From: Vicinamibacterales bacterium
Lineage (GTDB): Bacteria > Acidobacteriota > Vicinamibacteria > Vicinamibacterales > UBA2999
Direction of reading: 5' to 3'
Length of the DNA stretch: 64,000 bases
Assembly: GCA_050246635.1 (NCBI GenBank)
Contig: JBFWVR010000008.1
Location: forward strand, 169,217-233,216
Part shown: positions 1-64,000 of the stretch, in pieces
Numbering within the stretch: position 1 is the stretch's first letter
Layout of the letters: each line of letters starts with the position of its first letter
Notes under the pieces: model-generated
The model's database searches: none
The model's input: the letters and a program-made list of their open reading frames with translations, nothing else
Told to the model about the DNA's origin: nothing
Program-made: the position numbers and the translations under genes

Positions 1-395
1 AAGGCGCGGGCGAGCAGGCCGGTGCCCTCCAGTGTCTGTTCCTCGCCGTGCCGGTTCAAGCCGCGCACGACCGCGTGCTTCGGGCGGGCGACCGTCGCGG
101 TGAACCCGGGGAGGCTGAGGCAGCCTTCCTCCTCGAGCTGCATGCCCTCGCGCTCGACGAACTCGGGGTTGACCATGGTGATGAGGCCGGACGGATCGCG
201 CCCCACCGAGAGGTCGATCACGAAGATGCGCAGCGGCACGCCCACCTGGGTCGCGGCCAGCCCGATCCCGGGCGCGGCATACATCGTCTCCACCATGTCG
301 TCGATGAGCGTCTCGATCTCCGGCGTGATCGCCTCGACCGGGCGCGCCGGCGCGTGCAGGATGGAATCTCCGTGGCGGAGGATGGGACGGACCAT
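1..395 (-). CDS. def: peptide deformylase (C-terminal end cut by window edge)
   Basis: I translated the minus strand from the ATG at 395..393: MVRPILRHGDSILHAPARPVEAITPEIETLIDDMVETMYAAPGIGLAATQVGVPLRIFVIDLS...EEEGCLSLPG. It carries the GIGLAAxQ and EGCLS motifs of PDF. It is absent from the ORF track because it runs off the window. Confidence 0.9.
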   Translation of the reverse strand, partial: MVRPILRHGDSILHAPARPVEAITPEIETLIDDMVETMYAAPGIGLAATQVGVPLRIFVIDLSVGRDPSGLITMVNPEFVEREGMQLEEEGCLSLPGFTATVARPKHAVVRGLNRHGEEQTLEGTGLLARA

Positions 396-400
396 GCGTG

Positions 401-1597
401 CTAGCGGGTGCCGGCGGGGCGGGTGAGGCGGCGGCGAATCGCGCCGCTGGTTTCAGCGAGGTGGGCCTGGACCTGCCGCATCGAGTCGCCACCGAAGCGC
501 TCGAGCATGGCGTCGGCGAGCACGATGGCGACCATGGCCTCGCCGACCACGGCGGCGGCCGGTACCGCGCAGACGTCGCTGCGCTCGATGGCCGCCGGCG
601 CGTCCTCGAGCGTGCGGAGGTCGACCGAGCGCAGCGGCTTCATCAGCGTCGCAATCGGCTTCATGTAGGCGGTCACCCGCACGGGCTGGCCGTTGGTCAC
701 GCCTCCTTCGAGCCCGCCGGCGCGATTGGTGGGCCGCACGGGCGCGTCGTCCCCGGGCAGGATCTCGTCGTGGACCTCCGAACCCGGTCGCCGGGCGCCA
801 TCGATGCCGATCCCGATGCCGACCGCCTTGATCGCGTGGATGGACATGAGCGCCTGCGCCAGGCGCCCATCGAGCTTGCGATCCCACTGCACGTGCGATC
901 CCAGCCCCGTGGGCACGCCGTCGGCCACGATCTCGAACGAGCCCCCGAGCGTGTTGCCGGCGTCGCGGGCGGCATCGATGGCCGCGATCATCGCCGCCTC
1001 CGTGGACGTGTCGGCGACGTGGAGCGGACTGTCGTCCGGGATCGCGAGCAGCGTCTCGATGTCGACGTCCGTCCCGCCGGCGAGCACCTCGCCGATGCCG
1101 GTGACGTGACTGGCGATGCGCACGCCGAGGGCCGCGAGCAACTGGCGGGCGACGGCGCCGGCCGCGACCCTCGCCGCCGTCTCGCGGGCGCTGGCGCGCT
1201 CGAGCACGTCGCGGATGTCGTCGTGGTCGTACTTGAGGGCGCCGGCGAGGTCGGCGTGCCCGGGACGGGGGCGCGTCACCGCGGCACGGTTCGCACCGGT
1301 CGCGCCCTCGGGCATCTCCGGCTCGGGGTGCATCGTCTGCTGCCAGTTCACCCAGTCGCGGTTGGGAATCAACATGGCAATCGGGGCGCCGGTCGTCCGG
1401 CCCCGGCGCACGCCGCCGATCAACTCCGCGCGATCCGACTCGATGGCCATGCGACGTCCACGGCCATAGCCGCCCTGGCGTCGCCGGAGATCACGCGTGA
1501 TCGCGTTGTCGTCGATTGCGAGGCCGGCGGGCACACCGTCCAGGATGGTCACGAGACCGCGCCCGTGCGACTCGCCAGCCGTCAAAAACCGCAGCAT
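401..1597 (-). CDS. aroC: chorismate synthase
   Basis: The 399-aa ORF begins MLRFLTAGESHGRGLVTILDGVPAGL, a typical AroC N-terminus, and is full length. The track start at 1600 is TTG, with an ATG at 1597. A TACAAT box lies at 1612..1607. Confidence 0.93.
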   Translation of the reverse strand: MLRFLTAGESHGRGLVTILDGVPAGLAIDDNAITRDLRRRQGGYGRGRRMAIESDRAELIGGVRRGRTTGAPIAMLIPNRDWVNWQQTMHPEPEMPEGATGANRAAVTRPRPGHADLAGALKYDHDDIRDVLERASARETAARVAAGAVARQLLAALGVRIASHVTGIGEVLAGGTDVDIETLLAIPDDSPLHVADTSTEAAMIAAIDAARDAGNTLGGSFEIVADGVPTGLGSHVQWDRKLDGRLAQALMSIHAIKAVGIGIGIDGARRPGSEVHDEILPGDDAPVRPTNRAGGLEGGVTNGQPVRVTAYMKPIATLMKPLRSVDLRTLEDAPAAIERSDVCAVPAAAVVGEAMVAIVLADAMLERFGGDSMRQVQAHLAETSGAIRRRLTRPAGTR

Positions 1598-1707
1598 CAA
1601 CCCGGCATTGTACCCGAAGTTTCTGCGGGGGCCCTGGCGCGGCCATGCCGAAACCGGCCAGTTTCAGGAGGGATTTCGACCGGCGGCCGCCTTGCACCGG
1701 GACGGGC

Positions 1708-3963
<2,256 letters not shown>

Positions 3964-3986
3964 AGCCGCTCCGGTAGAATGGCGCC

Positions 3987-4907
3987 GTGCTCGGCTACGC
4001 GACGCGCCGCCTGCTGCTGATGATCCCGGTGCTCTTCGGCGTTGCGACGCTCGTCTTCTCGTTGATCCACCTGGTGCCGGGGGACCCCGCGCAGGCGATG
4101 CTGGGGGAGGGGGCGGCGCCGGCCGACGTCGCGGAGCTGCGTGAGCGGCTCGGGCTGGATCGGCCGTTGCCCGAGCAGTACGGCGCGTTCCTGCAGGGAC
4201 TCGTGCGCGGGGATCTCGGCGCGTCGTTCCGCACCGGGCAGCCCGTCACGGCGATGATTGCCGAACGGGTGCCGGCGACGGTGGAGCTCGCCCTCGGCGC
4301 CATGGCGGTGGCCATCCTGACGGCACTCCCGCTCGGCGTGATTGCGGCCGTGCGGCGCGGTACCGCCGCCGACCACGGGGCGATGACGCTGGCCCTCGCC
4401 GGCATCTCGTTCCCCAATTTCTGGCTCGGGCCCGTGCTGGCGATTGTGTTCGCGGTGGAACTCGGCTGGTTTCCCGTGTCGGGCCGCGGAGGCGTCGCGA
4501 GCCTCGTCCTGCCGGCCGTCTCGCTCGGCGCCGCGCTGGCGGCCATCCTCGCGCGCATGACCCGCGCGAGCCTGCTCGACGAGCTCGATCAGCTGTACGT
4601 GCGGGCCGCCCGGGCCCGCGGCGTCACGCGCCTGCGGGCCGTCGTGGGCCATGCGCTGCGCAACAGCCTGATACCGCTGGTCACCATCGTCGGGCTCCAG
4701 TTCGGCGCGGTGCTCACCGGCGCCGTCATCACGGAAACGATCTTCGCGTGGCCTGGTGTGGGACGGCTCCTGATCCAGTCGATCAGTTTCCGTGACTACC
4801 CACTCGTGCAGGGCTGCATCCTGCTCATTGCCGTCACCTACGTCGGCGTCAACCTGCTCACCGATCTCCTCTACGGTGTCCTCGATCCGCGGATTCGTTA
4901 TGAGTGA
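3987..4907 (+). CDS. ABC transporter permease, DppB/OppB family
   Basis: N-terminus [35 protein letters not shown] is typical of the family, and the protein is multi-TM. GTG start lies 6 nt after TAGAAT (3975..3980). Confidence 0.88.
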
Positions 4908-4958
4908 CGTCACGCGTCCCGTGCGCGCGGCAGGGCCCGGTCACGGCCAGGTGCGCGC

Positions 4959-5756
4959 ATGATGCGCGCGGGCGCGGTCATCGTGGCCGTGGTCGCGGTG
5001 GCGGCGCTGCTGGCGCCGTGGCTCGCCCCGTACTCGCCGGCCGCGCAGACCCTGGCCTTGCGTCTCGAGGGACCCACGCTGGTGCACGTGTTCGGGCTCG
5101 ACGAACTCGGGCGCGACATCCTGTCCCGGGTCCTCTACGGCGCGCGCATCTCGCTGCTGGTGGGCATCGTGGTCGTCAGCGTCTCGGCCCTCGTGGGCAC
5201 GACCATGGGATCGCTGGCGGGGTACTACGGTGGACGAGTGGACCAGCTGATCAGCCGGGTGATGGACGTCCTGCTGGCATTCCCGGGCATCCTGCTCGCG
5301 ATTGCGCTGGTCGCCGTCCTCGGGCCGAGCCTGCGCAACACGGTGCTGGCGCTGACCGTGATCGGGTGGGTCGGCTACGCCCGCCTCGTGCGTGGGCAGG
5401 TGCTGCGAGCCCGCGAGTTCGAGTACGTCGTCGCGGCGCGGGCGCTCGGGGCGGGCACGTGGCGCATCCTCGTGCGGCATGTGCTCCCGACGGCCCTGCC
5501 GGCCGTCACGGTGCAGGCGACCCTGGGCATGGCGGGTGCGATCCTGAGCGAGGCCTCCCTCAGCTTCCTCGGCCTCGGCGTGCAGCCCCCGACCCCGAGC
5601 TGGGGCACCATGATCAACGGCGGCCGTGCGCATCTCCTCGATGCGCCGCACCTCACGATCTTTCCGGGCCTCTGCCTGGCGCTCGTCGTCCTGGGGTTCA
5701 ACTTCCTGGGGGACGGCCTGCGCGATCGGCTGGATCCGAATCTGCGGAAGGACTGA
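4959..5756 (+). CDS. ABC transporter permease, DppC/OppC family
   Basis: LDELGRDILSRVLYGARISLLVG and the LAFPGILLAIALVAVLG EAA-loop region identify the family. Confidence 0.88.
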   Translation: MMRAGAVIVAVVAVAALLAPWLAPYSPAAQTLALRLEGPTLVHVFGLDELGRDILSRVLYGARISLLVGIVVVSVSALVGTTMGSLAGYYGGRVDQLISRVMDVLLAFPGILLAIALVAVLGPSLRNTVLALTVIGWVGYARLVRGQVLRAREFEYVVAARALGAGTWRILVRHVLPTALPAVTVQATLGMAGAILSEASLSFLGLGVQPPTPSWGTMINGGRAHLLDAPHLTIFPGLCLALVVLGFNFLGDGLRDRLDPNLRKD

Positions 5757-5773
5757 AACAGGGATCCTGGGAG

Positions 5774-5790
5774 ATGGGGACGGTCCCCAT
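5774..5790. terminator. palindrome between convergent genes (possible bidirectional terminator)
   Basis: ATGGGGAC-G-GTCCCCAT is a perfect 8+8 palindrome in the 45-bp gap between the permease and the TPR gene. There is no clear U-tract. Confidence 0.35.
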
Positions 5791-5801
5791 TCCGCCTTCC
5801 C

Positions 5802-7190
5802 TCATTCGCCCCGCGGCAAGCGGGCCTCGAGCGCCCGCAGGCCACGGTTGCCCGGTTCCGCCGCGAGCCCCTCGCTCACCGCGGCGCGTGCCCGTGTGAG
5901 GTCCCCGGCCTGGAGCGCCGCGTCACCCAGCCGGACGAGCAGCGCCGACGTCGGTCCTGCCTCGTCGATCGCCCGATCGAGCCAGCGGACGGCCGCGGCA
6001 GGGTCGCCGAGGCGCAGCGAGAAGTCGGCAATCCGCGTGGACACGCCCGCGAGGGGCTGGGTGTCGCCGACGAGCGCGGCGTACCGGAGCAGGGCGTCGC
6101 GGGCGTCCTGGATGCGGCCGGCGGCCGCCGCGATGTTCGCGAGCTCGAGGTAGGCGTCGGCCGGCACCGGCAGGCGCTGGACGGCTTGCCGCAGGGCGCG
6201 TTCGGCCGCGTTGGCGTCGCCGGCCTGCAGCCAGGCGCGCGCCAGGTCCGTGAGGGCGGCGCCGCTGGCATCGGAGCGGGTGGCGGCGGCGGTCAGGGCC
6301 TCGATGGCCTTGTTGAGCGCCACCCGGTCGTTGCGCGCCCGGGCCGTGCCGAGCCAGACACGGCCCAGCGCCGCGAACACGACCGGCGAGTCCGGGAAGC
6401 GTTCCGCGGCCCGGCCGAGTGTCAGGACGGCGGCGTCGGGACGGCCGGATGCCGCGTACGCCTGTCCCACCGCGACCAGGCGTTCCGGGCGACCCGGATC
6501 GAGCGCGGCCAGCGCCTCGAGCTGGTCGATCGCCGGCGCGGACGCGCCCAGCCGCAAGTAGACGTCGGCGAGAGCCTCCCGAGGGGCCGTCAGGGAAGGA
6601 GACAGGCGGGTGGCGGCCTCGAGGGCGTCACGCGCCTGCTCCAGCTCGCCGTCGTCGCGCAGGCAGAGCCCGAGCAGGTAGTGCGCCTCGGCAAACTCCT
6701 GATCCAGCGCGACCGCCCGCTCGAGTGCCTGCACGGCGCCGGACGTCTGTCCCGCCCGATAGCGCGCGAGCGCGAGCTTGTAGAGGACCCCGGGCGACCG
6801 GTCGTCCAGTGCCACATAGCTCTCGTACTCACGGGCGGCCCGTTCGTGGCGGCCCAGCGCGGCGTTGACGTCGCCGAGCCGTTCACGCGGCTGGGGAGCG
6901 GAGGGATCCAGCTCGGCGGCAGTTCGCAGGTCGACCAGGGCCGCTTCGAGCTCGCCGCGTTCCTGGTAAATCGCGCCGCGACGCAGGTGGGCGAGCATCG
7001 AGTCGGGCCGGAGCGTGACGGCCCCGCTGTAGGCTTCCAGGGCCTGGAACGGCTGGTCGGCGGCAAGCGCGGCGTCCCCCCGGGCCAGGAGGCGCTCGTA
7101 CTCGCGCTCCGCGGCGTAGGTCGCGTACGCCAGGGCGCCGACAACGGCAGCGACGGCGAGGAGAGCCGCGGCCAGCAGGGTCCGGCGCAT
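5802..7190 (-). CDS. TPR-repeat protein with an N-terminal membrane anchor or signal
   Basis: Repeated A/L/Y-rich 34-aa units (AHYLLGLCLRDDGELEQARDALEAA and others). Start trimmed to MRRTLLAAALLAVAAVVGALAY (ATG 7190), which lies 7 nt after TAGGAT (7203..7198). Confidence 0.8.
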   Translation of the reverse strand: MRRTLLAAALLAVAAVVGALAYATYAAEREYERLLARGDAALAADQPFQALEAYSGAVTLRPDSMLAHLRRGAIYQERGELEAALVDLRTAAELDPSAPQPRERLGDVNAALGRHERAAREYESYVALDDRSPGVLYKLALARYRAGQTSGAVQALERAVALDQEFAEAHYLLGLCLRDDGELEQARDALEAATRLSPSLTAPREALADVYLRLGASAPAIDQLEALAALDPGRPERLVAVGQAYAASGRPDAAVLTLGRAAERFPDSPVVFAALGRVWLGTARARNDRVALNKAIEALTAAATRSDASGAALTDLARAWLQAGDANAAERALRQAVQRLPVPADAYLELANIAAAAGRIQDARDALLRYAALVGDTQPLAGVSTRIADFSLRLGDPAAAVRWLDRAIDEAGPTSALLVRLGDAALQAGDLTRARAAVSEGLAAEPGNRGLRALEARLPRGE

Positions 7191-7233
7191 CGACCCAATC
7201 CTAGCAAATCGGCCGTCCGCAGGGCCCCTGTGC

Positions 7234-7261
7234 GGAACTTTCGCCGCCCGACGGGTTCTAA
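7234..7261 (+). promoter_or_regulatory. candidate ECF-type (RpoE-like) promoter
   Basis: GGAACTT (7234..7240), a 16-nt spacer, then TCTAA (7257..7261), about 110 nt upstream of the ECF sigma gene. This matches the GGAACTT-N16-TCnnA pattern of RpoE-like autoregulated promoters. Confidence 0.45.
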
Positions 7262-7371
7262 TCCAGCAACGGGAGCGTGGTGTGCGCCACGCGGAGGGCT
7301 GCGGTGGGGCGGCGCCAGGCGTCGCAGGCATCGGCCGCCGATGGCAGGCCGGGACGGGAGTTGATAGACTG

Positions 7372-8007
7372 ATGGAGTCCCGACTCATAGCCGAGCCACT
7401 GGTGAAGAACGCAGGAGCCCTCGGGTGGTCTGAAGTCAGCGGTCCCGATGCCGCGCTGGTGCAGCGCTGCGTCGCGGGCGAGCAGTCGGCGTGCGCCGAG
7501 CTGGTCTCCAGTCACGAGCGCATGGTCTTCCAACTGGCGTTCCACCTGCTCGGCGATCGCGACGAGGCCCTCGACCTGTCGCAGGAAGTCTTCCTGCGCG
7601 TCTTCCGCACCCTCCACAACTTCCGCGGGCACGCGGCCCTGCGCACCTGGATCTACCGCATCGTGATCAACCAGGCCCGGAACCGGCAGCGGTTCTGGCG
7701 CCGGCGGCGGCGCGGCGACCAGGTCTCGCTGGATCAGCACCTGCTGGAGCACGGCGACCTGCGGCAGCGTCATGACGGCGATGCCCCCGATCGGGTGCTG
7801 GCCCGCAAGCAGATGGCCGACCGGTTGTGGAAGGCCCTCAACGACCTGCCGTTCGACCAGCGGACCGTCATCGTACTCCGTGAGGTCGATGGCCTGAGCT
7901 ATGACGAGATTGCCGACTCGCTCGACGTCGCGGTGGGCACCGTCAAGTCGCGCCTGACGCGGGCGCGCCAGGCCCTGCGCCAGGAGCTTCGGGAGGCGCG
8001 GCCATGA
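7372..8007 (+). CDS. RNA polymerase ECF sigma factor (sigma-70 family)
   Basis: Region 2 (ELVSSHERMVFQLAFHLLGDRDEALDLSQEVFLRVF...RTWIYRIVINQARN) and region 4 (VIVLREVDGLSYDEIADSLDVAVGTVKSRLTRAR) are present. Start set at ATG 7372 (MESRLI). Confidence 0.88.
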   Translation: MESRLIAEPLVKNAGALGWSEVSGPDAALVQRCVAGEQSACAELVSSHERMVFQLAFHLLGDRDEALDLSQEVFLRVFRTLHNFRGHAALRTWIYRIVINQARNRQRFWRRRRRGDQVSLDQHLLEHGDLRQRHDGDAPDRVLARKQMADRLWKALNDLPFDQRTVIVLREVDGLSYDEIADSLDVAVGTVKSRLTRARQALRQELREARP

Positions 8008-8900
8008 TGCACGTGCTTCCGTGCGACGCCGTGCGTGAGGAGCTCCAGGCCTTCCACGACGGCGAGCTGTCGATCGAACAGCAGGTGCGTGTCGAGGAGC
8101 ACCTGCGCGAGTGCGTGGCCTGCCGGCTCGAGAGCGTCGAACTCGGCGAACTCAGTGACGCGCTGCGGGTGATGTCCGCGCAGGTGGCCGACCGCGCTGG
8201 TGACCCTGCCGCGCTGGGGCTGCCGCGGCGGGTGCTCGAGCGCCTCCGGGTCGAGGAGCAGTTCTCGCTGCGCAGCCAGGTGCGTGGGCTCTTCGAGGAC
8301 ATGCACTTCGTCTGGGCCGCCATCGGCGCGACGCTGGCCGCCGTCATCTGTCTCGCCGGATCGGTCGGGGTGCTGCACGCGGCCAGCCGCGAACGGCCGG
8401 ACTCGCTCGCGGGGATCATCAACCAGCTCCAGCTCGCCAACCCCGGATCCAACGCCAACCCCATGCGCCTCGATCGGCGCATGCGCGCGCCGCGGCCCTA
8501 CGTGGACGACTCGTTCGCGATGACGGACGAGGACGCGGTGTTCGCGCTGTCGGCGGTGGTGACCCGCGAGGGCCGGATCCAGAACATCGAGTTGCTGGTC
8601 GCGGAGCAGGCGCGCGAGCTGAAGGTGAAGCCGGAGGTCGTGCTCGCGATGCTCGACGCGGCGTCCCGCGCCCGCTTCGCCCCGGCGCGCCGTATCGGCG
8701 CCGACGTGCCCGTGGCCGTCAGCATGGTGTGGCTGCTCGCCAACACGACGGTCAAGGGCCAGCCGGACCTGGATCAGCTCGTCTCGCCGACGCCCTGGCC
8801 TGCCCGGGTGCAGGTCCCCGTGCCCCCGCCGCCGGTGCACGACCCGGTGGAGGCGCCGGCGCCGGTCAAGCCCACGGCCGAATCGAACTCGGCCAGCTGA
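8004..8900 (+). CDS. anti-sigma factor (zf-HC2) with a possible TonB-C-like C-terminal domain
   Basis: There is a 4-nt ATGA overlap with the sigma gene. The N-terminal motif is HLRECVACRLE and a central TM segment is present. The C-terminus (REGRIQNIELL...MLDAASRARFAPARRIGADVPVAV) resembles TonB C-terminal domains. Confidence 0.7.
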   Translation: MMHVLPCDAVREELQAFHDGELSIEQQVRVEEHLRECVACRLESVELGELSDALRVMSAQVADRAGDPAALGLPRRVLERLRVEEQFSLRSQVRGLFEDMHFVWAAIGATLAAVICLAGSVGVLHAASRERPDSLAGIINQLQLANPGSNANPMRLDRRMRAPRPYVDDSFAMTDEDAVFALSAVVTREGRIQNIELLVAEQARELKVKPEVVLAMLDAASRARFAPARRIGADVPVAVSMVWLLANTTVKGQPDLDQLVSPTPWPARVQVPVPPPPVHDPVEAPAPVKPTAESNSAS

Positions 8901-9057
8901 CGGCGGTTCGGGCCCACGTCCCGGGCCGGCGCATCACCGCGTCACGCCTCTCGATGTCGGTGGATACGCTCCACCTGCCACGGCGGCCGGGCACCTCCCG
9001 CGGCCGCATCCCCAGCCACGTTGATGACGATGTTCGGGCGCGGCCAGCCGGCCGCGA

Positions 9058-11274
9058 TCAGCGGAGCGCGGTCTGCCCGCTGCCGAGGTTGTTCATCGCG
9101 TCGGAGGCACGCACGACCAGCGTGCGGCCGGCGAGGTCGGCCGGCAGGCGCAACTCGAAGCGTTCGACGCGCCCATCGAGGATGCCGTCCTGCGGGAAGA
9201 TGCTCTGCCAGCGCTGGCCGTCCACCGAGTACTCGACGCGCGCCGCGGGGGAGTCGGCGTCGCGCACCTCGATGGCAATCACGAACCGGTCGCCGTCGCG
9301 GCGCGGAGCGGTCACGGACACGGTCGGCGGCGTGTTGTCGATGTCGAAGCTCGTGCTCTCGAGCTCGCCGGCAAGTGCCAGGTCGGGCGGGTTCGACTGC
9401 GCGTCGGAGGCGACAATCTTCACGACGTACGTGCCGTTGGGCACGGAGGTGGTGTCCCACACGAGAATCGGCTCGGTGAGGTTGCGGTCGAGCGTCTTCC
9501 AGCTCGTGTCGGCCTCACGCCGGTAGAGCACGTCGTACCGGATGTCGTCGCCGTTCTCGTCGTCCGCCTTCCAGACGAAGGTCTGGAGGCCCTTCTGGTA
9601 GACGCGTCGGCCCAGCGCCGGCGCGCCGGGCGCGCCCTGCCCCTGGTTGGCCAGCCGCGCGTCCAGCGTCTGCTCCGAGAACCCCGCGATCTCCGCCTCG
9701 CCGGTCGAGAACGGCTTCTGGAAGACGACGCCTGGCGGGTGCACGGTGATGGAGGAGACCTGTGGCCGGACGTTCCGCTGCAGGTACGCGGCGGTGACGG
9801 ACGTGAGCACCGGGGTCTGGTCGCCGCCGGTGAGCACGGCCCGCCACTGCAGGTAGCGCGCCTTGGGGCTGCTGATCTGCGATCCGTCCGCGCTCGCGTA
9901 CGGCCCCGCCCAGTCGCTCCACGTCTCATCCGGCGAACGCGTGTTGCCGGACCGCGTGAACAACTCGACGCGGGTGCCGGTGGGACTGGTCGCGCGCCAG
10001 CTGAGGGTGCCCCAGCTCGACACGATGCGGGCATCCTTCACGTCGGACTCGTACGTGCCGCGATCCGCGCGGCCGGGTGACAACGCCAGCAGGAGCCCGG
10101 GATTGGCCGTGGCGAGCCAGGTGCGTCCGCCCGCCTGATAGAGGCGGGTCGTCTGCCGGGCCGGCACGCGCGTGACCAGGGTCGGCCGCAGGGGGTCGCC
10201 GGACAGCCGAAGCAGGCGTCCGTTCGAGCCCGTGGCGACGAGCAGCGCGCCGTCCTCCTCGAGGGCGAGATCGTACGGCGCCTCGTCGCGCGAGGCCCAG
10301 ACCTCGTCCCACAGCCCATCGGGTGCGATGCGATAGACGGCCCCGGTGGGGCCGCGCGCGTCGCCGCCGCCCTGTGGCGCCGAGGCGGGCTGCGGCGTCA
10401 CCGGCGCGTCGATGATGGCGATGGAGGTGATCTCGGTCGACACGCTGGGCACGGGCGCCGGGCGTGCCGGTTCCGTCGTCGCCGTGTCGTCGCCGCCGCC
10501 CCCGCCGGAGGGACGGCCGCTCTGTGCGGCGACGTAGATCACGCCCTCGGGCGTGACGCGCAGCGCATGCGCCTCCTCGTACTGCGTGTCGAGCAGCAGG
10601 AAGCCCTTGCCACCGGCATCCACGCGGAACACGCGTCCAGGCGAGCCCGTGCCGACGAGGAGCTGGCCCGTGGGGTCGAACGCCAGCGTCACGGCGTTGG
10701 TCGCCCGCGTCGAGAAGAACACCGCGCCGGTCCCGTCGGGCCGGATGCGGTAGACGTCGCCCTTGTCGCCGGTGGCGGCGAAGACGTTGCCCTGCGTGTC
10801 GACGGCGAGCGACCAGATGTATTTGGTCTGCGGATCGAAGAAGGGCTCGGCCTGCCCGTCGGCGCTGATCTTGTAGATGCGCCCGTCGGGGGAGGTCGCG
10901 GCATAGATGCCGCCTCCGGGCACGGCCGCCATGGCGTAGATGGCCATCTCCTGCGCGTCGTAGAAGACGGAGGCCTGACCCGCGCGGGTGACCTTGAGGA
11001 TCTGGCCGTCGTTGCCCGTGCCGAGGTAGACGGAGTCGTCCGGCCCCGGCAATGTGCTCCAGATGAAAGGCACGCCGGGATCGTGGATCCGCTCGAGGCG
11101 CGGGCCGAGCGTGAGCCGGCCGTGGATGTCGAGGGAGAGCTGGTCGATCTCACCGCGCAGGAAGTCGGCCTGCGTCGCGGCCTGCCAGAACCCGGGAGTG
11201 GCGCCGGACGGGAGGCCGGCCAGGAGGACGAGGGACAGGACGATCAGCCCGTCCCGTAGTCGTGTCGATGGCAT
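9058..11274 (-). CDS. secreted beta-propeller repeat protein with C-terminal Ig/FN3-like domains (function unknown)
   Basis: Signal-like N-terminus MPSTRLRDGLIVLSLVLLAGLPSG. Repeated units follow (G.G.IYK/YRI.DG: GQILKV, GRIYKISADG, GDVYRIRPDG, GRVFRVDAGG). The C-terminus contains TFVWKADDENGDDIRYDVLYR...GTYVVKIVASD. Confidence 0.7.
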   Translation of the reverse strand: MPSTRLRDGLIVLSLVLLAGLPSGATPGFWQAATQADFLRGEIDQLSLDIHGRLTLGPRLERIHDPGVPFIWSTLPGPDDSVYLGTGNDGQILKVTRAGQASVFYDAQEMAIYAMAAVPGGGIYAATSPDGRIYKISADGQAEPFFDPQTKYIWSLAVDTQGNVFAATGDKGDVYRIRPDGTGAVFFSTRATNAVTLAFDPTGQLLVGTGSPGRVFRVDAGGKGFLLLDTQYEEAHALRVTPEGVIYVAAQSGRPSGGGGGDDTATTEPARPAPVPSVSTEITSIAIIDAPVTPQPASAPQGGGDARGPTGAVYRIAPDGLWDEVWASRDEAPYDLALEEDGALLVATGSNGRLLRLSGDPLRPTLVTRVPARQTTRLYQAGGRTWLATANPGLLLALSPGRADRGTYESDVKDARIVSSWGTLSWRATSPTGTRVELFTRSGNTRSPDETWSDWAGPYASADGSQISSPKARYLQWRAVLTGGDQTPVLTSVTAAYLQRNVRPQVSSITVHPPGVVFQKPFSTGEAEIAGFSEQTLDARLANQGQGAPGAPALGRRVYQKGLQTFVWKADDENGDDIRYDVLYRREADTSWKTLDRNLTEPILVWDTTSVPNGTYVVKIVASDAQSNPPDLALAGELESTSFDIDNTPPTVSVTAPRRDGDRFVIAIEVRDADSPAARVEYSVDGQRWQSIFPQDGILDGRVERFELRLPADLAGRTLVVRASDAMNNLGSGQTALR

Positions 11275-11290
11275 AGGTGGGGTGGTGTGG

Positions 11291-13138
11291 TCAGCGCCGG
11301 TCGAGCGGAATCGTCAGCTGGCGTGCGCCCGTGACGGCGAGCTCGACGGGGATTTCCCATTCGCCGCGCGTCGCGCTGCGGAGCGGGCTGAAACTGCCGC
11401 TGTTCCGGTCCGACTCGAGCACGGCCAGGACGGACGGCGGCAGCGCGGGGAGCGCCTCGCCGGCGACGACCGCGCCCTGGTCCGGCGCGGACAGCCGGAC
11501 GTAGAGGCGGTTGGAACGGCGGGCGCGGTTGAACGAGCGGATGATCTGCGAGACGCGCTGCGACTCGAGGCCGCGGGTCTCGCGCCGATCCTCGGCCGAG
11601 AGCCGGGACGCGTCCGCCACCAGCAGCTGCAGCGAACCGGACACGTTCTCCGGGATCGTGATCGTCGTGGTCTTGATGAATTCACGGCCGAGCGACGAGC
11701 GCAGGGCGACCTTCACGTCGAGCGTCTCGCCGGGACGGGGCCGCTGGTCCTCGATCCAGACGCGCTCGATGCTCGCCTCGAGGGCCTGCTCGGTGGCATC
11801 GATCGTCAGGGAGACCCGCTCGACGTCGACCGGTTCACTCGCGTTCTTGAGCAGGAACGTGAGGGGGGCCGCCACGTACGCCGCGGCATTCCCGGCCGGC
11901 TGATCGCCGGTGAAGATGTCCTCGAAGGCGAGGTCGCCGTGCTGGCCCAGCGTGGCGGTGCCGCGAATCGTGAACGACGCCGGGCCTGCCGCGCGTTCGT
12001 ACGACGTCAGCACGTTGGCCACGGCCAGGTAGGTCAGCAGCGGCGTGAACGTCTGGTCCTTGACCACCGTGAACGAAAACGTGCGCGTGTCGCTGCGGTC
12101 CGAGTTGAGGGTGATGTCGACCGGGATGAGCGTCGGCTGCGCCCCGAGCGTGCCGGCGATTGCCGTCGCGCGGTCCTGCCGCATCGTGCCGATCACGTCC
12201 CCGAAGCTCGCAAGCTTGGACGACTGCATCAGGCTCGGCAGCACGACGTGCACGTCGGCCGCCGTCAGCGGGAACTCGGTCGGCCCGAGGTTGTACATGG
12301 GGTGGCCGAACGCGTAGAGGCGGTTGCCGTCGACGTAGGTCACCGTGCCCGTCGAGCCGAGGACGAAGTCGCCCGACAGCAGCTCGACACCCACGGCGTC
12401 CCCGGGCCGCAGCGCCGCGGGCGCCGGGCCGGCCTGACTCCGGGCCGCTGCGGCCGTCCCGCCCGCGGAGACCGGGACGAAGCCGCCGTCGCTCAGCGCG
12501 GGGGCCAGGGTCTGGAGCACCGACGCCTCGATGCCGGCGGTGACCAGCGGCAGCGCGATCGGGTGCAGCAGGCTGGCCGTCCGGGCGGACACCACACCCG
12601 TGCCGGACACCACCTCCGTGTCGCCGGGGGCGTTGGCAAAGGCTGCGGACCGCCCGAGGTCCCGGGCCCAGATCCGGACGAGATCGGCGGGACCGGCCTG
12701 CCAGTTCATGGCCACGGCACGGCTGCCACGCGCGGGCGCGTCCAGGGCTGCCGCATCCACCATCTCGGCGATGGGCGTGATGCCGGCGATGGGTTCCGTC
12801 GAGAACTGGCCCAGCGCGTACGACACCGCCCCGAGCAGCTTGCCGTCGATGTAGACCGGGCTCCCGCTCATGCCCGCGATCACGCCGGTCTCGGCAAGCG
12901 GGCCGCCCTCGAGCCGCGCGAGGATGAGATCGCGCTTCGGCCCCACGACGTTCCGCAACACCCCCAGGATGTGGGCCTTGAACGGCTCGAGCTGGGAGCC
13001 CTGGAAGACCGTCTCGCCCGTGCCGACCATGCCGGGCCGGACGTCCGACACAGGAAAGAACGGGGTCTGCGCGGCCGGGGTGCCGGACACGAACCAGAGG
13101 AGCGCCGCGGACAGGGTGAGCAGGAGTCGTCGGGTCAT
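11291..13138 (-). CDS. secreted peptidase S55 (SpoIVB-like) domain protein
   Basis: Signal peptide MTRRLLLTLSAALLWFVSGTPAAQ. GVIAGMSGSPVYIDGKLLGAV resembles the serine motif GMSGSP of the SpoIVB family. It ends 16 nt upstream of the beta-propeller gene, so the two probably form an operon. Confidence 0.65.
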   Translation of the reverse strand: MTRRLLLTLSAALLWFVSGTPAAQTPFFPVSDVRPGMVGTGETVFQGSQLEPFKAHILGVLRNVVGPKRDLILARLEGGPLAETGVIAGMSGSPVYIDGKLLGAVSYALGQFSTEPIAGITPIAEMVDAAALDAPARGSRAVAMNWQAGPADLVRIWARDLGRSAAFANAPGDTEVVSGTGVVSARTASLLHPIALPLVTAGIEASVLQTLAPALSDGGFVPVSAGGTAAAARSQAGPAPAALRPGDAVGVELLSGDFVLGSTGTVTYVDGNRLYAFGHPMYNLGPTEFPLTAADVHVVLPSLMQSSKLASFGDVIGTMRQDRATAIAGTLGAQPTLIPVDITLNSDRSDTRTFSFTVVKDQTFTPLLTYLAVANVLTSYERAAGPASFTIRGTATLGQHGDLAFEDIFTGDQPAGNAAAYVAAPLTFLLKNASEPVDVERVSLTIDATEQALEASIERVWIEDQRPRPGETLDVKVALRSSLGREFIKTTTITIPENVSGSLQLLVADASRLSAEDRRETRGLESQRVSQIIRSFNRARRSNRLYVRLSAPDQGAVVAGEALPALPPSVLAVLESDRNSGSFSPLRSATRGEWEIPVELAVTGARQLTIPLDRR

Positions 13139-13169
13139 TGCAACTGCTGGAAAGGCGAGAACTTATCCC

Positions 13170-13198
13170 GTTATACGAGGTTCGCGGAGGTGAATCAA
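13170..13198 (-). promoter_or_regulatory. sigma-70-like promoter for the S55 peptidase / beta-propeller operon
   Basis: The minus strand reads TTGATT (13198..13193), a 17-nt spacer, then TATAAC (13175..13170), 31 nt upstream of ATG 13138. It is an AT-rich island in a roughly 70% GC context. Confidence 0.5.
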
Positions 13199-13245
13199 GT
13201 GCGGAGGTCCCGGTGGCGGGACCGGGAGCGGACGGGCGCCGTTTG

Positions 13246-13275
13246 TTGACACCGCTCCAGTGGCTCCGCTAGCAT
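13246..13275 (+). promoter_or_regulatory. sigma-70-like promoter of the aromatic leader/supraoperon
   Basis: TTGACA (13246..13251), an 18-nt spacer, then TAGCAT (13270..13275). The leader ATG lies 13 nt downstream. Confidence 0.5.
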
Positions 13276-13288
13276 TACGACGGTTTTC

Positions 13289-13417
13289 ATGTCGTTTCGG
13301 CCTTCGTCCACCGACCGCTCCGCCAGTGTCGCCGCGCCTCGTGCCGCGGCCGGCCGCGCGTACGGGTATTGGTGGTGGCGCTCCCTCGATCACGGCGGGG
13401 CTCCGCGCGCGATATAA
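13289..13417 (+). CDS. leader peptide (42 aa) with YGYWWW run; putative attenuation sensor for Trp (and possibly Tyr)
   Basis: Hand translation: ATG 13289 ... TAC GGG TAT TGG TGG TGG (13361..13378) ... ATA TAA (stop 13415..13417), giving MSFRPSSTDRSASVAAPRAAAGRAYGYWWWRSLDHGGAPRAI. It is below the ORF-track size cutoff. No clear SD is present and the 5' UTR would be very short. Confidence 0.7.
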   Translation: MSFRPSSTDRSASVAAPRAAAGRAYGYWWWRSLDHGGAPRAI

Positions 13418-13450
13418 CCCGGACGAAACGAACCACCTGATTCGACCGAA

Positions 13451-13490
13451 AGCGCCTCAGCAGCCCCGCTGCCGAGGCGCTTTTTGTTTG
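13451..13490 (+). terminator. intrinsic terminator / attenuator hairpin preceding aroDE
   Basis: AGCGCCTCAGCAG (13451..13463) pairs with CTGCCGAGGCGCT (13469..13481): 13 positions with one A.C mismatch and a 5-nt loop. It is followed by TTTTTGTTTG. A competing pairing exists between 13393..13402 and 13462..13471. Confidence 0.75.
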
Positions 13491-13498
13491 TGGACGAG

Positions 13499-14980
13499 AT
13501 GACCGCGACCGAGCTGTGCGTGACCGTCACCGGGGCCTCCATGGCCGAGCTGCTCGACCGGCGTGACCGGGTCTCCGGCGCCGATCTGGTCGAGCTGCGC
13601 CTCGACGGCGTCGCCGGGCTCGACGTCGCGCGGGCCCTGGCTGGCCGCCGCCTTCCGGTCATTGCCACCTGCCGCCCGGTGTGGGAAGGCGGGTGCTTCC
13701 AAGGGTCCGAGGCCGAGCGGCGCGCGGTGCTCGAACAGGCGCTGGCGGCCGGCGCCGAGTACGTCGATGTCGAGTTCCGCGCCTCGTTCTGGCGCGAGCT
13801 CGTCGCCGCCGGTGGGCCGCGCGTCGTGATCTCCCGCCATGACTTCGACGGTGTGCCGGCGGACCTGCGGGACCTCGTGCGTGAGATGGCGCGCACTGGA
13901 GCCGGCGTCGTGAAGGTGGCGGTGATGGCCCACCGCCTCGGCGACGTGCTCGCGCTTCGAGGCCTTGCGGACCAGGCTCCACGGCTCGTGGCCATTGCCA
14001 TGGGGGAGGCCGGGCTGCTCTCCCGCGTGCTGGCGTCACGATTCGGTTCCGCCTGGACCTACGCGGGCGACGCCGTTGCGCCCGGTCAGCGTCCCGCGCC
14101 GGAGTACCGCGCGCTGGGATTCGGGCGCGTGTCGGATGGCACGTCCATCTACGGGGTGGTGGGGCGTCCGGTCGCGCATTCCCTCTCGCCGGCGATGCAC
14201 AACGCGGCCTTCGTCGCCGCCGGTCTCGACGCCGTGTACCTCCCGTTGGCGGCGGCGGACTTCGCCGACTTCCTCGAGGTGGCGGGGGCGCTCGGCCTTG
14301 CGGGCGCCAGCGTGACGGCGCCGTTCAAGCTCGACGCGTTTGCCGCGGCGGCGCCCGATGACGACGACAGTCGCCTCACGGGATCGGCCAACACCCTGAG
14401 ACGCGACGGCGGGCGTTGGCTTGCGCGGAACACCGACGTCGCCGGTTTCCTCGCGCCGCTCGACCTGGCCGGCGCGGTTGACGGGCGGCGGGCGACGGTG
14501 CTCGGGGCGGGCGGCGCGGCGCGCGCGGCGATTCGTGGCCTGCGGGCACGCGGTGCCGCTGTCCGGGTGTCGGCCCGGCGGAACGAGGCCGGCGCGCGGC
14601 TGGCGGAGGAAATGGGCGTTGGCACCGCGCCGTGGCCGCCGGCAGGGGAGTGGGACCTCCTCGTCAACGCCACTCCTGTCGGGACGTGGCCGGACGTCGA
14701 ACGCTCGCCGGTGCCCGGCCTCGCGTTCTCGGGGCGCCTCGCCTACGACCTCGTCTACAACCCGGTCGAGACGCGCTTCCTCCGCGACGCCCGGGCCGCG
14801 GGGCTCACGACGATCGATGGACTGGAGATGCTGGTCGCGCAGGCGCGCGAGCAGTTCGAGTGGTGGACCGGCCGCCCGGCGCCCGCGCGGGTCATGCGCG
14901 ACGCGGCGCTCGCGGCGCTGGCCTTCCAGGCGTCCCGCGCCGCCGGCGCGCCTGGGCACGCGCACGCGGTAACCGACTGA
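13499..14980 (+). CDS. bifunctional 3-dehydroquinate dehydratase (type I) / shikimate 5-dehydrogenase
   Basis: The N-terminal half (ELCVTVTGASMAELL...DLVELRLDG...VVISRHDF) is AroD type I-like. The C-terminal half (IYGVVGRPVAHSLSPAMHNAAF...NTDVAGF...GAGGAARA) is AroE. The start is ATG 13499 (or TTG 13484). Confidence 0.88.
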   Translation: MTATELCVTVTGASMAELLDRRDRVSGADLVELRLDGVAGLDVARALAGRRLPVIATCRPVWEGGCFQGSEAERRAVLEQALAAGAEYVDVEFRASFWRELVAAGGPRVVISRHDFDGVPADLRDLVREMARTGAGVVKVAVMAHRLGDVLALRGLADQAPRLVAIAMGEAGLLSRVLASRFGSAWTYAGDAVAPGQRPAPEYRALGFGRVSDGTSIYGVVGRPVAHSLSPAMHNAAFVAAGLDAVYLPLAAADFADFLEVAGALGLAGASVTAPFKLDAFAAAAPDDDDSRLTGSANTLRRDGGRWLARNTDVAGFLAPLDLAGAVDGRRATVLGAGGAARAAIRGLRARGAAVRVSARRNEAGARLAEEMGVGTAPWPPAGEWDLLVNATPVGTWPDVERSPVPGLAFSGRLAYDLVYNPVETRFLRDARAAGLTTIDGLEMLVAQAREQFEWWTGRPAPARVMRDAALAALAFQASRAAGAPGHAHAVTD

Positions 14981-14992
14981 TCCGACCTCATC

Positions 14993-16462
14993 ATGAAGCA
15001 GACGACTTTCGACGAATTCGTGGATCTCGCCAAGCGCGGCACGTTCGTGCCGGTCTGCAAGGAGATCGTGGCCGACCTGCTCACGCCGGTCTCCGCCTTC
15101 CTCAAGATTGCGGAGAACTCCGACTACGCCTTCCTGCTGGAGAGCGTGGAAGGGGGCGAGCACGTCGGCCGCTACTCGTTCCTCGGCAAGGACCCCTTCC
15201 TCATCGTGCGTGGCCGTGCCGGCCAGACGTTCGTCGAGCGCGCGGGTGTCGTGACCGAGAGCGAGCAGCCGTTCATCTCGACGCTGCGGGAGTTGATGAG
15301 CAGCTTCCAGGCGCCCTTCGTGCCCGGGCTCCCGAGGTTCACGGGGGGCGCCGTCGGGTACCTCGGCTACGAGACGGCCACCTGGTTCGAGCCCGCCGTC
15401 GGCCGCGCCGGCGACGCGCCGGTGGGCGACGATGCCGGCTTCATGGTGTTCGACACGGTGCTGGCGTTCGACCACGTGCAGCACCGGATCCTCATCATCG
15501 CCAACGCGCGGATCTCGGGGGACGAGGACCTGCAGGCCCTCTACCAGTTCGCCTGCGCCAAGATCGAGTTCCTCGAACGGGAGCTGGAGCGGGCCTTGTC
15601 GCTCCCGAAGGCCGCGCCGGCACCGCCCCTCGAGCTGTCGTCGAACTTCACGCAGGATCGGTTCGAGGCGATCGTGCGCCAGGCCAAGGAGTACATCGCG
15701 GCGGGGGACATCTACCAGGTCGTGCTGTCGCAGCGCTTCGAGGCGGAGGTCGGCGTCGACCCCTTCACCGTGTATCGCGCGTTGCGGCACGTGAACCCGT
15801 CGCCGTACATGTTCTTCGTGCGCATGGGCGAGCGGTCGATCGTCGGCGCGTCGCCGGAGATGCTCGTGCGCGTCGAGGGACGTCGCGCGGAGACGCACCC
15901 GATTGCCGGCACGCGGCCCCGCGGCCGGTCGGAGGAGGAAGACCAGCGGCTCGCCGACGAGCTCAAGCGCAACGAGAAGGAGAAGGCCGAGCACGTCATG
16001 CTGGTGGACCTTGGGCGCAACGACCTCGGGCGCGTCTGCGCGTACGGCAGCGTGCGTGTCCCGACGTTCATGGCGCTCGAGCGGTACTCGCACGTGATGC
16101 ACCTCGTCTCGACCGTCGAAGGGCAGCTGGCGGACGACCAGGATCGGCTCGATGCGCTGGTGGCCTGCTTCCCGGCGGGCACCGTCTCGGGCGCGCCGAA
16201 GGTCCGGGCGATGCAGATCATCAACGAGCTGGAGCCGGATCGGCGGGGAGTCTACGCCGGCGCGGTCGGGTACCTCGACTTCGCGGGCAACCTCGACTTC
16301 TGCATCGCGATCCGCACGATCGTGCTCGAGGCCGGCCGGGCGCGCGTGCAGGCGGGCGCCGGCATCGTGGCCGACTCGAACCCCACCGCCGAGTTCGAGG
16401 AGACGCGGGACAAGGCGCGCGCGATGGTGCGCGCGCTCGAGCTCGCCCTGGCCGGGCTCTGA
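14993..16462 (+). CDS. trpE: anthranilate synthase component I
   Basis: 489 aa. Contains LLESVEGGEHVGRYSF, GDIYQVVLSQRF and the IAGTRPRG...LVDLGRNDLGRV motifs. Confidence 0.95.
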   Translation: MKQTTFDEFVDLAKRGTFVPVCKEIVADLLTPVSAFLKIAENSDYAFLLESVEGGEHVGRYSFLGKDPFLIVRGRAGQTFVERAGVVTESEQPFISTLRELMSSFQAPFVPGLPRFTGGAVGYLGYETATWFEPAVGRAGDAPVGDDAGFMVFDTVLAFDHVQHRILIIANARISGDEDLQALYQFACAKIEFLERELERALSLPKAAPAPPLELSSNFTQDRFEAIVRQAKEYIAAGDIYQVVLSQRFEAEVGVDPFTVYRALRHVNPSPYMFFVRMGERSIVGASPEMLVRVEGRRAETHPIAGTRPRGRSEEEDQRLADELKRNEKEKAEHVMLVDLGRNDLGRVCAYGSVRVPTFMALERYSHVMHLVSTVEGQLADDQDRLDALVACFPAGTVSGAPKVRAMQIINELEPDRRGVYAGAVGYLDFAGNLDFCIAIRTIVLEAGRARVQAGAGIVADSNPTAEFEETRDKARAMVRALELALAGL

Positions 16463-16470
16463 GGGGATCC

Positions 16471-17046
16471 ATGGTCCTGGTCATCGACAACTACGACTCG
16501 TTCACGTTCAACCTCGTGCAGTATCTCGGCGAGCTGGGCGCCCGCGTCGAGGTGCGCCGCAACGACGAGACGACGCTGGACGAGATTGCCGCGCTCGACC
16601 CGGCGCGCATCCTCATCTCGCCCGGTCCCGGGCGGCCCGAGGACGCCGGCATCTCCCTCGACGTGATCCGCCGCTTCGGGCCGACCCGGCCGGTGATGGG
16701 GGTCTGCCTCGGACACCAGGCCATGGGCCTGGCGTTCGGCGGGCGCATCGTCCGGGCGCCCGTCCCGATGCACGGGAAGACGTCGACCGTCGAGCACGAC
16801 GCGCGAGGCCTGTTCGCGGGCATTCCCGAGGCGTTCCTCGCGTCGCGGTATCACTCCCTCGTGGTCTCGGAGGAGGGTTGGCCCGAGGTGCTCGAGGTGG
16901 CGGCGCGCTCGAAGGAGGACGGCATCGTGATGGCGCTCCGCCACCGCGAGTGGCCCGTGCACGGCGTGCAGTTCCATCCCGAGTCGATCCTCACGCACGA
17001 GGGCCGGCACATCCTCCGCAACTTCCTCAAGCTGCAGGCGGCGTGA
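16471..17046 (+). CDS. trpG: anthranilate synthase component II (glutamine amidotransferase)
   Basis: MVLVIDNYDSFTFNLVQYLGELG and GVCLGHQ (catalytic Cys) followed by HPESI. It lies in frame inside the spurious long track ORF 14632..17046. It could also serve as PabA. Confidence 0.9.
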   Translation: MVLVIDNYDSFTFNLVQYLGELGARVEVRRNDETTLDEIAALDPARILISPGPGRPEDAGISLDVIRRFGPTRPVMGVCLGHQAMGLAFGGRIVRAPVPMHGKTSTVEHDARGLFAGIPEAFLASRYHSLVVSEEGWPEVLEVAARSKEDGIVMALRHREWPVHGVQFHPESILTHEGRHILRNFLKLQAA

Positions 17047-18077
17047 TGGCGGTCCTCAGCACCCTGATCGAGAAGCTCGCGCGACCCGCGGACCTGACCG
17101 CCGACGAGGCGGCCGAGGCCATGGGGGCCATCATGCGCGGCGAGGCGTCGCCGGCGCAGGTCGCCGGGCTGCTCATCGGCCTCGGCATGAAGGGGGAGCG
17201 CCCGGCGGAGCTCGTCGGCCTGGCGCGGGCGATGCGGGCGCACGCGGTGCCGCTGTCGGCCCCGGTCGAGGGCGTGTTCGACACGTGCGGGACCGGGGGC
17301 GACCGCTCCGGCACCTTCAACATCTCGACCGCCGCCGCCCTCGTCGTCGCGGGGTGTGGCGTGCCCGTGGCCAAGCACGGCAACCGCTCGGTGTCGAGCC
17401 GCTGCGGCAGCGCCGACGTGCTGGAGGCGCTCGGTGTCGACGTCGCGGCGCCTCCGGCCGTGGTCGAGCGCTGCCTGGCCGACGCCGGCATGGCGTTCTT
17501 CTTCGCGCCCACCTTTCATCCCGCGATGAAGCACGCGGCGCAGGCCCGCCGTGACCTCGGGGTCCGTACCGCGTTCAACCTGCTCGGCCCCCTGACGAAC
17601 CCCGCCGGTCCGCGGAGGCAGATCGTCGGCGTGCCACGACCCGAGCTGACGGAGCTGCTCGCACGCGCGCTGCAGCTGCTCGGCTCCGAGCATGCCTGGG
17701 TGGTGCACGGCGCGGATGGTCTCGACGAGCTCTCGACGACGGGTTACACCAAGGTGTCCGCGTGCCGGCCCGGCTCCGTGAAGACCTTCTACGTGCACCC
17801 GTCGGAGTTCGGGCTGGCCAAGGCCGAGGCCGGCGCGCTTGCCGGTGGCGATGCGGCCGAGAACGCCGCCATCGTGACCGCGGTGATCGATGGGGCGGCG
17901 GGGCCGGCGCGGGACGTGGTCCTGCTGAACGCCGGGGCGGCGTTGTTCGTGGCGGGCCGCGCCAGCGCCGTTCCCGAGGGCATCACGATGGCTGCGCAGG
18001 CCATCGACAGCGGCGCGGCCCGCTCCGTGCTCGCGCGGCTCGTTGCGGCCTCCCGGGCGCCCGAGGGCCGGGCATGA
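17046..18077 (+). CDS. trpD: anthranilate phosphoribosyltransferase
   Basis: Starts MAVLSTLIEKLARPADLTADEAAEAMGAIMRGEASPAQVAGLLIGLGMKGE and contains DTCGTGGD. Its ATG overlaps the trpG stop (TGATG). Confidence 0.93.
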   Translation: MAVLSTLIEKLARPADLTADEAAEAMGAIMRGEASPAQVAGLLIGLGMKGERPAELVGLARAMRAHAVPLSAPVEGVFDTCGTGGDRSGTFNISTAAALVVAGCGVPVAKHGNRSVSSRCGSADVLEALGVDVAAPPAVVERCLADAGMAFFFAPTFHPAMKHAAQARRDLGVRTAFNLLGPLTNPAGPRRQIVGVPRPELTELLARALQLLGSEHAWVVHGADGLDELSTTGYTKVSACRPGSVKTFYVHPSEFGLAKAEAGALAGGDAAENAAIVTAVIDGAAGPARDVVLLNAGAALFVAGRASAVPEGITMAAQAIDSGAARSVLARLVAASRAPEGRA

Positions 18078-18877
18078 GCTCCGGCACCGCGGTTCCCGAC
18101 CTGCTCGCGGCCATCGTGGCCGCCACGCGACGCATCGTCGAGGTGCGGCGCGGCGTGGAGGCCGAGGGCCGGCTCGAGACACGCGCGATGTCCCGGGCGC
18201 CGGCCGCGGCCGCGTTCGAGGCTGCGCTGGCGGACGCCACGCGCGTGAACGTGATCGCGGAGTGCAAGCGGCGCTCGCCCTCACGAGGCGTGCTCCGGAC
18301 GGCCTATGAGCCCGTCGCCATCGCCCGCGCGTACGCCGGCGCCGGCGCGGCAGCCATCTCGGTGCTGACCGAGCCCACGTTCTTCGACGGCGCGCTCGAG
18401 CATCTCAGCGCGGTTCGTGAGGCCGTGCAGGTGCCGCTCCTCCGCAAGGACTTCATCGTCGATGAGTACCAGTTGCTCGAGGCGCGGGCGGCCGGCGCGG
18501 ACGCGGTCCTGCTGATCGTGGCGGCGCTCGACGATTCGACGCTGGCGCGGCTCGGCCGGAGGGCCACGGAGCTCGGGCTCGCGACCCTGGTCGAGGTCCA
18601 CTCGGTGGAGGAGCTCCAGCGGGCCGTGGACGCCGGGGCCCGTGTGATCGGTGTCAACAACCGCAACCTGCGCACGCTCGAGGTGGACGTGCGGGCGTCG
18701 GACGAGATTGCCGCGCGGATGCCCTCCGGGGTCGTGGCCGTGAGCGAGAGCGGGCTGCGGTCGTCGGCGGACCTGGCGCGGCTGCGAGGGCTCGGCTACC
18801 AGGCGTTCCTGATTGGCGAACGCTTCATGACCGCGCCGGACCCGGGCGCGGCGCTCGGTGAGGTGCTGGCGCCGTGA
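18074..18877 (+). CDS. trpC: indole-3-glycerol phosphate synthase
   Basis: Contains [41 protein letters not shown] and [10 protein letters not shown]. It has an ATGA overlap with trpD. Confidence 0.93.
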
Positions 18878-19505
18878 CAGCCATCAAGTTGTGCGGGTTC
18901 CGGCGGGAAGCGGACATCGAGCTCGCGGGGGAGCTCGGGGTGAACGCCGTCGGCTTCGTCATGTGGCCGGGCAGTCCCCGGGCGGTGCCAGTCGATGCGG
19001 TCCGCCGGCTCGCGCGGCGGCTTCCGCCTCTGGTGACGCCCGTGGGCGTGTTCGTCGAGCCGACGCTCGAGGACCTGCGATCCGCCGTGGAGCTGGCGGG
19101 GATCCGCGTGGCACAGGTGCATGGCGCCGTCGGGGAACATGTGCTTGCCGGGGCGCCGTGTCCGGTCATCCGCGCGGTGTCGCTCCGGGACGGTGCGGGC
19201 GCGCGGCCGGTCGACGCGCTCCTGCTCCTGGACGCCCACGATCCCGCGCGGCATGGCGGCACGGGCACGACGATCGACTGGCACGCCGCGGCGGCCGTCG
19301 CGGCGACGCGGCGGGTGCTGCTGGCCGGAGGACTGACGCCGGACAACGTCACGGACGCGATCCGTGCGGCGCGCCCGTGGGGCGTGGACGTTGCGTCCGG
19401 CATCGAGAGCGCCCCGGGCGTGAAGGACGCGGTTCGCATGCGGGCCTTTGTCGCGGCGGTGCGAATGGCGGGTGGTCCCGGCGGGCCCCCGGCCGGAGGA
19501 CGAAC

Positions 19506-19509
<4 letters not shown>
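18874..19509 (+). CDS. trpF: phosphoribosylanthranilate isomerase
   Basis: Starts [29 protein letters not shown] and is 211 aa. It has a GTGA overlap with trpC. Confidence 0.9.
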
Positions 19510-20724
<1,215 letters not shown>

Positions 20725-20738
<14 letters not shown>

Positions 20739-21510
20739 TGAGCGTTTCGCCGCCCTCCGGGCGGCCGGCCGGACGGGGCTGGTCACCTACGTCACCGCGG
20801 GTGACCCCGACCTCGGCCGCACGGCGGCCATCCTCGAGCGTCTCGCCCTGGCGGGCACCGACGTCCTGGAGGTCGGCGTGCCGTTCTCCGACCCGCTGGC
20901 CGATGGCCCGGTCATCCAGCGGGCCACTGAACGCGCCCTGGCCGGCGGCGCCAACCTCGGGGGCGTGCTCGACATGCTGGAGGCGTCGCGCTCGCGGATC
21001 GACGCGCCGGTCGTGCTCTTCAGCTACGCCAATCCGCTGTTGCGCATGGGCCTCGACGCCTTCGTGGAGCGGGCGGTCCGGGCGGGCGTGGATGGGGTCC
21101 TGACGCTCGACGTCCCGCCCGAGGAAGGCGCCGTGCTGCGGGATGCGCTGGGAGCCGCGGGGATTGATACAATTTTCCTGCTGAGCCCCACGACCACGGC
21201 GGAGCGGATCCGCCGGGCTGCGGCGCTCGGAACCGGGTTTCTCTACGGCATTTCCAGGCTTGGCGTCACCGGCGCACGGCAGACCATGGCGGACTCCGCC
21301 GCGGAGCTGGCGGCCCGGGTGCGTGCCGAGACGGATCGGCCGCTCGCGCTCGGCTTCGGGATCTCCCGTCCCGAGCACGTGCGGGCGGTCGGGCAGTTCG
21401 CCGACGCGGCCGTGGTTGGCAGCGCCCTGGTGACCGTGATCGCCGAGCACGCCGGCTCACCGGCCCTGCTCGATGAAGTGGAGCGGTACGTCCGATGGCT
21501 CCGGAGCTAG
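20725..21510 (+). CDS. trpA: tryptophan synthase alpha chain
   Basis: [29 protein letters not shown]...[18 protein letters not shown]. It overlaps trpB by 14 nt. Confidence 0.93.
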
Positions 21511-21836
21511 GGCTCGAGGAGCTGCGGGAGGAAATCGATCGGCTGGACGCCGTCATCGTCCGGCTGCTCGATCGGCGGGCGCGGTGCGCGTACGCGATCG
21601 GGCGGCTCAAGCGGGCGCGCGGCGCCGCGATCTACGAGCCGGGCCGCGAGGCCCGGGTAGTCGCGCACGTCAAGGCCGTGAACCGGTCCCTCGAGGGGCC
21701 ACTGGACGACGACGCGATCGCGCGGCTCTACGAGCGTGTGATGGACGAAGCGCGGCGGATCCAGCGCGTGGAAGCCCGGGAGGAGACGAGCACCGTCCCG
21801 CCCGAACGGATCGTCTTACCGGATGAGGACAAGTAG
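21495..21836 (+). CDS. chorismate mutase (AroQ class, monofunctional)
   Basis: LEELREEIDRLDAVIVRLLDRRARCAYAIGRLKRARGAAIYEPGREARV is the typical AroQ helix-1/2 pattern. 113 aa. It overlaps trpA by 16 nt. Confidence 0.85.
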   Translation: MAPELGLEELREEIDRLDAVIVRLLDRRARCAYAIGRLKRARGAAIYEPGREARVVAHVKAVNRSLEGPLDDDAIARLYERVMDEARRIQRVEAREETSTVPPERIVLPDEDK

Positions 21837-21842
21837 GTCGCC

Positions 21843-22889
21843 ATGGTCGTAGTGATGAAGGAACGCGCGTCGGATGCCGACGTCGAGAAGGTGATTGCCC
21901 ATCTCGTCGAACTCGGGATGGACGTCCACCGCTCGTCCGGGGCGTCGCGGGTGGTGCTCGGGGTGGTCGGCGCCGGCAAGGTGGATCCCCGGCTCATCGA
22001 GATGCTCGAGGGCGTCCACGAGGTGCTGCGCATCACCGAGCCCTACAAGCTGGCCAGCCGCACGTTCAAGCCGGACGACACCGTCTTCCCGGTGGGCGAC
22101 CTGCGCATCGGCGGCGACGAGGTGATCGTGATGGCCGGGCCGTGCTCGGCCGAGAACGAGAGCCAGGTCGACCAGACCGCGGCCGCCGTGAAGCGGGCGG
22201 GCGCGAAGGTCCTCCGCGGCGGCGCGTTCAAGCCGCGGTCGTCGCCGTACAGCTTCCAGGGGCTCGGCGAGGAGGGGCTCCAGCTGCTGCGTTCCGCGGC
22301 CAACGCTTACGACCTCAAGCTCGTGACCGAGGTCATGGACATCAGCCAGATCGAGGTGATCGACCGCTACGCCGATATCTTCCAGGTCGGCGCGCGCAAC
22401 ATGCAGAACTTCACGCTGCTGCGTGAGCTCGGCCGCACGCGCAAGCCGGTCCTGCTGAAGCGTGGCATCTCGGCGACCATCGAGGAGTGGCTGCTGTCGG
22501 CGGAGTACGTGCTCGCCGGGGGCAACACCAACGTGATCCTCTGCGAGCGGGGCATCCGCACGTTCGAGACCTACACGCGGAACACGCTCGACATCTCCGC
22601 CATCCCGATCGTGAAGCAGCTCTCGCACCTGCCCGTGTTCGCCGACCCGAGCCACGGGACGGGCCGGCGCGACAAGGTCGCGCCGATGGCGCGCGCGGCG
22701 GTCGCTGCCGGCGCGGACGGCCTGATCATCGAGGTCCACTGCGACCCGGACCACGCGATGTCCGACGGCGCGCAGTCGCTCTTCCCGAGCCAGTTCGATC
22801 GCCTGATGGCCGAGCTCCGGATCATCGCGCCCGCGATCGGCCGCAGCATCTGTCTCGAGCCCGTCGCGCGGCGCGGATGGGCGAGGTAG
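21843..22889 (+). CDS. 3-deoxy-7-phosphoheptulonate (DAHP) synthase, type I-beta with N-terminal ferredoxin/ACT-like regulatory domain
   Basis: The core contains [35 protein letters not shown] and [11 protein letters not shown]. It is preceded by a roughly 70-aa domain ([29 protein letters not shown]) as in Thermotoga-type DAH7PS. Confidence 0.9.
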
Positions 22890-23722
22890 CCCCGCCCGGC
22901 ACCGTTGCCGTCATCGGGCTCGGGCTGATCGGCCTCTCGGTCGCCGGCGCCGCGCGGCGGCGCTGGCCCGGCGTCCGCATCGTCGGCGTCGACCAGCCCG
23001 GGGTGCTCCGGCACCCGGCCGTCGTCACCACGGTCGACGTCGGGGCGACCGCTCCCGCCGCGTCACAAGACGCGGACCTCGTCGTGGTGGCCACCCCGGT
23101 CGACGTCACCGTCGGGCTGTTGCCCGCGCTCGCGTCGGTCCTGCCCCCGGACACGCCTGTCGTCGACACCGCCAGCCTCAAGGGCCCGGTCGTCGCGGCC
23201 GCCGGGGCGTCCGGCCTCCGAGGCTTCATTGGTGGCCATCCCATGGCCGGTAATGCCGGCCAGGGGCCTGGTGCCGCCAGCGCCGACCTGTTCGACGGCC
23301 GTCCCTGGATCCTGACCGGCCGGCGGGACGCGGCCGCGGCTGGCGCCATCGCGGCGTTCGTGGAGGGGCTTGGCGCGCGGGTGGCCTGGCTGGACGATGC
23401 GGCGACCCACGACAGGCTGATGGCGGCGATCAGTCAGGTCCCGCAGGTCGTCGCCTCGGCATTGATGGTGGTGGTGGGCGAGTCGGCGGGGGCACAGGGC
23501 CTCGGGCTGGCCGGGCCGGGCCTGCGCGACACGACGCGCCTGGCGGCCAGCCCCGCAGGCCTCTGGGAGGGACTGCTGCCGGCGAACGCCGGCAACGTCG
23601 CGCCGCTGCTCCGGGCGCTCGCCGACCTGCTGCGGCAGACGGCCGACACGCTGGAGACGGAAGGCGCGGTCCGCCGCCTGTTCGAGACGGCGAACCGCTG
23701 GAAGGCTAGCGTCCCGGATTAG
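22877..23722 (+). CDS. tyrA: prephenate (or arogenate) dehydrogenase
   Basis: Rossmann motif [15 protein letters not shown], then GGHPMAG and the [16 protein letters not shown] motifs. The ATG overlaps the DAHP synthase end by 13 nt. Confidence 0.88.
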
Positions 23723-25787
23723 CGGGCCTGGCGGACGGCTCGTCCGTCGCGTCCGGGCGGCTCGGCGCGGTCCACTCGATCCCGCGCGTGTACTTCATCA
23801 GCCAGCGAATTTCCTCCGTGTCCCGCGTGCGGATGTGCTGCGGCTCACGGAAGCCGTGTGGCTCGCGCGGGAAGCGGAGGAAGCGCGCCGGCACGTCCCG
23901 ATCGGCGAGCCCCTGGTAGAACATCATGCTCTGGCCGATGGTGTCGGTGTCGTCCTGCTCGCCGTGGAACAGGATGGTCGGCGTCTTCACCTTCGCGATG
24001 TGCGAGTAGGACGACTGCTCGTGGTATCCCTCGGGATTCTCCCACGGCGTGCCGCCGATGTACCAGAGGCGCACGTCGTGGTTGAAGCCCATCGCGTACT
24101 CCGATGCCCAGTCGGTCACCATCGCGCCGAGGGACGCGGCCTTGAAGCGCGTCGTCTGGGTGATCGTCCAGCCGCCGAGGATGCCGCCGTACGACCAGCC
24201 GCGGACCGCGAGGTGGTCGGGATCCGCGATCCCCTGCGCAATCACCGCGTCGACGCCCGCCATCGCGTCCTGGTAGTCACCGCCGCCGATGTCACGCATG
24301 TTGCCGCGCAGCAGGGCGTCTCCGTAGGAGGTGCTGCCGCGCACGTTGGGCTCGAGCACCGCCCAACCCAGTGAGGCATACACGTGGTTGATGCCACGGA
24401 ACGACGTGGACCACACCCCGGCGGGGCCGCCGTGGATGCTGAGCAGCAACGGCAGCTTCGTGCCGGGTTTGTAGCCGGCCGGCAGCCACAGCAGCCCCTC
24501 GATCTCCGTGCCGTCCGGGCTCTTCCAGGTGATCGGCCGCATCGTCGCGGTCTCGACGCCCTTGAAGGCCGGGTTGGCATCCGTGACGGAGGTACGCCGG
24601 CCGGTCGCAAGGTCGACGACCACGACGTCCGCCGGGGCACTCGGGGATTGCCAGGTGCCCGCCGCGACGGCGCGTCGCTTGTCGGCGGACGACACCGCGA
24701 GGCTGTCATCTCCGCCCGCGATCCGCGTCACGGCACCAGAGGCCACGTCGAGCCGCACGAGCACGCCCCGTCCGCGTTCGACACCGCTCAGGACGACCGT
24801 ACTGCCCGCGCCATCCCAGAAGTAATCGCGGATGTCGCCCGGGAAGCGGGCCGACACGGCACGGGGTGTGCCGCCGCCCGCCGGCTGCACGTAGAGTTGC
24901 TCCTGCGCGAGCTCCCAGCCGGCCGTGCTGCCGGTGAGGTAGCTGACGGCCGAGCCATCCGGCACCCAGTCGAGCCCGCTTTCCGGGGCCTCGTTCGTCG
25001 TCAGGCGCGTCACCGCCTTGCTGGTCGTGTCGACGACGTACACCTCGGCGAGGTTCTGGTGGTTGCGGCGGTTGTTGGGGCGCGCGATGAAGGCGATGCG
25101 TCCCCCGTCGGGGGACGGCTTCGCCGCGGTGACGACGTGGTCGCCGTTCGTGAGCCGGGTGACCGATCGGTCCGCGACGGAGGCCACCCAGATGTTCGTG
25201 AAGCGTGAGGCGCCCTGGCCGTTGGCGCCGTTGTCGACCGCGATGGCGTCGCCTTCGACCTTGGCGGCCTGCTTCTCGGCCTCCGTCTTCGGTTCCTCGA
25301 CGACGAGCACGAGGCGGGCGCTGTCGGCGGTCCAGGCAAGGCTGCGGACGGCGGCGTCGAGCGAGGTCAGGCGGACCGCCTCGCCACCCGCGGTCGGCAG
25401 GAGCCAGACCTGTGCGCCGGCATCCTTCTTGTCTTTCGGCTCGGGGATGCCGTTGTCTTCCGCGCTGCGCGTCGAGAGGAACGCCACCCACGCGCCGTCG
25501 GGCGACCAGGCCGGGGCGCGGTCCTTGGTGCTCGCGAGGAACTGGCGGCGGCCGGTGCCATCCGCGTTGACCACCCAGATCGTCGAGAGGCGCTTGTTCT
25601 CGGACCAGGGGGCCAGGACGGAGCGGCTGTAGAGCACCTGTCGGCCGTCGGGCGAGATCTCGGCATCCGAGACCTGGACGAGGTCGAGCAGGTCGTCCAC
25701 CGTGGGCGCCCGCCGCTCCTGGGCGGCGAGCGGCAGGGCGGCGAGGAGCATGACGAGCGCGCACGGGACGCGGACCAGTCGTCTCAT
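23706..25787 (-). CDS. S9 family serine peptidase (prolyl oligopeptidase / acylaminoacyl peptidase type), secreted
   Basis: Signal [23 protein letters not shown], followed by an N-terminal beta-propeller (WSPDG repeats). The C-terminal hydrolase has GWSYGG (nucleophile elbow). Start trimmed to ATG 25787. Confidence 0.88.
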
Positions 25788-25809
25788 GGCCGCGCAGTAT
25801 AATCCACGC

Positions 25810-26505
25810 ATGAACAAAGTGATGCAGAGCGCCGACGAGGCGGTCGCGCGCATCCCGGATGGCGCCACGATCATGATGGGAGGCTTCGGCCTCTGTGGTA
25901 TCCCGGAGACGCTGATTGCGGCCCTGCGCCGCCGAGGCACGAAGGACCTGACGGTCATCAGCAACAACGCCGGCGTCGACGGTTTCGGCATCGGGCTGCT
26001 CCTCGAGAGCCGGCAGGTGCGCAAGATGATCGCGAGCTACGTGGGGGAGAACAAGGAGTTCGAGCGGCAGCTCCTCCAGAAGGAGCTCGACGTCGAGCTC
26101 GTGCCCCAGGGGACGCTGGCCGAGCGCATCCGCGCCGGCGGCGCCGGCATCGGTGGTTTCTTCACCCCGACCGGCTACGGCACGATCGTGGCCGAGGGGA
26201 AGGAGACCCGCGAGATCGATGGCCGGCACTACGTGCTGGAGCTCCCCTTGAAGGCCGATTTCGCGTTCGTCAAGGCCTGGCGGGGAGACGATGCGGGGAA
26301 CCTGCTCTTCCGCAAGACGACCCGCAACTTCAACTCGATCATGGCGACGGCTGCCCGCGAGACGATTGCGGAGGTCGAGGAGCTCGTGCCGGCCGGCCGT
26401 ATCGACCCCGACGCGGTGCACACCCCGGGCATCTATGTCCGCCACATCCTCCAGGGCGCCGGGTACGAGAAGCGCATCGAGCGCCGTACCGTGCGCACGG
26501 CCTGA
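25810..26505 (+). CDS. scoA: 3-oxoacid / acetoacetate CoA-transferase subunit A
   Basis: [33 protein letters not shown] and [19 protein letters not shown] are present. The ATG lies 6 nt after TATAAT (25798..25803). Confidence 0.9.
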
Positions 26506-26535
26506 TCGGGGCCCAGACGGAACGGGTATCAATCG

Positions 26536-27183
26536 ATGGACAAGCGCGAACGCATCATCAAGCGGGTGGCCCGCGAGCTGAAGGACGGCGACTACGTGAA
26601 CCTCGGCATCGGCATGCCGACGCTGGTCGCCAACCACGTGCCGCCCGGCATCCATATCACGCTGCACTCCGAGAACGGCATGCTCGGCGTCGGCCCCTCG
26701 CCGCTCGAGTCGGAGGTCGACGCCGACCTCATCAATGCCGGCAAGGAGACGGTCTCCGAGTTGCCCGGCTCCTCCTATTTCAGCAGTGCCGATTCCTTCG
26801 CGATGGTGCGTGGCGGGCACATCGACCTGACAGTGCTCGGCGCCCTCGAGGTGGACGAGAAGGGCAACCTCGCCAACTGGATGGTGCCCGGCAAGATGGT
26901 CAAGGGCATGGGCGGCGCCATGGATCTGGTCGCCGGCGCCAAGCGCGTGATCATCGCGATGGAGCACACCACGAAGGACGGCAGCCCGAAGATCCTGCCG
27001 GCGTGCACCCTGCCGTTCACCGGCCTCGGCGTGGTCAACCGCATCGTCACCGAGCTGGCGGTGATCGACGTGACGCCGGAGGGACTGCTGCTGCGGGAGA
27101 TCGCGGAGGACACGACGCTCGATGCGGTGATCGCCGCGACGGGCGCGACGTTGCTGACGGAGGGTGAACTTGGCCGCTTCTGA
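26536..27183 (+). CDS. scoB: 3-oxoacid / acetoacetate CoA-transferase subunit B
   Basis: HSENGMLG (catalytic Glu in the SENG motif) and GMGGAMDLV are present. Confidence 0.9.
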
Positions 27184-28360
27184 TCTGGGTGTGATTCTCG
27201 GGGCCTGCCGCACGGCGATTGGCTCGTTCGGCGGCAGCCTGAAGGACCTGACGGCGCCGGAGCTCGGCGCCATCGTCATTCGCGAGGCCATCCAGCGGGC
27301 CGGCATCGAGGCCCCGGCGGTCGGCGATGTCTACATGGGCTGCGTGCTCCAGGCGGGCGCCGGGATGAACGTCGCGCGGCAGGCCGCCATCGCGGCCGGC
27401 CTGCCGGTGGAGGTGCCCGCGGAGACCGTGAACCGCGTCTGCGGATCGGGGCTCCAGGCCGTGGTGCACGCGGCCGAGACCATTGCGGTCGGCAACGCCG
27501 ACCTGGCGGTCGCCGGTGGCACCGAGTCGATGTCGAACGCGCCGTTCCTGCTGAAGGGCGCCCGCTGGGGGCTCCGCATGGGGAATGCGGAGACCGTCGA
27601 CTCGATGATTCACGACGGCCTCACCGACGCGATGCACCTGTGCCACATGGGCATCACCGCCGAGGAGATCGCCGCGCGGCACGGCATCACGCGGGCCGAC
27701 CAGGACGCCTTCTCCGCCGAGAGCCAGCGCCGGGCGGTCGAGGCCATCCAGGCAGGACAGTTCTCGAAGGAGATCGTGCCGGTCTCGATCACACCGCGGA
27801 AGGGCGACCCGGTGGTCTTCGACACCGACGAGTATCCCCGCGCGGGTACGACCGCGGAGAAGCTCGGCGGGCTGCGCCCGGCTTTCAAGAAGGACGGCTC
27901 GGTCACGGCAGGCAACGCCTCGGGTATCAACGACGGCGCGGCCGCGCTCGTCGTCGCCTCGTCGGACGTGGCGCAGGCGCTCGGCAGGCAGCCGATGGCG
28001 CGCATCCTCAGCTACGCGGTGGCTGGCGTGGAGCCCATGGTCATGGGCCTGGGGCCGGTGCCGGCGGTCAAGAAGGCGCTCACGCGCGCGAGCCTCGAGC
28101 CGTCGCAGATCGACCTCTTCGAGCTCAACGAGGCATTCGCGGCGCAGTCGCTCGCGGTGGTGCGGCAGCTCGGCCTCGACCCGGGCAAGGTCAACGTGCA
28201 TGGCGGCGCGATTGCCCTCGGCCACCCCATCGGGGCGAGTGGCGCGCGCGTCCTGACGACGCTGCTCTACGCGCTGGCCGCGCGCGGCGGCGGCCGAGGC
28301 GTGGCCGCGCTCTGCATCGGCGGCGGCATGGGCATCGCCATGGTCGTGCAGGTGGGGTGA
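27164..28360 (+). CDS. acetyl-CoA C-acetyltransferase (thiolase II)
   Basis: [28 protein letters not shown] (active Cys), the [17 protein letters not shown] region and the CIGGGMG region are present. The start is uncertain (GTG 27164 or GTG 27191). Confidence 0.9.
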
Positions 28361-28384
28361 GCCACGTCGGCTGACGGCTATCTC

Positions 28385-28774
28385 GTGGACGAGGCGGTCA
28401 TCGATCGCCTCGTCCAGCACGCCCGGCGGTCGGCGCCTGACGAGTGCTGCGGGTTGCTCGTCGGCGACGGTGGCCGCCTGCTTCACGATCATCCCGCCGC
28501 AAACGCCGACCCCGCCCCGCGCCGCCGCTACCTCATCGATCCCTCCGACCATTTCGCCGCCATCAAGCGCGCCCGGGAGGCCGGCTTGCAGGTCGTCGGC
28601 GCGTACCACTCGCACCCGCGCGGATCTGCCGTGCCCTCGGCAACGGACGCGGCCGAGGGCTTCGCGGACTTCCTCTTCGTGATCGTCGGCCTCGGGGGCC
28701 GCGAACCCGATGTGAGAGGCTGGGAGTGGAAGGCGGGGAACTTCATGCCCGTGAGGCTCGTCCGTACGCGGTAG
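28385..28774 (+). CDS. Mov34/MPN/PAD-1 (JAMM) family metalloprotease
   Basis: ECCGLLVG (conserved Glu) and the JAMM motif HSHPRGSAVPSATD (HxHx7Sx2D) are present. 129 aa, GTG start. Confidence 0.8.
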   Translation: MDEAVIDRLVQHARRSAPDECCGLLVGDGGRLLHDHPAANADPAPRRRYLIDPSDHFAAIKRAREAGLQVVGAYHSHPRGSAVPSATDAAEGFADFLFVIVGLGGREPDVRGWEWKAGNFMPVRLVRTR

Positions 28775-28785
28775 GGGAGGCCGGG

Positions 28786-29802
28786 ATGGCGAATGCTTCA
28801 GGCGCGACGATCACGAGGCGAGCCGCGGCGCTGGTGTTGCTGCTGGCATCCGCCGGGGCCGGGCTGGCAGCGCAGGCGCCGGCGAACGCACCCGACGAGG
28901 TGCGGGTCTACCGCATGACCGGCGCGCGGATCGGACTCGGGCAGGACATCGTCATCGAGCGCGATGAAGAGGTGCGCGAGGCCGTCGTCGTCATCGGCGG
29001 CAACCTCCGCGTCGAGGGACGAGTCCGGGACGGCATCTTCGTCGCGGGTGGCGACGTCACCCTCGGACCGCAGGCCGACGTCCGCGGCGACGTCGTGCTG
29101 GTGGGCGGCCACATGACCCGCGCCGATGGCGCCCGCCTGGGCGGCACCGTCAGCGACGTGCGTTTTGGCAACTGGCGGGCCTCGTGGCCCCGCGTGCGGT
29201 TCGCGCCGTTTGGCGGCAGCGAGTTCGCCCGCTGGGCCGGCCTGGCAGGCACGATCTTCCGCCTGGCCTGCCTCGCGGTGCTGATGGGGCTCGTGCTCCT
29301 CGTCGCCCGGGCTCCCGTCGCGCGCGTCACCCGCGCCGCGGCGGCCGCGCCGGCGAAGGCCATTGTCGTGGGGTTGGCGGCCGAGCTCCTCTTCGTGCCC
29401 GCCCTGGTGATCGGGGCCGTTGCCCTGGCGGTCACCATCATCGGCATCCCCTTCGTCGCGCTGCTGGTGCCCGTGGCCATCGGCATCGCCTTCGTCGCGC
29501 TGCTCCTCGGGTTCACCGCGATGGCGTGCGGGCTGGGCCAGTGGATCGAGGATCGCCTTGGCATGCGCGCGCACTCGGGCTTCCTTGCCACGGTCGTCGG
29601 CCTGATGCTCATCGTCGGCCCCACGCTGTTTGCCCGGATCCTGGGCATCGCCCCCGAACCGATCCGGTGGGCGGCCTTCGGGCTGCTCGTCGCCGGCGGC
29701 ATCTTCGAGTTCGTTGTCTGGACGATGGGGCTGGGCGCCACGCTGATGACGGGCTTTGGCCGCCACGGGGGGAACACCCCGCCGCCGATACCAGTGACGT
29801 AG
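28786..29802 (+). CDS. membrane protein with N-terminal signal, bactofilin/polymer-forming-like beta-helical repeat and about 5 C-terminal TM helices
   Basis: An SD (GGGGAGG) precedes ATG 28786. The repeat region is VVVIGGNLRVEGRVRDGIFVAGGDVTLGPQADVRGDVVLVGGHM, followed by hydrophobic segments. Function is unknown. Confidence 0.6.
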   Translation: MANASGATITRRAAALVLLLASAGAGLAAQAPANAPDEVRVYRMTGARIGLGQDIVIERDEEVREAVVVIGGNLRVEGRVRDGIFVAGGDVTLGPQADVRGDVVLVGGHMTRADGARLGGTVSDVRFGNWRASWPRVRFAPFGGSEFARWAGLAGTIFRLACLAVLMGLVLLVARAPVARVTRAAAAAPAKAIVVGLAAELLFVPALVIGAVALAVTIIGIPFVALLVPVAIGIAFVALLLGFTAMACGLGQWIEDRLGMRAHSGFLATVVGLMLIVGPTLFARILGIAPEPIRWAAFGLLVAGGIFEFVVWTMGLGATLMTGFGRHGGNTPPPIPVT

Positions 29803-29809
29803 GTGGAGG

Positions 29810-29900
29810 CACGAAGGTGCCACACGAAGGTGCCACACGAAGGTGCCACACGAAGGTGCCACACGAGGGTGCGGCACGGAAGTGCGGCACGAGGGTGCGG
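29810..29900 (+). repeat. 7 x 13-nt tandem repeat (CACGAAGGTGCCA x4, then CACGAGGGTGCGG / CACGGAAGTGCGG / CACGAGGGTGCGG)
   Basis: Counted directly; the units start at 29810, 29823, 29836, 29849, 29862, 29875 and 29888. Each unit contains the mini-palindrome CAC-NNNN-GTG. Confidence 0.9.
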
Positions 29901-29901
29901 C

Positions 29902-29936
29902 GGAAAAGGGGGCTGACCAGGTCTGCCCCCTTTTCC
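29902..29936. terminator. bidirectional intrinsic terminator
   Basis: GGAAAAGGGGGC (29902..29913) pairs with GCCCCCTTTTCC (29925..29936): a perfect 12-bp stem with an 11-nt loop. An A-tract lies 5' and a T-tract 3'. Confidence 0.8.
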
Positions 29937-29970
29937 GTGTACAGCACCGGGGCTCGTATACCATCCCCCC

Positions 29971-31320
29971 ATGCTCGCCGCCCTCTCCCGCCTGGCTCAC
30001 ACCTTCACGACCCTCAGCCAGCGGTTCATTCCCAGCGCCTTCTCGATCGCGCTCATCCTGACGTTCGTCACCTTCGGGCTTGCCATGGCCATCGTTGGGG
30101 CGGGGCCGGGGGAGGCGGTGATCGCATGGGGGAACGGCTTCTGGACGCTGATTCCCTTCGCGATGCAGATGTCGCTCGTGGTCCTGACCGGATTCCTGGT
30201 CTCGACCGCGCCGGTGGTGGACCGCCTGTTCGCGCGCCTGGCCCGGGTGCCGTCGTCGCCGCGGGGCATGGTCGTGCTGATGGCGGTCGTGTCGATGGTG
30301 CTGGCCTGGGTGCACTGGGGCCTCAGCCTGGTCGGGTGCGCCATGTTCGTCCGGCACGCGGTGAGGGCGCAGCCGAAGGCCGACTACCGGCTGCTGGTGT
30401 GCGCCGCGTACTTCGGCATGGGCGCGACGTGGCACGCAGGTCTCTCGGGCTCCGCCACCCTGCTCGTGGCCACGCCGGGGCATTTCCTCGAGCCGGAGAT
30501 CGGCATCATCCCGGTGACCGCGACGATCTTCCACCCGTTCAACCTCGCCCTCAGCGCGCTCGTGCTGGTGCTCATGGCGGCGCTGGCGTGGGCGATGCAC
30601 CCGCCGGCGGACGACGCCGTGACGATTGCGCCGGCGGAGCTCGATCGGCTGGAGCGTTTCGAGCCACCGGCGCGTCCGGCGGAGCGCACCGTGGCCGTTG
30701 CGCTGGATCACGCACGCTGGCTGAACCTGGCCATCGGCGCCTGTGGGGCCGGGTGGCTCGTGTGGTACTTCGCGACGAACGGACTGGTGCTGACGCTCGA
30801 CGTGCTGAACTTCGCGTTCCTGATGCTCGCGATCCTGCTCCACGGGTCACCTGCATCGGTGCTGGCCGCGGCGGACCAGGGCGCGCGGCTGCTCGCGGGC
30901 GTCGTGCTGCAGTTCCCGTTCTACGCCGGGATGTACGGCGTCATCCAGGGGACGGGCCTCGCCCGGGCGTTGGGAGAGTGGATTGCCTCGGTCGCGACGC
31001 CCGCCAGCTATCCGCTGCTGCTGTACTGGTATTCGGGGCTGGTGAACTACTTCGTGCCGTCGGGCGGCTCGAAGTGGGCGATCGAGGCGCCGTTCCTCGT
31101 GGAAGCGGCGCGCCTCATCGGGGTGAGCCTCGATCAGGTGGTCGTGGCCTACGCCTGGGGCGACATGGCGACCAACATCATCCAGCCGTTCTGGGCGCTG
31201 CCGCTCCTCGCGGCGGCCCGCCTCGACTTCCGCGACATCATGGGCTACGCCACGCTCGTCTTCCTGATCTACGTGAGCGTCGTGTCCGTCGCGTTCTGGC
31301 TGTTACCGGGCCTCTGGTGA
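29971..31320 (+). CDS. atoE: short-chain fatty acid transporter (AtoE family)
   Basis: N-terminus LSRLAHTFTTLSQRFIPSAFSIALILTFVTFGLAM is typical of the AtoE/TIGR00366 family. 449 aa, polytopic. TATACC (29957..29962) lies 8 nt upstream. Confidence 0.8.
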   Translation: MLAALSRLAHTFTTLSQRFIPSAFSIALILTFVTFGLAMAIVGAGPGEAVIAWGNGFWTLIPFAMQMSLVVLTGFLVSTAPVVDRLFARLARVPSSPRGMVVLMAVVSMVLAWVHWGLSLVGCAMFVRHAVRAQPKADYRLLVCAAYFGMGATWHAGLSGSATLLVATPGHFLEPEIGIIPVTATIFHPFNLALSALVLVLMAALAWAMHPPADDAVTIAPAELDRLERFEPPARPAERTVAVALDHARWLNLAIGACGAGWLVWYFATNGLVLTLDVLNFAFLMLAILLHGSPASVLAAADQGARLLAGVVLQFPFYAGMYGVIQGTGLARALGEWIASVATPASYPLLLYWYSGLVNYFVPSGGSKWAIEAPFLVEAARLIGVSLDQVVVAYAWGDMATNIIQPFWALPLLAAARLDFRDIMGYATLVFLIYVSVVSVAFWLLPGLW

Positions 31321-31743
31321 GGGGTCGCCGGGGAAGCCGGGCCGCACGGAGATCGTGACGCCGGCCTGGCCGGCCACGTCCCGACCCTGCTTGAGCCGCA
31401 ACTGGACGCGGAAGGTCCCGGGTTGCCGGAAGGTGTGCTGCGCGACGTAGCGCCGGCGGATTTCGCTCTTGCCGGGCTCGTAGGGGTCGCAGTCGGACTC
31501 GGCCTCGGAGCGCGTGCCGTCTCCCCATTCCCACTCGAGGGCGGGGCAGTAGAAGGCGCGGTAGTCGTCCGAGCCCCCGCGGACCTCGGCCGTCACGGTC
31601 ACCCGCGCCGGGGCGAAGGCAATCGTGGGCCGCGCCCGCAGTGCTAGACTAGGCTTCTTTTGCGCGTCCTGCCCCCGGCCCTGCAAGGGCAGGGCGGCGC
31701 AGGCGAGCGAGACGACGACCAGCGCAACGGTTCGGCGCATCAT
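31303..31743 (-). CDS. secreted hypothetical protein with PKD-like motif
   Basis: Signal MMRRTVALVVVSLACAALPLQG. The WEWGDGT...HTF..PGTFRVQL pattern resembles a PKD domain. It overlaps atoE convergently by 18 nt. Confidence 0.5.
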   Translation of the reverse strand: MMRRTVALVVVSLACAALPLQGRGQDAQKKPSLALRARPTIAFAPARVTVTAEVRGGSDDYRAFYCPALEWEWGDGTRSEAESDCDPYEPGKSEIRRRYVAQHTFRQPGTFRVQLRLKQGRDVAGQAGVTISVRPGFPGDPSPEAR

Positions 31744-31837
31744 TCGTCCAGGGACCCGCGCGGCGGAATCCGCGCGAAGTGTCCTGAAATTGTACTGTTC
31801 CTGATCGGCCCCGGCAACCCGGCTTCCGCAGCTACTC

Positions 31838-33355
31838 ATGTCATCCGCCTACCAGCTTCCGACCCTGTCCGCCTCCACCGCACCCGCCATCGACATCCCG
31901 GCCGACCTCATAGCGCTCCCCGTCCACGAGCAAGCCAGCGGCGCGCGCTTCGACGCATTCGACGCGGCCACCGGTGGGGAACTGCGTGCCGCGATCGCCC
32001 GCGGGGCCTTCGCCGGCAAGCCGGGGGAGAGCCTGCTGCTGCCGCTGGTGACCGCACCCGGCGGGGCCCGGCGACTGCTCGCGCTCGGGCTCGGCCCGGT
32101 TGCCGCGTTTTCCACGGAAGGCGGTCGCCGCGCCGCGGCGACCGCCGTGCTGACCGCGCGGCGCGAGCGCCTGGGCCGGCTGGTCTGGGCGGTGGACGGC
32201 GCGCTGGCGGAACCGCTGCTCCTGGAGACCGCCGCCGAGGCGTTCGCGGCCGCCAACTTCGATCCCGCGCACTACAAGACCCAGGACGTCGAGCGGTTCT
32301 TCGTCGATGCGGTCGTCGCCACCACCGATGCCGGCGACGCGGCCGGTGTGGCGCTCCGGAACGGCCTGGTGATCGGCGAGGCCATCAATGGCGCGCGCCA
32401 CCTGGTCAACGAGCCCGGCAACCTGCTGCCACCGCGGGCGCTGGCCGAGCGGGCGCGGGCGCTCGCGGACGTGCCTCGTGTCACGGCGGAGATCCTGGAC
32501 GAGGACGCCATCCGCGACCTCGGCATGGGCCTGCTCCTCGGCGTGGCGCGCGGCAGCGCGGAGCCCCCACGACTCCTCGCGCTGCGGTACGAGCCGCCGC
32601 AGGCACCCGCCGACGGTCCGGTGCTCGCGCTGGTGGGGAAGGGCATCACGTTCGACACTGGCGGCCTGTCGCTGAAGCCGGCCGACGGCATGGAGCGGAT
32701 GAAGGACGACATGGCGGGCGCGGCGACCGTCGTCGCGGCCCTTCGGGCCATCGCGCTCCTGCAGGTGCCGGTGCGCGTCATCGCGGTCGTGCCGACCTGC
32801 GAGAACATGCCGGGTGGCCGGGCCACGCGGCCGGGCGACGTCCTGACCGGGGCCTCAGGCATCACGGTGGAAGTGAACAACACCGATGCCGAGGGCCGGC
32901 TCATCCTCGGCGACGGCCTCTGGTATGCCCGCCGCCTCGGGGCCACGCACATCGTCGACGTGGCGACCCTCACGGGCGCCTGCATCGTGGCGCTGGGGAA
33001 GATCACGACCGGCCTCTTTGCGGCGCCGGACGGCTGGTCGGGCGCGCTGACGGCGGCCGCCGCGCGTGCGGGGGAGAAGCTCTGGCCGATGCCCGTCTTC
33101 GACGAGTACAAGGAGCAGCTGAAGAGCGAGATTGCCGACATGCTCAACAGCCCGGGCCGCCCGGCCGGCGCCATCACCGCGGCGCACTTCCTGAAGGCGT
33201 TCACCGGCGACCTGCCCTGGGCGCATCTTGATATCGCAGGGACGGCATGGAGCGACGATCAGAAGCCCTGGGCCGTCAAGGGCGCGACCGGCGCGATGAT
33301 CCGCACCCTCGTGGAGCTCGCCCGCCTCGGGCCGGCAGGATGGGAGGCGCGGTAG
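31838..33355 (+). CDS. pepA: leucyl aminopeptidase (M17)
   Basis: VGKGITFDTGGLSLKP, MKDDMAGAA and NTDAEGRLILGD signature motifs are present. Confidence 0.93.
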   Translation: MSSAYQLPTLSASTAPAIDIPADLIALPVHEQASGARFDAFDAATGGELRAAIARGAFAGKPGESLLLPLVTAPGGARRLLALGLGPVAAFSTEGGRRAAATAVLTARRERLGRLVWAVDGALAEPLLLETAAEAFAAANFDPAHYKTQDVERFFVDAVVATTDAGDAAGVALRNGLVIGEAINGARHLVNEPGNLLPPRALAERARALADVPRVTAEILDEDAIRDLGMGLLLGVARGSAEPPRLLALRYEPPQAPADGPVLALVGKGITFDTGGLSLKPADGMERMKDDMAGAATVVAALRAIALLQVPVRVIAVVPTCENMPGGRATRPGDVLTGASGITVEVNNTDAEGRLILGDGLWYARRLGATHIVDVATLTGACIVALGKITTGLFAAPDGWSGALTAAAARAGEKLWPMPVFDEYKEQLKSEIADMLNSPGRPAGAITAAHFLKAFTGDLPWAHLDIAGTAWSDDQKPWAVKGATGAMIRTLVELARLGPAGWEAR

Positions 33356-33654
33356 CGGGGCCTTGGGCTCCGAGCGGCGTGGGGACCTCATCCACGGATT
33401 ACACGGATTCCTTCCCGGGGGCGGACGCGGCCCCGCGCGTCGGGCCCCGGAACGGGGCACCAGCCAAGGTCACGGTGCGAGGCGTCCGGACGGTCCTGTC
33501 GCTTTGGGATCCATGGTCCGTGTCAGCCGTGAAATCGGTGGATCCCCGTCATTCCAGGTGTCCCGTATGAACGGGTGACCGCCACCTGGCCGGTGAGCCG
33601 GATCGTGCCTGCGGCCTGTGGCAGGTACCCACCTCGGCGGATTAGAATCAAGTC

Positions 33655-33909
33655 GTGTTCTTCCAGCAGCCCGTACAGGCTCCGCCTGACGCGATCACCC
33701 CGACCATCATCGAGGTAGTCAAGGAGCCGGCGCGTCAGTTGAGCATGATCGACGTGGCCGTGGCGGCGTTCGGCCTGACCGGGCTGATCATGGCCGCGGC
33801 GGTGGTGGCCGGGCTGGTGGCGGGGGCGCTGTTCGTCTGGTACCGGCGCCGTGGCCCGGCCTCGACCATCGAGGCCCGTGGCCACGAGCACAACTTCTTC
33901 CGCATCTGA
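33655..33909 (+). CDS. small single-pass membrane protein (hypothetical)
   Basis: 84 aa with one TM segment (IDVAVAAFGLTGLIMAAAVVAGLVAGALFVWY). The GTG start lies exactly 6 nt after TAGAAT (33643..33648). Confidence 0.45.
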   Translation: MFFQQPVQAPPDAITPTIIEVVKEPARQLSMIDVAVAAFGLTGLIMAAAVVAGLVAGALFVWYRRRGPASTIEARGHEHNFFRI

Positions 33910-33944
33910 GCCGGCGTCCGCCGCGCTCGTCCGTCCGCGTCCCG

Positions 33945-35795
33945 TCAGGGTTTCTCGGCGACCGTGGTCTGTCGCTTCAGCGAGTTGCGGTACTTCAGCA
34001 CCGCCTGGTGCAGCGACTCGGCAATCCGCTGCTTGTACGCGGCCGTCTTGAGGAGCTGGGCTTCCTGCCGGTTGGTGATGAAGGCAATCTCCGCGAGCAC
34101 GCTCGGCATGGCCGCGCCGATGAGCACCACGAAGGGCGCCTTCTTCACGCCGCGGTTGCTGAGCGCCCGGTTCGACGGCTTGAGCTTGGCGACGAGGGAT
34201 TCCTGCACCATCTGCGCGAGGTCGTGCGACTCATCGAGCTTGTTGTTGAGCGCGATGGCCTTGATGATGTCGGGCAGGTTGTGCATCTCGCGCCCGGAGG
34301 CCGAGTTCTCGCGTGCCGCCACTTCTTCGGCCTCTGGTGAGGAAGCGAAGCTCAGGAAGTAGGTCTCGACGCCGCCGGCCGCCCGGTTGCGGCTGGCATT
34401 GACGTGGATGGACAGGAAGAGATCCGCCTGCTCGCGATTGGCAATGGCGGTGCGCTCCTCGAGGGGGATGAACACGTTCGTCCGGCGCGTGAGCACCACC
34501 TCGACGCCCGGCTCGTCCTTCAGCAGCTTCTCGAGGCGGAGCGCGACGTCGAGCACGAGGTCGGCCTCGTTCAGGCCCTTGATCTGCGTGCCGGGATCCT
34601 TCCCGCCATGCCCGGGGTCGATGACGATGCGCGAGACGCCGAGGCCGAGCTGGCGCGAGAGCGAGAACCCTCCCTGGGAGTTGGCCGTGGGCGGCGCCGG
34701 GGGCGCCGCGGGCTCCGCCGCGACCGCGGCGGCGGCCGGAATCGCGTCGACGGGCGCGGCGCGGTCCACAGCGGTCCGCAAGGTCGTGTTCATCGCGGCC
34801 GGCCGTTCCGCGTCCACGACGAGCCGGAACGGGTTGTAGAGGGTGAAGACGCTGTAGCGCGTGACGTCCTCGATGTCGAGGACCACCCGCACCGTCTGGT
34901 CCGGATGGCGGCCCACGCGAATCTCCCGCACGACGTCGTCGGGATAGGAGAGGGAGGCGTCGAGCAGCGCCGGTGTGACCTGCACGCCCTGCAGATCGAA
35001 GAACACGCGCGAGGGGTCGTCGATCTGTTCCTGGTGGTAGGCCACCTCGTGGTCGAGCTCCACCGTGATCCGGACCGTCTCGGGCAGGACGACGCGCTCG
35101 ATGTTCACGAGCGTTGCCGCCGGCGCGGCGTCGGACGACGGCCCGTCCCCGCCCTCCACGACGGGCGGAGGCGGCACGGGCGTGGTCGAGTGCGGGATGT
35201 CGTCTGCGGCGCGGGTGGCCGGCGGCTCTGGGGCCGGGTCGCGTCGCGCCGGTGTCGGGAACGGCGCCGGCACCGGGCGCTGCCGGGCCTCCTGCCGGGC
35301 GCGCTCGGCCGCCTGTGCCGCCTCCGCGGCGGCGCGTTGCCTGGCTTCGGCCGCGCGGGCCGCGGCCTCGAGGCCGGCGATGTTCCTGCGGCTCGTCTTC
35401 ACCAGCGAACTGGAGGGGTACTCCGCGATCACGCGCCGGTAGTAGCTGATGGCCTCGCCACGGTCGGTCGCGCGGGCGTAGCGGTCCCACAGCGCCTCGT
35501 ACAACGACGCCGCCTGGAAGAGGGCGTTGTCGCTGTACCCGCTGGTCGGATACCGCCGGGCAATCGCGTGGTAGAGATTCACGACCGTCCGCGTCTCGCG
35601 GAAGACCCGCTCGCGGTTCGCCTCGGATGCGCCGGGGCTGGTCGACTCGATGAGCTGGCGCACCCGCTGCTCGCGCGCCTGGGCGGTCTCGTACCGCGCC
35701 TTCGCGGACTGCGCGAGGAGCGGCGCGGGCACCAGCAGCAGCGCCACGGTGGCGGCGAGGGCCCAGCGGGCGGAACGAAGGAGAGTCGGCGTCAT
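33945..35795 (-). CDS. N-acetylmuramoyl-L-alanine amidase with N-terminal TPR/YbgF-like and AMIN domains
   Basis: The Amidase_3 motifs are IVIDPGHGGKDPGT and FLSIHVNA. An AMIN-like segment (RITVELDHEVAYHQEQIDDPSRVFFDLQGV) is present, and an SD (AGGAG) lies upstream. Confidence 0.88.
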   Translation of the reverse strand: MTPTLLRSARWALAATVALLLVPAPLLAQSAKARYETAQAREQRVRQLIESTSPGASEANRERVFRETRTVVNLYHAIARRYPTSGYSDNALFQAASLYEALWDRYARATDRGEAISYYRRVIAEYPSSSLVKTSRRNIAGLEAAARAAEARQRAAAEAAQAAERARQEARQRPVPAPFPTPARRDPAPEPPATRAADDIPHSTTPVPPPPVVEGGDGPSSDAAPAATLVNIERVVLPETVRITVELDHEVAYHQEQIDDPSRVFFDLQGVQVTPALLDASLSYPDDVVREIRVGRHPDQTVRVVLDIEDVTRYSVFTLYNPFRLVVDAERPAAMNTTLRTAVDRAAPVDAIPAAAAVAAEPAAPPAPPTANSQGGFSLSRQLGLGVSRIVIDPGHGGKDPGTQIKGLNEADLVLDVALRLEKLLKDEPGVEVVLTRRTNVFIPLEERTAIANREQADLFLSIHVNASRNRAAGGVETYFLSFASSPEAEEVAARENSASGREMHNLPDIIKAIALNNKLDESHDLAQMVQESLVAKLKPSNRALSNRGVKKAPFVVLIGAAMPSVLAEIAFITNRQEAQLLKTAAYKQRIAESLHQAVLKYRNSLKRQTTVAEKP

Positions 35796-35813
35796 GGTCG
35801 AGACTCCTGCGGA

Positions 35814-38168
35814 CTAGCGGAGCTGTGCGTCCACCTCGGCGAAGTACTCCGGGCCGACGAGGACCTCTCGGGGTTTGCCGCCGGTCGCCGGTGACACGAG
35901 TCCTTCGGCTTCCATCATGTCGACGAGGCGCGCGGCGCGGCTGAACCCGATGCGCATCTTGCGCTGGAGATACGAAATCGAGACCTGCCCCGTCTCCACC
36001 ACGATGCGCGCGGCGTCGTCGTACAGGTCGTCCTTGTCGTACTCGATGCCATCGGGCCCACTCTTCTTCTCTTCGGCCGTAATCGTCTCGTCGTAAGTGG
36101 GGCGGCCCTGCTTGCGGAGGAAGCTCGCCAGGCGGGCCGACTCCTGCTCCGAGATGTACGGCCCGTGCAGCCGGACGGTGCGGGACGAGGCCGGCGGCAG
36201 GAAGAGCATGTCGCCCTTGCCGAGCAGCTGCTCGGCCCCGCTGGCGTCGAGCACCGTGCGGGAGTCGATCTTCGACGCCACGCGGAACGACACGCGCGAC
36301 GGCAGGTTCGCCTTGATGAGGCCCGTGATGACGTCCACCGACGGACGCTGGGTCGCGAGGATGAGGTGGATACCCACGGCGCGCGCCATCTGGGCGAGGC
36401 GGCAGATCGACTCCTCGACCTCGTTGCCGGCAACCATCATCAGGTCGGCCAGCTCGTCCACGATGACCACGATGAAGGGGAGCGGCGTGGGCGCGGGGCC
36501 CTCCGCGGGCACCTCCTGCGCCTCGATCATCTGCCGGACGTTGCGGTTGTACTGCTCGATGTTGCGCACGCCGAACGCCGCGAGCGTCTTGTAGCGCTCT
36601 TCCATCTCGCGCACGGCCCACCGCAGCGCGTTGGCGGCCTTCTTCGGGTCGACGACCACCGGCGTCATGAGGTGGGGGATGTCCTCGTACATCCCCAGCT
36701 CGAGCCGCTTCGGGTCGATCATGATCAGCCGCACGTCGTCCGGGGTCGCCCGGTAGAGGATGCTCGTGATCATCGAGTTCAGTCCCACCGACTTGCCCGT
36801 GCCGGTGGAGCCGGCGATCAGCAGGTGGGGCATCGTGGCGAGATCCGCCATGTAGGGCTCGCCGTGGATCGTCTTCCCGAGGGCGAGCGTCAGCTTGGAG
36901 CCCGAGCGGAGGTAGGTCTCCGACTCGAGGAGCTCGCGGAGCGAGATGGCCTCGCGGTTCGGGTTCGGGATCTGGATGCCGACGGTCGACTTGCCCGGGA
37001 TGCGCTCGATCAGGACCGACTCCGCCTCCATCGCGAGGCAGAGGTCGTCGGCCAGGCTCGTGATCTTGCTGTACTTCACGCCGGCATCGGGCTTCAGCTC
37101 GAAGGTGGTGACGACCGGCCCGGGGTGAATCTGCACGACGGAGCCCTCGACGGAGAACTCGCGGCACTTCTCCTCGAGGTTGCGCGCGGCGTCCATGAGC
37201 TCCCGCTCGTCGATCTTGCGCTCGGCCCGCGGCGGATCCAGCAGCGATCCCGGCGGCAGCGTGTAGCCGCCCATGCGGCGCTCGGCCGGGGTGCGCGGTT
37301 CCGGCTCCGGCAGCGGCAGCGGCGGGGCGATCGGCGTCTTCTGGCGCCGCTGGACGACCGGTGGCGTGGTGCGGGAGGCCGGCACGCGCGGCGCGACCGG
37401 CAGCGGCTCGTCGTCCTCCTCCGGCGCCTCGGGCGGCGGGGCAGGGCGCGCCGCGCGGCGGGCGGCGCGCACCGGCGCTTCCGCGTACGCCTTCAGCTGC
37501 TCCGGCGTGGCGGTGCCCTTCTTGACGTGCTTGGCGATCACCTCACGGCGCTGTCGCGCCTTGCGGCGATCCTCAAGCCACGTGCGCGCCGCGTCGAGGC
37601 CGCGGCGGACGGCCGCGCCAATGGCGCCGAAGATGGACGCGAACAGGCGGCCGAACGAGAACTGCGTCGCGAGGATCGTCGCGACGAAGAGCAGCGTCAG
37701 GATGACGATGATCGAGCCGGTGCGGCTCAGGTACTCGGCCATCTGGCCGGCGATGAACTCGCCGAGATAGCCGCCCGCCCGGAAGGGCCGCGTGCCGAGG
37801 TCCACGCTCCCGAGCGCGAGGCTCATGAACGCCGCGGTGCCGCCGAACAGCATCGCGAGCCCGCAGAGCTTCGTGTACACCGCCTCGATCGGCCGGCACC
37901 AGAAGTAGTGCCAGCCGGCGACCGCCACGGCCGCGGGCAGGAGGTACGAGGCGTACCCCAGGAGCTGGAACGACAGCTCCGCGAGGAAGGCGCCGACCCG
38001 GCCGACGAAGTTGACCGGCACCTCGTAGGCGCCGGTGCTGAAGAACCAGACGGGGTCGTTGGGTTCGTAGCTCGCGAGCGCGATCAGCCAGATCAGCGCG
38101 ACGGCGAAGAGCGCCACGCCCACGACTTCGCTCACGCGACGCGACAGGGTCGAACCAGGGGGCTGCAC
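35814..38168 (-). CDS. ftsK: DNA translocase FtsK
   Basis: N-terminal TM helices, a Pro-rich linker, motor motifs HLLIAGSTGTGKSV and IVVIVDELADLMM, and a C-terminal gamma wHTH domain (SISYLQRKMRIGFSRAARLVD). Confidence 0.95.
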   Translation of the reverse strand: MQPPGSTLSRRVSEVVGVALFAVALIWLIALASYEPNDPVWFFSTGAYEVPVNFVGRVGAFLAELSFQLLGYASYLLPAAVAVAGWHYFWCRPIEAVYTKLCGLAMLFGGTAAFMSLALGSVDLGTRPFRAGGYLGEFIAGQMAEYLSRTGSIIVILTLLFVATILATQFSFGRLFASIFGAIGAAVRRGLDAARTWLEDRRKARQRREVIAKHVKKGTATPEQLKAYAEAPVRAARRAARPAPPPEAPEEDDEPLPVAPRVPASRTTPPVVQRRQKTPIAPPLPLPEPEPRTPAERRMGGYTLPPGSLLDPPRAERKIDERELMDAARNLEEKCREFSVEGSVVQIHPGPVVTTFELKPDAGVKYSKITSLADDLCLAMEAESVLIERIPGKSTVGIQIPNPNREAISLRELLESETYLRSGSKLTLALGKTIHGEPYMADLATMPHLLIAGSTGTGKSVGLNSMITSILYRATPDDVRLIMIDPKRLELGMYEDIPHLMTPVVVDPKKAANALRWAVREMEERYKTLAAFGVRNIEQYNRNVRQMIEAQEVPAEGPAPTPLPFIVVIVDELADLMMVAGNEVEESICRLAQMARAVGIHLILATQRPSVDVITGLIKANLPSRVSFRVASKIDSRTVLDASGAEQLLGKGDMLFLPPASSRTVRLHGPYISEQESARLASFLRKQGRPTYDETITAEEKKSGPDGIEYDKDDLYDDAARIVVETGQVSISYLQRKMRIGFSRAARLVDMMEAEGLVSPATGGKPREVLVGPEYFAEVDAQLR

Positions 38169-38180
38169 GTCCAGGTCTCC

Positions 38181-39872
38181 TCAGATTTCCATCACGACCG
38201 GCAGCACCATGGGCCGCCGGCCCGTCCGCCGCTTCAGGAAGCGGCGCAGCTCCACCCGGACCTTCTCCTTCATCAGCCCGGGATCGGTCCGTTCCTCGAC
38301 GCCGCAGGCCTCCACCACCTGCACCAGGTGGCGGGCGGCCTCGGCCAGCACGTCCTCGGGACCGGCGTCGGTCACGAACCCGCGCGCGATGATGTCCGGC
38401 AGGCCCATCACCGCGCCCGTCTGGCGGTTCACCGAGACGACGGGCACCAGGAGCCCGTCGCCGGCCAGGTGCCGCCGGTCCCGCAGTACCTCGTCGTCCA
38501 CCTCGCCGACGCGGGTGCCGTCAATCAGCACGCGGCCGGCCGGCGCCTTGTCGACGACGGCCCCGGCGCCCGCCTCGAAGCGGATGACGTCGCCGTTCTC
38601 GGCGGTGATCACCTTCACCGGGGCCGGCAGGCCGGCGGTCACGAGCTCCGCGATGCGCGCATGGCGGGCCAGCTGCCGGAACTCCCCGTGGATGGGCACG
38701 AAGTAGGTCGGCCGGACGAGCGACAGCACCAGCTTCAGCTCTTCTTCCGACCCGTGCCCCGACACGTGCACGTGGCGGGTGGCCTCGGTGACGATGTCCA
38801 CCTTGCGGCGGGCGACGTGGTTCAGGACGCGGCCGATCGACTTCTCGTTCCCCGGGATGGCCCGTGCCGAGATCACGACGCGGTCGCCCTCGACCAGCTT
38901 CACGTGGCGGTGGTCGTCGATGGCGATGCGCGACAGCGCTGCGTTGGGTTCCCCCTGCGATCCGGTCACGACGCACAACACGTCCTGCGCGGGGAAGGAC
39001 GCGATGTCGCTGTCCTTGATGACCGTGCCTGTCGGGATGTGGAGGTGGCCGAGCCGCTGCGCGGTCTGCGTGTTCTCGATCATCCCGCGGCCGACGAAGG
39101 CCACCTTCCGGTCGAACTGGGCGGCGAGGTCGAGCAGGATCTGCACGCGGTACAGGCTCGACGCGAATGCCGCGACGACGATCTTTCCCTCGGTGCTGGT
39201 GAAGATCTCCTCGAAGGCGTCCACGACGTCCGCCTCGGAACCGGTGTAGCCCCGGCGGTCGACGTTGGTGCTGTCGCCGAAGAGCGCGAGCACCCCGGCG
39301 GCGCCCGCCTGCGCGAAGCGGTGGAGGTCGAAGGCCTGGCGATCGAGCGGCGTCTGGTCGACCTTGAAGTCGCCCGTGTGGATCAGCGTGCCCTGCGGGG
39401 TGTGGATGGCCAGCGCCACGCAGTCGGGCATGCTGTGCGTGACGCGGATGAACTCGATGGCGAACGGGCCGATCTCGATCCGGTCACGCGGCGTCACGGT
39501 ACGGAGCTCGGGCTCCGGGTCGGGCGCGTGCTCGGCCAGCTTGCGCGCGACGAACGCGAGCGTGAGGGGCGTCCCGTAGATGGGCCCGTCCAGGTGGGGC
39601 AGGACGTACGGCACCCCGCCAATGTGATCCTCGTGGCCGTGCGTCAGTACCAGGCCCTTGATCTGGCCCCGGCGCGCCTCGAGATAGGCCAGGTCCGGGA
39701 CGATCAGGTCCACACCCGGCAGATCGCTCTCCGGGAACATCGCGCCGGCATCGACAACGATGGTCGTCTCCCCGCACGAGATGGCCATCATGTTCAGGCC
39801 GAACTCGCCGAGGCCGCCAAGCGGCACGACGTCAACGGGCGGCGCGCCAGGCGCGCCTGCAGGCACACTCAT
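38181..39872 (-). CDS. rnj: ribonuclease J
   Basis: Metallo-beta-lactamase motif VLTHGHEDHIGG, a beta-CASP region and HVSGHGSEEELK. 563 aa. An SD (GGGAG) lies upstream. Confidence 0.92.
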   Translation of the reverse strand: MSVPAGAPGAPPVDVVPLGGLGEFGLNMMAISCGETTIVVDAGAMFPESDLPGVDLIVPDLAYLEARRGQIKGLVLTHGHEDHIGGVPYVLPHLDGPIYGTPLTLAFVARKLAEHAPDPEPELRTVTPRDRIEIGPFAIEFIRVTHSMPDCVALAIHTPQGTLIHTGDFKVDQTPLDRQAFDLHRFAQAGAAGVLALFGDSTNVDRRGYTGSEADVVDAFEEIFTSTEGKIVVAAFASSLYRVQILLDLAAQFDRKVAFVGRGMIENTQTAQRLGHLHIPTGTVIKDSDIASFPAQDVLCVVTGSQGEPNAALSRIAIDDHRHVKLVEGDRVVISARAIPGNEKSIGRVLNHVARRKVDIVTEATRHVHVSGHGSEEELKLVLSLVRPTYFVPIHGEFRQLARHARIAELVTAGLPAPVKVITAENGDVIRFEAGAGAVVDKAPAGRVLIDGTRVGEVDDEVLRDRRHLAGDGLLVPVVSVNRQTGAVMGLPDIIARGFVTDAGPEDVLAEAARHLVQVVEACGVEERTDPGLMKEKVRVELRRFLKRRTGRRPMVLPVVMEI

Positions 39873-40058
39873 ACGACTCCCAGCCGGAGACTGGTACGGC
39901 TCTCGCGCGTCCCGCGGGCGGGCGCCGGGCGGCGACCGCTCGTTCGGGGTGCCGGGTAACCGCCCTAAAACGGGAGCGGCAACGGGCCCGGCGTCTCAGG
40001 CTGCTGGGAAAGCCTGGGAAAAACGAGGCAGGTTCGGGCGAAACTATAGCACAGCGAC

Positions 40059-40877
40059 TCAGATCGCGGCAGCAAAAACGTCCGCAAGTCGTGCGAACTC
40101 AACGAGCTGGAGCGTCTCGGGCCGCCGCTGTGGGTCGATGCCGGCCTGGGCCAGGGCGGACCCGGCCGAAACGGGCGTGCTGCCGGCGAACCCCTTGAGC
40201 GCATTCCCCAGGGTCTTCCGCCGCTGCGTGAACACGGATCGGACCATCCGCACCAGCAGCGTCTCGTCGGCCAGCGCCACGGGACAGGGCCGGAACTTCA
40301 GCCGGACGACCGCGGACCAGACCTGCGGGGGAGGCCGGAAGGCGCCCGGCGGCAGGGTGAGCAGGCGTGTGACGTCGGCACGGAGCGCCGTCAGCACGGT
40401 CAGCACGCCGTAGTCGCCGGTGCCTGGCTCCGCCACCAGGCGGTCCGCCACTTCCTTCTGGAGCATGAGGACCGCGTCGCTCACGCCGCCCGTCGCCGCG
40501 GCGAGTTCGAGGAGGCGGAAGAGGATCGGCGAGGAAATGTTGTAGGGGAGGTTGCCGGCGATTCGCACCTGGTTGCCGGGGCCAGGCGGGTTCCCCAGCC
40601 ACTCGCCGATCGCCCCCGACAGGTCCACGTCGAGCACGTCACCCGTCAGGACCGTCACATTCGGCAACGCCCTCGCCTCCAGGGCACCGGCCAGGTCGCG
40701 GTCGAGCTCGATGGCCAGCAGGCGCTCGACTGCCGCGGCCAGGGGCAGCGTCAGCGCCGCACGCCCCGGGCCGATTTCAACCAGGCGATCGCCGGGCTGC
40801 GGGGCCATCGCGGTAACGAGCTTGCGGACCCAGGCCGGTTCCAGGAAATGCTGCGCGAAACGCTTGCGGGCCTTCAC
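40059..40877 (-). CDS. rsmA: 16S rRNA (adenine1518/1519-N6)-dimethyltransferase
   Basis: Contains KRFAQHFL, VEIGPGRAALTLPL and GNLPYNISSPILF. Confidence 0.92.
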   Translation of the reverse strand: MKARKRFAQHFLEPAWVRKLVTAMAPQPGDRLVEIGPGRAALTLPLAAAVERLLAIELDRDLAGALEARALPNVTVLTGDVLDVDLSGAIGEWLGNPPGPGNQVRIAGNLPYNISSPILFRLLELAAATGGVSDAVLMLQKEVADRLVAEPGTGDYGVLTVLTALRADVTRLLTLPPGAFRPPPQVWSAVVRLKFRPCPVALADETLLVRMVRSVFTQRRKTLGNALKGFAGSTPVSAGSALAQAGIDPQRRPETLQLVEFARLADVFAAAI

Positions 40878-41302
40878 GCGTCTTCGTCCTCGTCCGGGTC
40901 GTTCTCGTCGTCGAACGAGTCTCCGCGCCAGTAGCGCTCCTCGATCTCCATGATCTCGTCTTCGCTCAACCCGAAGTAGTGGCCGAGCTCATGGATCAGC
41001 GTCTCGCCAATGGCCACCACGATCTCGTCGGAGTCGTCTCCCGCTTCCTCCTCGATGGAGTGCTGGAACAGGGTGATCTGGTCCGGCAGGGCGTTCCCGT
41101 GGTTCCACTCGCGTTCGGTGAGCGGGGTGCCCGAGTACAACCCGAGCAGGGTCTCGCCGGGACCGATCTCCATCTCGGCGAGCAGGGCAGGGGAGGGCGA
41201 GTCCTCGATCACGATTGCGACGTTGCGCACCTGCGCGGCGAAGCGCGGCGGGATCGTGTCGATGGCCTCCTCGACGAGGGAGCGGAACGCGGCGCGGGTC
41301 AT
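40874..41302 (-). CDS. zinc metallopeptidase-like protein (HExxH, DUF1025/zincin family)
   Basis: Starts MTRAAFRSLVEEAIDTIPPRF, contains HELGHYFG and has an acidic C-terminal tail. Start trimmed to ATG 41302; it overlaps nth by 4 nt. Confidence 0.7.
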   Translation of the reverse strand: MTRAAFRSLVEEAIDTIPPRFAAQVRNVAIVIEDSPSPALLAEMEIGPGETLLGLYSGTPLTEREWNHGNALPDQITLFQHSIEEEAGDDSDEIVVAIGETLIHELGHYFGLSEDEIMEIEERYWRGDSFDDENDPDEDEDA

Positions 41303-41979
41303 CGGGCCTTCCTGGCAGCCTTGCGCGCGCGGCCGGCCTTCAACACGACCCCGCCGCTGGCGAAGTAGTCGCAGTCCTGGCGGGCGTTGCACCGGCTGCA
41401 CTCCGGCTTGGGCTTGCAGATGCGGCGGCCATGGAGGATGAGCAGATCGGACGCGTTGGTCCACCGCGCCTTCGGCACGATCGCGGTGAGTTCGGCCTCC
41501 ACCTTGACCGGATCGTCGCTGTGGGCCAACCCGAGCCGGCCCGCGACCCGGAGGACGTGGCGGTCCACGGGCAGCCCCGGCACGCCGAGCGCGTGCCCGA
41601 GCACGACGTTGGCGGTCTTGCGCCCCACGCCCGGCAACGCCGTGAGGGCGTCCATGTCGGCCGGGACCTCGCCGTGGTGCTGTTCCAGCAGGGCCTCGGC
41701 CATGCCGAGCAGCGAGCGGGTCTTCTGCCGGAAGAAGCCCGTGGCGTGGATCTCCTGCTCGAGCGTGGCCGGGTCGGCCGTCGCGAGCGTGCGCGCGTCC
41801 GGGTACTTCGCGAACAGCGCCGGCGTGACCTCGTTGACGCGGCGATCGGTCGACTGCGCCGAGAGGATCGTCGCGACGAGCAGCTCGAAGGCGTTCCGGT
41901 AGTGGAGCTCCGTGTCGGGGTTGGGGTAATGCTTCTCGAGCGCGTCCAGAATGCGCTTCGCGACCGGCCGCGTCTTCAT
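41299..41979 (-). CDS. nth: endonuclease III
   Basis: ILSAQSTDRRVN, the HhH-GPD motif LPGVGRKTANVVL and the 4Fe-4S cysteine cluster CKPKPECSRCNARQDC are present. Confidence 0.93.
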   Translation of the reverse strand: MKTRPVAKRILDALEKHYPNPDTELHYRNAFELLVATILSAQSTDRRVNEVTPALFAKYPDARTLATADPATLEQEIHATGFFRQKTRSLLGMAEALLEQHHGEVPADMDALTALPGVGRKTANVVLGHALGVPGLPVDRHVLRVAGRLGLAHSDDPVKVEAELTAIVPKARWTNASDLLILHGRRICKPKPECSRCNARQDCDYFASGGVVLKAGRARKAARKAR

Positions 41980-41995
41980 CGCACGTCCCGCGCGA

Positions 41996-42316
41996 TCAGT
42001 GGATGGGCCCCTTCGGGCCCGCCGGCACCGGCGGCTGCGCGTCGGTGAACACCCGCATGTTCTCCTGCAGGGCGGCGATCAGGGTCGGGATGAACTGGAC
42101 GGGCATGACCACCCGCGCGCGCACGGGCGCCGGCAGCGTCTTGTCGGCTTCCGCCGCCTGGATTTCCTTGTCGGAGAGGGGAGAGACCTCACAGAAGGTC
42201 AGCGTGACGTCGAACGGCGTGTGCGCCACGGCGCAGAAGTTCGCGTAGACGCGTTCGGGCCCCGGCGTGGAGTCGTCCGGGACAATCGTGAAGTTGATCT
42301 GCTTGCGCTCGGCCAT
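41996..42316 (-). CDS. DUF3467-like small protein
   Basis: 106 aa. YANFCAVAHTPFDVTLTFCEV resembles the DUF3467 core. The ATG lies 6 nt after TAGACT (42328..42323). Confidence 0.55.
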   Translation of the reverse strand: MAERKQINFTIVPDDSTPGPERVYANFCAVAHTPFDVTLTFCEVSPLSDKEIQAAEADKTLPAPVRARVVMPVQFIPTLIAALQENMRVFTDAQPPVPAGPKGPIH

Positions 42317-42356
42317 GCGGCCAGTCTAGCACCGGCCGCATGGCGGGCCGGCGCGG

Positions 42357-42965
42357 TCAGTACTTGCGCATCACGCCGACGACCACGCCCTGAATCTGCA
42401 CGCCGTCCGGGTCCACGTAGATCGGCGCCATCGTCGGGTTGGCTGGCTGGAGGCGAATGCGGCCGCTCTCGCGGTAGAACTTCTTGAGGGTGGCCTCGGC
42501 GCCGCCGACGAGCGCAATCACCATCTCGCCGTTGTCGGCCGACTTGCGATCCTCGACGATGACCCAGTCGCCGTCACGAATCTGCTCGTCGATCATCGAC
42601 TCCCCGCGGACGCGCAGCACGTAGGTGTCGCGTTTGCCGCCGACGAAGGCCTCGGGGACGCCGATGGTCTCGGTGCCGGTGATGGCCTCGATGGGCATGC
42701 CGGCGGCCACATAGCCCAGCATCGGCAGCTCGACCGCCCGGCCACCCGAGCGGCTGGGCAGGAGTTCGACCGAGCGGCTGCGGTTCCACGAGCGGCGGAT
42801 GAACCCCTTCTCCTGGAGATTGGTCAGGTGCTTGTGCACCGTTGCCAGGGAGGAGAGATTGAACCGTCGCCCGATCTCCTCCAGGCTCGGCGCGTAGCCG
42901 TGCTGCTGGATGAACTCGTTCAGGTAGTCGAGAATCTCGCGCTGCCGCTTGGTCAGGGGCTGCAT
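42357..42965 (-). CDS. lexA: LexA repressor
   Basis: MQPLTKRQREILDYLNEFIQQHGYAPSLEEIG (wHTH), then the cleavage/peptidase S24 part VRGESMIDEQIRDGDWVIV. An SD (AAAGGAG) lies 5 nt upstream of ATG 42965. Confidence 0.93.
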   Translation of the reverse strand: MQPLTKRQREILDYLNEFIQQHGYAPSLEEIGRRFNLSSLATVHKHLTNLQEKGFIRRSWNRSRSVELLPSRSGGRAVELPMLGYVAAGMPIEAITGTETIGVPEAFVGGKRDTYVLRVRGESMIDEQIRDGDWVIVEDRKSADNGEMVIALVGGAEATLKKFYRESGRIRLQPANPTMAPIYVDPDGVQIQGVVVGVMRKY

Positions 42966-43003
42966 GCTGGCTCCTTTGCCTGTCCCTTCGCTTTCGCTCT
43001 GGA

Positions 43004-43032
43004 AGCGTAAACAAAGCAAAGGCGAAAGTCAA
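43004..43032 (-). promoter_or_regulatory. sigma-70-like promoter of lexA
   Basis: The minus strand reads TTGACT (43032..43027), a 17-nt spacer, then TACGCT (43009..43004). Confidence 0.5.
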
Positions 43033-43110
43033 TCGCGCATCACGTCGCCGGTGTGGGAAAACACGCCCCCTCCCATCACCGAAGCGGGGGAGTCCGCATA
43101 GAATCCGGGC

Positions 43111-44058
43111 GTGCGGATTCCGTTGGGCCTTCCCGCCCCCGACCATCGGAGCCACGACCTCCTGGCGGTTGGCGCCAACAGCCTCGACATCCTCGCCGTG
43201 GTCCGGGTGTTCCCCGAGCCCGACGGCAAGCAGGCGGTCGACCAGATCGTCGAGAGCCCCGGTGGGGAGGCGGCGACCGCGGCGGCCGCGGTGGCCAGGC
43301 TGGGCTTCCGGGCCCGGTATATCGGGCGGTTCGGCGCCGATCGGTTCGGCGAGGTCGGCCTTGCGGCGCTCGCCGCCGCCGGAGTCGACATCGATGCCGC
43401 CCTCACCATTCCCGACGCGCCGACGCAGAGCGCGGTCATCCTGGTCGAAGCCGGTTCCGGCCGCCGCAGCGTCCTGTCCCGGCGCGCGCCGGGTATCGAG
43501 ATCGAGGCGGGCGACATCCCCAAAGGGGTGGCGGCGCAGGCGCGGGTGCTGCTCGTCGACGGCCACAGCCCCGCGGCGGCCTCCGCGGCTGCCGCCATGG
43601 CGCGGGCGGCCGGCACCCCTGTCGTGGCGGACCTCGACCATACCGCGAGGAACATCGAGGACCTGCTCGCCCTGTCGGATGCGGTCTTCGTGCCCGAAGG
43701 CATGGCCGAGGCACTGACGGGGCGCGCCGGAACCGGGGACGCCCTGGGAGCGCTGCAGGCGGCCTGCCATGCGCCGATTGTCGGGGCGACGCTGGGCGCC
43801 GGTGGTGTCCTGACCCGGGCCGGTGGCGCCGAGTTCCGGACGCCCGTATTCCCTGTCGAGGCCGTCGACACCACCGGTGCCGGCGACGCGTTTCGGGGCG
43901 GATTCATCGGAGGGTGGCTGGCGCTCGGCCGCACTGCCGAGCTCGAGGACGTCCTGCGCTGGGGCGCCGCGGTGGCCGCCCTGGCGTGCCGGGGCCTTGG
44001 CGCGCGGACGGGGCTCCCGACGCGAGCGGAAGTGGAAGCCCTGCTCGCGGGCGGCTAG
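43111..44058 (+). CDS. PfkB-family carbohydrate kinase
   Basis: DTTGAGDAFRGGF (PfkB signature 2) is present. 315 aa. The GTG start lies 6 nt after TAGAAT (43099..43104). Confidence 0.82.
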   Translation: MRIPLGLPAPDHRSHDLLAVGANSLDILAVVRVFPEPDGKQAVDQIVESPGGEAATAAAAVARLGFRARYIGRFGADRFGEVGLAALAAAGVDIDAALTIPDAPTQSAVILVEAGSGRRSVLSRRAPGIEIEAGDIPKGVAAQARVLLVDGHSPAAASAAAAMARAAGTPVVADLDHTARNIEDLLALSDAVFVPEGMAEALTGRAGTGDALGALQAACHAPIVGATLGAGGVLTRAGGAEFRTPVFPVEAVDTTGAGDAFRGGFIGGWLALGRTAELEDVLRWGAAVAALACRGLGARTGLPTRAEVEALLAGG

Positions 44059-44140
44059 CCCGTCGGCCCTTGGCGGCCGCACCGCGATTAAACCCCTGGT
44101 CCGCCGACCCGGTCGAAGAGGACAGAAGGGAAACGCGGAC

Positions 44141-44791
44141 ATGAGGCATCATGCGGCAGCGACCTGGTCTCCGGCGTCGGCAGCGGTCATGAACTGGAAG
44201 GTGAGGGTCACGGAACCGGAGCCCGCGGCGCCATCCGCGGCCGTGCCGCTCGATGCGCTCAGTGACGCGCAGCTCGTCGCCGCCGCGGTGGGGGGCGCCC
44301 GCGATGCATTCGACGTGATCGTGACGCGGCACCGCCGGGTCGTCTACCAGGTCTGCTTCCGTTTCGCCGGGAACCCCGAGGATGCGAACGACCTGGCGCA
44401 GGACGCATTCGTGCGGGCCTGGCGCGGGCTGCGCACCTTCAAGGGACAGGCGCAGCTCTCCACCTGGCTCTACCGGATTGCCGTCAACGTCTGCCTCAAC
44501 CGGGTCAGCGCCCGGCGACTCGACGTCGAGCCCCTCGAGTCGGATCGGTTCGAGGACCGTCACGCCGAGGACCCGCGCAGCGGGCTCATCCGCGAGGAGC
44601 GGGCCGTCGCGGTGCGGCGGGCGATTGCGGCGCTCCCCCGAAAGCAGCGTGCGACGCTCATCCTGCGGACGTACCATGAGATGTCGCACCAGCAGATTGC
44701 CGACATCCTCGGCAGCTCGGTCGGGGCCGTGAAGGCAAACTTCTTTCATGCGCTGGCGAATCTGAAGAGAATCCTGGGGAGCGAGCCATGA
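44141..44791 (+). CDS. RNA polymerase ECF sigma factor
   Basis: Contains DVIVTRHRRVVYQVCFRFAGNPEDANDLAQDAFVRAWRGL, STWLYRIAVNVCLN and LILRTYHEMSHQQIADILGSSVGAVKANFFHA. The start is ATG 44141 (alternative ATG 44189). Confidence 0.88.
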   Translation: MRHHAAATWSPASAAVMNWKVRVTEPEPAAPSAAVPLDALSDAQLVAAAVGGARDAFDVIVTRHRRVVYQVCFRFAGNPEDANDLAQDAFVRAWRGLRTFKGQAQLSTWLYRIAVNVCLNRVSARRLDVEPLESDRFEDRHAEDPRSGLIREERAVAVRRAIAALPRKQRATLILRTYHEMSHQQIADILGSSVGAVKANFFHALANLKRILGSEP

Positions 44792-45363
44792 CGCACCTCA
44801 CACCCGACGAGTTCGTGGACGCGGTGGAAGGGACGCTGGCGGCCGACCGCCAGGCGCACCTCGCGGCCTGCACGCCGTGCCGCCGCCAGGTGGAGGAGCT
44901 CGCGGCGCTGCTTGGCGAGGCCGCCGACGCGCCCGTCCCTGAGCCGTCGCCGCTGTTCTGGGATCAGTTCTCCGCGCGCGTGCGCCAGGCCATCGATCTC
45001 GAGCCGCAGCCGGCGCGTGGCTGGCGGCCGGCATGGTTCAGCCTCCCGGTCCTCGTGCCGGTGGCGGGCCTGGCGCTCGTGGTCATGGCGCTCGGCATGG
45101 CGCTGCCTGCGCCCGCCCCGACACCCTCGGCGCTCGCGGCCACGGCGGAAGCGCCGGCCCCGATGGACGAGGTCCTCGACGACGACGGCTCCTGGCAGGT
45201 GGTTGCCGGGGTGCTGTCCACGGTGGACTGGGAGACGATGCGTGAGGCCGGTGTGACGCTGGCGCCGGGCTCGGCGGAACTGGCGGTCGCGTCCCTGTCC
45301 GCGGAGGAACAAGCCGAGCTCGTGCGTCTGCTCGAGGCGGAACTGGCGCGGCCCGAAAGCTAG
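44788..45363 (+). CDS. anti-sigma factor (zf-HC2 type)
   Basis: It overlaps the sigma gene by 4 nt. It has the HLAACTPCRRQVEEL motif and one TM segment (WFSLPVLVPVAGLALVVMALGMAL). Confidence 0.75.
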   Translation: MTHLTPDEFVDAVEGTLAADRQAHLAACTPCRRQVEELAALLGEAADAPVPEPSPLFWDQFSARVRQAIDLEPQPARGWRPAWFSLPVLVPVAGLALVVMALGMALPAPAPTPSALAATAEAPAPMDEVLDDDGSWQVVAGVLSTVDWETMREAGVTLAPGSAELAVASLSAEEQAELVRLLEAELARPES

Positions 45364-45385
45364 GGATCGAAGACCGGGTACTCGT

Positions 45386-45910
45386 ATGAAGCACGTCCTC
45401 CTCTCGCTCGTCGCCGTCCTCGCGTTCGCGGGCGCGGTGCGCGCCCAGCAGCCGGGGCCGCAGATGCCCGACCCGCCGCCCGAGATGGCGCCGGCGGAGG
45501 TGCAGCGGCTCTTCGATGCGTACCTCATCATGCAGGCGCAGGACGCCCTGGGGCTCAGCGAGGAGCAGTACGGCCAGTTCCTGACCCGCCTGCGGGCCCT
45601 GCAGGAGACGCGGCGCAAGAACCAGCAGGAGCGCTTCCAGCTGCTCAACCAGCTCCAGCGGCTCACGAACCCGCGGAACCCCGGCCAGCCGGACGAGGCG
45701 GCCGTGCGCGAGCGGCTTGCCGCCCTGCAGGAGCTGGAATCGCGGTCCGCGGCGGAGTTGCGTCGCGCGTACAACGCCGTCGACGAGGTGCTGAACGTCG
45801 TGCAGCAGGCGCGGTTCCGGCTCTTCGAGGAGCAGGTCGAGCGGCGTAAGGTGGAACTGCTGATGCGGGCCCGGCAGGCCAACCGTCCCAACCGTCGTCC
45901 CCCCGGCTGA
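45386..45910 (+). CDS. periplasmic Spy/CpxP-like helical protein
   Basis: Signal MKHVLLSLVAVLAFAGAVRAQ. The protein is helical and Q/R/L-rich with LSEEQ-type motifs (LGLSEEQYGQFLTRLRALQETRRKNQQERFQLL). It is the third gene of the sigma/anti-sigma unit. Confidence 0.5.
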   Translation: MKHVLLSLVAVLAFAGAVRAQQPGPQMPDPPPEMAPAEVQRLFDAYLIMQAQDALGLSEEQYGQFLTRLRALQETRRKNQQERFQLLNQLQRLTNPRNPGQPDEAAVRERLAALQELESRSAAELRRAYNAVDEVLNVVQQARFRLFEEQVERRKVELLMRARQANRPNRRPPG

Positions 45911-45954
45911 CGCCCGTCGCGGCGTCCGGCGACCGGCCGGCCTACAATCGGGAC

Positions 45955-46542
45955 ATGCGGCTCCTACTGACGTGCATCCTCGCGGGCGTGCTGGCCCAGG
46001 GCTCGCCGCTTTCGCAACAGAAGGCGCAGGTGTTCCGCGAGAAGATCGCGGCGGTGCTGGCGCGTGGCGAGGCGGCCCCGGCCCGCCCGGTGGCGCCGGC
46101 GCGGACCGTCCTGGCCGAGGACGAGATCAACTCGTACTTCCAGTTCCATGCGGCGGACGTCGCGCCTGAAGGCGTCGCGGAGCCGAGGGTGTCGCTCGGC
46201 GCGGCCGGCCACGTCGTCGGGCGCGCGATTGTCGACCTCGATGCCGTGAGGCGGACGCGCTCGACCGGCGGCTGGTTCGACCCGCGCAGCTATCTCACCG
46301 GCCGCCTGCCCGTGGTCGTCAGCGGCACGGTCATGGGCGAGAAGGGGCAGGCGCGTTTCGCGCTCGAGCGCGCGGAGGTCTCCGGGGTGCCGGTGCCGAA
46401 GAGCGTGCTGCAGGAGCTGGTGTCGTACTACACCCGGTCCGAGCTGTTTCCGGACGGAGTGGACCTCGATGCGCCGTTCCCGATGCCCGCGCGCATCGAG
46501 CGCCTGATCGTGCAGCGCGGTGAGGCGGTGGTCGTGCAGTAA
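45955..46542 (+). CDS. secreted hypothetical protein
   Basis: Signal-like MRLLLTCILAGVLAQG. The ATG lies exactly 6 nt after TACAAT (45943..45948). I do not recognise a family with confidence. Confidence 0.5.
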   Translation: MRLLLTCILAGVLAQGSPLSQQKAQVFREKIAAVLARGEAAPARPVAPARTVLAEDEINSYFQFHAADVAPEGVAEPRVSLGAAGHVVGRAIVDLDAVRRTRSTGGWFDPRSYLTGRLPVVVSGTVMGEKGQARFALERAEVSGVPVPKSVLQELVSYYTRSELFPDGVDLDAPFPMPARIERLIVQRGEAVVVQ

Positions 46543-46552
46543 GATGGCGCCC

Positions 46553-48658
46553 ATGGCGGAAGACGTCCTCCAGATGCCGCTGCAGTATCTGAAGGGCGTG
46601 GGCCCCCGCAAGGCCGCCGACCTCAAGAAGGCCGGCCTGCTCACCGTCGAAGACCTCCTGTTCCGCTTTCCCCTCCGCTACGAGGACCGCAGCCGCCTGC
46701 AGCCGATTGTCGGGCTCCGGCCGGGCACGACGGCGGCCATCTCCGGGGAAGTGCTGCACGCCAGCCTCACGCCGACACGCCGCCCCGGCTTCCGGCTGTT
46801 CACGGCGCTGGTGCAGGACGCCAGCGGCCAGGTGCAGGTGGTCTGGCCGAACCAGGCGTTCCTCCGGGATGTCGTGCGCCCGCACCAGCACCTCGTGCTC
46901 TTCGGCAAGGTGGAGTACTGGGGCTCGCGTGGCCTCCAGATCACCGATCCGGAGTTCGAGATCCTGCGCGGCGGGGACGCGGCTGAGGAGCCGACCGGCC
47001 TGCACACGGGCCGCATCGTGCCGATCTACGAGCGCTCCGGCAGTGTCACGACCAACATGCAGCGCCGGTTCGTGTGGCAGGCGCTCGAGTTGCTGCCCGA
47101 CGACCTCTTCGACCCCGTGCCGCCGGACCTCCTGGCGGCCGCGGGATGGCCGGACCGTCGAACGGCGCTCCGTGACACGCACTTCCCGCCGGCGGGGATC
47201 GCGCAGGACGTGCTCGACGGGTTCCAGACGCCGGCGCAGCGCCGCGTGATCTTCGAGGACTTCTTCGTCTTCCAGGCCGGCCTGGCCCTGCGGCGGCGCG
47301 AGAACGCGCAGGTGCAGAAGGGGCTCGTGTGCCGCGTGGACGACACGGCCCGGCAGTCGGCGCGCGCGGTGCTGCCGTTCAAGTTGACGGAGGGCCAGAA
47401 GGGCGCGCTCGCCGAAATCGTCGCCGACATGCAGCGGCCGTGGCCGATGCAGCGGCTGCTGCAGGGGGACGTGGGCGCCGGCAAGACGATTGTCGCGCTG
47501 CTCGCGGCCATCGTGGCCATGGAGAGCGGCTTCCAGGTGGCCTTCATGGCGCCGACCGAGATCCTCGCCGAGCAGCACTACCGCACCCTCACGAAGTGGC
47601 TGGCGCCCACACGCTTCCGCACGGCCCTGCTGACCGGGCGGGTCACGGCCGCGGCGCGGCGCACGCTGCTGCCATCGATCGAGCGGGGCGACGTGCACCT
47701 GCTCGTGGGCACCCACGCGCTCGTGCAGGAGCAGGTCCGCTTCCGGGCCCTGGCGCTCGTCGTGATCGACGAGCAGCACCGGTTCGGGGTGCTGCAGCGG
47801 GGCACACTGGCGGGCAAGGGCCTGCATCCCGACGTGCTGGTGATGACCGCGACGCCCATCCCGCGGACGCTGGCGCTGACCGAGTGCGGCGACATGGAGG
47901 TGTCCGTGATCCGCGGCCTGCCGCCCGGACGGACCCCGATCCGGACGATCGTCAAACCCGACAACCGGCGTGACGAGGTCTACGACCTCGTGCGCCAGGA
48001 GATTGATCGGGGGCGGCAGGCGTACGTGATCTATCCACTGGTCGCCGAGTCCGAGAAGGTCGACCTCAAGGCCGCCACGGAGATGGCGGCGCACCTGGCG
48101 AGCGACATCTTTCCCGCGCACACGGTGGCCCTGCTGCACGGCAAGATGAAGGGCGCCGAGAAGGAAGCGGTGATGCGGGCGTTCGTGGCGGGGGACACGC
48201 ACATCCTCGTCTCGACGACGGTGGTCGAGGTCGGCGTGGACGTGCCGAATGCGACGGTGATGGTCGTGGAGCACGCGGAGCGTTTCGGCCTCTCCCAGCT
48301 GCACCAGTTGCGCGGGCGCGTGGGCCGCGGCACGGGCGCCTCGACGTGCGTGCTGTTGTACCAGGCGCCGTGGTCGGAGGACGCGCGGCTGCGGCTCAAG
48401 GCGATGGCGGACACGACCGATGGCTTCGTCATCGCCGAGCGCGACCTCCAGCTCAGGGGCCCTGGCGACTTCTTCGGCACCCGCCAGTCGGGTCTGCCAC
48501 AGCTCCGCGCCGGCGACCTCACGCGCGACGCCGACCTGCTCGAACAGGCCTACGCCGAGGCCCGGCGCCGCGTCGACGAGGACCTCCTGACCGACGCGCA
48601 GCGATCGTACGTCCAGCAGGTCTGGCAGCGGCAGTTCGGCCTGATCACCGTCGGTTAG
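46553..48658 (+). CDS. recG: ATP-dependent DNA helicase RecG
   Basis: Wedge/OB N-terminus, helicase motifs LLQGDVGAGKT, VIDEQHRFGV and MTATPIPRTLA, and a TRG-like C-terminus. The preferred start is ATG 46553 (7 nt after TAAGAT 46540..46545); the alternative is ATG 46544. Confidence 0.93.
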   Translation: MAEDVLQMPLQYLKGVGPRKAADLKKAGLLTVEDLLFRFPLRYEDRSRLQPIVGLRPGTTAAISGEVLHASLTPTRRPGFRLFTALVQDASGQVQVVWPNQAFLRDVVRPHQHLVLFGKVEYWGSRGLQITDPEFEILRGGDAAEEPTGLHTGRIVPIYERSGSVTTNMQRRFVWQALELLPDDLFDPVPPDLLAAAGWPDRRTALRDTHFPPAGIAQDVLDGFQTPAQRRVIFEDFFVFQAGLALRRRENAQVQKGLVCRVDDTARQSARAVLPFKLTEGQKGALAEIVADMQRPWPMQRLLQGDVGAGKTIVALLAAIVAMESGFQVAFMAPTEILAEQHYRTLTKWLAPTRFRTALLTGRVTAAARRTLLPSIERGDVHLLVGTHALVQEQVRFRALALVVIDEQHRFGVLQRGTLAGKGLHPDVLVMTATPIPRTLALTECGDMEVSVIRGLPPGRTPIRTIVKPDNRRDEVYDLVRQEIDRGRQAYVIYPLVAESEKVDLKAATEMAAHLASDIFPAHTVALLHGKMKGAEKEAVMRAFVAGDTHILVSTTVVEVGVDVPNATVMVVEHAERFGLSQLHQLRGRVGRGTGASTCVLLYQAPWSEDARLRLKAMADTTDGFVIAERDLQLRGPGDFFGTRQSGLPQLRAGDLTRDADLLEQAYAEARRRVDEDLLTDAQRSYVQQVWQRQFGLITVG

Positions 48659-48671
48659 GTGTGGGGGACTG

Positions 48672-49253
48672 ATGCGCATCATCGCCGGCACGGCGAAGGG
48701 CCGCACGCTGAAGGCCCCCCGGTGGGACGGCCTGCGGCCGACCTCCGACCGCCTGCGGGAGACCCTCTTCAACATCCTCGCTCCCGTGATCGAGGGGGCG
48801 GTGGTGCTGGACGGCTTCGCGGGGACGGGGGCCGTCGGGCTGGAGGCGCTCAGCCGTGGCGCCGCCCGCGCGGTGTTCGTCGAGCAGGACCGGCGGGCCG
48901 CGGCCCTCGTGGCCGACAACGCCGCCCTCTGCGGCGTGTCCGACCGCTGTGCTATCATCCGCCAATCCGCCGAGTCGGTGCTGGCACGGCCGGTCGCGGG
49001 CGGTCCCTTCGACGTCGTGGTGCTCGATCCGCCGTACGATCACCCGGGCCTCGACCGGATCGTCGGCGTGGCCGTGGCGCAGCTCACACCCGACGGGGTC
49101 CTGGTGCTCGAGCACGCCTGGCGCCGGCCACCGCCGGAACCGGCGGGTGCACGGCGGACCCGGACGGTGCGGTCGGGTGACAGTGCCCTCAGCTTCTACG
49201 AGGGCCCGGCGGCCGCGGCAGGAGATCCGACGCGCGATGAGCACCCACGCTGA
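48672..49253 (+). CDS. rsmD: 16S rRNA (guanine966-N2)-methyltransferase
   Basis: Starts MRIIAGTAKGRTLKAPRWDGLRPTSDRLRETLFNIL and contains the DPPY motif (VLDPPYD). Confidence 0.9.
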   Translation: MRIIAGTAKGRTLKAPRWDGLRPTSDRLRETLFNILAPVIEGAVVLDGFAGTGAVGLEALSRGAARAVFVEQDRRAAALVADNAALCGVSDRCAIIRQSAESVLARPVAGGPFDVVVLDPPYDHPGLDRIVGVAVAQLTPDGVLVLEHAWRRPPPEPAGARRTRTVRSGDSALSFYEGPAAAAGDPTRDEHPR

Positions 49254-49755
49254 CACCGGCCGCCGCCTGGCGGTCTACCCCGGCTCGTTCGACCCCCTCA
49301 CCAACGGGCACGTCGACATCATCCGGCGTGGGGCCAAGCTCTTCGACGAGATCATCGTCGCAGTGCTGGTGAACGCCGAGAAGCAGCCGCTGTTCTCGAA
49401 CGAGGAGCGCGTCGCCATGATCCGCGACGTGTTCGGTGACTCGCCGAATGTCGAGGTGGACACCTTCGACGGCCTCCTGGTCGACTACGCCACGCGCCGC
49501 GGCGCGTGCGCGATCGTGCGGGGCCTGCGGGCGGTGTCCGACTTCGAGTACGAGTTCCAGATGGCCCTCATGAACCGCCGCCTCGCCCCGCAGCTCGAGA
49601 CGGTGTTCATGATGCCGGCCGAGCAGTACACCTACATCAGCTCGAAGCTGATCAAGGAGGTGTTCATGCTGGGCGGCGAGGTGAAAGGCCTCGTCCCGCC
49701 CGTGGTGGAGGATCGGCTGCGGAGCAAGCAGGCCAGCGGGCCGGACGCCCGCTGA
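49237..49755 (+). CDS. coaD: phosphopantetheine adenylyltransferase
   Basis: AVYPGSFDPLTNGHVDIIRRG and the ISSKLIKEV region are present. It overlaps rsmD by 17 nt. Confidence 0.93.
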   Translation: MSTHADTGRRLAVYPGSFDPLTNGHVDIIRRGAKLFDEIIVAVLVNAEKQPLFSNEERVAMIRDVFGDSPNVEVDTFDGLLVDYATRRGACAIVRGLRAVSDFEYEFQMALMNRRLAPQLETVFMMPAEQYTYISSKLIKEVFMLGGEVKGLVPPVVEDRLRSKQASGPDAR

Positions 49756-49772
49756 GCGGAGACGGGAAAGGC

Positions 49773-50978
49773 ATGACGTTCGCACATCGTATGGGTCGGA
49801 TCTCGCCGTCACCCACACTCAAGGTGACGGCCGAGGCGGATCGCCTGCGCCGCCAGGGCGTGGACGTGGTGGATCTCGGGGCGGGGGAGCCGGACTTCCC
49901 GACACCGGAACACGTCAAGGCCGCGGCCCACGCGGCGCTCGACCAGAACTTCACGAAGTACACGCCGTCGGCCGGCATCCTGGAACTGCGCGAGGCCATC
50001 GGCGCGCGGTACCGCGAGGACTACGGCGTCGAGTTCGCCCCCAACGAGATCATCGTCAGCGCCGGCGGCAAGCAGGCGCTCTACAACACGGCCATGGTCC
50101 TCTTCGAGGAGGGCGACGAGGTCGTCACGCACGCGCCGTACTGGCCGACCATCCCCGAGCAGATCAAGCTCGCGGGCGCCGAGCCGGTGATCGTCCAGAC
50201 GCACGCGGAGGACGGCTTCACGATCCACGCCGAGCCGATCCTCGCCGCCCTGACCCCGAAGACGAAGGCGATCATCATCAACTCGCCGTGCAACCCGACC
50301 GGCGCCCTCATCACCGAGGAGGCGATGCACGCCATCGCGGACGAGGCGGCGAAGCGGGGCTTGTGGGTGATTGCGGACCTCACGTACGAGAAGCTGATCT
50401 ACGACCAGGTCCCGCACAACCTGCCGAAGATCCTCGTGGACAAGCTGCGCGACCGCGCCATCCTCTGCGGCGCGGCGTCGAAGGCCTACGCCATGACCGG
50501 CTGGCGCTGCGGCTGGACGATCGGCCCCGCGAAGTTCGTCAGCCAGTGCAACGCGCTGCAGGGGCACTCCACGTCGAACGTGAACTCGATCACGCAGAAG
50601 GCCGCCGTGGCCGCGCTCACCGGCCCGCAGGACGGCCTCGAGACGATGCTGAAGGAGTACCGCGTGCGGCGCGACAAGGTCATCGAGTGGATGACCGAAG
50701 ACCCGCGGTTCTCCTGTGTCACGCCCCGCGGCGCCTTCTACATCTTCCCCTACGCCGCCGAGGTGCTCGCCCCGGCCGGCGTGAGCTCGACCGCCGAGTT
50801 CGCCGAGGCGCTGCTGGCCGAGGCGCACGTCGCGCTGCCCGCCGGGGAGGGCTTCGACGCGCCGGGGTACTTCCGCGTCTCGTACGCGACCTCGCTGGAC
50901 CGGCTGCGCGAGGCGACGACGCGCATCCACGAGTTCGTGCGCGCCCGCGAGCAGCGCGGCGCCGCCGCCACCCGCTGA
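49773..50978 (+). CDS. pyridoxal-phosphate-dependent aminotransferase (aspartate/aromatic class I)
   Basis: Contains ISPSPTLKVTAEADRLRRQGVDVVDLGAGEPDFPTPEHV, INSPCNPTG and SKAYAMTGWRCGW (PLP Lys). Confidence 0.9.
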   Translation: MTFAHRMGRISPSPTLKVTAEADRLRRQGVDVVDLGAGEPDFPTPEHVKAAAHAALDQNFTKYTPSAGILELREAIGARYREDYGVEFAPNEIIVSAGGKQALYNTAMVLFEEGDEVVTHAPYWPTIPEQIKLAGAEPVIVQTHAEDGFTIHAEPILAALTPKTKAIIINSPCNPTGALITEEAMHAIADEAAKRGLWVIADLTYEKLIYDQVPHNLPKILVDKLRDRAILCGAASKAYAMTGWRCGWTIGPAKFVSQCNALQGHSTSNVNSITQKAAVAALTGPQDGLETMLKEYRVRRDKVIEWMTEDPRFSCVTPRGAFYIFPYAAEVLAPAGVSSTAEFAEALLAEAHVALPAGEGFDAPGYFRVSYATSLDRLREATTRIHEFVRAREQRGAAATR

Positions 50979-50986
50979 CCACGGCC

Positions 50987-52393
50987 GTGGCGCTCACGGC
51001 CGACCTCCAATCCACGCTCACCGCCATCGTCGGATCCGGGTTCGCCCGGACCGACGATGCCGCGCGCCTGGCGTACGGCACCGACGCGCTCCTGCGTGGT
51101 GTCCCCGCGGACCTGGTGCTGCTGCCGGCCGACACCGCGCAGGTGTCGGCCGTCGCGCGCGTGTGCGACACGCACGGGGTGCCGCTGGTGGTCCGCGGCG
51201 CGGGCACCGGCTACACCGGTGGCGCGGTCCCGCTGCGGGGCGGGGTCGTCGTCTCGATGGAGCGGTTCGACCGCATCCTCGAGATCGACGAGGCCAGCCT
51301 GCTCGCGGTGGTGCAGCCCAACGTGATCACGGCCACGCTGCAGGACGCGGTCGAGGCGCGCGGCCTGTTCTATCCGCCCGACCCCGCCAGCCTGAGACGG
51401 TCGGCCATCGGCGGCAACGTCGCCGAGTGCGCGGGTGGTCCGCGAGCCGTGAAGTACGGCACCACCAAGCGCTACGTGCTCGGGCTCGAGGCGGTCCTGC
51501 CGGGCGGGGACGTCGTGCGCACCGGCTCCAAGGCCGTGAAGAACGTCGTCGGCTACGACCTCACGCAGTTGCTCGTGGGATCCGAGGGGACGCTGGCCAT
51601 CATCACGGAGGTGATCCTCCGGCTCGTGCCGAAGCCGCCGGTGCAGGCCACGCTCGGCGCCACGTTCCGCGACATCCCGACGGCCGTCGACGCGGTGACG
51701 CGGCTCCTGCGCGCCGGCGTCGTGCCGGCGACGATCGAGCTCATCGACGAGGAGTCACTCCGGGCGGTCGAGCGGCACCTCGGGCGCCGGCTTGCCGCCG
51801 AGGGCACCGGTGCGATGCTGATCGTCGAGGTGGACGGCGTGCCCGCCGCCGTGGAGGAAGAGGCCGGGCGCGTGGCCGCCGCCTGTCACGACGCGGGCGC
51901 CCTGTCGGTCGACCGCGCGGCCACGGCGGCCGAGCGCGACGCCATCTGGGAGGCGCGCCGCGAGTTGTCCTTCGCGCTGCGGGCGCTGGCGCCACGCAAG
52001 ATCAACCACGACCTCGTGGTGCCCCGCGGTCGCATCCCCGCGCTCTTCGACTTGATCGCCGGTGTGCGCCAGCGTCATGGCCTGCTGATCCCCTGCTTCG
52101 GCCACGCCGGCGACGGCAACATCCACGTGAACCTGATGGTCGACCCCGCGAATGCCGACGAGATGCGGCGGGCCGCCGCGGCCGAACGTGAGCTGTTCGA
52201 GGGCGCGGTCGCGCTCGAGGGCTCCATCAGCGGCGAGCACGGCATCGGCTTCGCCAAGGCCCCGTTCATCGGCCTCGAGCTCTCGCCGGAGACGATCGCG
52301 CTGATGAAGCGGGTCAAGGCGGCGTTCGATCCGAACGGGATCCTGAACCCCGGCAAGATCTTTCCGCCGGACGAACAGGGGCCGGGCGTATAG
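50987..52393 (+). CDS. FAD-linked oxidase (GlcD / D-lactate dehydrogenase family)
   Basis: PCMH FAD-binding domain (PLVVRGAGTGYTGGAVP) and C-terminus GSISGEHGIGFAKAPF...DPNGILNPGKIF. The GTG start at 50987 was chosen in frame inside the longer artefactual ORF. Confidence 0.85.
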   Translation: MALTADLQSTLTAIVGSGFARTDDAARLAYGTDALLRGVPADLVLLPADTAQVSAVARVCDTHGVPLVVRGAGTGYTGGAVPLRGGVVVSMERFDRILEIDEASLLAVVQPNVITATLQDAVEARGLFYPPDPASLRRSAIGGNVAECAGGPRAVKYGTTKRYVLGLEAVLPGGDVVRTGSKAVKNVVGYDLTQLLVGSEGTLAIITEVILRLVPKPPVQATLGATFRDIPTAVDAVTRLLRAGVVPATIELIDEESLRAVERHLGRRLAAEGTGAMLIVEVDGVPAAVEEEAGRVAAACHDAGALSVDRAATAAERDAIWEARRELSFALRALAPRKINHDLVVPRGRIPALFDLIAGVRQRHGLLIPCFGHAGDGNIHVNLMVDPANADEMRRAAAAERELFEGAVALEGSISGEHGIGFAKAPFIGLELSPETIALMKRVKAAFDPNGILNPGKIFPPDEQGPGV

Positions 52394-52560
52394 GGAATCA
52401 AGAATCAAGAATCAGGAATCAAGAATCAAGAATCAAGAAAGGAAGAAGGGAAGGCGGAATTGAGAAAGGGCACCGCGACGCGGTCGCAGCCTTCATTCTT
52501 GATTCGTCCTTCCAGCCTTCCTTTCTTGATTCCGGTTTCTTGATTCTTGATTCCGTCCGC
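52394..52560. repeat. low-GC intergenic element: 6 x GAATCAR heptamer array plus long imperfect palindrome
   Basis: The heptamers span 52395..52436. The purine-rich left arm (GAAAGGAAGAAGGGAAGG) is complementary to the pyrimidine-rich right arm (CCTTCCAGCCTTCCTTTC...TTGATTCTTGATTCC). The element fills the whole gap between two convergent stop codons. Confidence 0.85.
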
Positions 52561-54228
52561 CTAGCGGTTCGACACCAGCACCACCTGCTGGATGTCCGTG
52601 GCGGGGTCCGGCCAGAGCAGGGTGCGCACCTTGATACCGCCTTCGTTGAAGTAGGGCAGTGTCGCCAGGCGGCGGGGGCGGATGCCGCGGGCCTGCTCGA
52701 ACCGCTCGAGCGTCGCGGCCGGGACGACCGCGAGCACGCGGGTCGGGCTCGCGAGGAAATCGGCGAACTGGTCGTCGTTGACGACGTCGGTCGTGCGGAC
52801 ACCCGTGTAGAAGACCAGGTTGCGGACGAACGCCTGGTAGGTGCCCACCATCTCGCCCCCCTGTCGCTCCGCCATGACGCGCCGGGCCATCTGCTGCACC
52901 GTGTCCTCGCCGGAGCCCGAGAGCGCCCCGTACTGCAGCGACACCAGCATCACGGCCGAGGCGATGGTGAGCAGGGCCGGAATGGCGCGGGCGCGGCGCA
53001 GCAGCGCGGCGCCCAGCACGAGCGCGCCGGCCGCCGCCGTGGCGCTGGCCGCCACGAGCGTCGCCGTCGGGGACACGTTGACGAGCAGGGGACTGGCCCG
53101 GTAGAGCAGCACGCCAATGGCGACGATGAAGGCGCCGCTGACGAAGCCGCCGAGCACCACCGCCAGGCTCGCGCGCGGCTGGACGCGGGTGCCGTCCAGG
53201 CCCCGCCACGTCCGCGTGCGCTCCAGGATCGACGCCGCGAGCAGGATGGCCAGCGGTGGCAGCACCGGCAGGATGTACCGCGGCTGCTTGCCGATCGAGA
53301 GCGTGAAGAAGATGAGCGGCAGCGCGGCCCAGAGCAGCAGCCGGAGGTCCATGGAGGCGATGTCCCGGCGCCGCGTGAGGAACTGCCGGACGGGGCCGAC
53401 CCAGGTGAGCGCGAGCGGCGTCCAGGGCAGGAACCCCCCGGCCACCACCGGCAGGTAGAACCACCAGGGCCGCGGGTCGTTGAAGCGGTCGGTCGCGAAG
53501 CGTTCCAGGTTGTCGCCGACGAAGAAGCCCCGGAGGTACTCCATCCCGTGCACGCGGTACATCGCGCCGTACCACGGCAGGGCAACCGCCGCGAAGATCA
53601 GCACGCCGAGCACGAAGTCGGCGGGCCGGATGTTGAGCGAGCGTCGCTCGAGCAGCACGATCGGCACGACGACGAGGGACGGCAGCAGCACGCCGAGCGG
53701 CCCCTTCATCAGGAAGGCGAGGGCCATGGCCAGCGCCGCGAGCAGCACCCACCCCCGCGGGTGTCGTTCCTGATCGAGCGTCGCGACGAATGCCGAGAAG
53801 ATGGCCAGCGTGACGAGGAAGGCGAGGGGCAGGTCTGGCAGCGCCATCCGTGCCAGGGCGAAGTACCCGAAGCTCGTGGCCGCGATCGCGCCGGCGAGCA
53901 GCCCCACGCCCTCGTCGAACCAGCGCCGGGCGGCGGCGGCCGTGACGAGGACCAGCCCGATGCCCGCCAGCGCGGACCAGAGGCGGGCGCCGGCCTCGGC
54001 GGGGCCCGTGACAAGGTAGGTCGCCGAGGTGAGCCAGTAGTACAGGACCGGCTTCTGGAACCGGGGTTCGTAGTTGTAGTACGGCGTGAGCCAGTCGCCC
54101 GACTGCACCATCTCGCGCGCCGACTCGGCATAGAACGCCTCGTCCGCGTCGGTGATGGCGCCGCGGCCGAGCCCGGCGCAGAACGTCAGCAGGGCCAGGA
54201 GCAGCAGGGGGATCGTCGCCTGTCGCAC
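52561..54228 (-). CDS. glycosyltransferase family 39 (ArnT / PMT-like, polytopic membrane)
   Basis: DEAFYAESAREMVQSGDWLTPYYNYEPRFQKPVLYYWL (the DE..Y loop typical of GT39/ArnT) and about 12 TM segments. The start is proposed at GTG 54228 (MRQATIPLLLL), 8 nt after TACAAT. The ATG at 54282 is an alternative but would overlap the divergent gene. Confidence 0.8.
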   Translation of the reverse strand: MRQATIPLLLLALLTFCAGLGRGAITDADEAFYAESAREMVQSGDWLTPYYNYEPRFQKPVLYYWLTSATYLVTGPAEAGARLWSALAGIGLVLVTAAAARRWFDEGVGLLAGAIAATSFGYFALARMALPDLPLAFLVTLAIFSAFVATLDQERHPRGWVLLAALAMALAFLMKGPLGVLLPSLVVVPIVLLERRSLNIRPADFVLGVLIFAAVALPWYGAMYRVHGMEYLRGFFVGDNLERFATDRFNDPRPWWFYLPVVAGGFLPWTPLALTWVGPVRQFLTRRRDIASMDLRLLLWAALPLIFFTLSIGKQPRYILPVLPPLAILLAASILERTRTWRGLDGTRVQPRASLAVVLGGFVSGAFIVAIGVLLYRASPLLVNVSPTATLVAASATAAAGALVLGAALLRRARAIPALLTIASAVMLVSLQYGALSGSGEDTVQQMARRVMAERQGGEMVGTYQAFVRNLVFYTGVRTTDVVNDDQFADFLASPTRVLAVVPAATLERFEQARGIRPRRLATLPYFNEGGIKVRTLLWPDPATDIQQVVLVSNR

Positions 54229-54280
54229 GGAGCGCCATTGTACCCGGGGCGCGACCCGGGACGGACGGTATACTGGGCCC

Positions 54281-54649
54281 ATGAAGACCGTCGCGGTCAT
54301 CGGGGCGAGCACGAACCGTGCAAAGTTCGGGAACAAGGCCGTCCGGGCCTTTGCCGCCCAGGGGTACCGCGTGATCCCCATCACGCCGCACCATGCCGAG
54401 GTGGAGGGCTTTCGCGCCTACCCGTCGGTGACCGACGTGCCCGGCCCGATTGACATGGCGACTGTCTATGTGCCGCCGGAGGTGGGCGAGACCCTGGTGG
54501 CCGACCTCGCGGCCCGGCAGATCCCGGAAATCTGGCTCAACCCCGGCGCCGAGTCGGACGCCCTCGTGGCCCGGTTCCGGGCGGCCGGGGTGTCGCCGAT
54601 CCAGGCCTGCAGCATCATGGGAATCGGCTTGAGCCCGGCCGGGTTCTGA
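54281..54649 (+). CDS. CoA-binding domain protein (YccU/YneT-like)
   Basis: MKTVAVIGASTNRAKFGNKAVRAF...IWLNPGAES. 122 aa. The ATG lies 6 nt after TATACT (54269..54274). Confidence 0.8.
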   Translation: MKTVAVIGASTNRAKFGNKAVRAFAAQGYRVIPITPHHAEVEGFRAYPSVTDVPGPIDMATVYVPPEVGETLVADLAARQIPEIWLNPGAESDALVARFRAAGVSPIQACSIMGIGLSPAGF

Positions 54650-54795
54650 TATACTCGGCGCAGTAACCGCAACCGATCCTTCCTGACAGCAGCCAGTCGC
54701 GGGCGCCGCCCGCACCCGGGCGTCCCCGACGGGACGTGGCGTCCCACACCAGTCCCCCGACCTGCAACCGGTTCGTCAACCTCCGGAACAGCACC

Positions 54796-56172
54796 ATGCC
54801 CAGTCCCAACAAGCGTCAAGGTTCATCCAGCCGTGGCGGCAACGGCCGCGCGGCCCAGCCGCCGGACGTGGGGGAGCCGCAGCTCGAGGCCCCGACGGGC
54901 CCGGATGGCCGTCGCATCGGCCTGAACATCACCGAGCTGAAGGACATGAGCATCCAGCACCTCACGCAGGTGGCCAAGGATCTCAACGTCGCCGGCGCCA
55001 CCGGCATGCGGAAGCAGGAGCTGATCTTCCAGATCCTGAAGGCGCAGACCGAGCAGAGCGGCTTCATCTTCTCGGAGGGGGTGCTCGAGGTGCTGCCCGA
55101 CGGCTTCGGTTTCCTGCGGGCGCCCGACTACAACTACCTGCCGGGGCCGGACGACATCTACGTCTCGCCCTCCCAGATTCGCAAGTTCGACCTCCAGACC
55201 GGCGACACCGTCTCGGGGCAGATCCGTCCCCCGAAGGAAGGCGAGCGGTACTTCGCGCTCATCAAGGTCGAGGCCGTCAACTTCGAGGCCCCGGACCAGG
55301 CGCGCGACAAGCTGTTCTTCGAGAACCTCACCCCGCTCTACCCGCAGGAGCGCATCCGGCTCGAGACGGAGGCCGACAACCTCTCGGCGCGCGTCATGGA
55401 CCTCATGACCCCCATCGGCAAGGGGCAGCGCGGGCTCATCGTCGCGCCGCCGCGCACCGGCAAGACGATGCTGCTGCAGAACATCGCGCAGTCGGTGGCG
55501 AAGAACCACCCCGAGGTCTACCTGATCGTGCTGCTGATCGACGAGCGGCCCGAGGAGGTCACCGACATGCAGCGGTCGGTGGACGGCGAGGTCGTCTCGT
55601 CCACGTTCGACGAGCCGGCGCAGCGCCACGTCCAGGTGGCCGAGATGGTGATCGAGAAGGCGAAGCGCCTGGTCGAGCACCGCAAGGACGTGCTGATCCT
55701 GCTCGACTCGGTCACGCGCCTGGCGCGGGCCTACAACACGGTGATCCCGCCCTCGGGCAAGGTGCTCTCCGGCGGCCTCGACAGCAACGCGCTGCAGAAG
55801 CCGAAGCGGTTCTTCGGCGCCGCCCGCAACATCGAGGAGGGGGGCTCGCTCACCATCATCGCGACCGCGCTCGTCGACACCGGCTCCCGCATGGACGACG
55901 TGATCTTCGAGGAGTTCAAGGGCACCGGGAACATGGAGATCCATCTCGACCGGAAGCTCACCGACAAACGCGTCTTCCCGTCGATCGACATCCTCAAGAG
56001 CGGCACCCGCAAGGAGGAGCTCCTCATCCCCCGCGAGGACCTGAACCGGATCTGGGTGCTGCGCAAGGTGCTGAACCCGCTCTCACCGGTCGAGGCGATG
56101 GAGCTGCTGCTCGACAAGATGGCCAAGACGAAGAACAACGCAGAGTTCCTCGCGGCGATGCAGCGAGGCTAG
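54796..56172 (+). CDS. rho: transcription termination factor Rho
   Basis: N-terminal domain [23 protein letters not shown], cold-shock-like RNA-binding domain [14 protein letters not shown], Walker A APPRTGKT and the ATPase domain. A roughly 35-aa Gly/Arg/Pro-rich N-terminal extension is present. Confidence 0.95.
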
Positions 56173-56284
56173 ACATTTGAGATTGAAGATTGAGGATTGA
56201 AGATTGAGTCGGAACGCGCTTCGCGCGTTCCGACCGTCTTCTTCTCTGCCTTCTTACTTCTGCCTTCTTACTTCCTCACGGGTC
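56173..56284. repeat. low-GC intergenic element: 4 x GATTGAR heptamers, GC hairpin, pyrimidine-rich tail with 2 x 14-mer
   Basis: The heptamers span 56181..56208 and the hairpin 56208..56234. TGCCTTCTTACTTC is duplicated at 56247..56260 and 56261..56274. The element fills the gap between the rho stop and the convergent permease stop. Confidence 0.85.
56208..56234. terminator. perfect GC-rich hairpin (likely terminator of rho and/or the convergent operon)
   Basis: GTCGGAACGCGC-TTC-GCGCGTTCCGAC forms an 11-12 bp perfect stem. On the plus strand it is followed by CGTCTTCTTCTCT. Confidence 0.65.
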
Positions 56285-58990
56285 CTACTCCGTGCGCAGC
56301 GCGAGGGCGGGGTCGAGGCGGGAGGCGCGTCGGGCGGGGAGGTAGCCGGCGGCGAGGGCCACGACGGTCAGGCCCAGCGCGACGCCGAGGAGCACCCACG
56401 GAGTCAGCGTCACCAGCCCGAACAGCGCCGACTCCATGACCCGGCCGAGCGCGAAGGCGAGCGCCGCCCCCACGACGACGCCGGCCGCCGTGATCTTCAG
56501 CGCCTGGGCGCCGGTCAGCCGGATCACTTCCCACCGCGACGCGCCGAGCGCGAGCCGGACGCCAATCTCCTGCGTGCGGCGCGCCGCCATGAAGGCCATC
56601 AGGCTGTACATCCCCATCAGCGCCAGCGCGAGCGCGATGAGGCTCATGACGGCCAGGGCATTGGCGAGGAAGTTGATGCCGGCGACCTTGTCGGCCACGA
56701 CCTGGTTCATGGAGCGGACCTGCGCGACGGGCAGGTCCGGATCCGCCGCGGCGACCGCCTGCCGCAGCGCGCCACCTGCCTGCACGGGATCGCCGACCGT
56801 GCGTGCCGTGATGGCCATCGCCCATGAGGGGTCCTGGGCCATCGGCCGGTAGACCGCCGCGGTGCGCGTGCGCATGAACCAGTCCTCGGTGAGATCGCCG
56901 ACGACCCCGACCACTTCCACCCAGGGGCCGTCCTCCGCCAGGCGGAACCGATGCCCGACGGCCGGCTCTCCCGGCCAGTACCGGTCCGCCAGGCTGCGGC
57001 TGACGACGGCCACCGGCCGCGTCTCCTCCCGGTCGTCGTCGGTGAGCAGCCGCCCGGCAAGCAGCGGCACGCCCATCGTCTCGTGGTAGCCAGGCGTGAC
57101 CCGGCTGTACTGGATGGTGCGCGCCTCGGCGGGCGCGAGTGCGACACCTTCGGGGTAGAAGGGACGGCTCGATCCCATCTGCTCGTAGGGCAACGAGCTG
57201 CTGGCCGCGGTGCGGGTGATGGCCGGCACCTGTCCGAGCCGCTGGAGCACGGTGTCGACGAACTGCCGCCGCTCCTGCGGCGTGTCGTACACCGCGTCCG
57301 GCAGCGTCAGCGTGGCCGTGATCAGGTTCCGCTTGTCGAAGCCGATGGCCCCGTTGACGGCTTCGTCCACGGCCCCGAGGATCACCGCCGACGCCACCAC
57401 GAGGGCCAGCGTGAGGGCCACCTGGCCGGTGGCCAGCAGCGCCCGCCCCCATTGGCGGCGCGTGGAGGCGGTCGTCGTGCGGCCGCCCTGCCGGAGCGTG
57501 TCCGCCACCGCCGACCGTGCGGCGTGGATGGCCGGACCGAGTGAGAAGATCACCGAGGCCAGAACGGCCAGGCCGGCCACGACGGCGAGCGACGCGGCGT
57601 CGAGGCCGAGGAACTGGTAACCAGGCACGAAGCGCACGATGTTCGCGGGCAGGAAGTCGCGCGTGATCGACGCGCCCACCCACGCGAGGGGGACGGCGGC
57701 GGCAACCGCGAGCACGGCGAGGCAGACGCCCTCGATCAGCAACTGCAACAGGAGCCGCGCCCGTCCCGCGCCGAGCGCGAGGCGCAACGCGAACTCCTGC
57801 TGCCGCTCGGTGCCCCGGGCGAGCAGGAGGTTTGCGACGTTCGCGCAGGCAATCACGAGCAGCAGCAGCGCCGCCGCCTGCCAGATCGCGAGGAAGGGTC
57901 CCGCACCCGGGTCGCGCATGGCCTCGGTGAAGCTTGCCACCGTGGCCACACGCTGGCTGTTGGTGTCGGGAAAGGCGGCCGCCTGCCGTCGCACGAGACC
58001 CGCCAGTTCCGCCTGGGCCGCCCCGACCGACTGGCCGTCGGCGAGGCGCCCGAGCACCATCAGGAACGCGCGCTGCCGGTCGGCCCACTCCTCGTCCGTG
58101 TAGCCAAGGGGCGCCCAGACCTCGGCGCCGAAGGGCAACTGGAAGCCGGGCGGCATGATGCCGACGACCTGCTGCATCTCCCCGTCGATCCGGAGGCTCT
58201 GGCCGAGGATGCCCGGGTCGCCGCCGAAGCGGCGCTGCCAGAGGGCGTGCGAGAGCAGCACCACGCGGTGCTGTCCATTGACGTCCTCCCCGGCGGTGAA
58301 GTCGCGCCCGAGGGCCGGGCGCACGCCGAGCGTGCGGAAGAAGTCGGCGCTCACGCGGAATCCCGCGAGCCGCTCGGGCGCCTCCTGCGTGTTGCGGCCG
58401 GAGAGGTTTGGATCCCACCACTGCGCGGCCGCGAGCCCCGTGATGGTGTGCACGTCCCGCACCCAGTCGCGGAAGTCGGCCGGGGCGACCGACTCGCGAT
58501 CGAAGAACGGGGTCTCCGACGGCGCCGCCGTGGAGACCATCACGAGCCGCGACGCGTCCTCGAACCGGAACGGACGGAGGTACAGGGCGTCGGCCAGGTT
58601 GAAGATGGTCGCGTTGGCGGCCAGGGCCGTGGCCAGCGTGATGACGATGACGCCGGTGAGCGCCGGGCGATGCCAGAGGCTGCGCCAGGCGTGCCGGACC
58701 TCGCGGCCCCAGCCGGAGCCAAGCCGGCCGCCATCCACCTCCGGCGCCGAGAAGGCGAGGTTCGACGGGCGATGGGGCAGGGCACCAGGGACCACGCGGC
58801 CCGCGGTGAACCGCGCGCCGAGGGCGAGCGCCTGCCGCCAGTACCACCGTCGCGCGGCTGCCTCGCCGCCGCGAAGGGCGAGCGTGGCGAACTCCTCGCG
58901 CAGGTCCCCGGAGACCGCGTCACGCCATTCGGGATCGCGCACGGACCAGCGCAGCAGGCGTTCGGCGGCGGCGGGCGGCGTGGGGGTCAT
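56285..58990 (-). CDS. duplicated FtsX/MacB-type ABC permease (ADOP-family-like)
   Basis: 901 aa with two MacB_PCD plus FtsX modules. The N-terminus (ERLLRWSVRDPEWRDAVSGDLREEF...RRWYWRQALAL) is typical of acidobacterial duplicated orphan permeases. It overlaps the padR gene by 4 nt. Confidence 0.85.
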   Translation of the reverse strand: MTPTPPAAAERLLRWSVRDPEWRDAVSGDLREEFATLALRGGEAAARRWYWRQALALGARFTAGRVVPGALPHRPSNLAFSAPEVDGGRLGSGWGREVRHAWRSLWHRPALTGVIVITLATALAANATIFNLADALYLRPFRFEDASRLVMVSTAAPSETPFFDRESVAPADFRDWVRDVHTITGLAAAQWWDPNLSGRNTQEAPERLAGFRVSADFFRTLGVRPALGRDFTAGEDVNGQHRVVLLSHALWQRRFGGDPGILGQSLRIDGEMQQVVGIMPPGFQLPFGAEVWAPLGYTDEEWADRQRAFLMVLGRLADGQSVGAAQAELAGLVRRQAAAFPDTNSQRVATVASFTEAMRDPGAGPFLAIWQAAALLLLVIACANVANLLLARGTERQQEFALRLALGAGRARLLLQLLIEGVCLAVLAVAAAVPLAWVGASITRDFLPANIVRFVPGYQFLGLDAASLAVVAGLAVLASVIFSLGPAIHAARSAVADTLRQGGRTTTASTRRQWGRALLATGQVALTLALVVASAVILGAVDEAVNGAIGFDKRNLITATLTLPDAVYDTPQERRQFVDTVLQRLGQVPAITRTAASSSLPYEQMGSSRPFYPEGVALAPAEARTIQYSRVTPGYHETMGVPLLAGRLLTDDDREETRPVAVVSRSLADRYWPGEPAVGHRFRLAEDGPWVEVVGVVGDLTEDWFMRTRTAAVYRPMAQDPSWAMAITARTVGDPVQAGGALRQAVAAADPDLPVAQVRSMNQVVADKVAGINFLANALAVMSLIALALALMGMYSLMAFMAARRTQEIGVRLALGASRWEVIRLTGAQALKITAAGVVVGAALAFALGRVMESALFGLVTLTPWVLLGVALGLTVVALAAGYLPARRASRLDPALALRTE

Positions 58991-59319
58991 GGCTGCTCCA
59001 GCAGGCCTTCGAGGCCCTGCGACAGGCGGGACAGGGCGGCGTGCGTCGCGCGCAGCGTGCGCAGGCCGAGCGGGGTGACGCTGAAGTAGCGCCGGGCACG
59101 GCCGCCGCGCTCGGGCGTCGGGTCACCCATCCGCGATCGCAGGCAGCCCTTGCCCTCCAGCCGCTCGAGCGCCGTGTACAAGGCCCCGCGCGCCACCGGT
59201 CGCCCCGTGCGCGCCTCGAGGAGGGCACGGATCGGGACCGCGTAGGCGTCGGCATCCACGTGCAGGATTGCCAGCAGGACCGCGTATTCGAACTCGCCGA
59301 GATAGGGAGCAGGTTTCAT
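58987..59319 (-). CDS. PadR-family transcriptional regulator
   Basis: LGEFEYAVLLAILHVDADAYAVPIRALLEARTGRPVARGALYTALERLEGKGCL is a PadR wHTH. Start trimmed to ATG 59319 (MKPAPYLGEF). Confidence 0.88.
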   Translation of the reverse strand: MKPAPYLGEFEYAVLLAILHVDADAYAVPIRALLEARTGRPVARGALYTALERLEGKGCLRSRMGDPTPERGGRARRYFSVTPLGLRTLRATHAALSRLSQGLEGLLEQP

Positions 59320-59321
59320 GT

Positions 59322-59355
59322 CTGCAACGCAGGCTAAATGATGTCTACGTTGCAG
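59322..59355. promoter_or_regulatory. candidate operator: perfect 8-bp inverted repeat upstream of padR
   Basis: CTGCAACG (59322..59329), 18 nt, then CGTTGCAG (59348..59355), starting 3 nt upstream of the padR start codon. Confidence 0.45.
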
Positions 59356-59380
59356 GCAATAGGAAGGTTCCACGTACGAA

Positions 59381-59473
59381 AATAGAGAATCAAGAATCCC
59401 CGAATCGTGAAAGGAATTCTGGAATTTTGAATTCGGAATTCCTTTCGCGATTCCGTGTTCTTGATTCTCTATT
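59381..59473. repeat. low-GC 93-bp near-perfect palindromic element containing the GAATCAAGAA core
   Basis: The arm pairings are 59381..59396 with 59458..59473 (16 bp perfect), 59402..59407 with 59448..59453 (6 bp), and 59409..59419 with 59436..59446 (11 bp). Three GAATTC sites lie at the centre. The element abuts the ftsH stop codon. Confidence 0.9.
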
Positions 59474-61368
59474 CACGCCGACGGCGACGGCGGAGTCGGC
59501 TCCTGGCGGTCGTGCTCCGCCGACAGTCCGAGGATCCGGCGGAGCTCGTCGCCCTCCATCACCTCGGTCTCGAGCAGCCGCCGCGTGACCTTCTCGAGCA
59601 GCTCGCGCCGATCGCGGAGCACATGCCGCGCCGTGTCGTGCGCGGTCTGCACGATCGCGGCGACCTCCTCGTCGATCACCCGCGCCGTCTCCTCGCTGTA
59701 GGGGCCGCGTTCGCTCGGCATGCCGAGGTCCAGGAACCGCCCGCGGCGGGGCTGGTCGAAGTTGATCGCGCCGAGCTTCTCGCTCATGCCCCACTCGGTC
59801 ACCATCGCGCGCGCGATGTCGGTGACCCGCTGGAGGTCGTTCTGCGCGCCGGTCGAGATCTCGCCCAGGGCAATCTCCTCGGCCGATCGCCCGCCGAGCA
59901 GCACCGCGAGCTGGTTCCGCAGATCCGCCCGCTGCATCAGGTAGCGGTCCTCGAGCGGGAGCTGCATCGTGTACCCCAGCGCGCCGAAGCCACGCTGCAC
60001 GATCGAGATCTTGTGCACGGGGTCCATCCCCGTCAACGAGCTGGCGACGATGGCGTGCCCGGACTCGTGGTACGCGACGATCTCGCGCTCCTTCGCGTTC
60101 ATCACGCGCTTCTTCTCGAGCCCGGCAATCAGCCGGTCGATCCCCTCGTCGAAGTCGCGCATCTCGACGGACGTCTTGTCGTGGCGCGCGGCCAGCAGCG
60201 CCGCCTCGTTGACCAGGTTGGCGAGGTCCGCGCCGGCGAAGCCGGCCGTCCGGGCCGCGACCTTGCGCAGGTCCACGTCGGGCGACAGCTTGACCGCCTT
60301 GACGTGGATGCGCAGCACTTCCTCGCGCCCGTTGATGTCGGGCTTGTCCACGAGCACCTGGCGGTCGAAGCGCCCGGGGCGGAGCAGCGCCGGGTCGAGC
60401 ACCTCGGGCCGGTTGGTCGCCGCCATGATGATGATGGCCTTGCGGGCGTCGAAGCCGTCCATCTCGGAGAGGAGCTGGTTCAGGGTCTGCTCGCGTTCCT
60501 CGTGGCTGCCCATCGGGCTCTGCACCCGCACCTTGCCCAGGGCATCGAGCTCGTCGATGAACACGATGCAGGGCGCCTTGGCCTCGGCCTGCGAGAAGAG
60601 GTCGCGCACGCGCGCGGCGCCCACGCCGACGAACATCTCGACGAACTCGGAGCCGCTCAGGCTGAAGAAGGGCACCTTCGCCTCACCGGCCACCGCGCGG
60701 GCGAGCAGCGTCTTGCCCGTGCCGGGCGGCCCGACGAGCAGCACGCCCTTCGGGATGCGGCCGCCCAGCGTCGTGTACTTCCGCGGGTTCTTCAGGAACT
60801 CGACGATCTCCCGCAGCTCCTCCTCGGCCTCGTCCACGCCCGCCACGTCCGCGAAGCTGACCTTCACGTCGTCCTCGGCGTAGATCTTGGCCTTGCTGCG
60901 CGCGAAGGACATGACGCCGCCCTCCGCGCCGCCGATGCGGCGCGAGAGGAAGGTCCACAGGCCGACGATGAAGATGAGCGGCAGGACCCAGCTCAGGACC
61001 TCGGGCAGCCAGCGGCTGACGACCTCGCCCCGATACTGCACGTTGTTGGCGTCCAGGTCCTCGACGAGCTTCGGGTCGTCGATCCGGGTGGTCGTGAACG
61101 CGGTCGCGCCGTCGTCGGCCTTCTTGAGCTGTCCCGTGATGGTCGTGTCGCCGACGGTGACCTCGGCGACCTGCCCGGTCCGCACGAGGTTCTTGAACTC
61201 GCTGTACGGAATCTGCTGGCCGCCGGGCGTCAGCATGTACGCCTGGAGGATCGCCAGCACGAAGAGGGCCCCCATCACCCAGATGAGGGCGGTGGGGCGC
61301 TGGGGCGTGGGTGTCCGGCGGTCCCCCTTGCGGGGGGAACCGCCGGGTGAAGCGGTCGGGCTAGGCAA
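59473..61368 (-). CDS. ftsH: ATP-dependent zinc metalloprotease FtsH
   Basis: Walker [15 protein letters not shown], the zinc motif HESGHAIV and an N-terminal TM segment. The track start is TTG 61368, which overlaps the clpB stop. The ATG at 61275 is an alternative, so the start is uncertain. Confidence 0.93.
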
Positions 61369-63985
61369 CGGGAACCTCGTCCTTCGCGAATGTCAGGGCG
61401 CCGGCGCCGGCGTCCACGACGACGCGGTCGCCTTCGCCGAACTCGCCCTCGAGCACCTTCAGGGCGAGCGGGTCGAGGATATGGCGCTGGATGGCGCGCT
61501 TCAACGGACGCGCGCCATACGTCGCATCATACCCCTGCTCGGCAAGCCAGCCCTTGGCCGCCTCGGTGAGTCGCACCGCGATCTTGCGGTCGCTCAGCCG
61601 CCGGACGAGGCCCTGGAGCTGGATGTCGATGATGTGCTTCAGGTGCTCGCGCCCGAGCGCGTGGAAGAAGATCACCTCGTCCACCCGGTTCAGGAACTCG
61701 GGCCGGAAGTGCTGCCGCAGCGCCTCGGTCACCTGCCGCCGCACGTTCTCGTCCATCGTCTCGACGCCGCCGGGGCCGTTCAGCGAGGCCTCGGCGATGT
61801 ACTGGCTGCCCAGGTTGGACGTCATGATGACCACGGTGTTCTTGAAGTCCACCGTGCGGCCCTTGCCGTCGGTGAGCCGGCCGTCGTCCAGCATCTGGAG
61901 CATGACGTTCAGCACCTCGGGGTGCGCCTTCTCGATCTCGTCGAAGAGGACGACGGAGTAGGGACGCCGGCGCACCGCCTCGGTGAGCTGGCCGGCCTCC
62001 TCGTAGCCCACGTATCCGGGCGGCGCGCCGATCATCCGGGAGACGGTGTGCTTCTCCTGGTACTCCGACATGTCGATCCGGATCATCGCCTGCTCGTCGT
62101 CGAACAGGAACTCGGCGAGGGCGCGCGCGAGCTCGGTCTTGCCGACGCCCGTGGGGCCCAGGAAGATGAAGCTCCCGAGCGGCCGGTTCGGGTCCTGGAG
62201 CCCGGCGCGCGCGCGGCGGATGGCGTTGGCGACCGCGGCAATCGCCTCGTCCTGGCCGACCACCCGCTGGTGCAGCCGATCCTCCATGTGGAGCAGCTTC
62301 TGGATCTCGCCCTCCATCAGGCGGCTCACCGGGATGCCCGTCCACTTGGCGACGACCTCGGCGATGTCCTCCTCGTCGACGTCGAGCTTCAGCATCCGGG
62401 GAGGCCCATCGCCCTCGGCGTCACCAGCCGCCTCCTGCGAGGCGATGCGCTTCTCGAGCTCCGGCAGACGGGCGTACTTCAGCTCCGACGCGCGGGCATA
62501 GTCGCCCTGGCGCTCCGCCTCCTCGAGCGCATGGCGCGCGTCCTCGAGCTGCTGCTTGAGATCCGCCGTGCCGTGGATGGCGTCCTTCTCGCGCTGCCAC
62601 TGTGCCTGGAGGCCCGCCTGGCTCTCCTTGAGGTCGGCCAGCTCCTTCTCGAGCTTTGCGAGCCGCTCCTGCGAGGGCTTGTCGGTCTCCTTGCGCAGCG
62701 CCTCGCGCTCGATCTCGAGCTGCATCACGCGGCGGCGCACCTCGTCCAGCTCCGCCGGCATCGAGTCGATCTCCATGCGCAGGCGCGACGCCGCCTCGTC
62801 GATCAGGTCGATGGCCTTGTCGGGCAGGAACCGGTCGGTGATGTAGCGGTGGGAGAGCACCGCCGCCGCCACGAGCGCCGCGTCCTTGAACTTGACGTTG
62901 TGGTGGATCTCGTACCGCTCGCGCAGGCCCCGCAGGATGCTGATCGTGTCCTCGACGGTCGGCTCGCCGACCAGCACGGGCTGGAAGCGCCGCTCGAGGG
63001 CGGCGTCCTTCTCGATGTACTTGCGGTACTCGTCCAGCGTGGTCGCGCCGATCGTGTGGAGCTCGCCGCGGGCCAGCATCGGCTTCAGCATCTGGGACGC
63101 GTCCATCGCGCCCTCGGCCGCGCCGGCCCCGACCACGGTGTGGAGCTCGTCGATGAAGAGCACGATACGGCCCTCGCCGTCCGTGATCTCCTTCAGCACG
63201 GCCTTCAGGCGCTCCTCGAACTCACCCCGGTACTTCGCGCCGGCCACCAGTGCGCCCATGTCGAGCGCGATGATGCGCTTGTTCTTCAGCCCCTCGGGCA
63301 CGTCGCCCCGGACGATGCGCTGGGCGAGGCCCTCGACGATGGCCGTCTTGCCCACACCGGGCTCGCCGATGAGCACCGGGTTGTTCTTGGTGCGCCGCGA
63401 CAGGACCTGGATCACCCGGCGGACCTCCTCGTCGCGCCCGATGACCGGATCCAGCTTGCCCTTCTTCGCGAGCTCCGTGAGGTCGCGCCCGTACTTCTCG
63501 AGCGCCTGGTACTTGCCTTCGGGGTTCTGGTCGGTGACGCGCTGGCTGCCACGGATTGCGGTCAGGCCCGCGAGCACCTGCTCGCGGGTGACGCCGCGCG
63601 CCTCGAGCATCTCCTTGGCCGCCGACCGGCCCGGCTCGGCCAGCAGCCCGATCAGCAGGTGCTCGGTCGAGACGTACTCATCCTGCATCGCCTTGGCGTC
63701 GGCCTGCGCCGCGTCGAAGACGACGCGGAGGCGCGGCGAGAAGCCAGGCTCCGCGCCGCCGTGCGCCTGGGGCTGCTTCGCCAGGTGCTCCCGCAGCGCA
63801 CGGCCGAGGTCGGCGGGGTCGGTGTTCAGCTTCCGCAACAGCGCGGGGACCACGCCGTCGGCCTGCTCGACGAGCGCGAGGAGCAGGTGCTCGGGCTCCA
63901 CCTGGGCGTGGTGCAGCTCGCTCGCCAGCTGGGGCGAGGCAAGGATGGCCTCCTGGGCCTTCTCGGTGAACTTGTTGAGATTCAT
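61361..63985 (-). CDS. clpB: ATP-dependent chaperone ClpB
   Basis: 874 aa. Clp_N repeats, two AAA+ modules ([15 protein letters not shown] and [15 protein letters not shown]) and a long coiled-coil M-domain between them, as in ClpB rather than ClpA or ClpC. Confidence 0.95.
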
Positions 63986-64000
63986 GGTCTGGCTGCCTTC

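Follow-up and report, generated by a model that had tools for sequence, protein, structure and literature searches.

A stretch of 64,000 nucleotides from a Vicinamibacterales bacterium (hereafter the window) carries eleven genes of aromatic amino-acid synthesis, headed by a short open reading frame with consecutive Trp codons and by a strong hairpin. This raises the question of how such an operon is controlled. A sequence-only reading had proposed attenuation after the model of trpL, and we consider it highly probable that the region controls an aromatic amino-acid operon by classical ribosome-mediated (leader-peptide) transcription attenuation. Judged by the codons of the leader, the operon is most likely switched on when Trp runs short, and perhaps also when Tyr runs short. 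All parts of the system described below lie on the plus strand.

The controlled operon

The whole controlled unit (13499-23722) consists of 11 tightly packed genes, all of them overlapping or separated by gaps of no more than 12 nt. These are aroDE (13499-14980), trpE (14993-16462), trpG (16471-17046), trpD (17046-18077), trpC (18074-18877), trpF (18874-19509), trpB (19506-20738), trpA (20725-21510), chorismate mutase (21495-21836), DAHP synthase (21843-22889) and tyrA (22877-23722). Open reading frames and Pfam domains identify aroDE, trpE, chorismate mutase, DAHP synthase and tyrA, in agreement with the earlier assignment of these genes to the unit. The names trpG, trpD, trpC, trpF, trpB and trpA come from gene order, translations and tblastn to orthologous clusters only, rather than from a family search. 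The gene after tyrA converges on the operon from the minus strand. The order aroDE-trpEGDCFBA-chorismate mutase-DAHP synthase-tyrA is kept in seven relatives in which the whole operon is readable (among the loci L201-L208), and an eighth relative locus has the same gene order with only the aroDE end missing. The operon combines the Trp branch (trpEGDCFBA) with chorismate mutase and tyrA, and contains no pheA.

Promoter and leader reading frame

A sigma-70-like promoter, TTGACA-N18-TAGCAT, spans 13246-13275, with TTGACA at 13246-13251, an 18-nt spacer and TAGCAT at 13270-13275. It had been described as lying just upstream of the leader, and a promoter scan of 12800-14000 finds it there as the sole promoter-like site, with 0.0 expected. 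Among 105 related loci, 90 have TTGACN-N17-19-TAnnnT upstream of the leader reading frame, 72 of those 90 with an 18-nt spacer, and in the closest relative (L201, the metagenome-assembled genome JBFWOG010000006.1, with a DAHP synthase 97% identical) both hexamers are identical to those of the window. It is from these hexamers that the putative transcription start is placed. Only 13 nt separate the -10 hexamer from the leader ATG at 13289, and no Shine-Dalgarno sequence is present. Because the ATG follows the -10 hexamer so closely, the 5' UTR must be very short or absent, and translation of the leader would have to begin without a Shine-Dalgarno sequence. The leader reading frame thus appears to be leaderless or nearly so, and its translation would depend on leaderless or short-leader initiation, a mode that we infer for this lineage.

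The leader reading frame itself (13289-13417) has 42 codons and a TAA stop at 13415, and encodes MSFRPSSTDRSASVAAPRAAAGRAYGYWWWRSLDHGGAPRAI; the ATG at 13289 is the only start codon in its frame. Within it lies the codon block TAC-GGG-TAT-TGG-TGG-TGG (Y-G-Y-W-W-W, 13361-13378), with TAC at 13361-13363, then GGG, TAT at 13367-13369 and three TGG codons at 13370-13378. This is the proposed site of ribosome stalling. Translation and direct reading put the frame, the three TGG codons and the preceding TAC-GGG-TAT at the positions that the sequence-only reading had given. The string TGGTGGTGG occurs three times on both strands of the 64-kb window, where 0.45 occurrences are expected; the two remaining occurrences overlap each other within tyrA and are out of frame.

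The terminator

Downstream of the leader stop, RNA folding gives a hairpin made of two segments. Segment 3 (13451-13468) consists of the terminator 5' arm (13451-13463) and the loop (13464-13468), and can pair with either segment 2, described below, or segment 4. Segment 4 (13469-13490) comprises the 3' arm (13469-13481) and the U-tract TTTTTGTTTG (13481-13490). The stem starts 33 nt past the leader stop and contains one A.C mismatch (13459/13473), in line with what had been claimed for it, and its energy in RNAfold is -27.9 kcal/mol. One detail has to be corrected, namely that the U-tract would run into the aroDE start: 8 nt (TGGACGAG) intervene before the ATG at 13499. With a stringent hairpin scan of our own, this is the only strong terminator-like hairpin on either strand of the 64-kb window. 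A simple terminator scan of 12800-14000 returned nothing, its stem and loop rules being too narrow for this hairpin, and the terminator calls rest on RNAfold and our own scan, which replace it. Since the gene upstream of the leader is divergent, the terminator does not serve that gene.

The same hairpin is found in all 38 relatives that were scored, with stems of 12-17 bp and with a U-tract after the hairpin in every one of these loci. It is also the RNAalifold consensus structure of the alignment. Across 40 loci, chosen for the pairing statistics by protein similarity only, terminator pairing is kept in 92.9% of cells, and 5 pairs have changed on both sides.

A competing antiterminator

An attenuator of this type requires a second helix that excludes the terminator. 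The 5' strand of such an antiterminator is segment 2 (13396-13410), which lies within the leader reading frame, from 26 nt past the first W codon to 4 nt short of the stop. It is made up of CGGGGCU (13396-13402), C13404 and GCGC (13407-13410), and is the homologue of a family motif, CUGAAGRGGC. In the best pairing, CGGGGCU at 13396-13402 pairs with AGCCCCG at 13462-13468, C13404 with G13460, and GCGC at 13407-13410 with GCGC at 13452-13455. We folded the RNA downstream of a ribosome stalled on the W codons in the state in which the 3' arm is still to be transcribed; in this fold, the antiterminator conformer of the folded segment has an energy of -24.4 kcal/mol, against -27.9 kcal/mol for the terminator. 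The sequence-only reading, which had left this comparison of the two conformers to be made, had also predicted a competing helix. The helix is there, but not in the predicted register, 13393-13402 with 13462-13471 (10 bp), which overlaps the best fold and borrows 3 nt of the terminator 3' arm.

In the window, the antiterminator is interrupted (7 + 1 + 4 bp), a few kcal/mol weaker than the terminator, and shifted in register relative to the family consensus, a shift that it shares with the closest relative. The segment 2 duplex has an energy of -18.8 kcal/mol (p = 0.04 against shuffles). In the family, CUGAAGRGGC pairs with GCCUCUUCAG, segment 3 occupying columns 112-125 of the alignment. All 38 scorable loci found by AroDE similarity have a W/Y leader, a terminator and a segment within the reading frame complementary to the 5' arm; the duplex of segment 2 with this arm averages -19.6 kcal/mol, and in 28 of the 38 it reaches p <= 0.05 against shuffles. 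Over the same 40 loci as above, antiterminator pairing is kept in 91.0% of cells, as opposed to 42-57% in slid controls (35-58% for slid controls of terminator and antiterminator taken overall). Because the core hardly varies, support for the antiterminator is mostly a matter of maintained pairing and not of compensatory change.

Other helices were also considered. A possible segment 1, or protector, is found at 13317-13340, where the minimum free energy fold of the naked RNA pairs it with the W run and segment 2. In about 27 of the 38 relatives the corresponding folds contain an upstream partner for segment 2, and complementarity of the upstream region to segment 2 is -12.95 kcal/mol, versus -12.21 for shuffled sequence and -11.29 for coding region. 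A conserved 1:2 protector hairpin is weakly supported by these values. In equilibrium folds of the naked RNA, the antiterminator is formed in 24 of 38 loci, and termination would therefore come about mainly through a ribosome at the stop codon. A general helix between the W run and a CCACCGCGCG motif after the stop was rejected: it is paired in 58% of cells compared with 36-44%, is clade-specific, and the motif is lacking in the closest relative, L201. In some loci this helix is very strong, as in L152 (15 bp, -26.1 kcal/mol).

Ribosome geometry and the proposed mechanism

In the trpL model, the position of the ribosome decides between the two helices, and the spacing of the elements is consistent with this. 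In 82 of 113 leaders, the stop codon follows the beginning of segment 2 by 6-7 codons. If the A site is placed on codons 1-4 of the W run, segment 2 pairs with at least 7 nt of the 5' arm in 34-36 of 38 loci. When the RNA is masked by a ribosome on the Trp codons, an antiterminator of at least 7 nt forms in 28 of 38 loci, as against 6 of 38 when the mask is placed at the stop. The classical trpL geometry that had been suggested for this locus holds in every sequence-level prediction that could be tested, from the reading frame and the spacing of the stop to both helices and the gene content. Our computations show which elements are present, that the two helices exclude each other, how the parts are spaced, and that the arrangement is conserved across the order.

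The proposed mechanism runs as follows. Transcription would start at the TTGACA-N18-TAGCAT promoter, and a ribosome would translate the 42-codon leader from nearly the first nucleotide of the transcript, following RNA polymerase closely. If charged tRNA-Trp (possibly tRNA-Tyr) is scarce, the ribosome would stall on Y-G-Y-W-W-W (13361-13378), with a footprint ending at about 13390. Segment 2 would then be free to pair with the emerging terminator 5' arm (13452-13468), the terminator would be blocked, and polymerase would read into aroDE-trpEGDCFBA-chorismate mutase-DAHP synthase-tyrA. If the codons are read fast, the ribosome would reach the TAA at 13415 and cover segment 2, the 5' arm would pair with the 3' arm (13469-13481), and transcription would end in the U-tract. 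Translation of the leader, its coupling to transcription and the response to Trp and Tyr are the steps of this scheme that we infer from the DNA.

A more specific version is conceivable, but on balance we hold it to be doubtful. Here W-W-W-Y-W would be a dual-input sensor for the charging of both tRNA-Trp and tRNA-Tyr, set in a leaderless reading frame, in which the terminating ribosome and not a 1:2 hairpin enforces termination, and in which the aroDE Shine-Dalgarno sequence is also hidden in about half of the species. Such a dual Trp/Tyr input would suit this operon, whose end products are exactly these two amino acids.

Arrest by the nascent peptide, in the manner of TnaC, was tried as an explanation for the conserved ...TEEASALA* tail of the leader and rejected. 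The codons for T-E-E/G-A make up the antiterminator strand, and the rest of the tail, like the position of the stop, is not the same from clade to clade.

Conservation in Vicinamibacterales

About 150 Vicinamibacterales loci have the same arrangement directly upstream of aroDE-trpE: a W-W-W-Y-W leader reading frame, CUGAAGRGGC within this frame, a stop about 7 codons further on, and a terminator of 12-17 bp. The leader is conserved in more than 100 soil acidobacteria of this order. The sequence-only reading had staked itself on conservation among relatives, and in their alignment the W run, the stop position and both helices are conserved. The leader also emerges from a search that makes no use of the Trp codons. 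Using only a DNA pattern of segments 2, 3 and 4, run on species-representative genomes, 120 loci were retrieved, 114 of them linked to aroDE, and 113 of these 114 have at least two in-frame Trp codons just upstream. The leader consensus is W(53%)-W(82%)-W(88%)-Y(83%)-W(49%), with mean codon counts of 2.83 (W), 1.41 (Y) and 0.32 (F) per 9-codon block. The conserved Tyr position is occupied by either of the synonymous codons, TAT (104) or TAC (55). That Tyr codons next to the Trp run would fit the gene content had been suggested from the window; in agreement with this, 83% of leaders have a Y at the same position.

A covariance model (R1) was built from 70 related leaders, with the window left out. 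It finds the window at 13361-13487 with 40.8 bits (E = 7.5e-10, model positions 1-123), and gives 42.7-110 bits with all Vicinamibacterales loci whose sequence extends into the region upstream of aroDE. R1 has no plus-strand matches in other acidobacterial classes or in other phyla, and in Blastocatellia and Terriglobia-like loci no reading frame with a W run was found ahead of aroDE. In 72 loci, the 10 kb before DAHP synthase were scanned for a W run with a terminator, and none was found, by a procedure that recovered only 4 of 7 positives. In the literature, no trp attenuator or leader peptide from acidobacteria or Vicinamibacter was found.

Alternative explanations

A terminator/antiterminator pair would serve any sensor equally well, and given the very short 5' UTR and the lack of a Shine-Dalgarno sequence, the leader could be untranslated, with the UGG/UAU run and the hairpins forming a protein- or ligand-binding switch (TRAP-like, T-box or riboswitch). 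We regard this as very improbable. In Bacillus subtilis, TRAP sites consist of 9-11 (G/U)AG triplets that are 2-3 nt apart and overlap the antiterminator. TRAP thus needs 9-11 spaced repeats, whereas the leaders described here have merely 3-5 contiguous triplets, and the window has 3 contiguous UGG triplets only and no spaced GAG/UAG array. In Rfam 15, no family of any kind, T-box and riboswitches included, matches 12500-14500 even at E <= 10, and there is no match at the gathering score in the whole window and four related loci, so the element belongs to none of the known leader, T-box or riboswitch families. Several features also argue against an untranslated RNA: the run is always in frame with a reading frame that starts just past the promoter, the stop of this frame is at a nearly fixed distance from segment 2, and the Tyr position takes either of the synonymous codons TAT and TAC. 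Beyond these parts, the leader varies in sequence and length, unlike a ligand-binding aptamer. Another possibility, the least probable of those considered, is a free-standing gene for a small protein or small RNA with a constitutive terminator, where aroDE has a separate promoter and the antiterminator is incidental. A released RNA or peptide could have its own role, as in S. meliloti, where both the attenuated trpL transcript (rnTrpL) and the leader peptide (peTrpL) have functions in trans as well (PMC6614838, PMC7298713). Against this, the peptide is unconserved outside the W/Y block and the segment 2 codons, and complementarity between segments 2 and 3 is found at a fixed place in the reading frame in nearly all loci. 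The gap between terminator and aroDE is 4-40 nt in most relatives and 17 nt in the window, so short that there is no room for a separate aroDE promoter, and the scan detected none.

It could also be that control is mainly translational, through a hairpin that hides the aroDE ribosome-binding site or through re-initiation, with termination being secondary. About half of the relatives have the ATG of aroDE 7-13 nt after ...GAAGAGGC, and for this reason the 3' arm contains the likely aroDE Shine-Dalgarno sequence in these species; a role of leader genes in re-initiation has been proposed in general (PMC4833913). In the window, however, the GAGG (13475-13478) is 20 nt from the ATG at 13499. From the leader stop to the aroDE start there are 65-160 nt in most loci and up to about 290 nt in outliers, and the distance discussed for re-initiation, 10-11 bp (PMC4833913), is far below this spacing. 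The U-tract after the hairpin in every locus is the signature of an intrinsic terminator. Translational control would supplement transcription attenuation and not replace it, and as the main mode of control it is very unlikely, even though we give it slightly more weight than the other alternatives.

Comparison with known systems

Leader-peptide attenuation as preferred here has its closest model in Escherichia coli trpL (Rfam Trp_leader, RF00513). In both, a short leader reading frame carries tandem Trp codons, the first structural gene is directly preceded by an intrinsic terminator, and the antiterminator is formed with the terminator 5' arm. The leader stop lies where a ribosome that terminates there would cover the antiterminator strand. 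There is no similarity in sequence or to the covariance model (RF00513 gave no match), and the designs differ in several respects. The leader described here has 42 codons, with 3 Trp codons and flanking Tyr codons, while E. coli trpL has 14 codons with 2 Trp codons. It also differs in having no Shine-Dalgarno sequence, a very short 5' UTR and a weakly supported 1:2 pause/protector hairpin. Unlike the E. coli trp operon, the operon also includes aroDE, chorismate mutase, DAHP synthase and tyrA. In gene content it is more like the aromatic supraoperon of Bacillus subtilis, aroFBH-trpEDCFBA-hisC-tyrA-aroE, which is controlled by TRAP. In both cases trp genes are found inside a larger aromatic operon with tyrA and aro genes, under a terminator/antiterminator switch in the leader. 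In B. subtilis, however, the sensor is the TRAP protein on (G/U)AG repeats, whereas a translating ribosome is proposed here; the gene order is different, and the trp attenuator is located inside the supraoperon and not at the operon head.

Leader-peptide attenuation of trp genes (trpEGDCFBA) in high-GC hosts outside Proteobacteria is shared with trpL of Corynebacterium glutamicum and with the Streptomyces trpE leader, for which this type of control is cited in PMC4833913 and PMC1262725. These leaders belong to a different phylum and are unrelated in sequence. C. glutamicum has two separate attenuators, in contrast to the one Trp and Tyr leader for the common pathway and the Trp and Tyr branches found here. 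According to the summary of Neshat et al. 2014 in PMC11802643, a mixed Phe-Tyr-Phe leader in C. glutamicum, aroR, controls a DAHP synthase operon, and in this one tested mixed aromatic leader, Tyr supply is cited as having no effect. By analogy with aroR, the Tyr codons of the present leader may be no sensor of Tyr either. Another parallel is Deinococcus deserti, where leaderless leader peptides, including that of trpEGD, are known with starts mapped by dRNA-seq (PMC4007540). There, as here, the leader reading frame begins at or a few nt from the transcription start and has no Shine-Dalgarno sequence, with the start in our case deduced from the promoter hexamers. The trpEGD leader of D. deserti is from a different phylum and has an unrelated sequence.

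Implications

The mechanism is a textbook one, and the gain is in breadth and annotation and not in a new principle. Acidobacteriota are among the most abundant soil phyla, and to our knowledge gene regulation in them is almost unstudied. The leader is a well-defined cis-regulatory RNA that is conserved across an order, and a candidate for a new Rfam family, as R1 separates members cleanly from non-members. Its small reading frame is missed by gene callers, and the annotation can now be corrected. If the proposed mechanism is right, the locus would be evidence that transcription-translation coupling operates in Vicinamibacterales, where leaderless translation probably operates as well. One leader appears to combine two amino-acid signals over a fused operon of the common pathway and the Trp and Tyr branches. 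Should the dual-input version turn out to be true, a single RNA switch would gate both transcription and translation in about half of the species, and the leader would become the first family of leader-peptide attenuators to be described in Acidobacteriota, as well as a variant of distinct design.

The leader region and its operon

The sequence-only reading had proposed a ribosome-mediated attenuator in front of an aromatic amino acid operon, and when the sequence was read directly all of the elements it lists were found at their positions. On the plus strand, the leader ORF runs from ATG 13289 to TAA 13415-13417 and translates as MSFRPSSTDRSASVAAPRAAAGRAYGYWWWRSLDHGGAPRAI*. It contains the putative regulatory codons TAC-GGG-TAT (13361-13369, plus strand), directly followed by TGG-TGG-TGG (13370-13378). 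The nonamer TGGTGGTGG occurs three times on both strands of the 64-kb window (0.45 expected), and the remaining two copies overlap each other within tyrA, out of frame. An 80-codon GTG ORF on the plus strand (13260-13502) spans the entire leader region in a different frame; it is most likely spurious, because the leader ORF and the RNA structures are conserved. The terminator hairpin (13451-13463 with 13469-13481, plus strand) has one A.C mismatch, is followed by TTTTTGTTTG and has a predicted energy of -27.9 kcal/mol. When both strands of the 64-kb window were scanned for hairpins with at least eight pairs, at least five of them G-C, and at least six T in the next nine bases, 13451-13481 was the sole hit, and the genome seems to use such intrinsic terminators rarely at gene ends.

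Eleven plus-strand genes follow at 13499-23722, in the order aroDE, trpE, trpG, trpD, trpC, trpF, trpB, trpA, chorismate mutase (CM), DAHP synthase (DAHPS) and tyrA. AroDE is a fusion of type I dehydroquinase and shikimate dehydrogenase, the chorismate mutase is of type II, the DAHP synthase has a ferredoxin-like N-terminal domain and tyrA encodes prephenate dehydrogenase. The extended unit suggested earlier, in which aroDE, CM, DAHPS and tyrA join the trp genes, is borne out by Pfam for aroDE, trpE, CM, DAHPS and tyrA; trpG, trpD, trpC, trpF, trpB and trpA are named from their order, their translations and tblastn comparison with orthologous clusters. Since all gaps are at most 12 nt or overlaps, and the gene 3' of tyrA converges from the minus strand, a single transcript over 13499-23722 is the simplest reading. 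The order aroDE-trpEGDCFBA-CM-DAHPS-tyrA is kept in the related loci L201-L208, one of which lacks just the aroDE end. Other acidobacterial classes (L209-L227, L230, L231; Terriglobia, Bryobacterales, Thermoanaerobaculia) have trpCFBA-CM-DAHPS-tyrA only, without the aroDE-trpEGD head, and no member of the leader family was detected at these clusters. Upstream, 11291-13138 encodes a 615-aa protein with a weak Pfam match to peptidase S55 (SpoIVB-like). Because its gene is on the minus strand, the promoter at 13246-13275 and the terminator cannot serve it. The promoter of this divergent gene must also sit within the 360-nt intergenic region; the gene is syntenic with the attenuator in L201, L202, L204, L205 and L207.

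Conservation of the leader

The nearest AroDE relatives are in Acidobacteriota MAGs of the order Vicinamibacterales (51-62% identity), and of the genomes found, MAG JBFWOG010000006.1 (L201) is the closest, with a DAHP synthase 97% identical. About 40 loci, selected by AroDE similarity alone, have a small ORF upstream of aroDE ending ...YAWWWYWYPAEGA*, ...AAWWYWCTSEEAIALA*, ...SAWRWYWSTTEEASA* or similar; such an ORF with a Trp run was not found upstream of aroDE in more distant acidobacteria. A terminator of 12-17 bp with a U-tract is present in all 38 scorable loci of this selection, mostly 4-40 nt before the aroDE start (a few outliers reach up to about 220 nt).

A search blind to the Trp codons used a DNA pattern of the antiterminator 5' strand (segment 2), the terminator 5' arm with loop (segment 3) and the 3' arm with U-tract (segment 4) only, scanned over one genome per GTDB species. 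It found at least 120 loci, one match per contig, nearly all in Vicinamibacterales or unclassified Acidobacteriota. Among the matches listed, 114 have aroDE directly downstream, then trpE wherever the sequence is long enough, and in 113 of these 114 two or more Trp codons stand in frame immediately upstream. The leaders among these matches, aligned on segment 2, have the consensus [A/S]-[Y/A]-W(53%)-W(82%)-W(88%)-Y(83%)-W(49%)-x-x-[T/S]-E-[E/G]-A, with means of 2.83 Trp, 1.41 Tyr and 0.32 Phe per nine codons, and the stop codon lies 6-7 codons after the segment 2 start in 82/113. At the Tyr position both TAT (104) and TAC (55) are used among the matches listed, a mixture that has the pattern of coding-type variation.

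A covariance model (R1) built from 70 pattern-derived leaders, window excluded, matches the window at full length (13361-13487, 40.8 bits, E = 7.5e-10). Wherever the sequence of a Vicinamibacterales locus reaches upstream of aroDE, R1 matches it, at 42.7-110 bits; it gave no plus-strand match in the other taxa among 160 loci, which include Terriglobia, Bryobacterales, Blastocatellia, Thermoanaerobaculia and other phyla. Several contigs (L007, L031, L050/L086, L097, L110, L135, L154, L157) carry a Vicinamibacterales-type leader with aroDE-trpE, yet their record titles read Bifidobacterium breve, Bifidobacteriaceae, Acidimicrobiia or Actinomycetota; these are probably mislabelled or mis-binned MAGs.

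Alternative folds and ribosome position

To represent a stall at the Trp codons, the RNA 3' of the ribosome was folded as far as the terminator loop, a stage at which the 3' arm has yet to be transcribed. In the window the leader then captures the terminator 5' arm (folded segment -24.4 kcal/mol), with plus-strand pairings CGGGGCU 13396-13402 with AGCCCCG 13462-13468, C13404 with G13460, and GCGC 13407-13410 with GCGC 13452-13455. The 10-bp helix proposed from sequence (13393-13402 with 13462-13471) overlaps this helix but draws three of its bases from the 3' arm. Segment 2 (13396-13410) starts 26 nt past the first Trp codon and ends 4 nt ahead of the stop codon. In the naked full-length fold of the window, 13317-13340 pairs with segment 2 and the Trp run, and the terminator forms.

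In 38/38 scored loci a leader-internal segment with consensus CUGAAGRGGC is complementary to the terminator 5' arm GCCUCUUCAG. This segment is found 13-28 nt past the first Trp codon, usually with 5-12 nt between its end and the stop codon. The duplex has a mean of -19.6 kcal/mol, with p <= 0.05 against shuffles in 28/38 loci. The conserved peptide motif T/S-E-E/G-A is a mere translation of this strand. In the 40-sequence alignment A1 the terminator is 92.9% paired, with both-side changes at five pairs, and the antiterminator 91.0%, against 35-58% in slid controls; RNAalifold, unaided, returns the terminator as the structure. A derived variant is common to the window and L201: segment 2 (…GGGGCU…) has changed, as has the top of the terminator (…CAGCAGCCCCGCUGCC…), and pairing is maintained in a shifted register. 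In a large clade the Trp run and preceding bases can pair with a CCACCGCGCG motif that lies between leader stop and terminator, forming for example a predicted 15-bp helix in L152:107-226 (-26.1 kcal/mol). Across 70 loci (alignment A2, columns 2-19 with 76-99) only 58% of cells are paired vs 36-44% in slid controls. The motif is absent in L201, and window 13431-13436 has just a short CCACC; the pairing appears to be an extra helix specific to one clade.

During a stall on the Trp codons, segment 2 would lie beyond the ribosome footprint, free to pair with the terminator 5' arm; a terminating ribosome at the stop codon would cover it. When RNA up to 13 nt beyond the A site was deleted and the rest folded before transcription of the 3' arm, at least 7 nt of the 5' arm paired with segment 2 in 36, 36, 36 and 34 of 38 loci with the A site on run codons 1, 2, 3 and 4, dropping to 24/38 on codon 5. 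With the ribosome modelled as an unpaired mask, the antiterminator formed in 28/38 loci with the stall on Trp codons vs 6/38 with the ribosome at the stop codon. Because it also forms in the naked RNA of 24/38 loci, and upstream complementarity to segment 2 barely exceeds controls, it may be mainly the terminating ribosome, and not a 1:2 hairpin (an upstream protector pairing with segment 2), that enforces termination, as an equilibrium estimate only.

Predicted promoter and translation starts

The predicted promoter TTGACA-N18-TAGCAT, already recognised upstream of the leader, is present at 13246-13275 (plus strand) and is the sole promoter-like site in 12800-14000. Among relatives, 90/105 loci have TTGACN-N17-19-TAnnnT upstream of the leader ORF, with TTGACA as -35 in 79 of the 90 and an 18-nt spacer in 72. 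From the -10 hexamer to the first in-frame start codon there is a median of 12 nt in these 90 loci and 13 nt in the window, where no Shine-Dalgarno sequence for the leader ORF is visible (13270-13291). This suggests a leaderless or nearly leaderless ORF, assuming a start site, placed from the hexamers, about 7 nt past the -10. Deinococcus deserti provides a mapped precedent for leaderless leader peptides, including that of trpEGD (PMC4007540).

About half of the relatives have the aroDE ATG just 7-13 nt past the terminator 3' arm ...GAAGAGGC (e.g. L016:2965-3004, L017, L020, L021, L034), and within 12 nt of it in 47/95. The 3' arm in these likely contains the aroDE Shine-Dalgarno sequence, so the hairpin would block aroDE translation too. 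In the window GAGG (from 13475) is 20 nt from the aroDE ATG 13499, and GTG 13490 or TTG 13484 are possible alternative starts.

Alternative explanations and known attenuators

A protein- or ligand-sensing RNA in place of a translated leader is unlikely, as the loci maintain the reading frame, the place of the stop codon and synonymous variation at the Tyr codon, and aptamer-like conservation was not seen. It is also unlikely that the ORF is a free-standing small gene with aroDE on a separate promoter: the gap between terminator and aroDE is too small for one, and none was detected. The universal U-tract is at odds with control by translation alone; translational control may add to attenuation where the stem holds the Shine-Dalgarno sequence.

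Attenuation of the trpL type, which would respond to Trp and perhaps Tyr supply, is the most likely reading of these sequence elements and predicted folds. The regulatory logic is shared with E. coli trpL (Yanofsky; summarised in PMC11802643 and PMC4007540). Corynebacterium and Streptomyces, too, are known to attenuate trp genes through leader peptides (PMC4833913, PMC1262725). The C. glutamicum aroR leader is described in PMC11802643 as mixed aromatic (Phe-Tyr-Phe) and as controlling a DAHP synthase operon, with Tyr supply without effect. No Rfam 15 family matches 12500-14500 even at E <= 10, nor the whole window or four related loci at gathering score, and a full-text literature search found no acidobacterial or Vicinamibacter case of such attenuation. 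Given the trpL logic and these two results, the Vicinamibacterales leader is classed as a candidate new lineage-wide family of leader-peptide attenuators using an already known mechanism. The family would have variant features of its own: its Trp and Tyr codons match an operon that makes both amino acids, its leader ORF is probably leaderless, and roughly half of the relatives have a likely aroDE Shine-Dalgarno sequence inside the terminator 3' arm.
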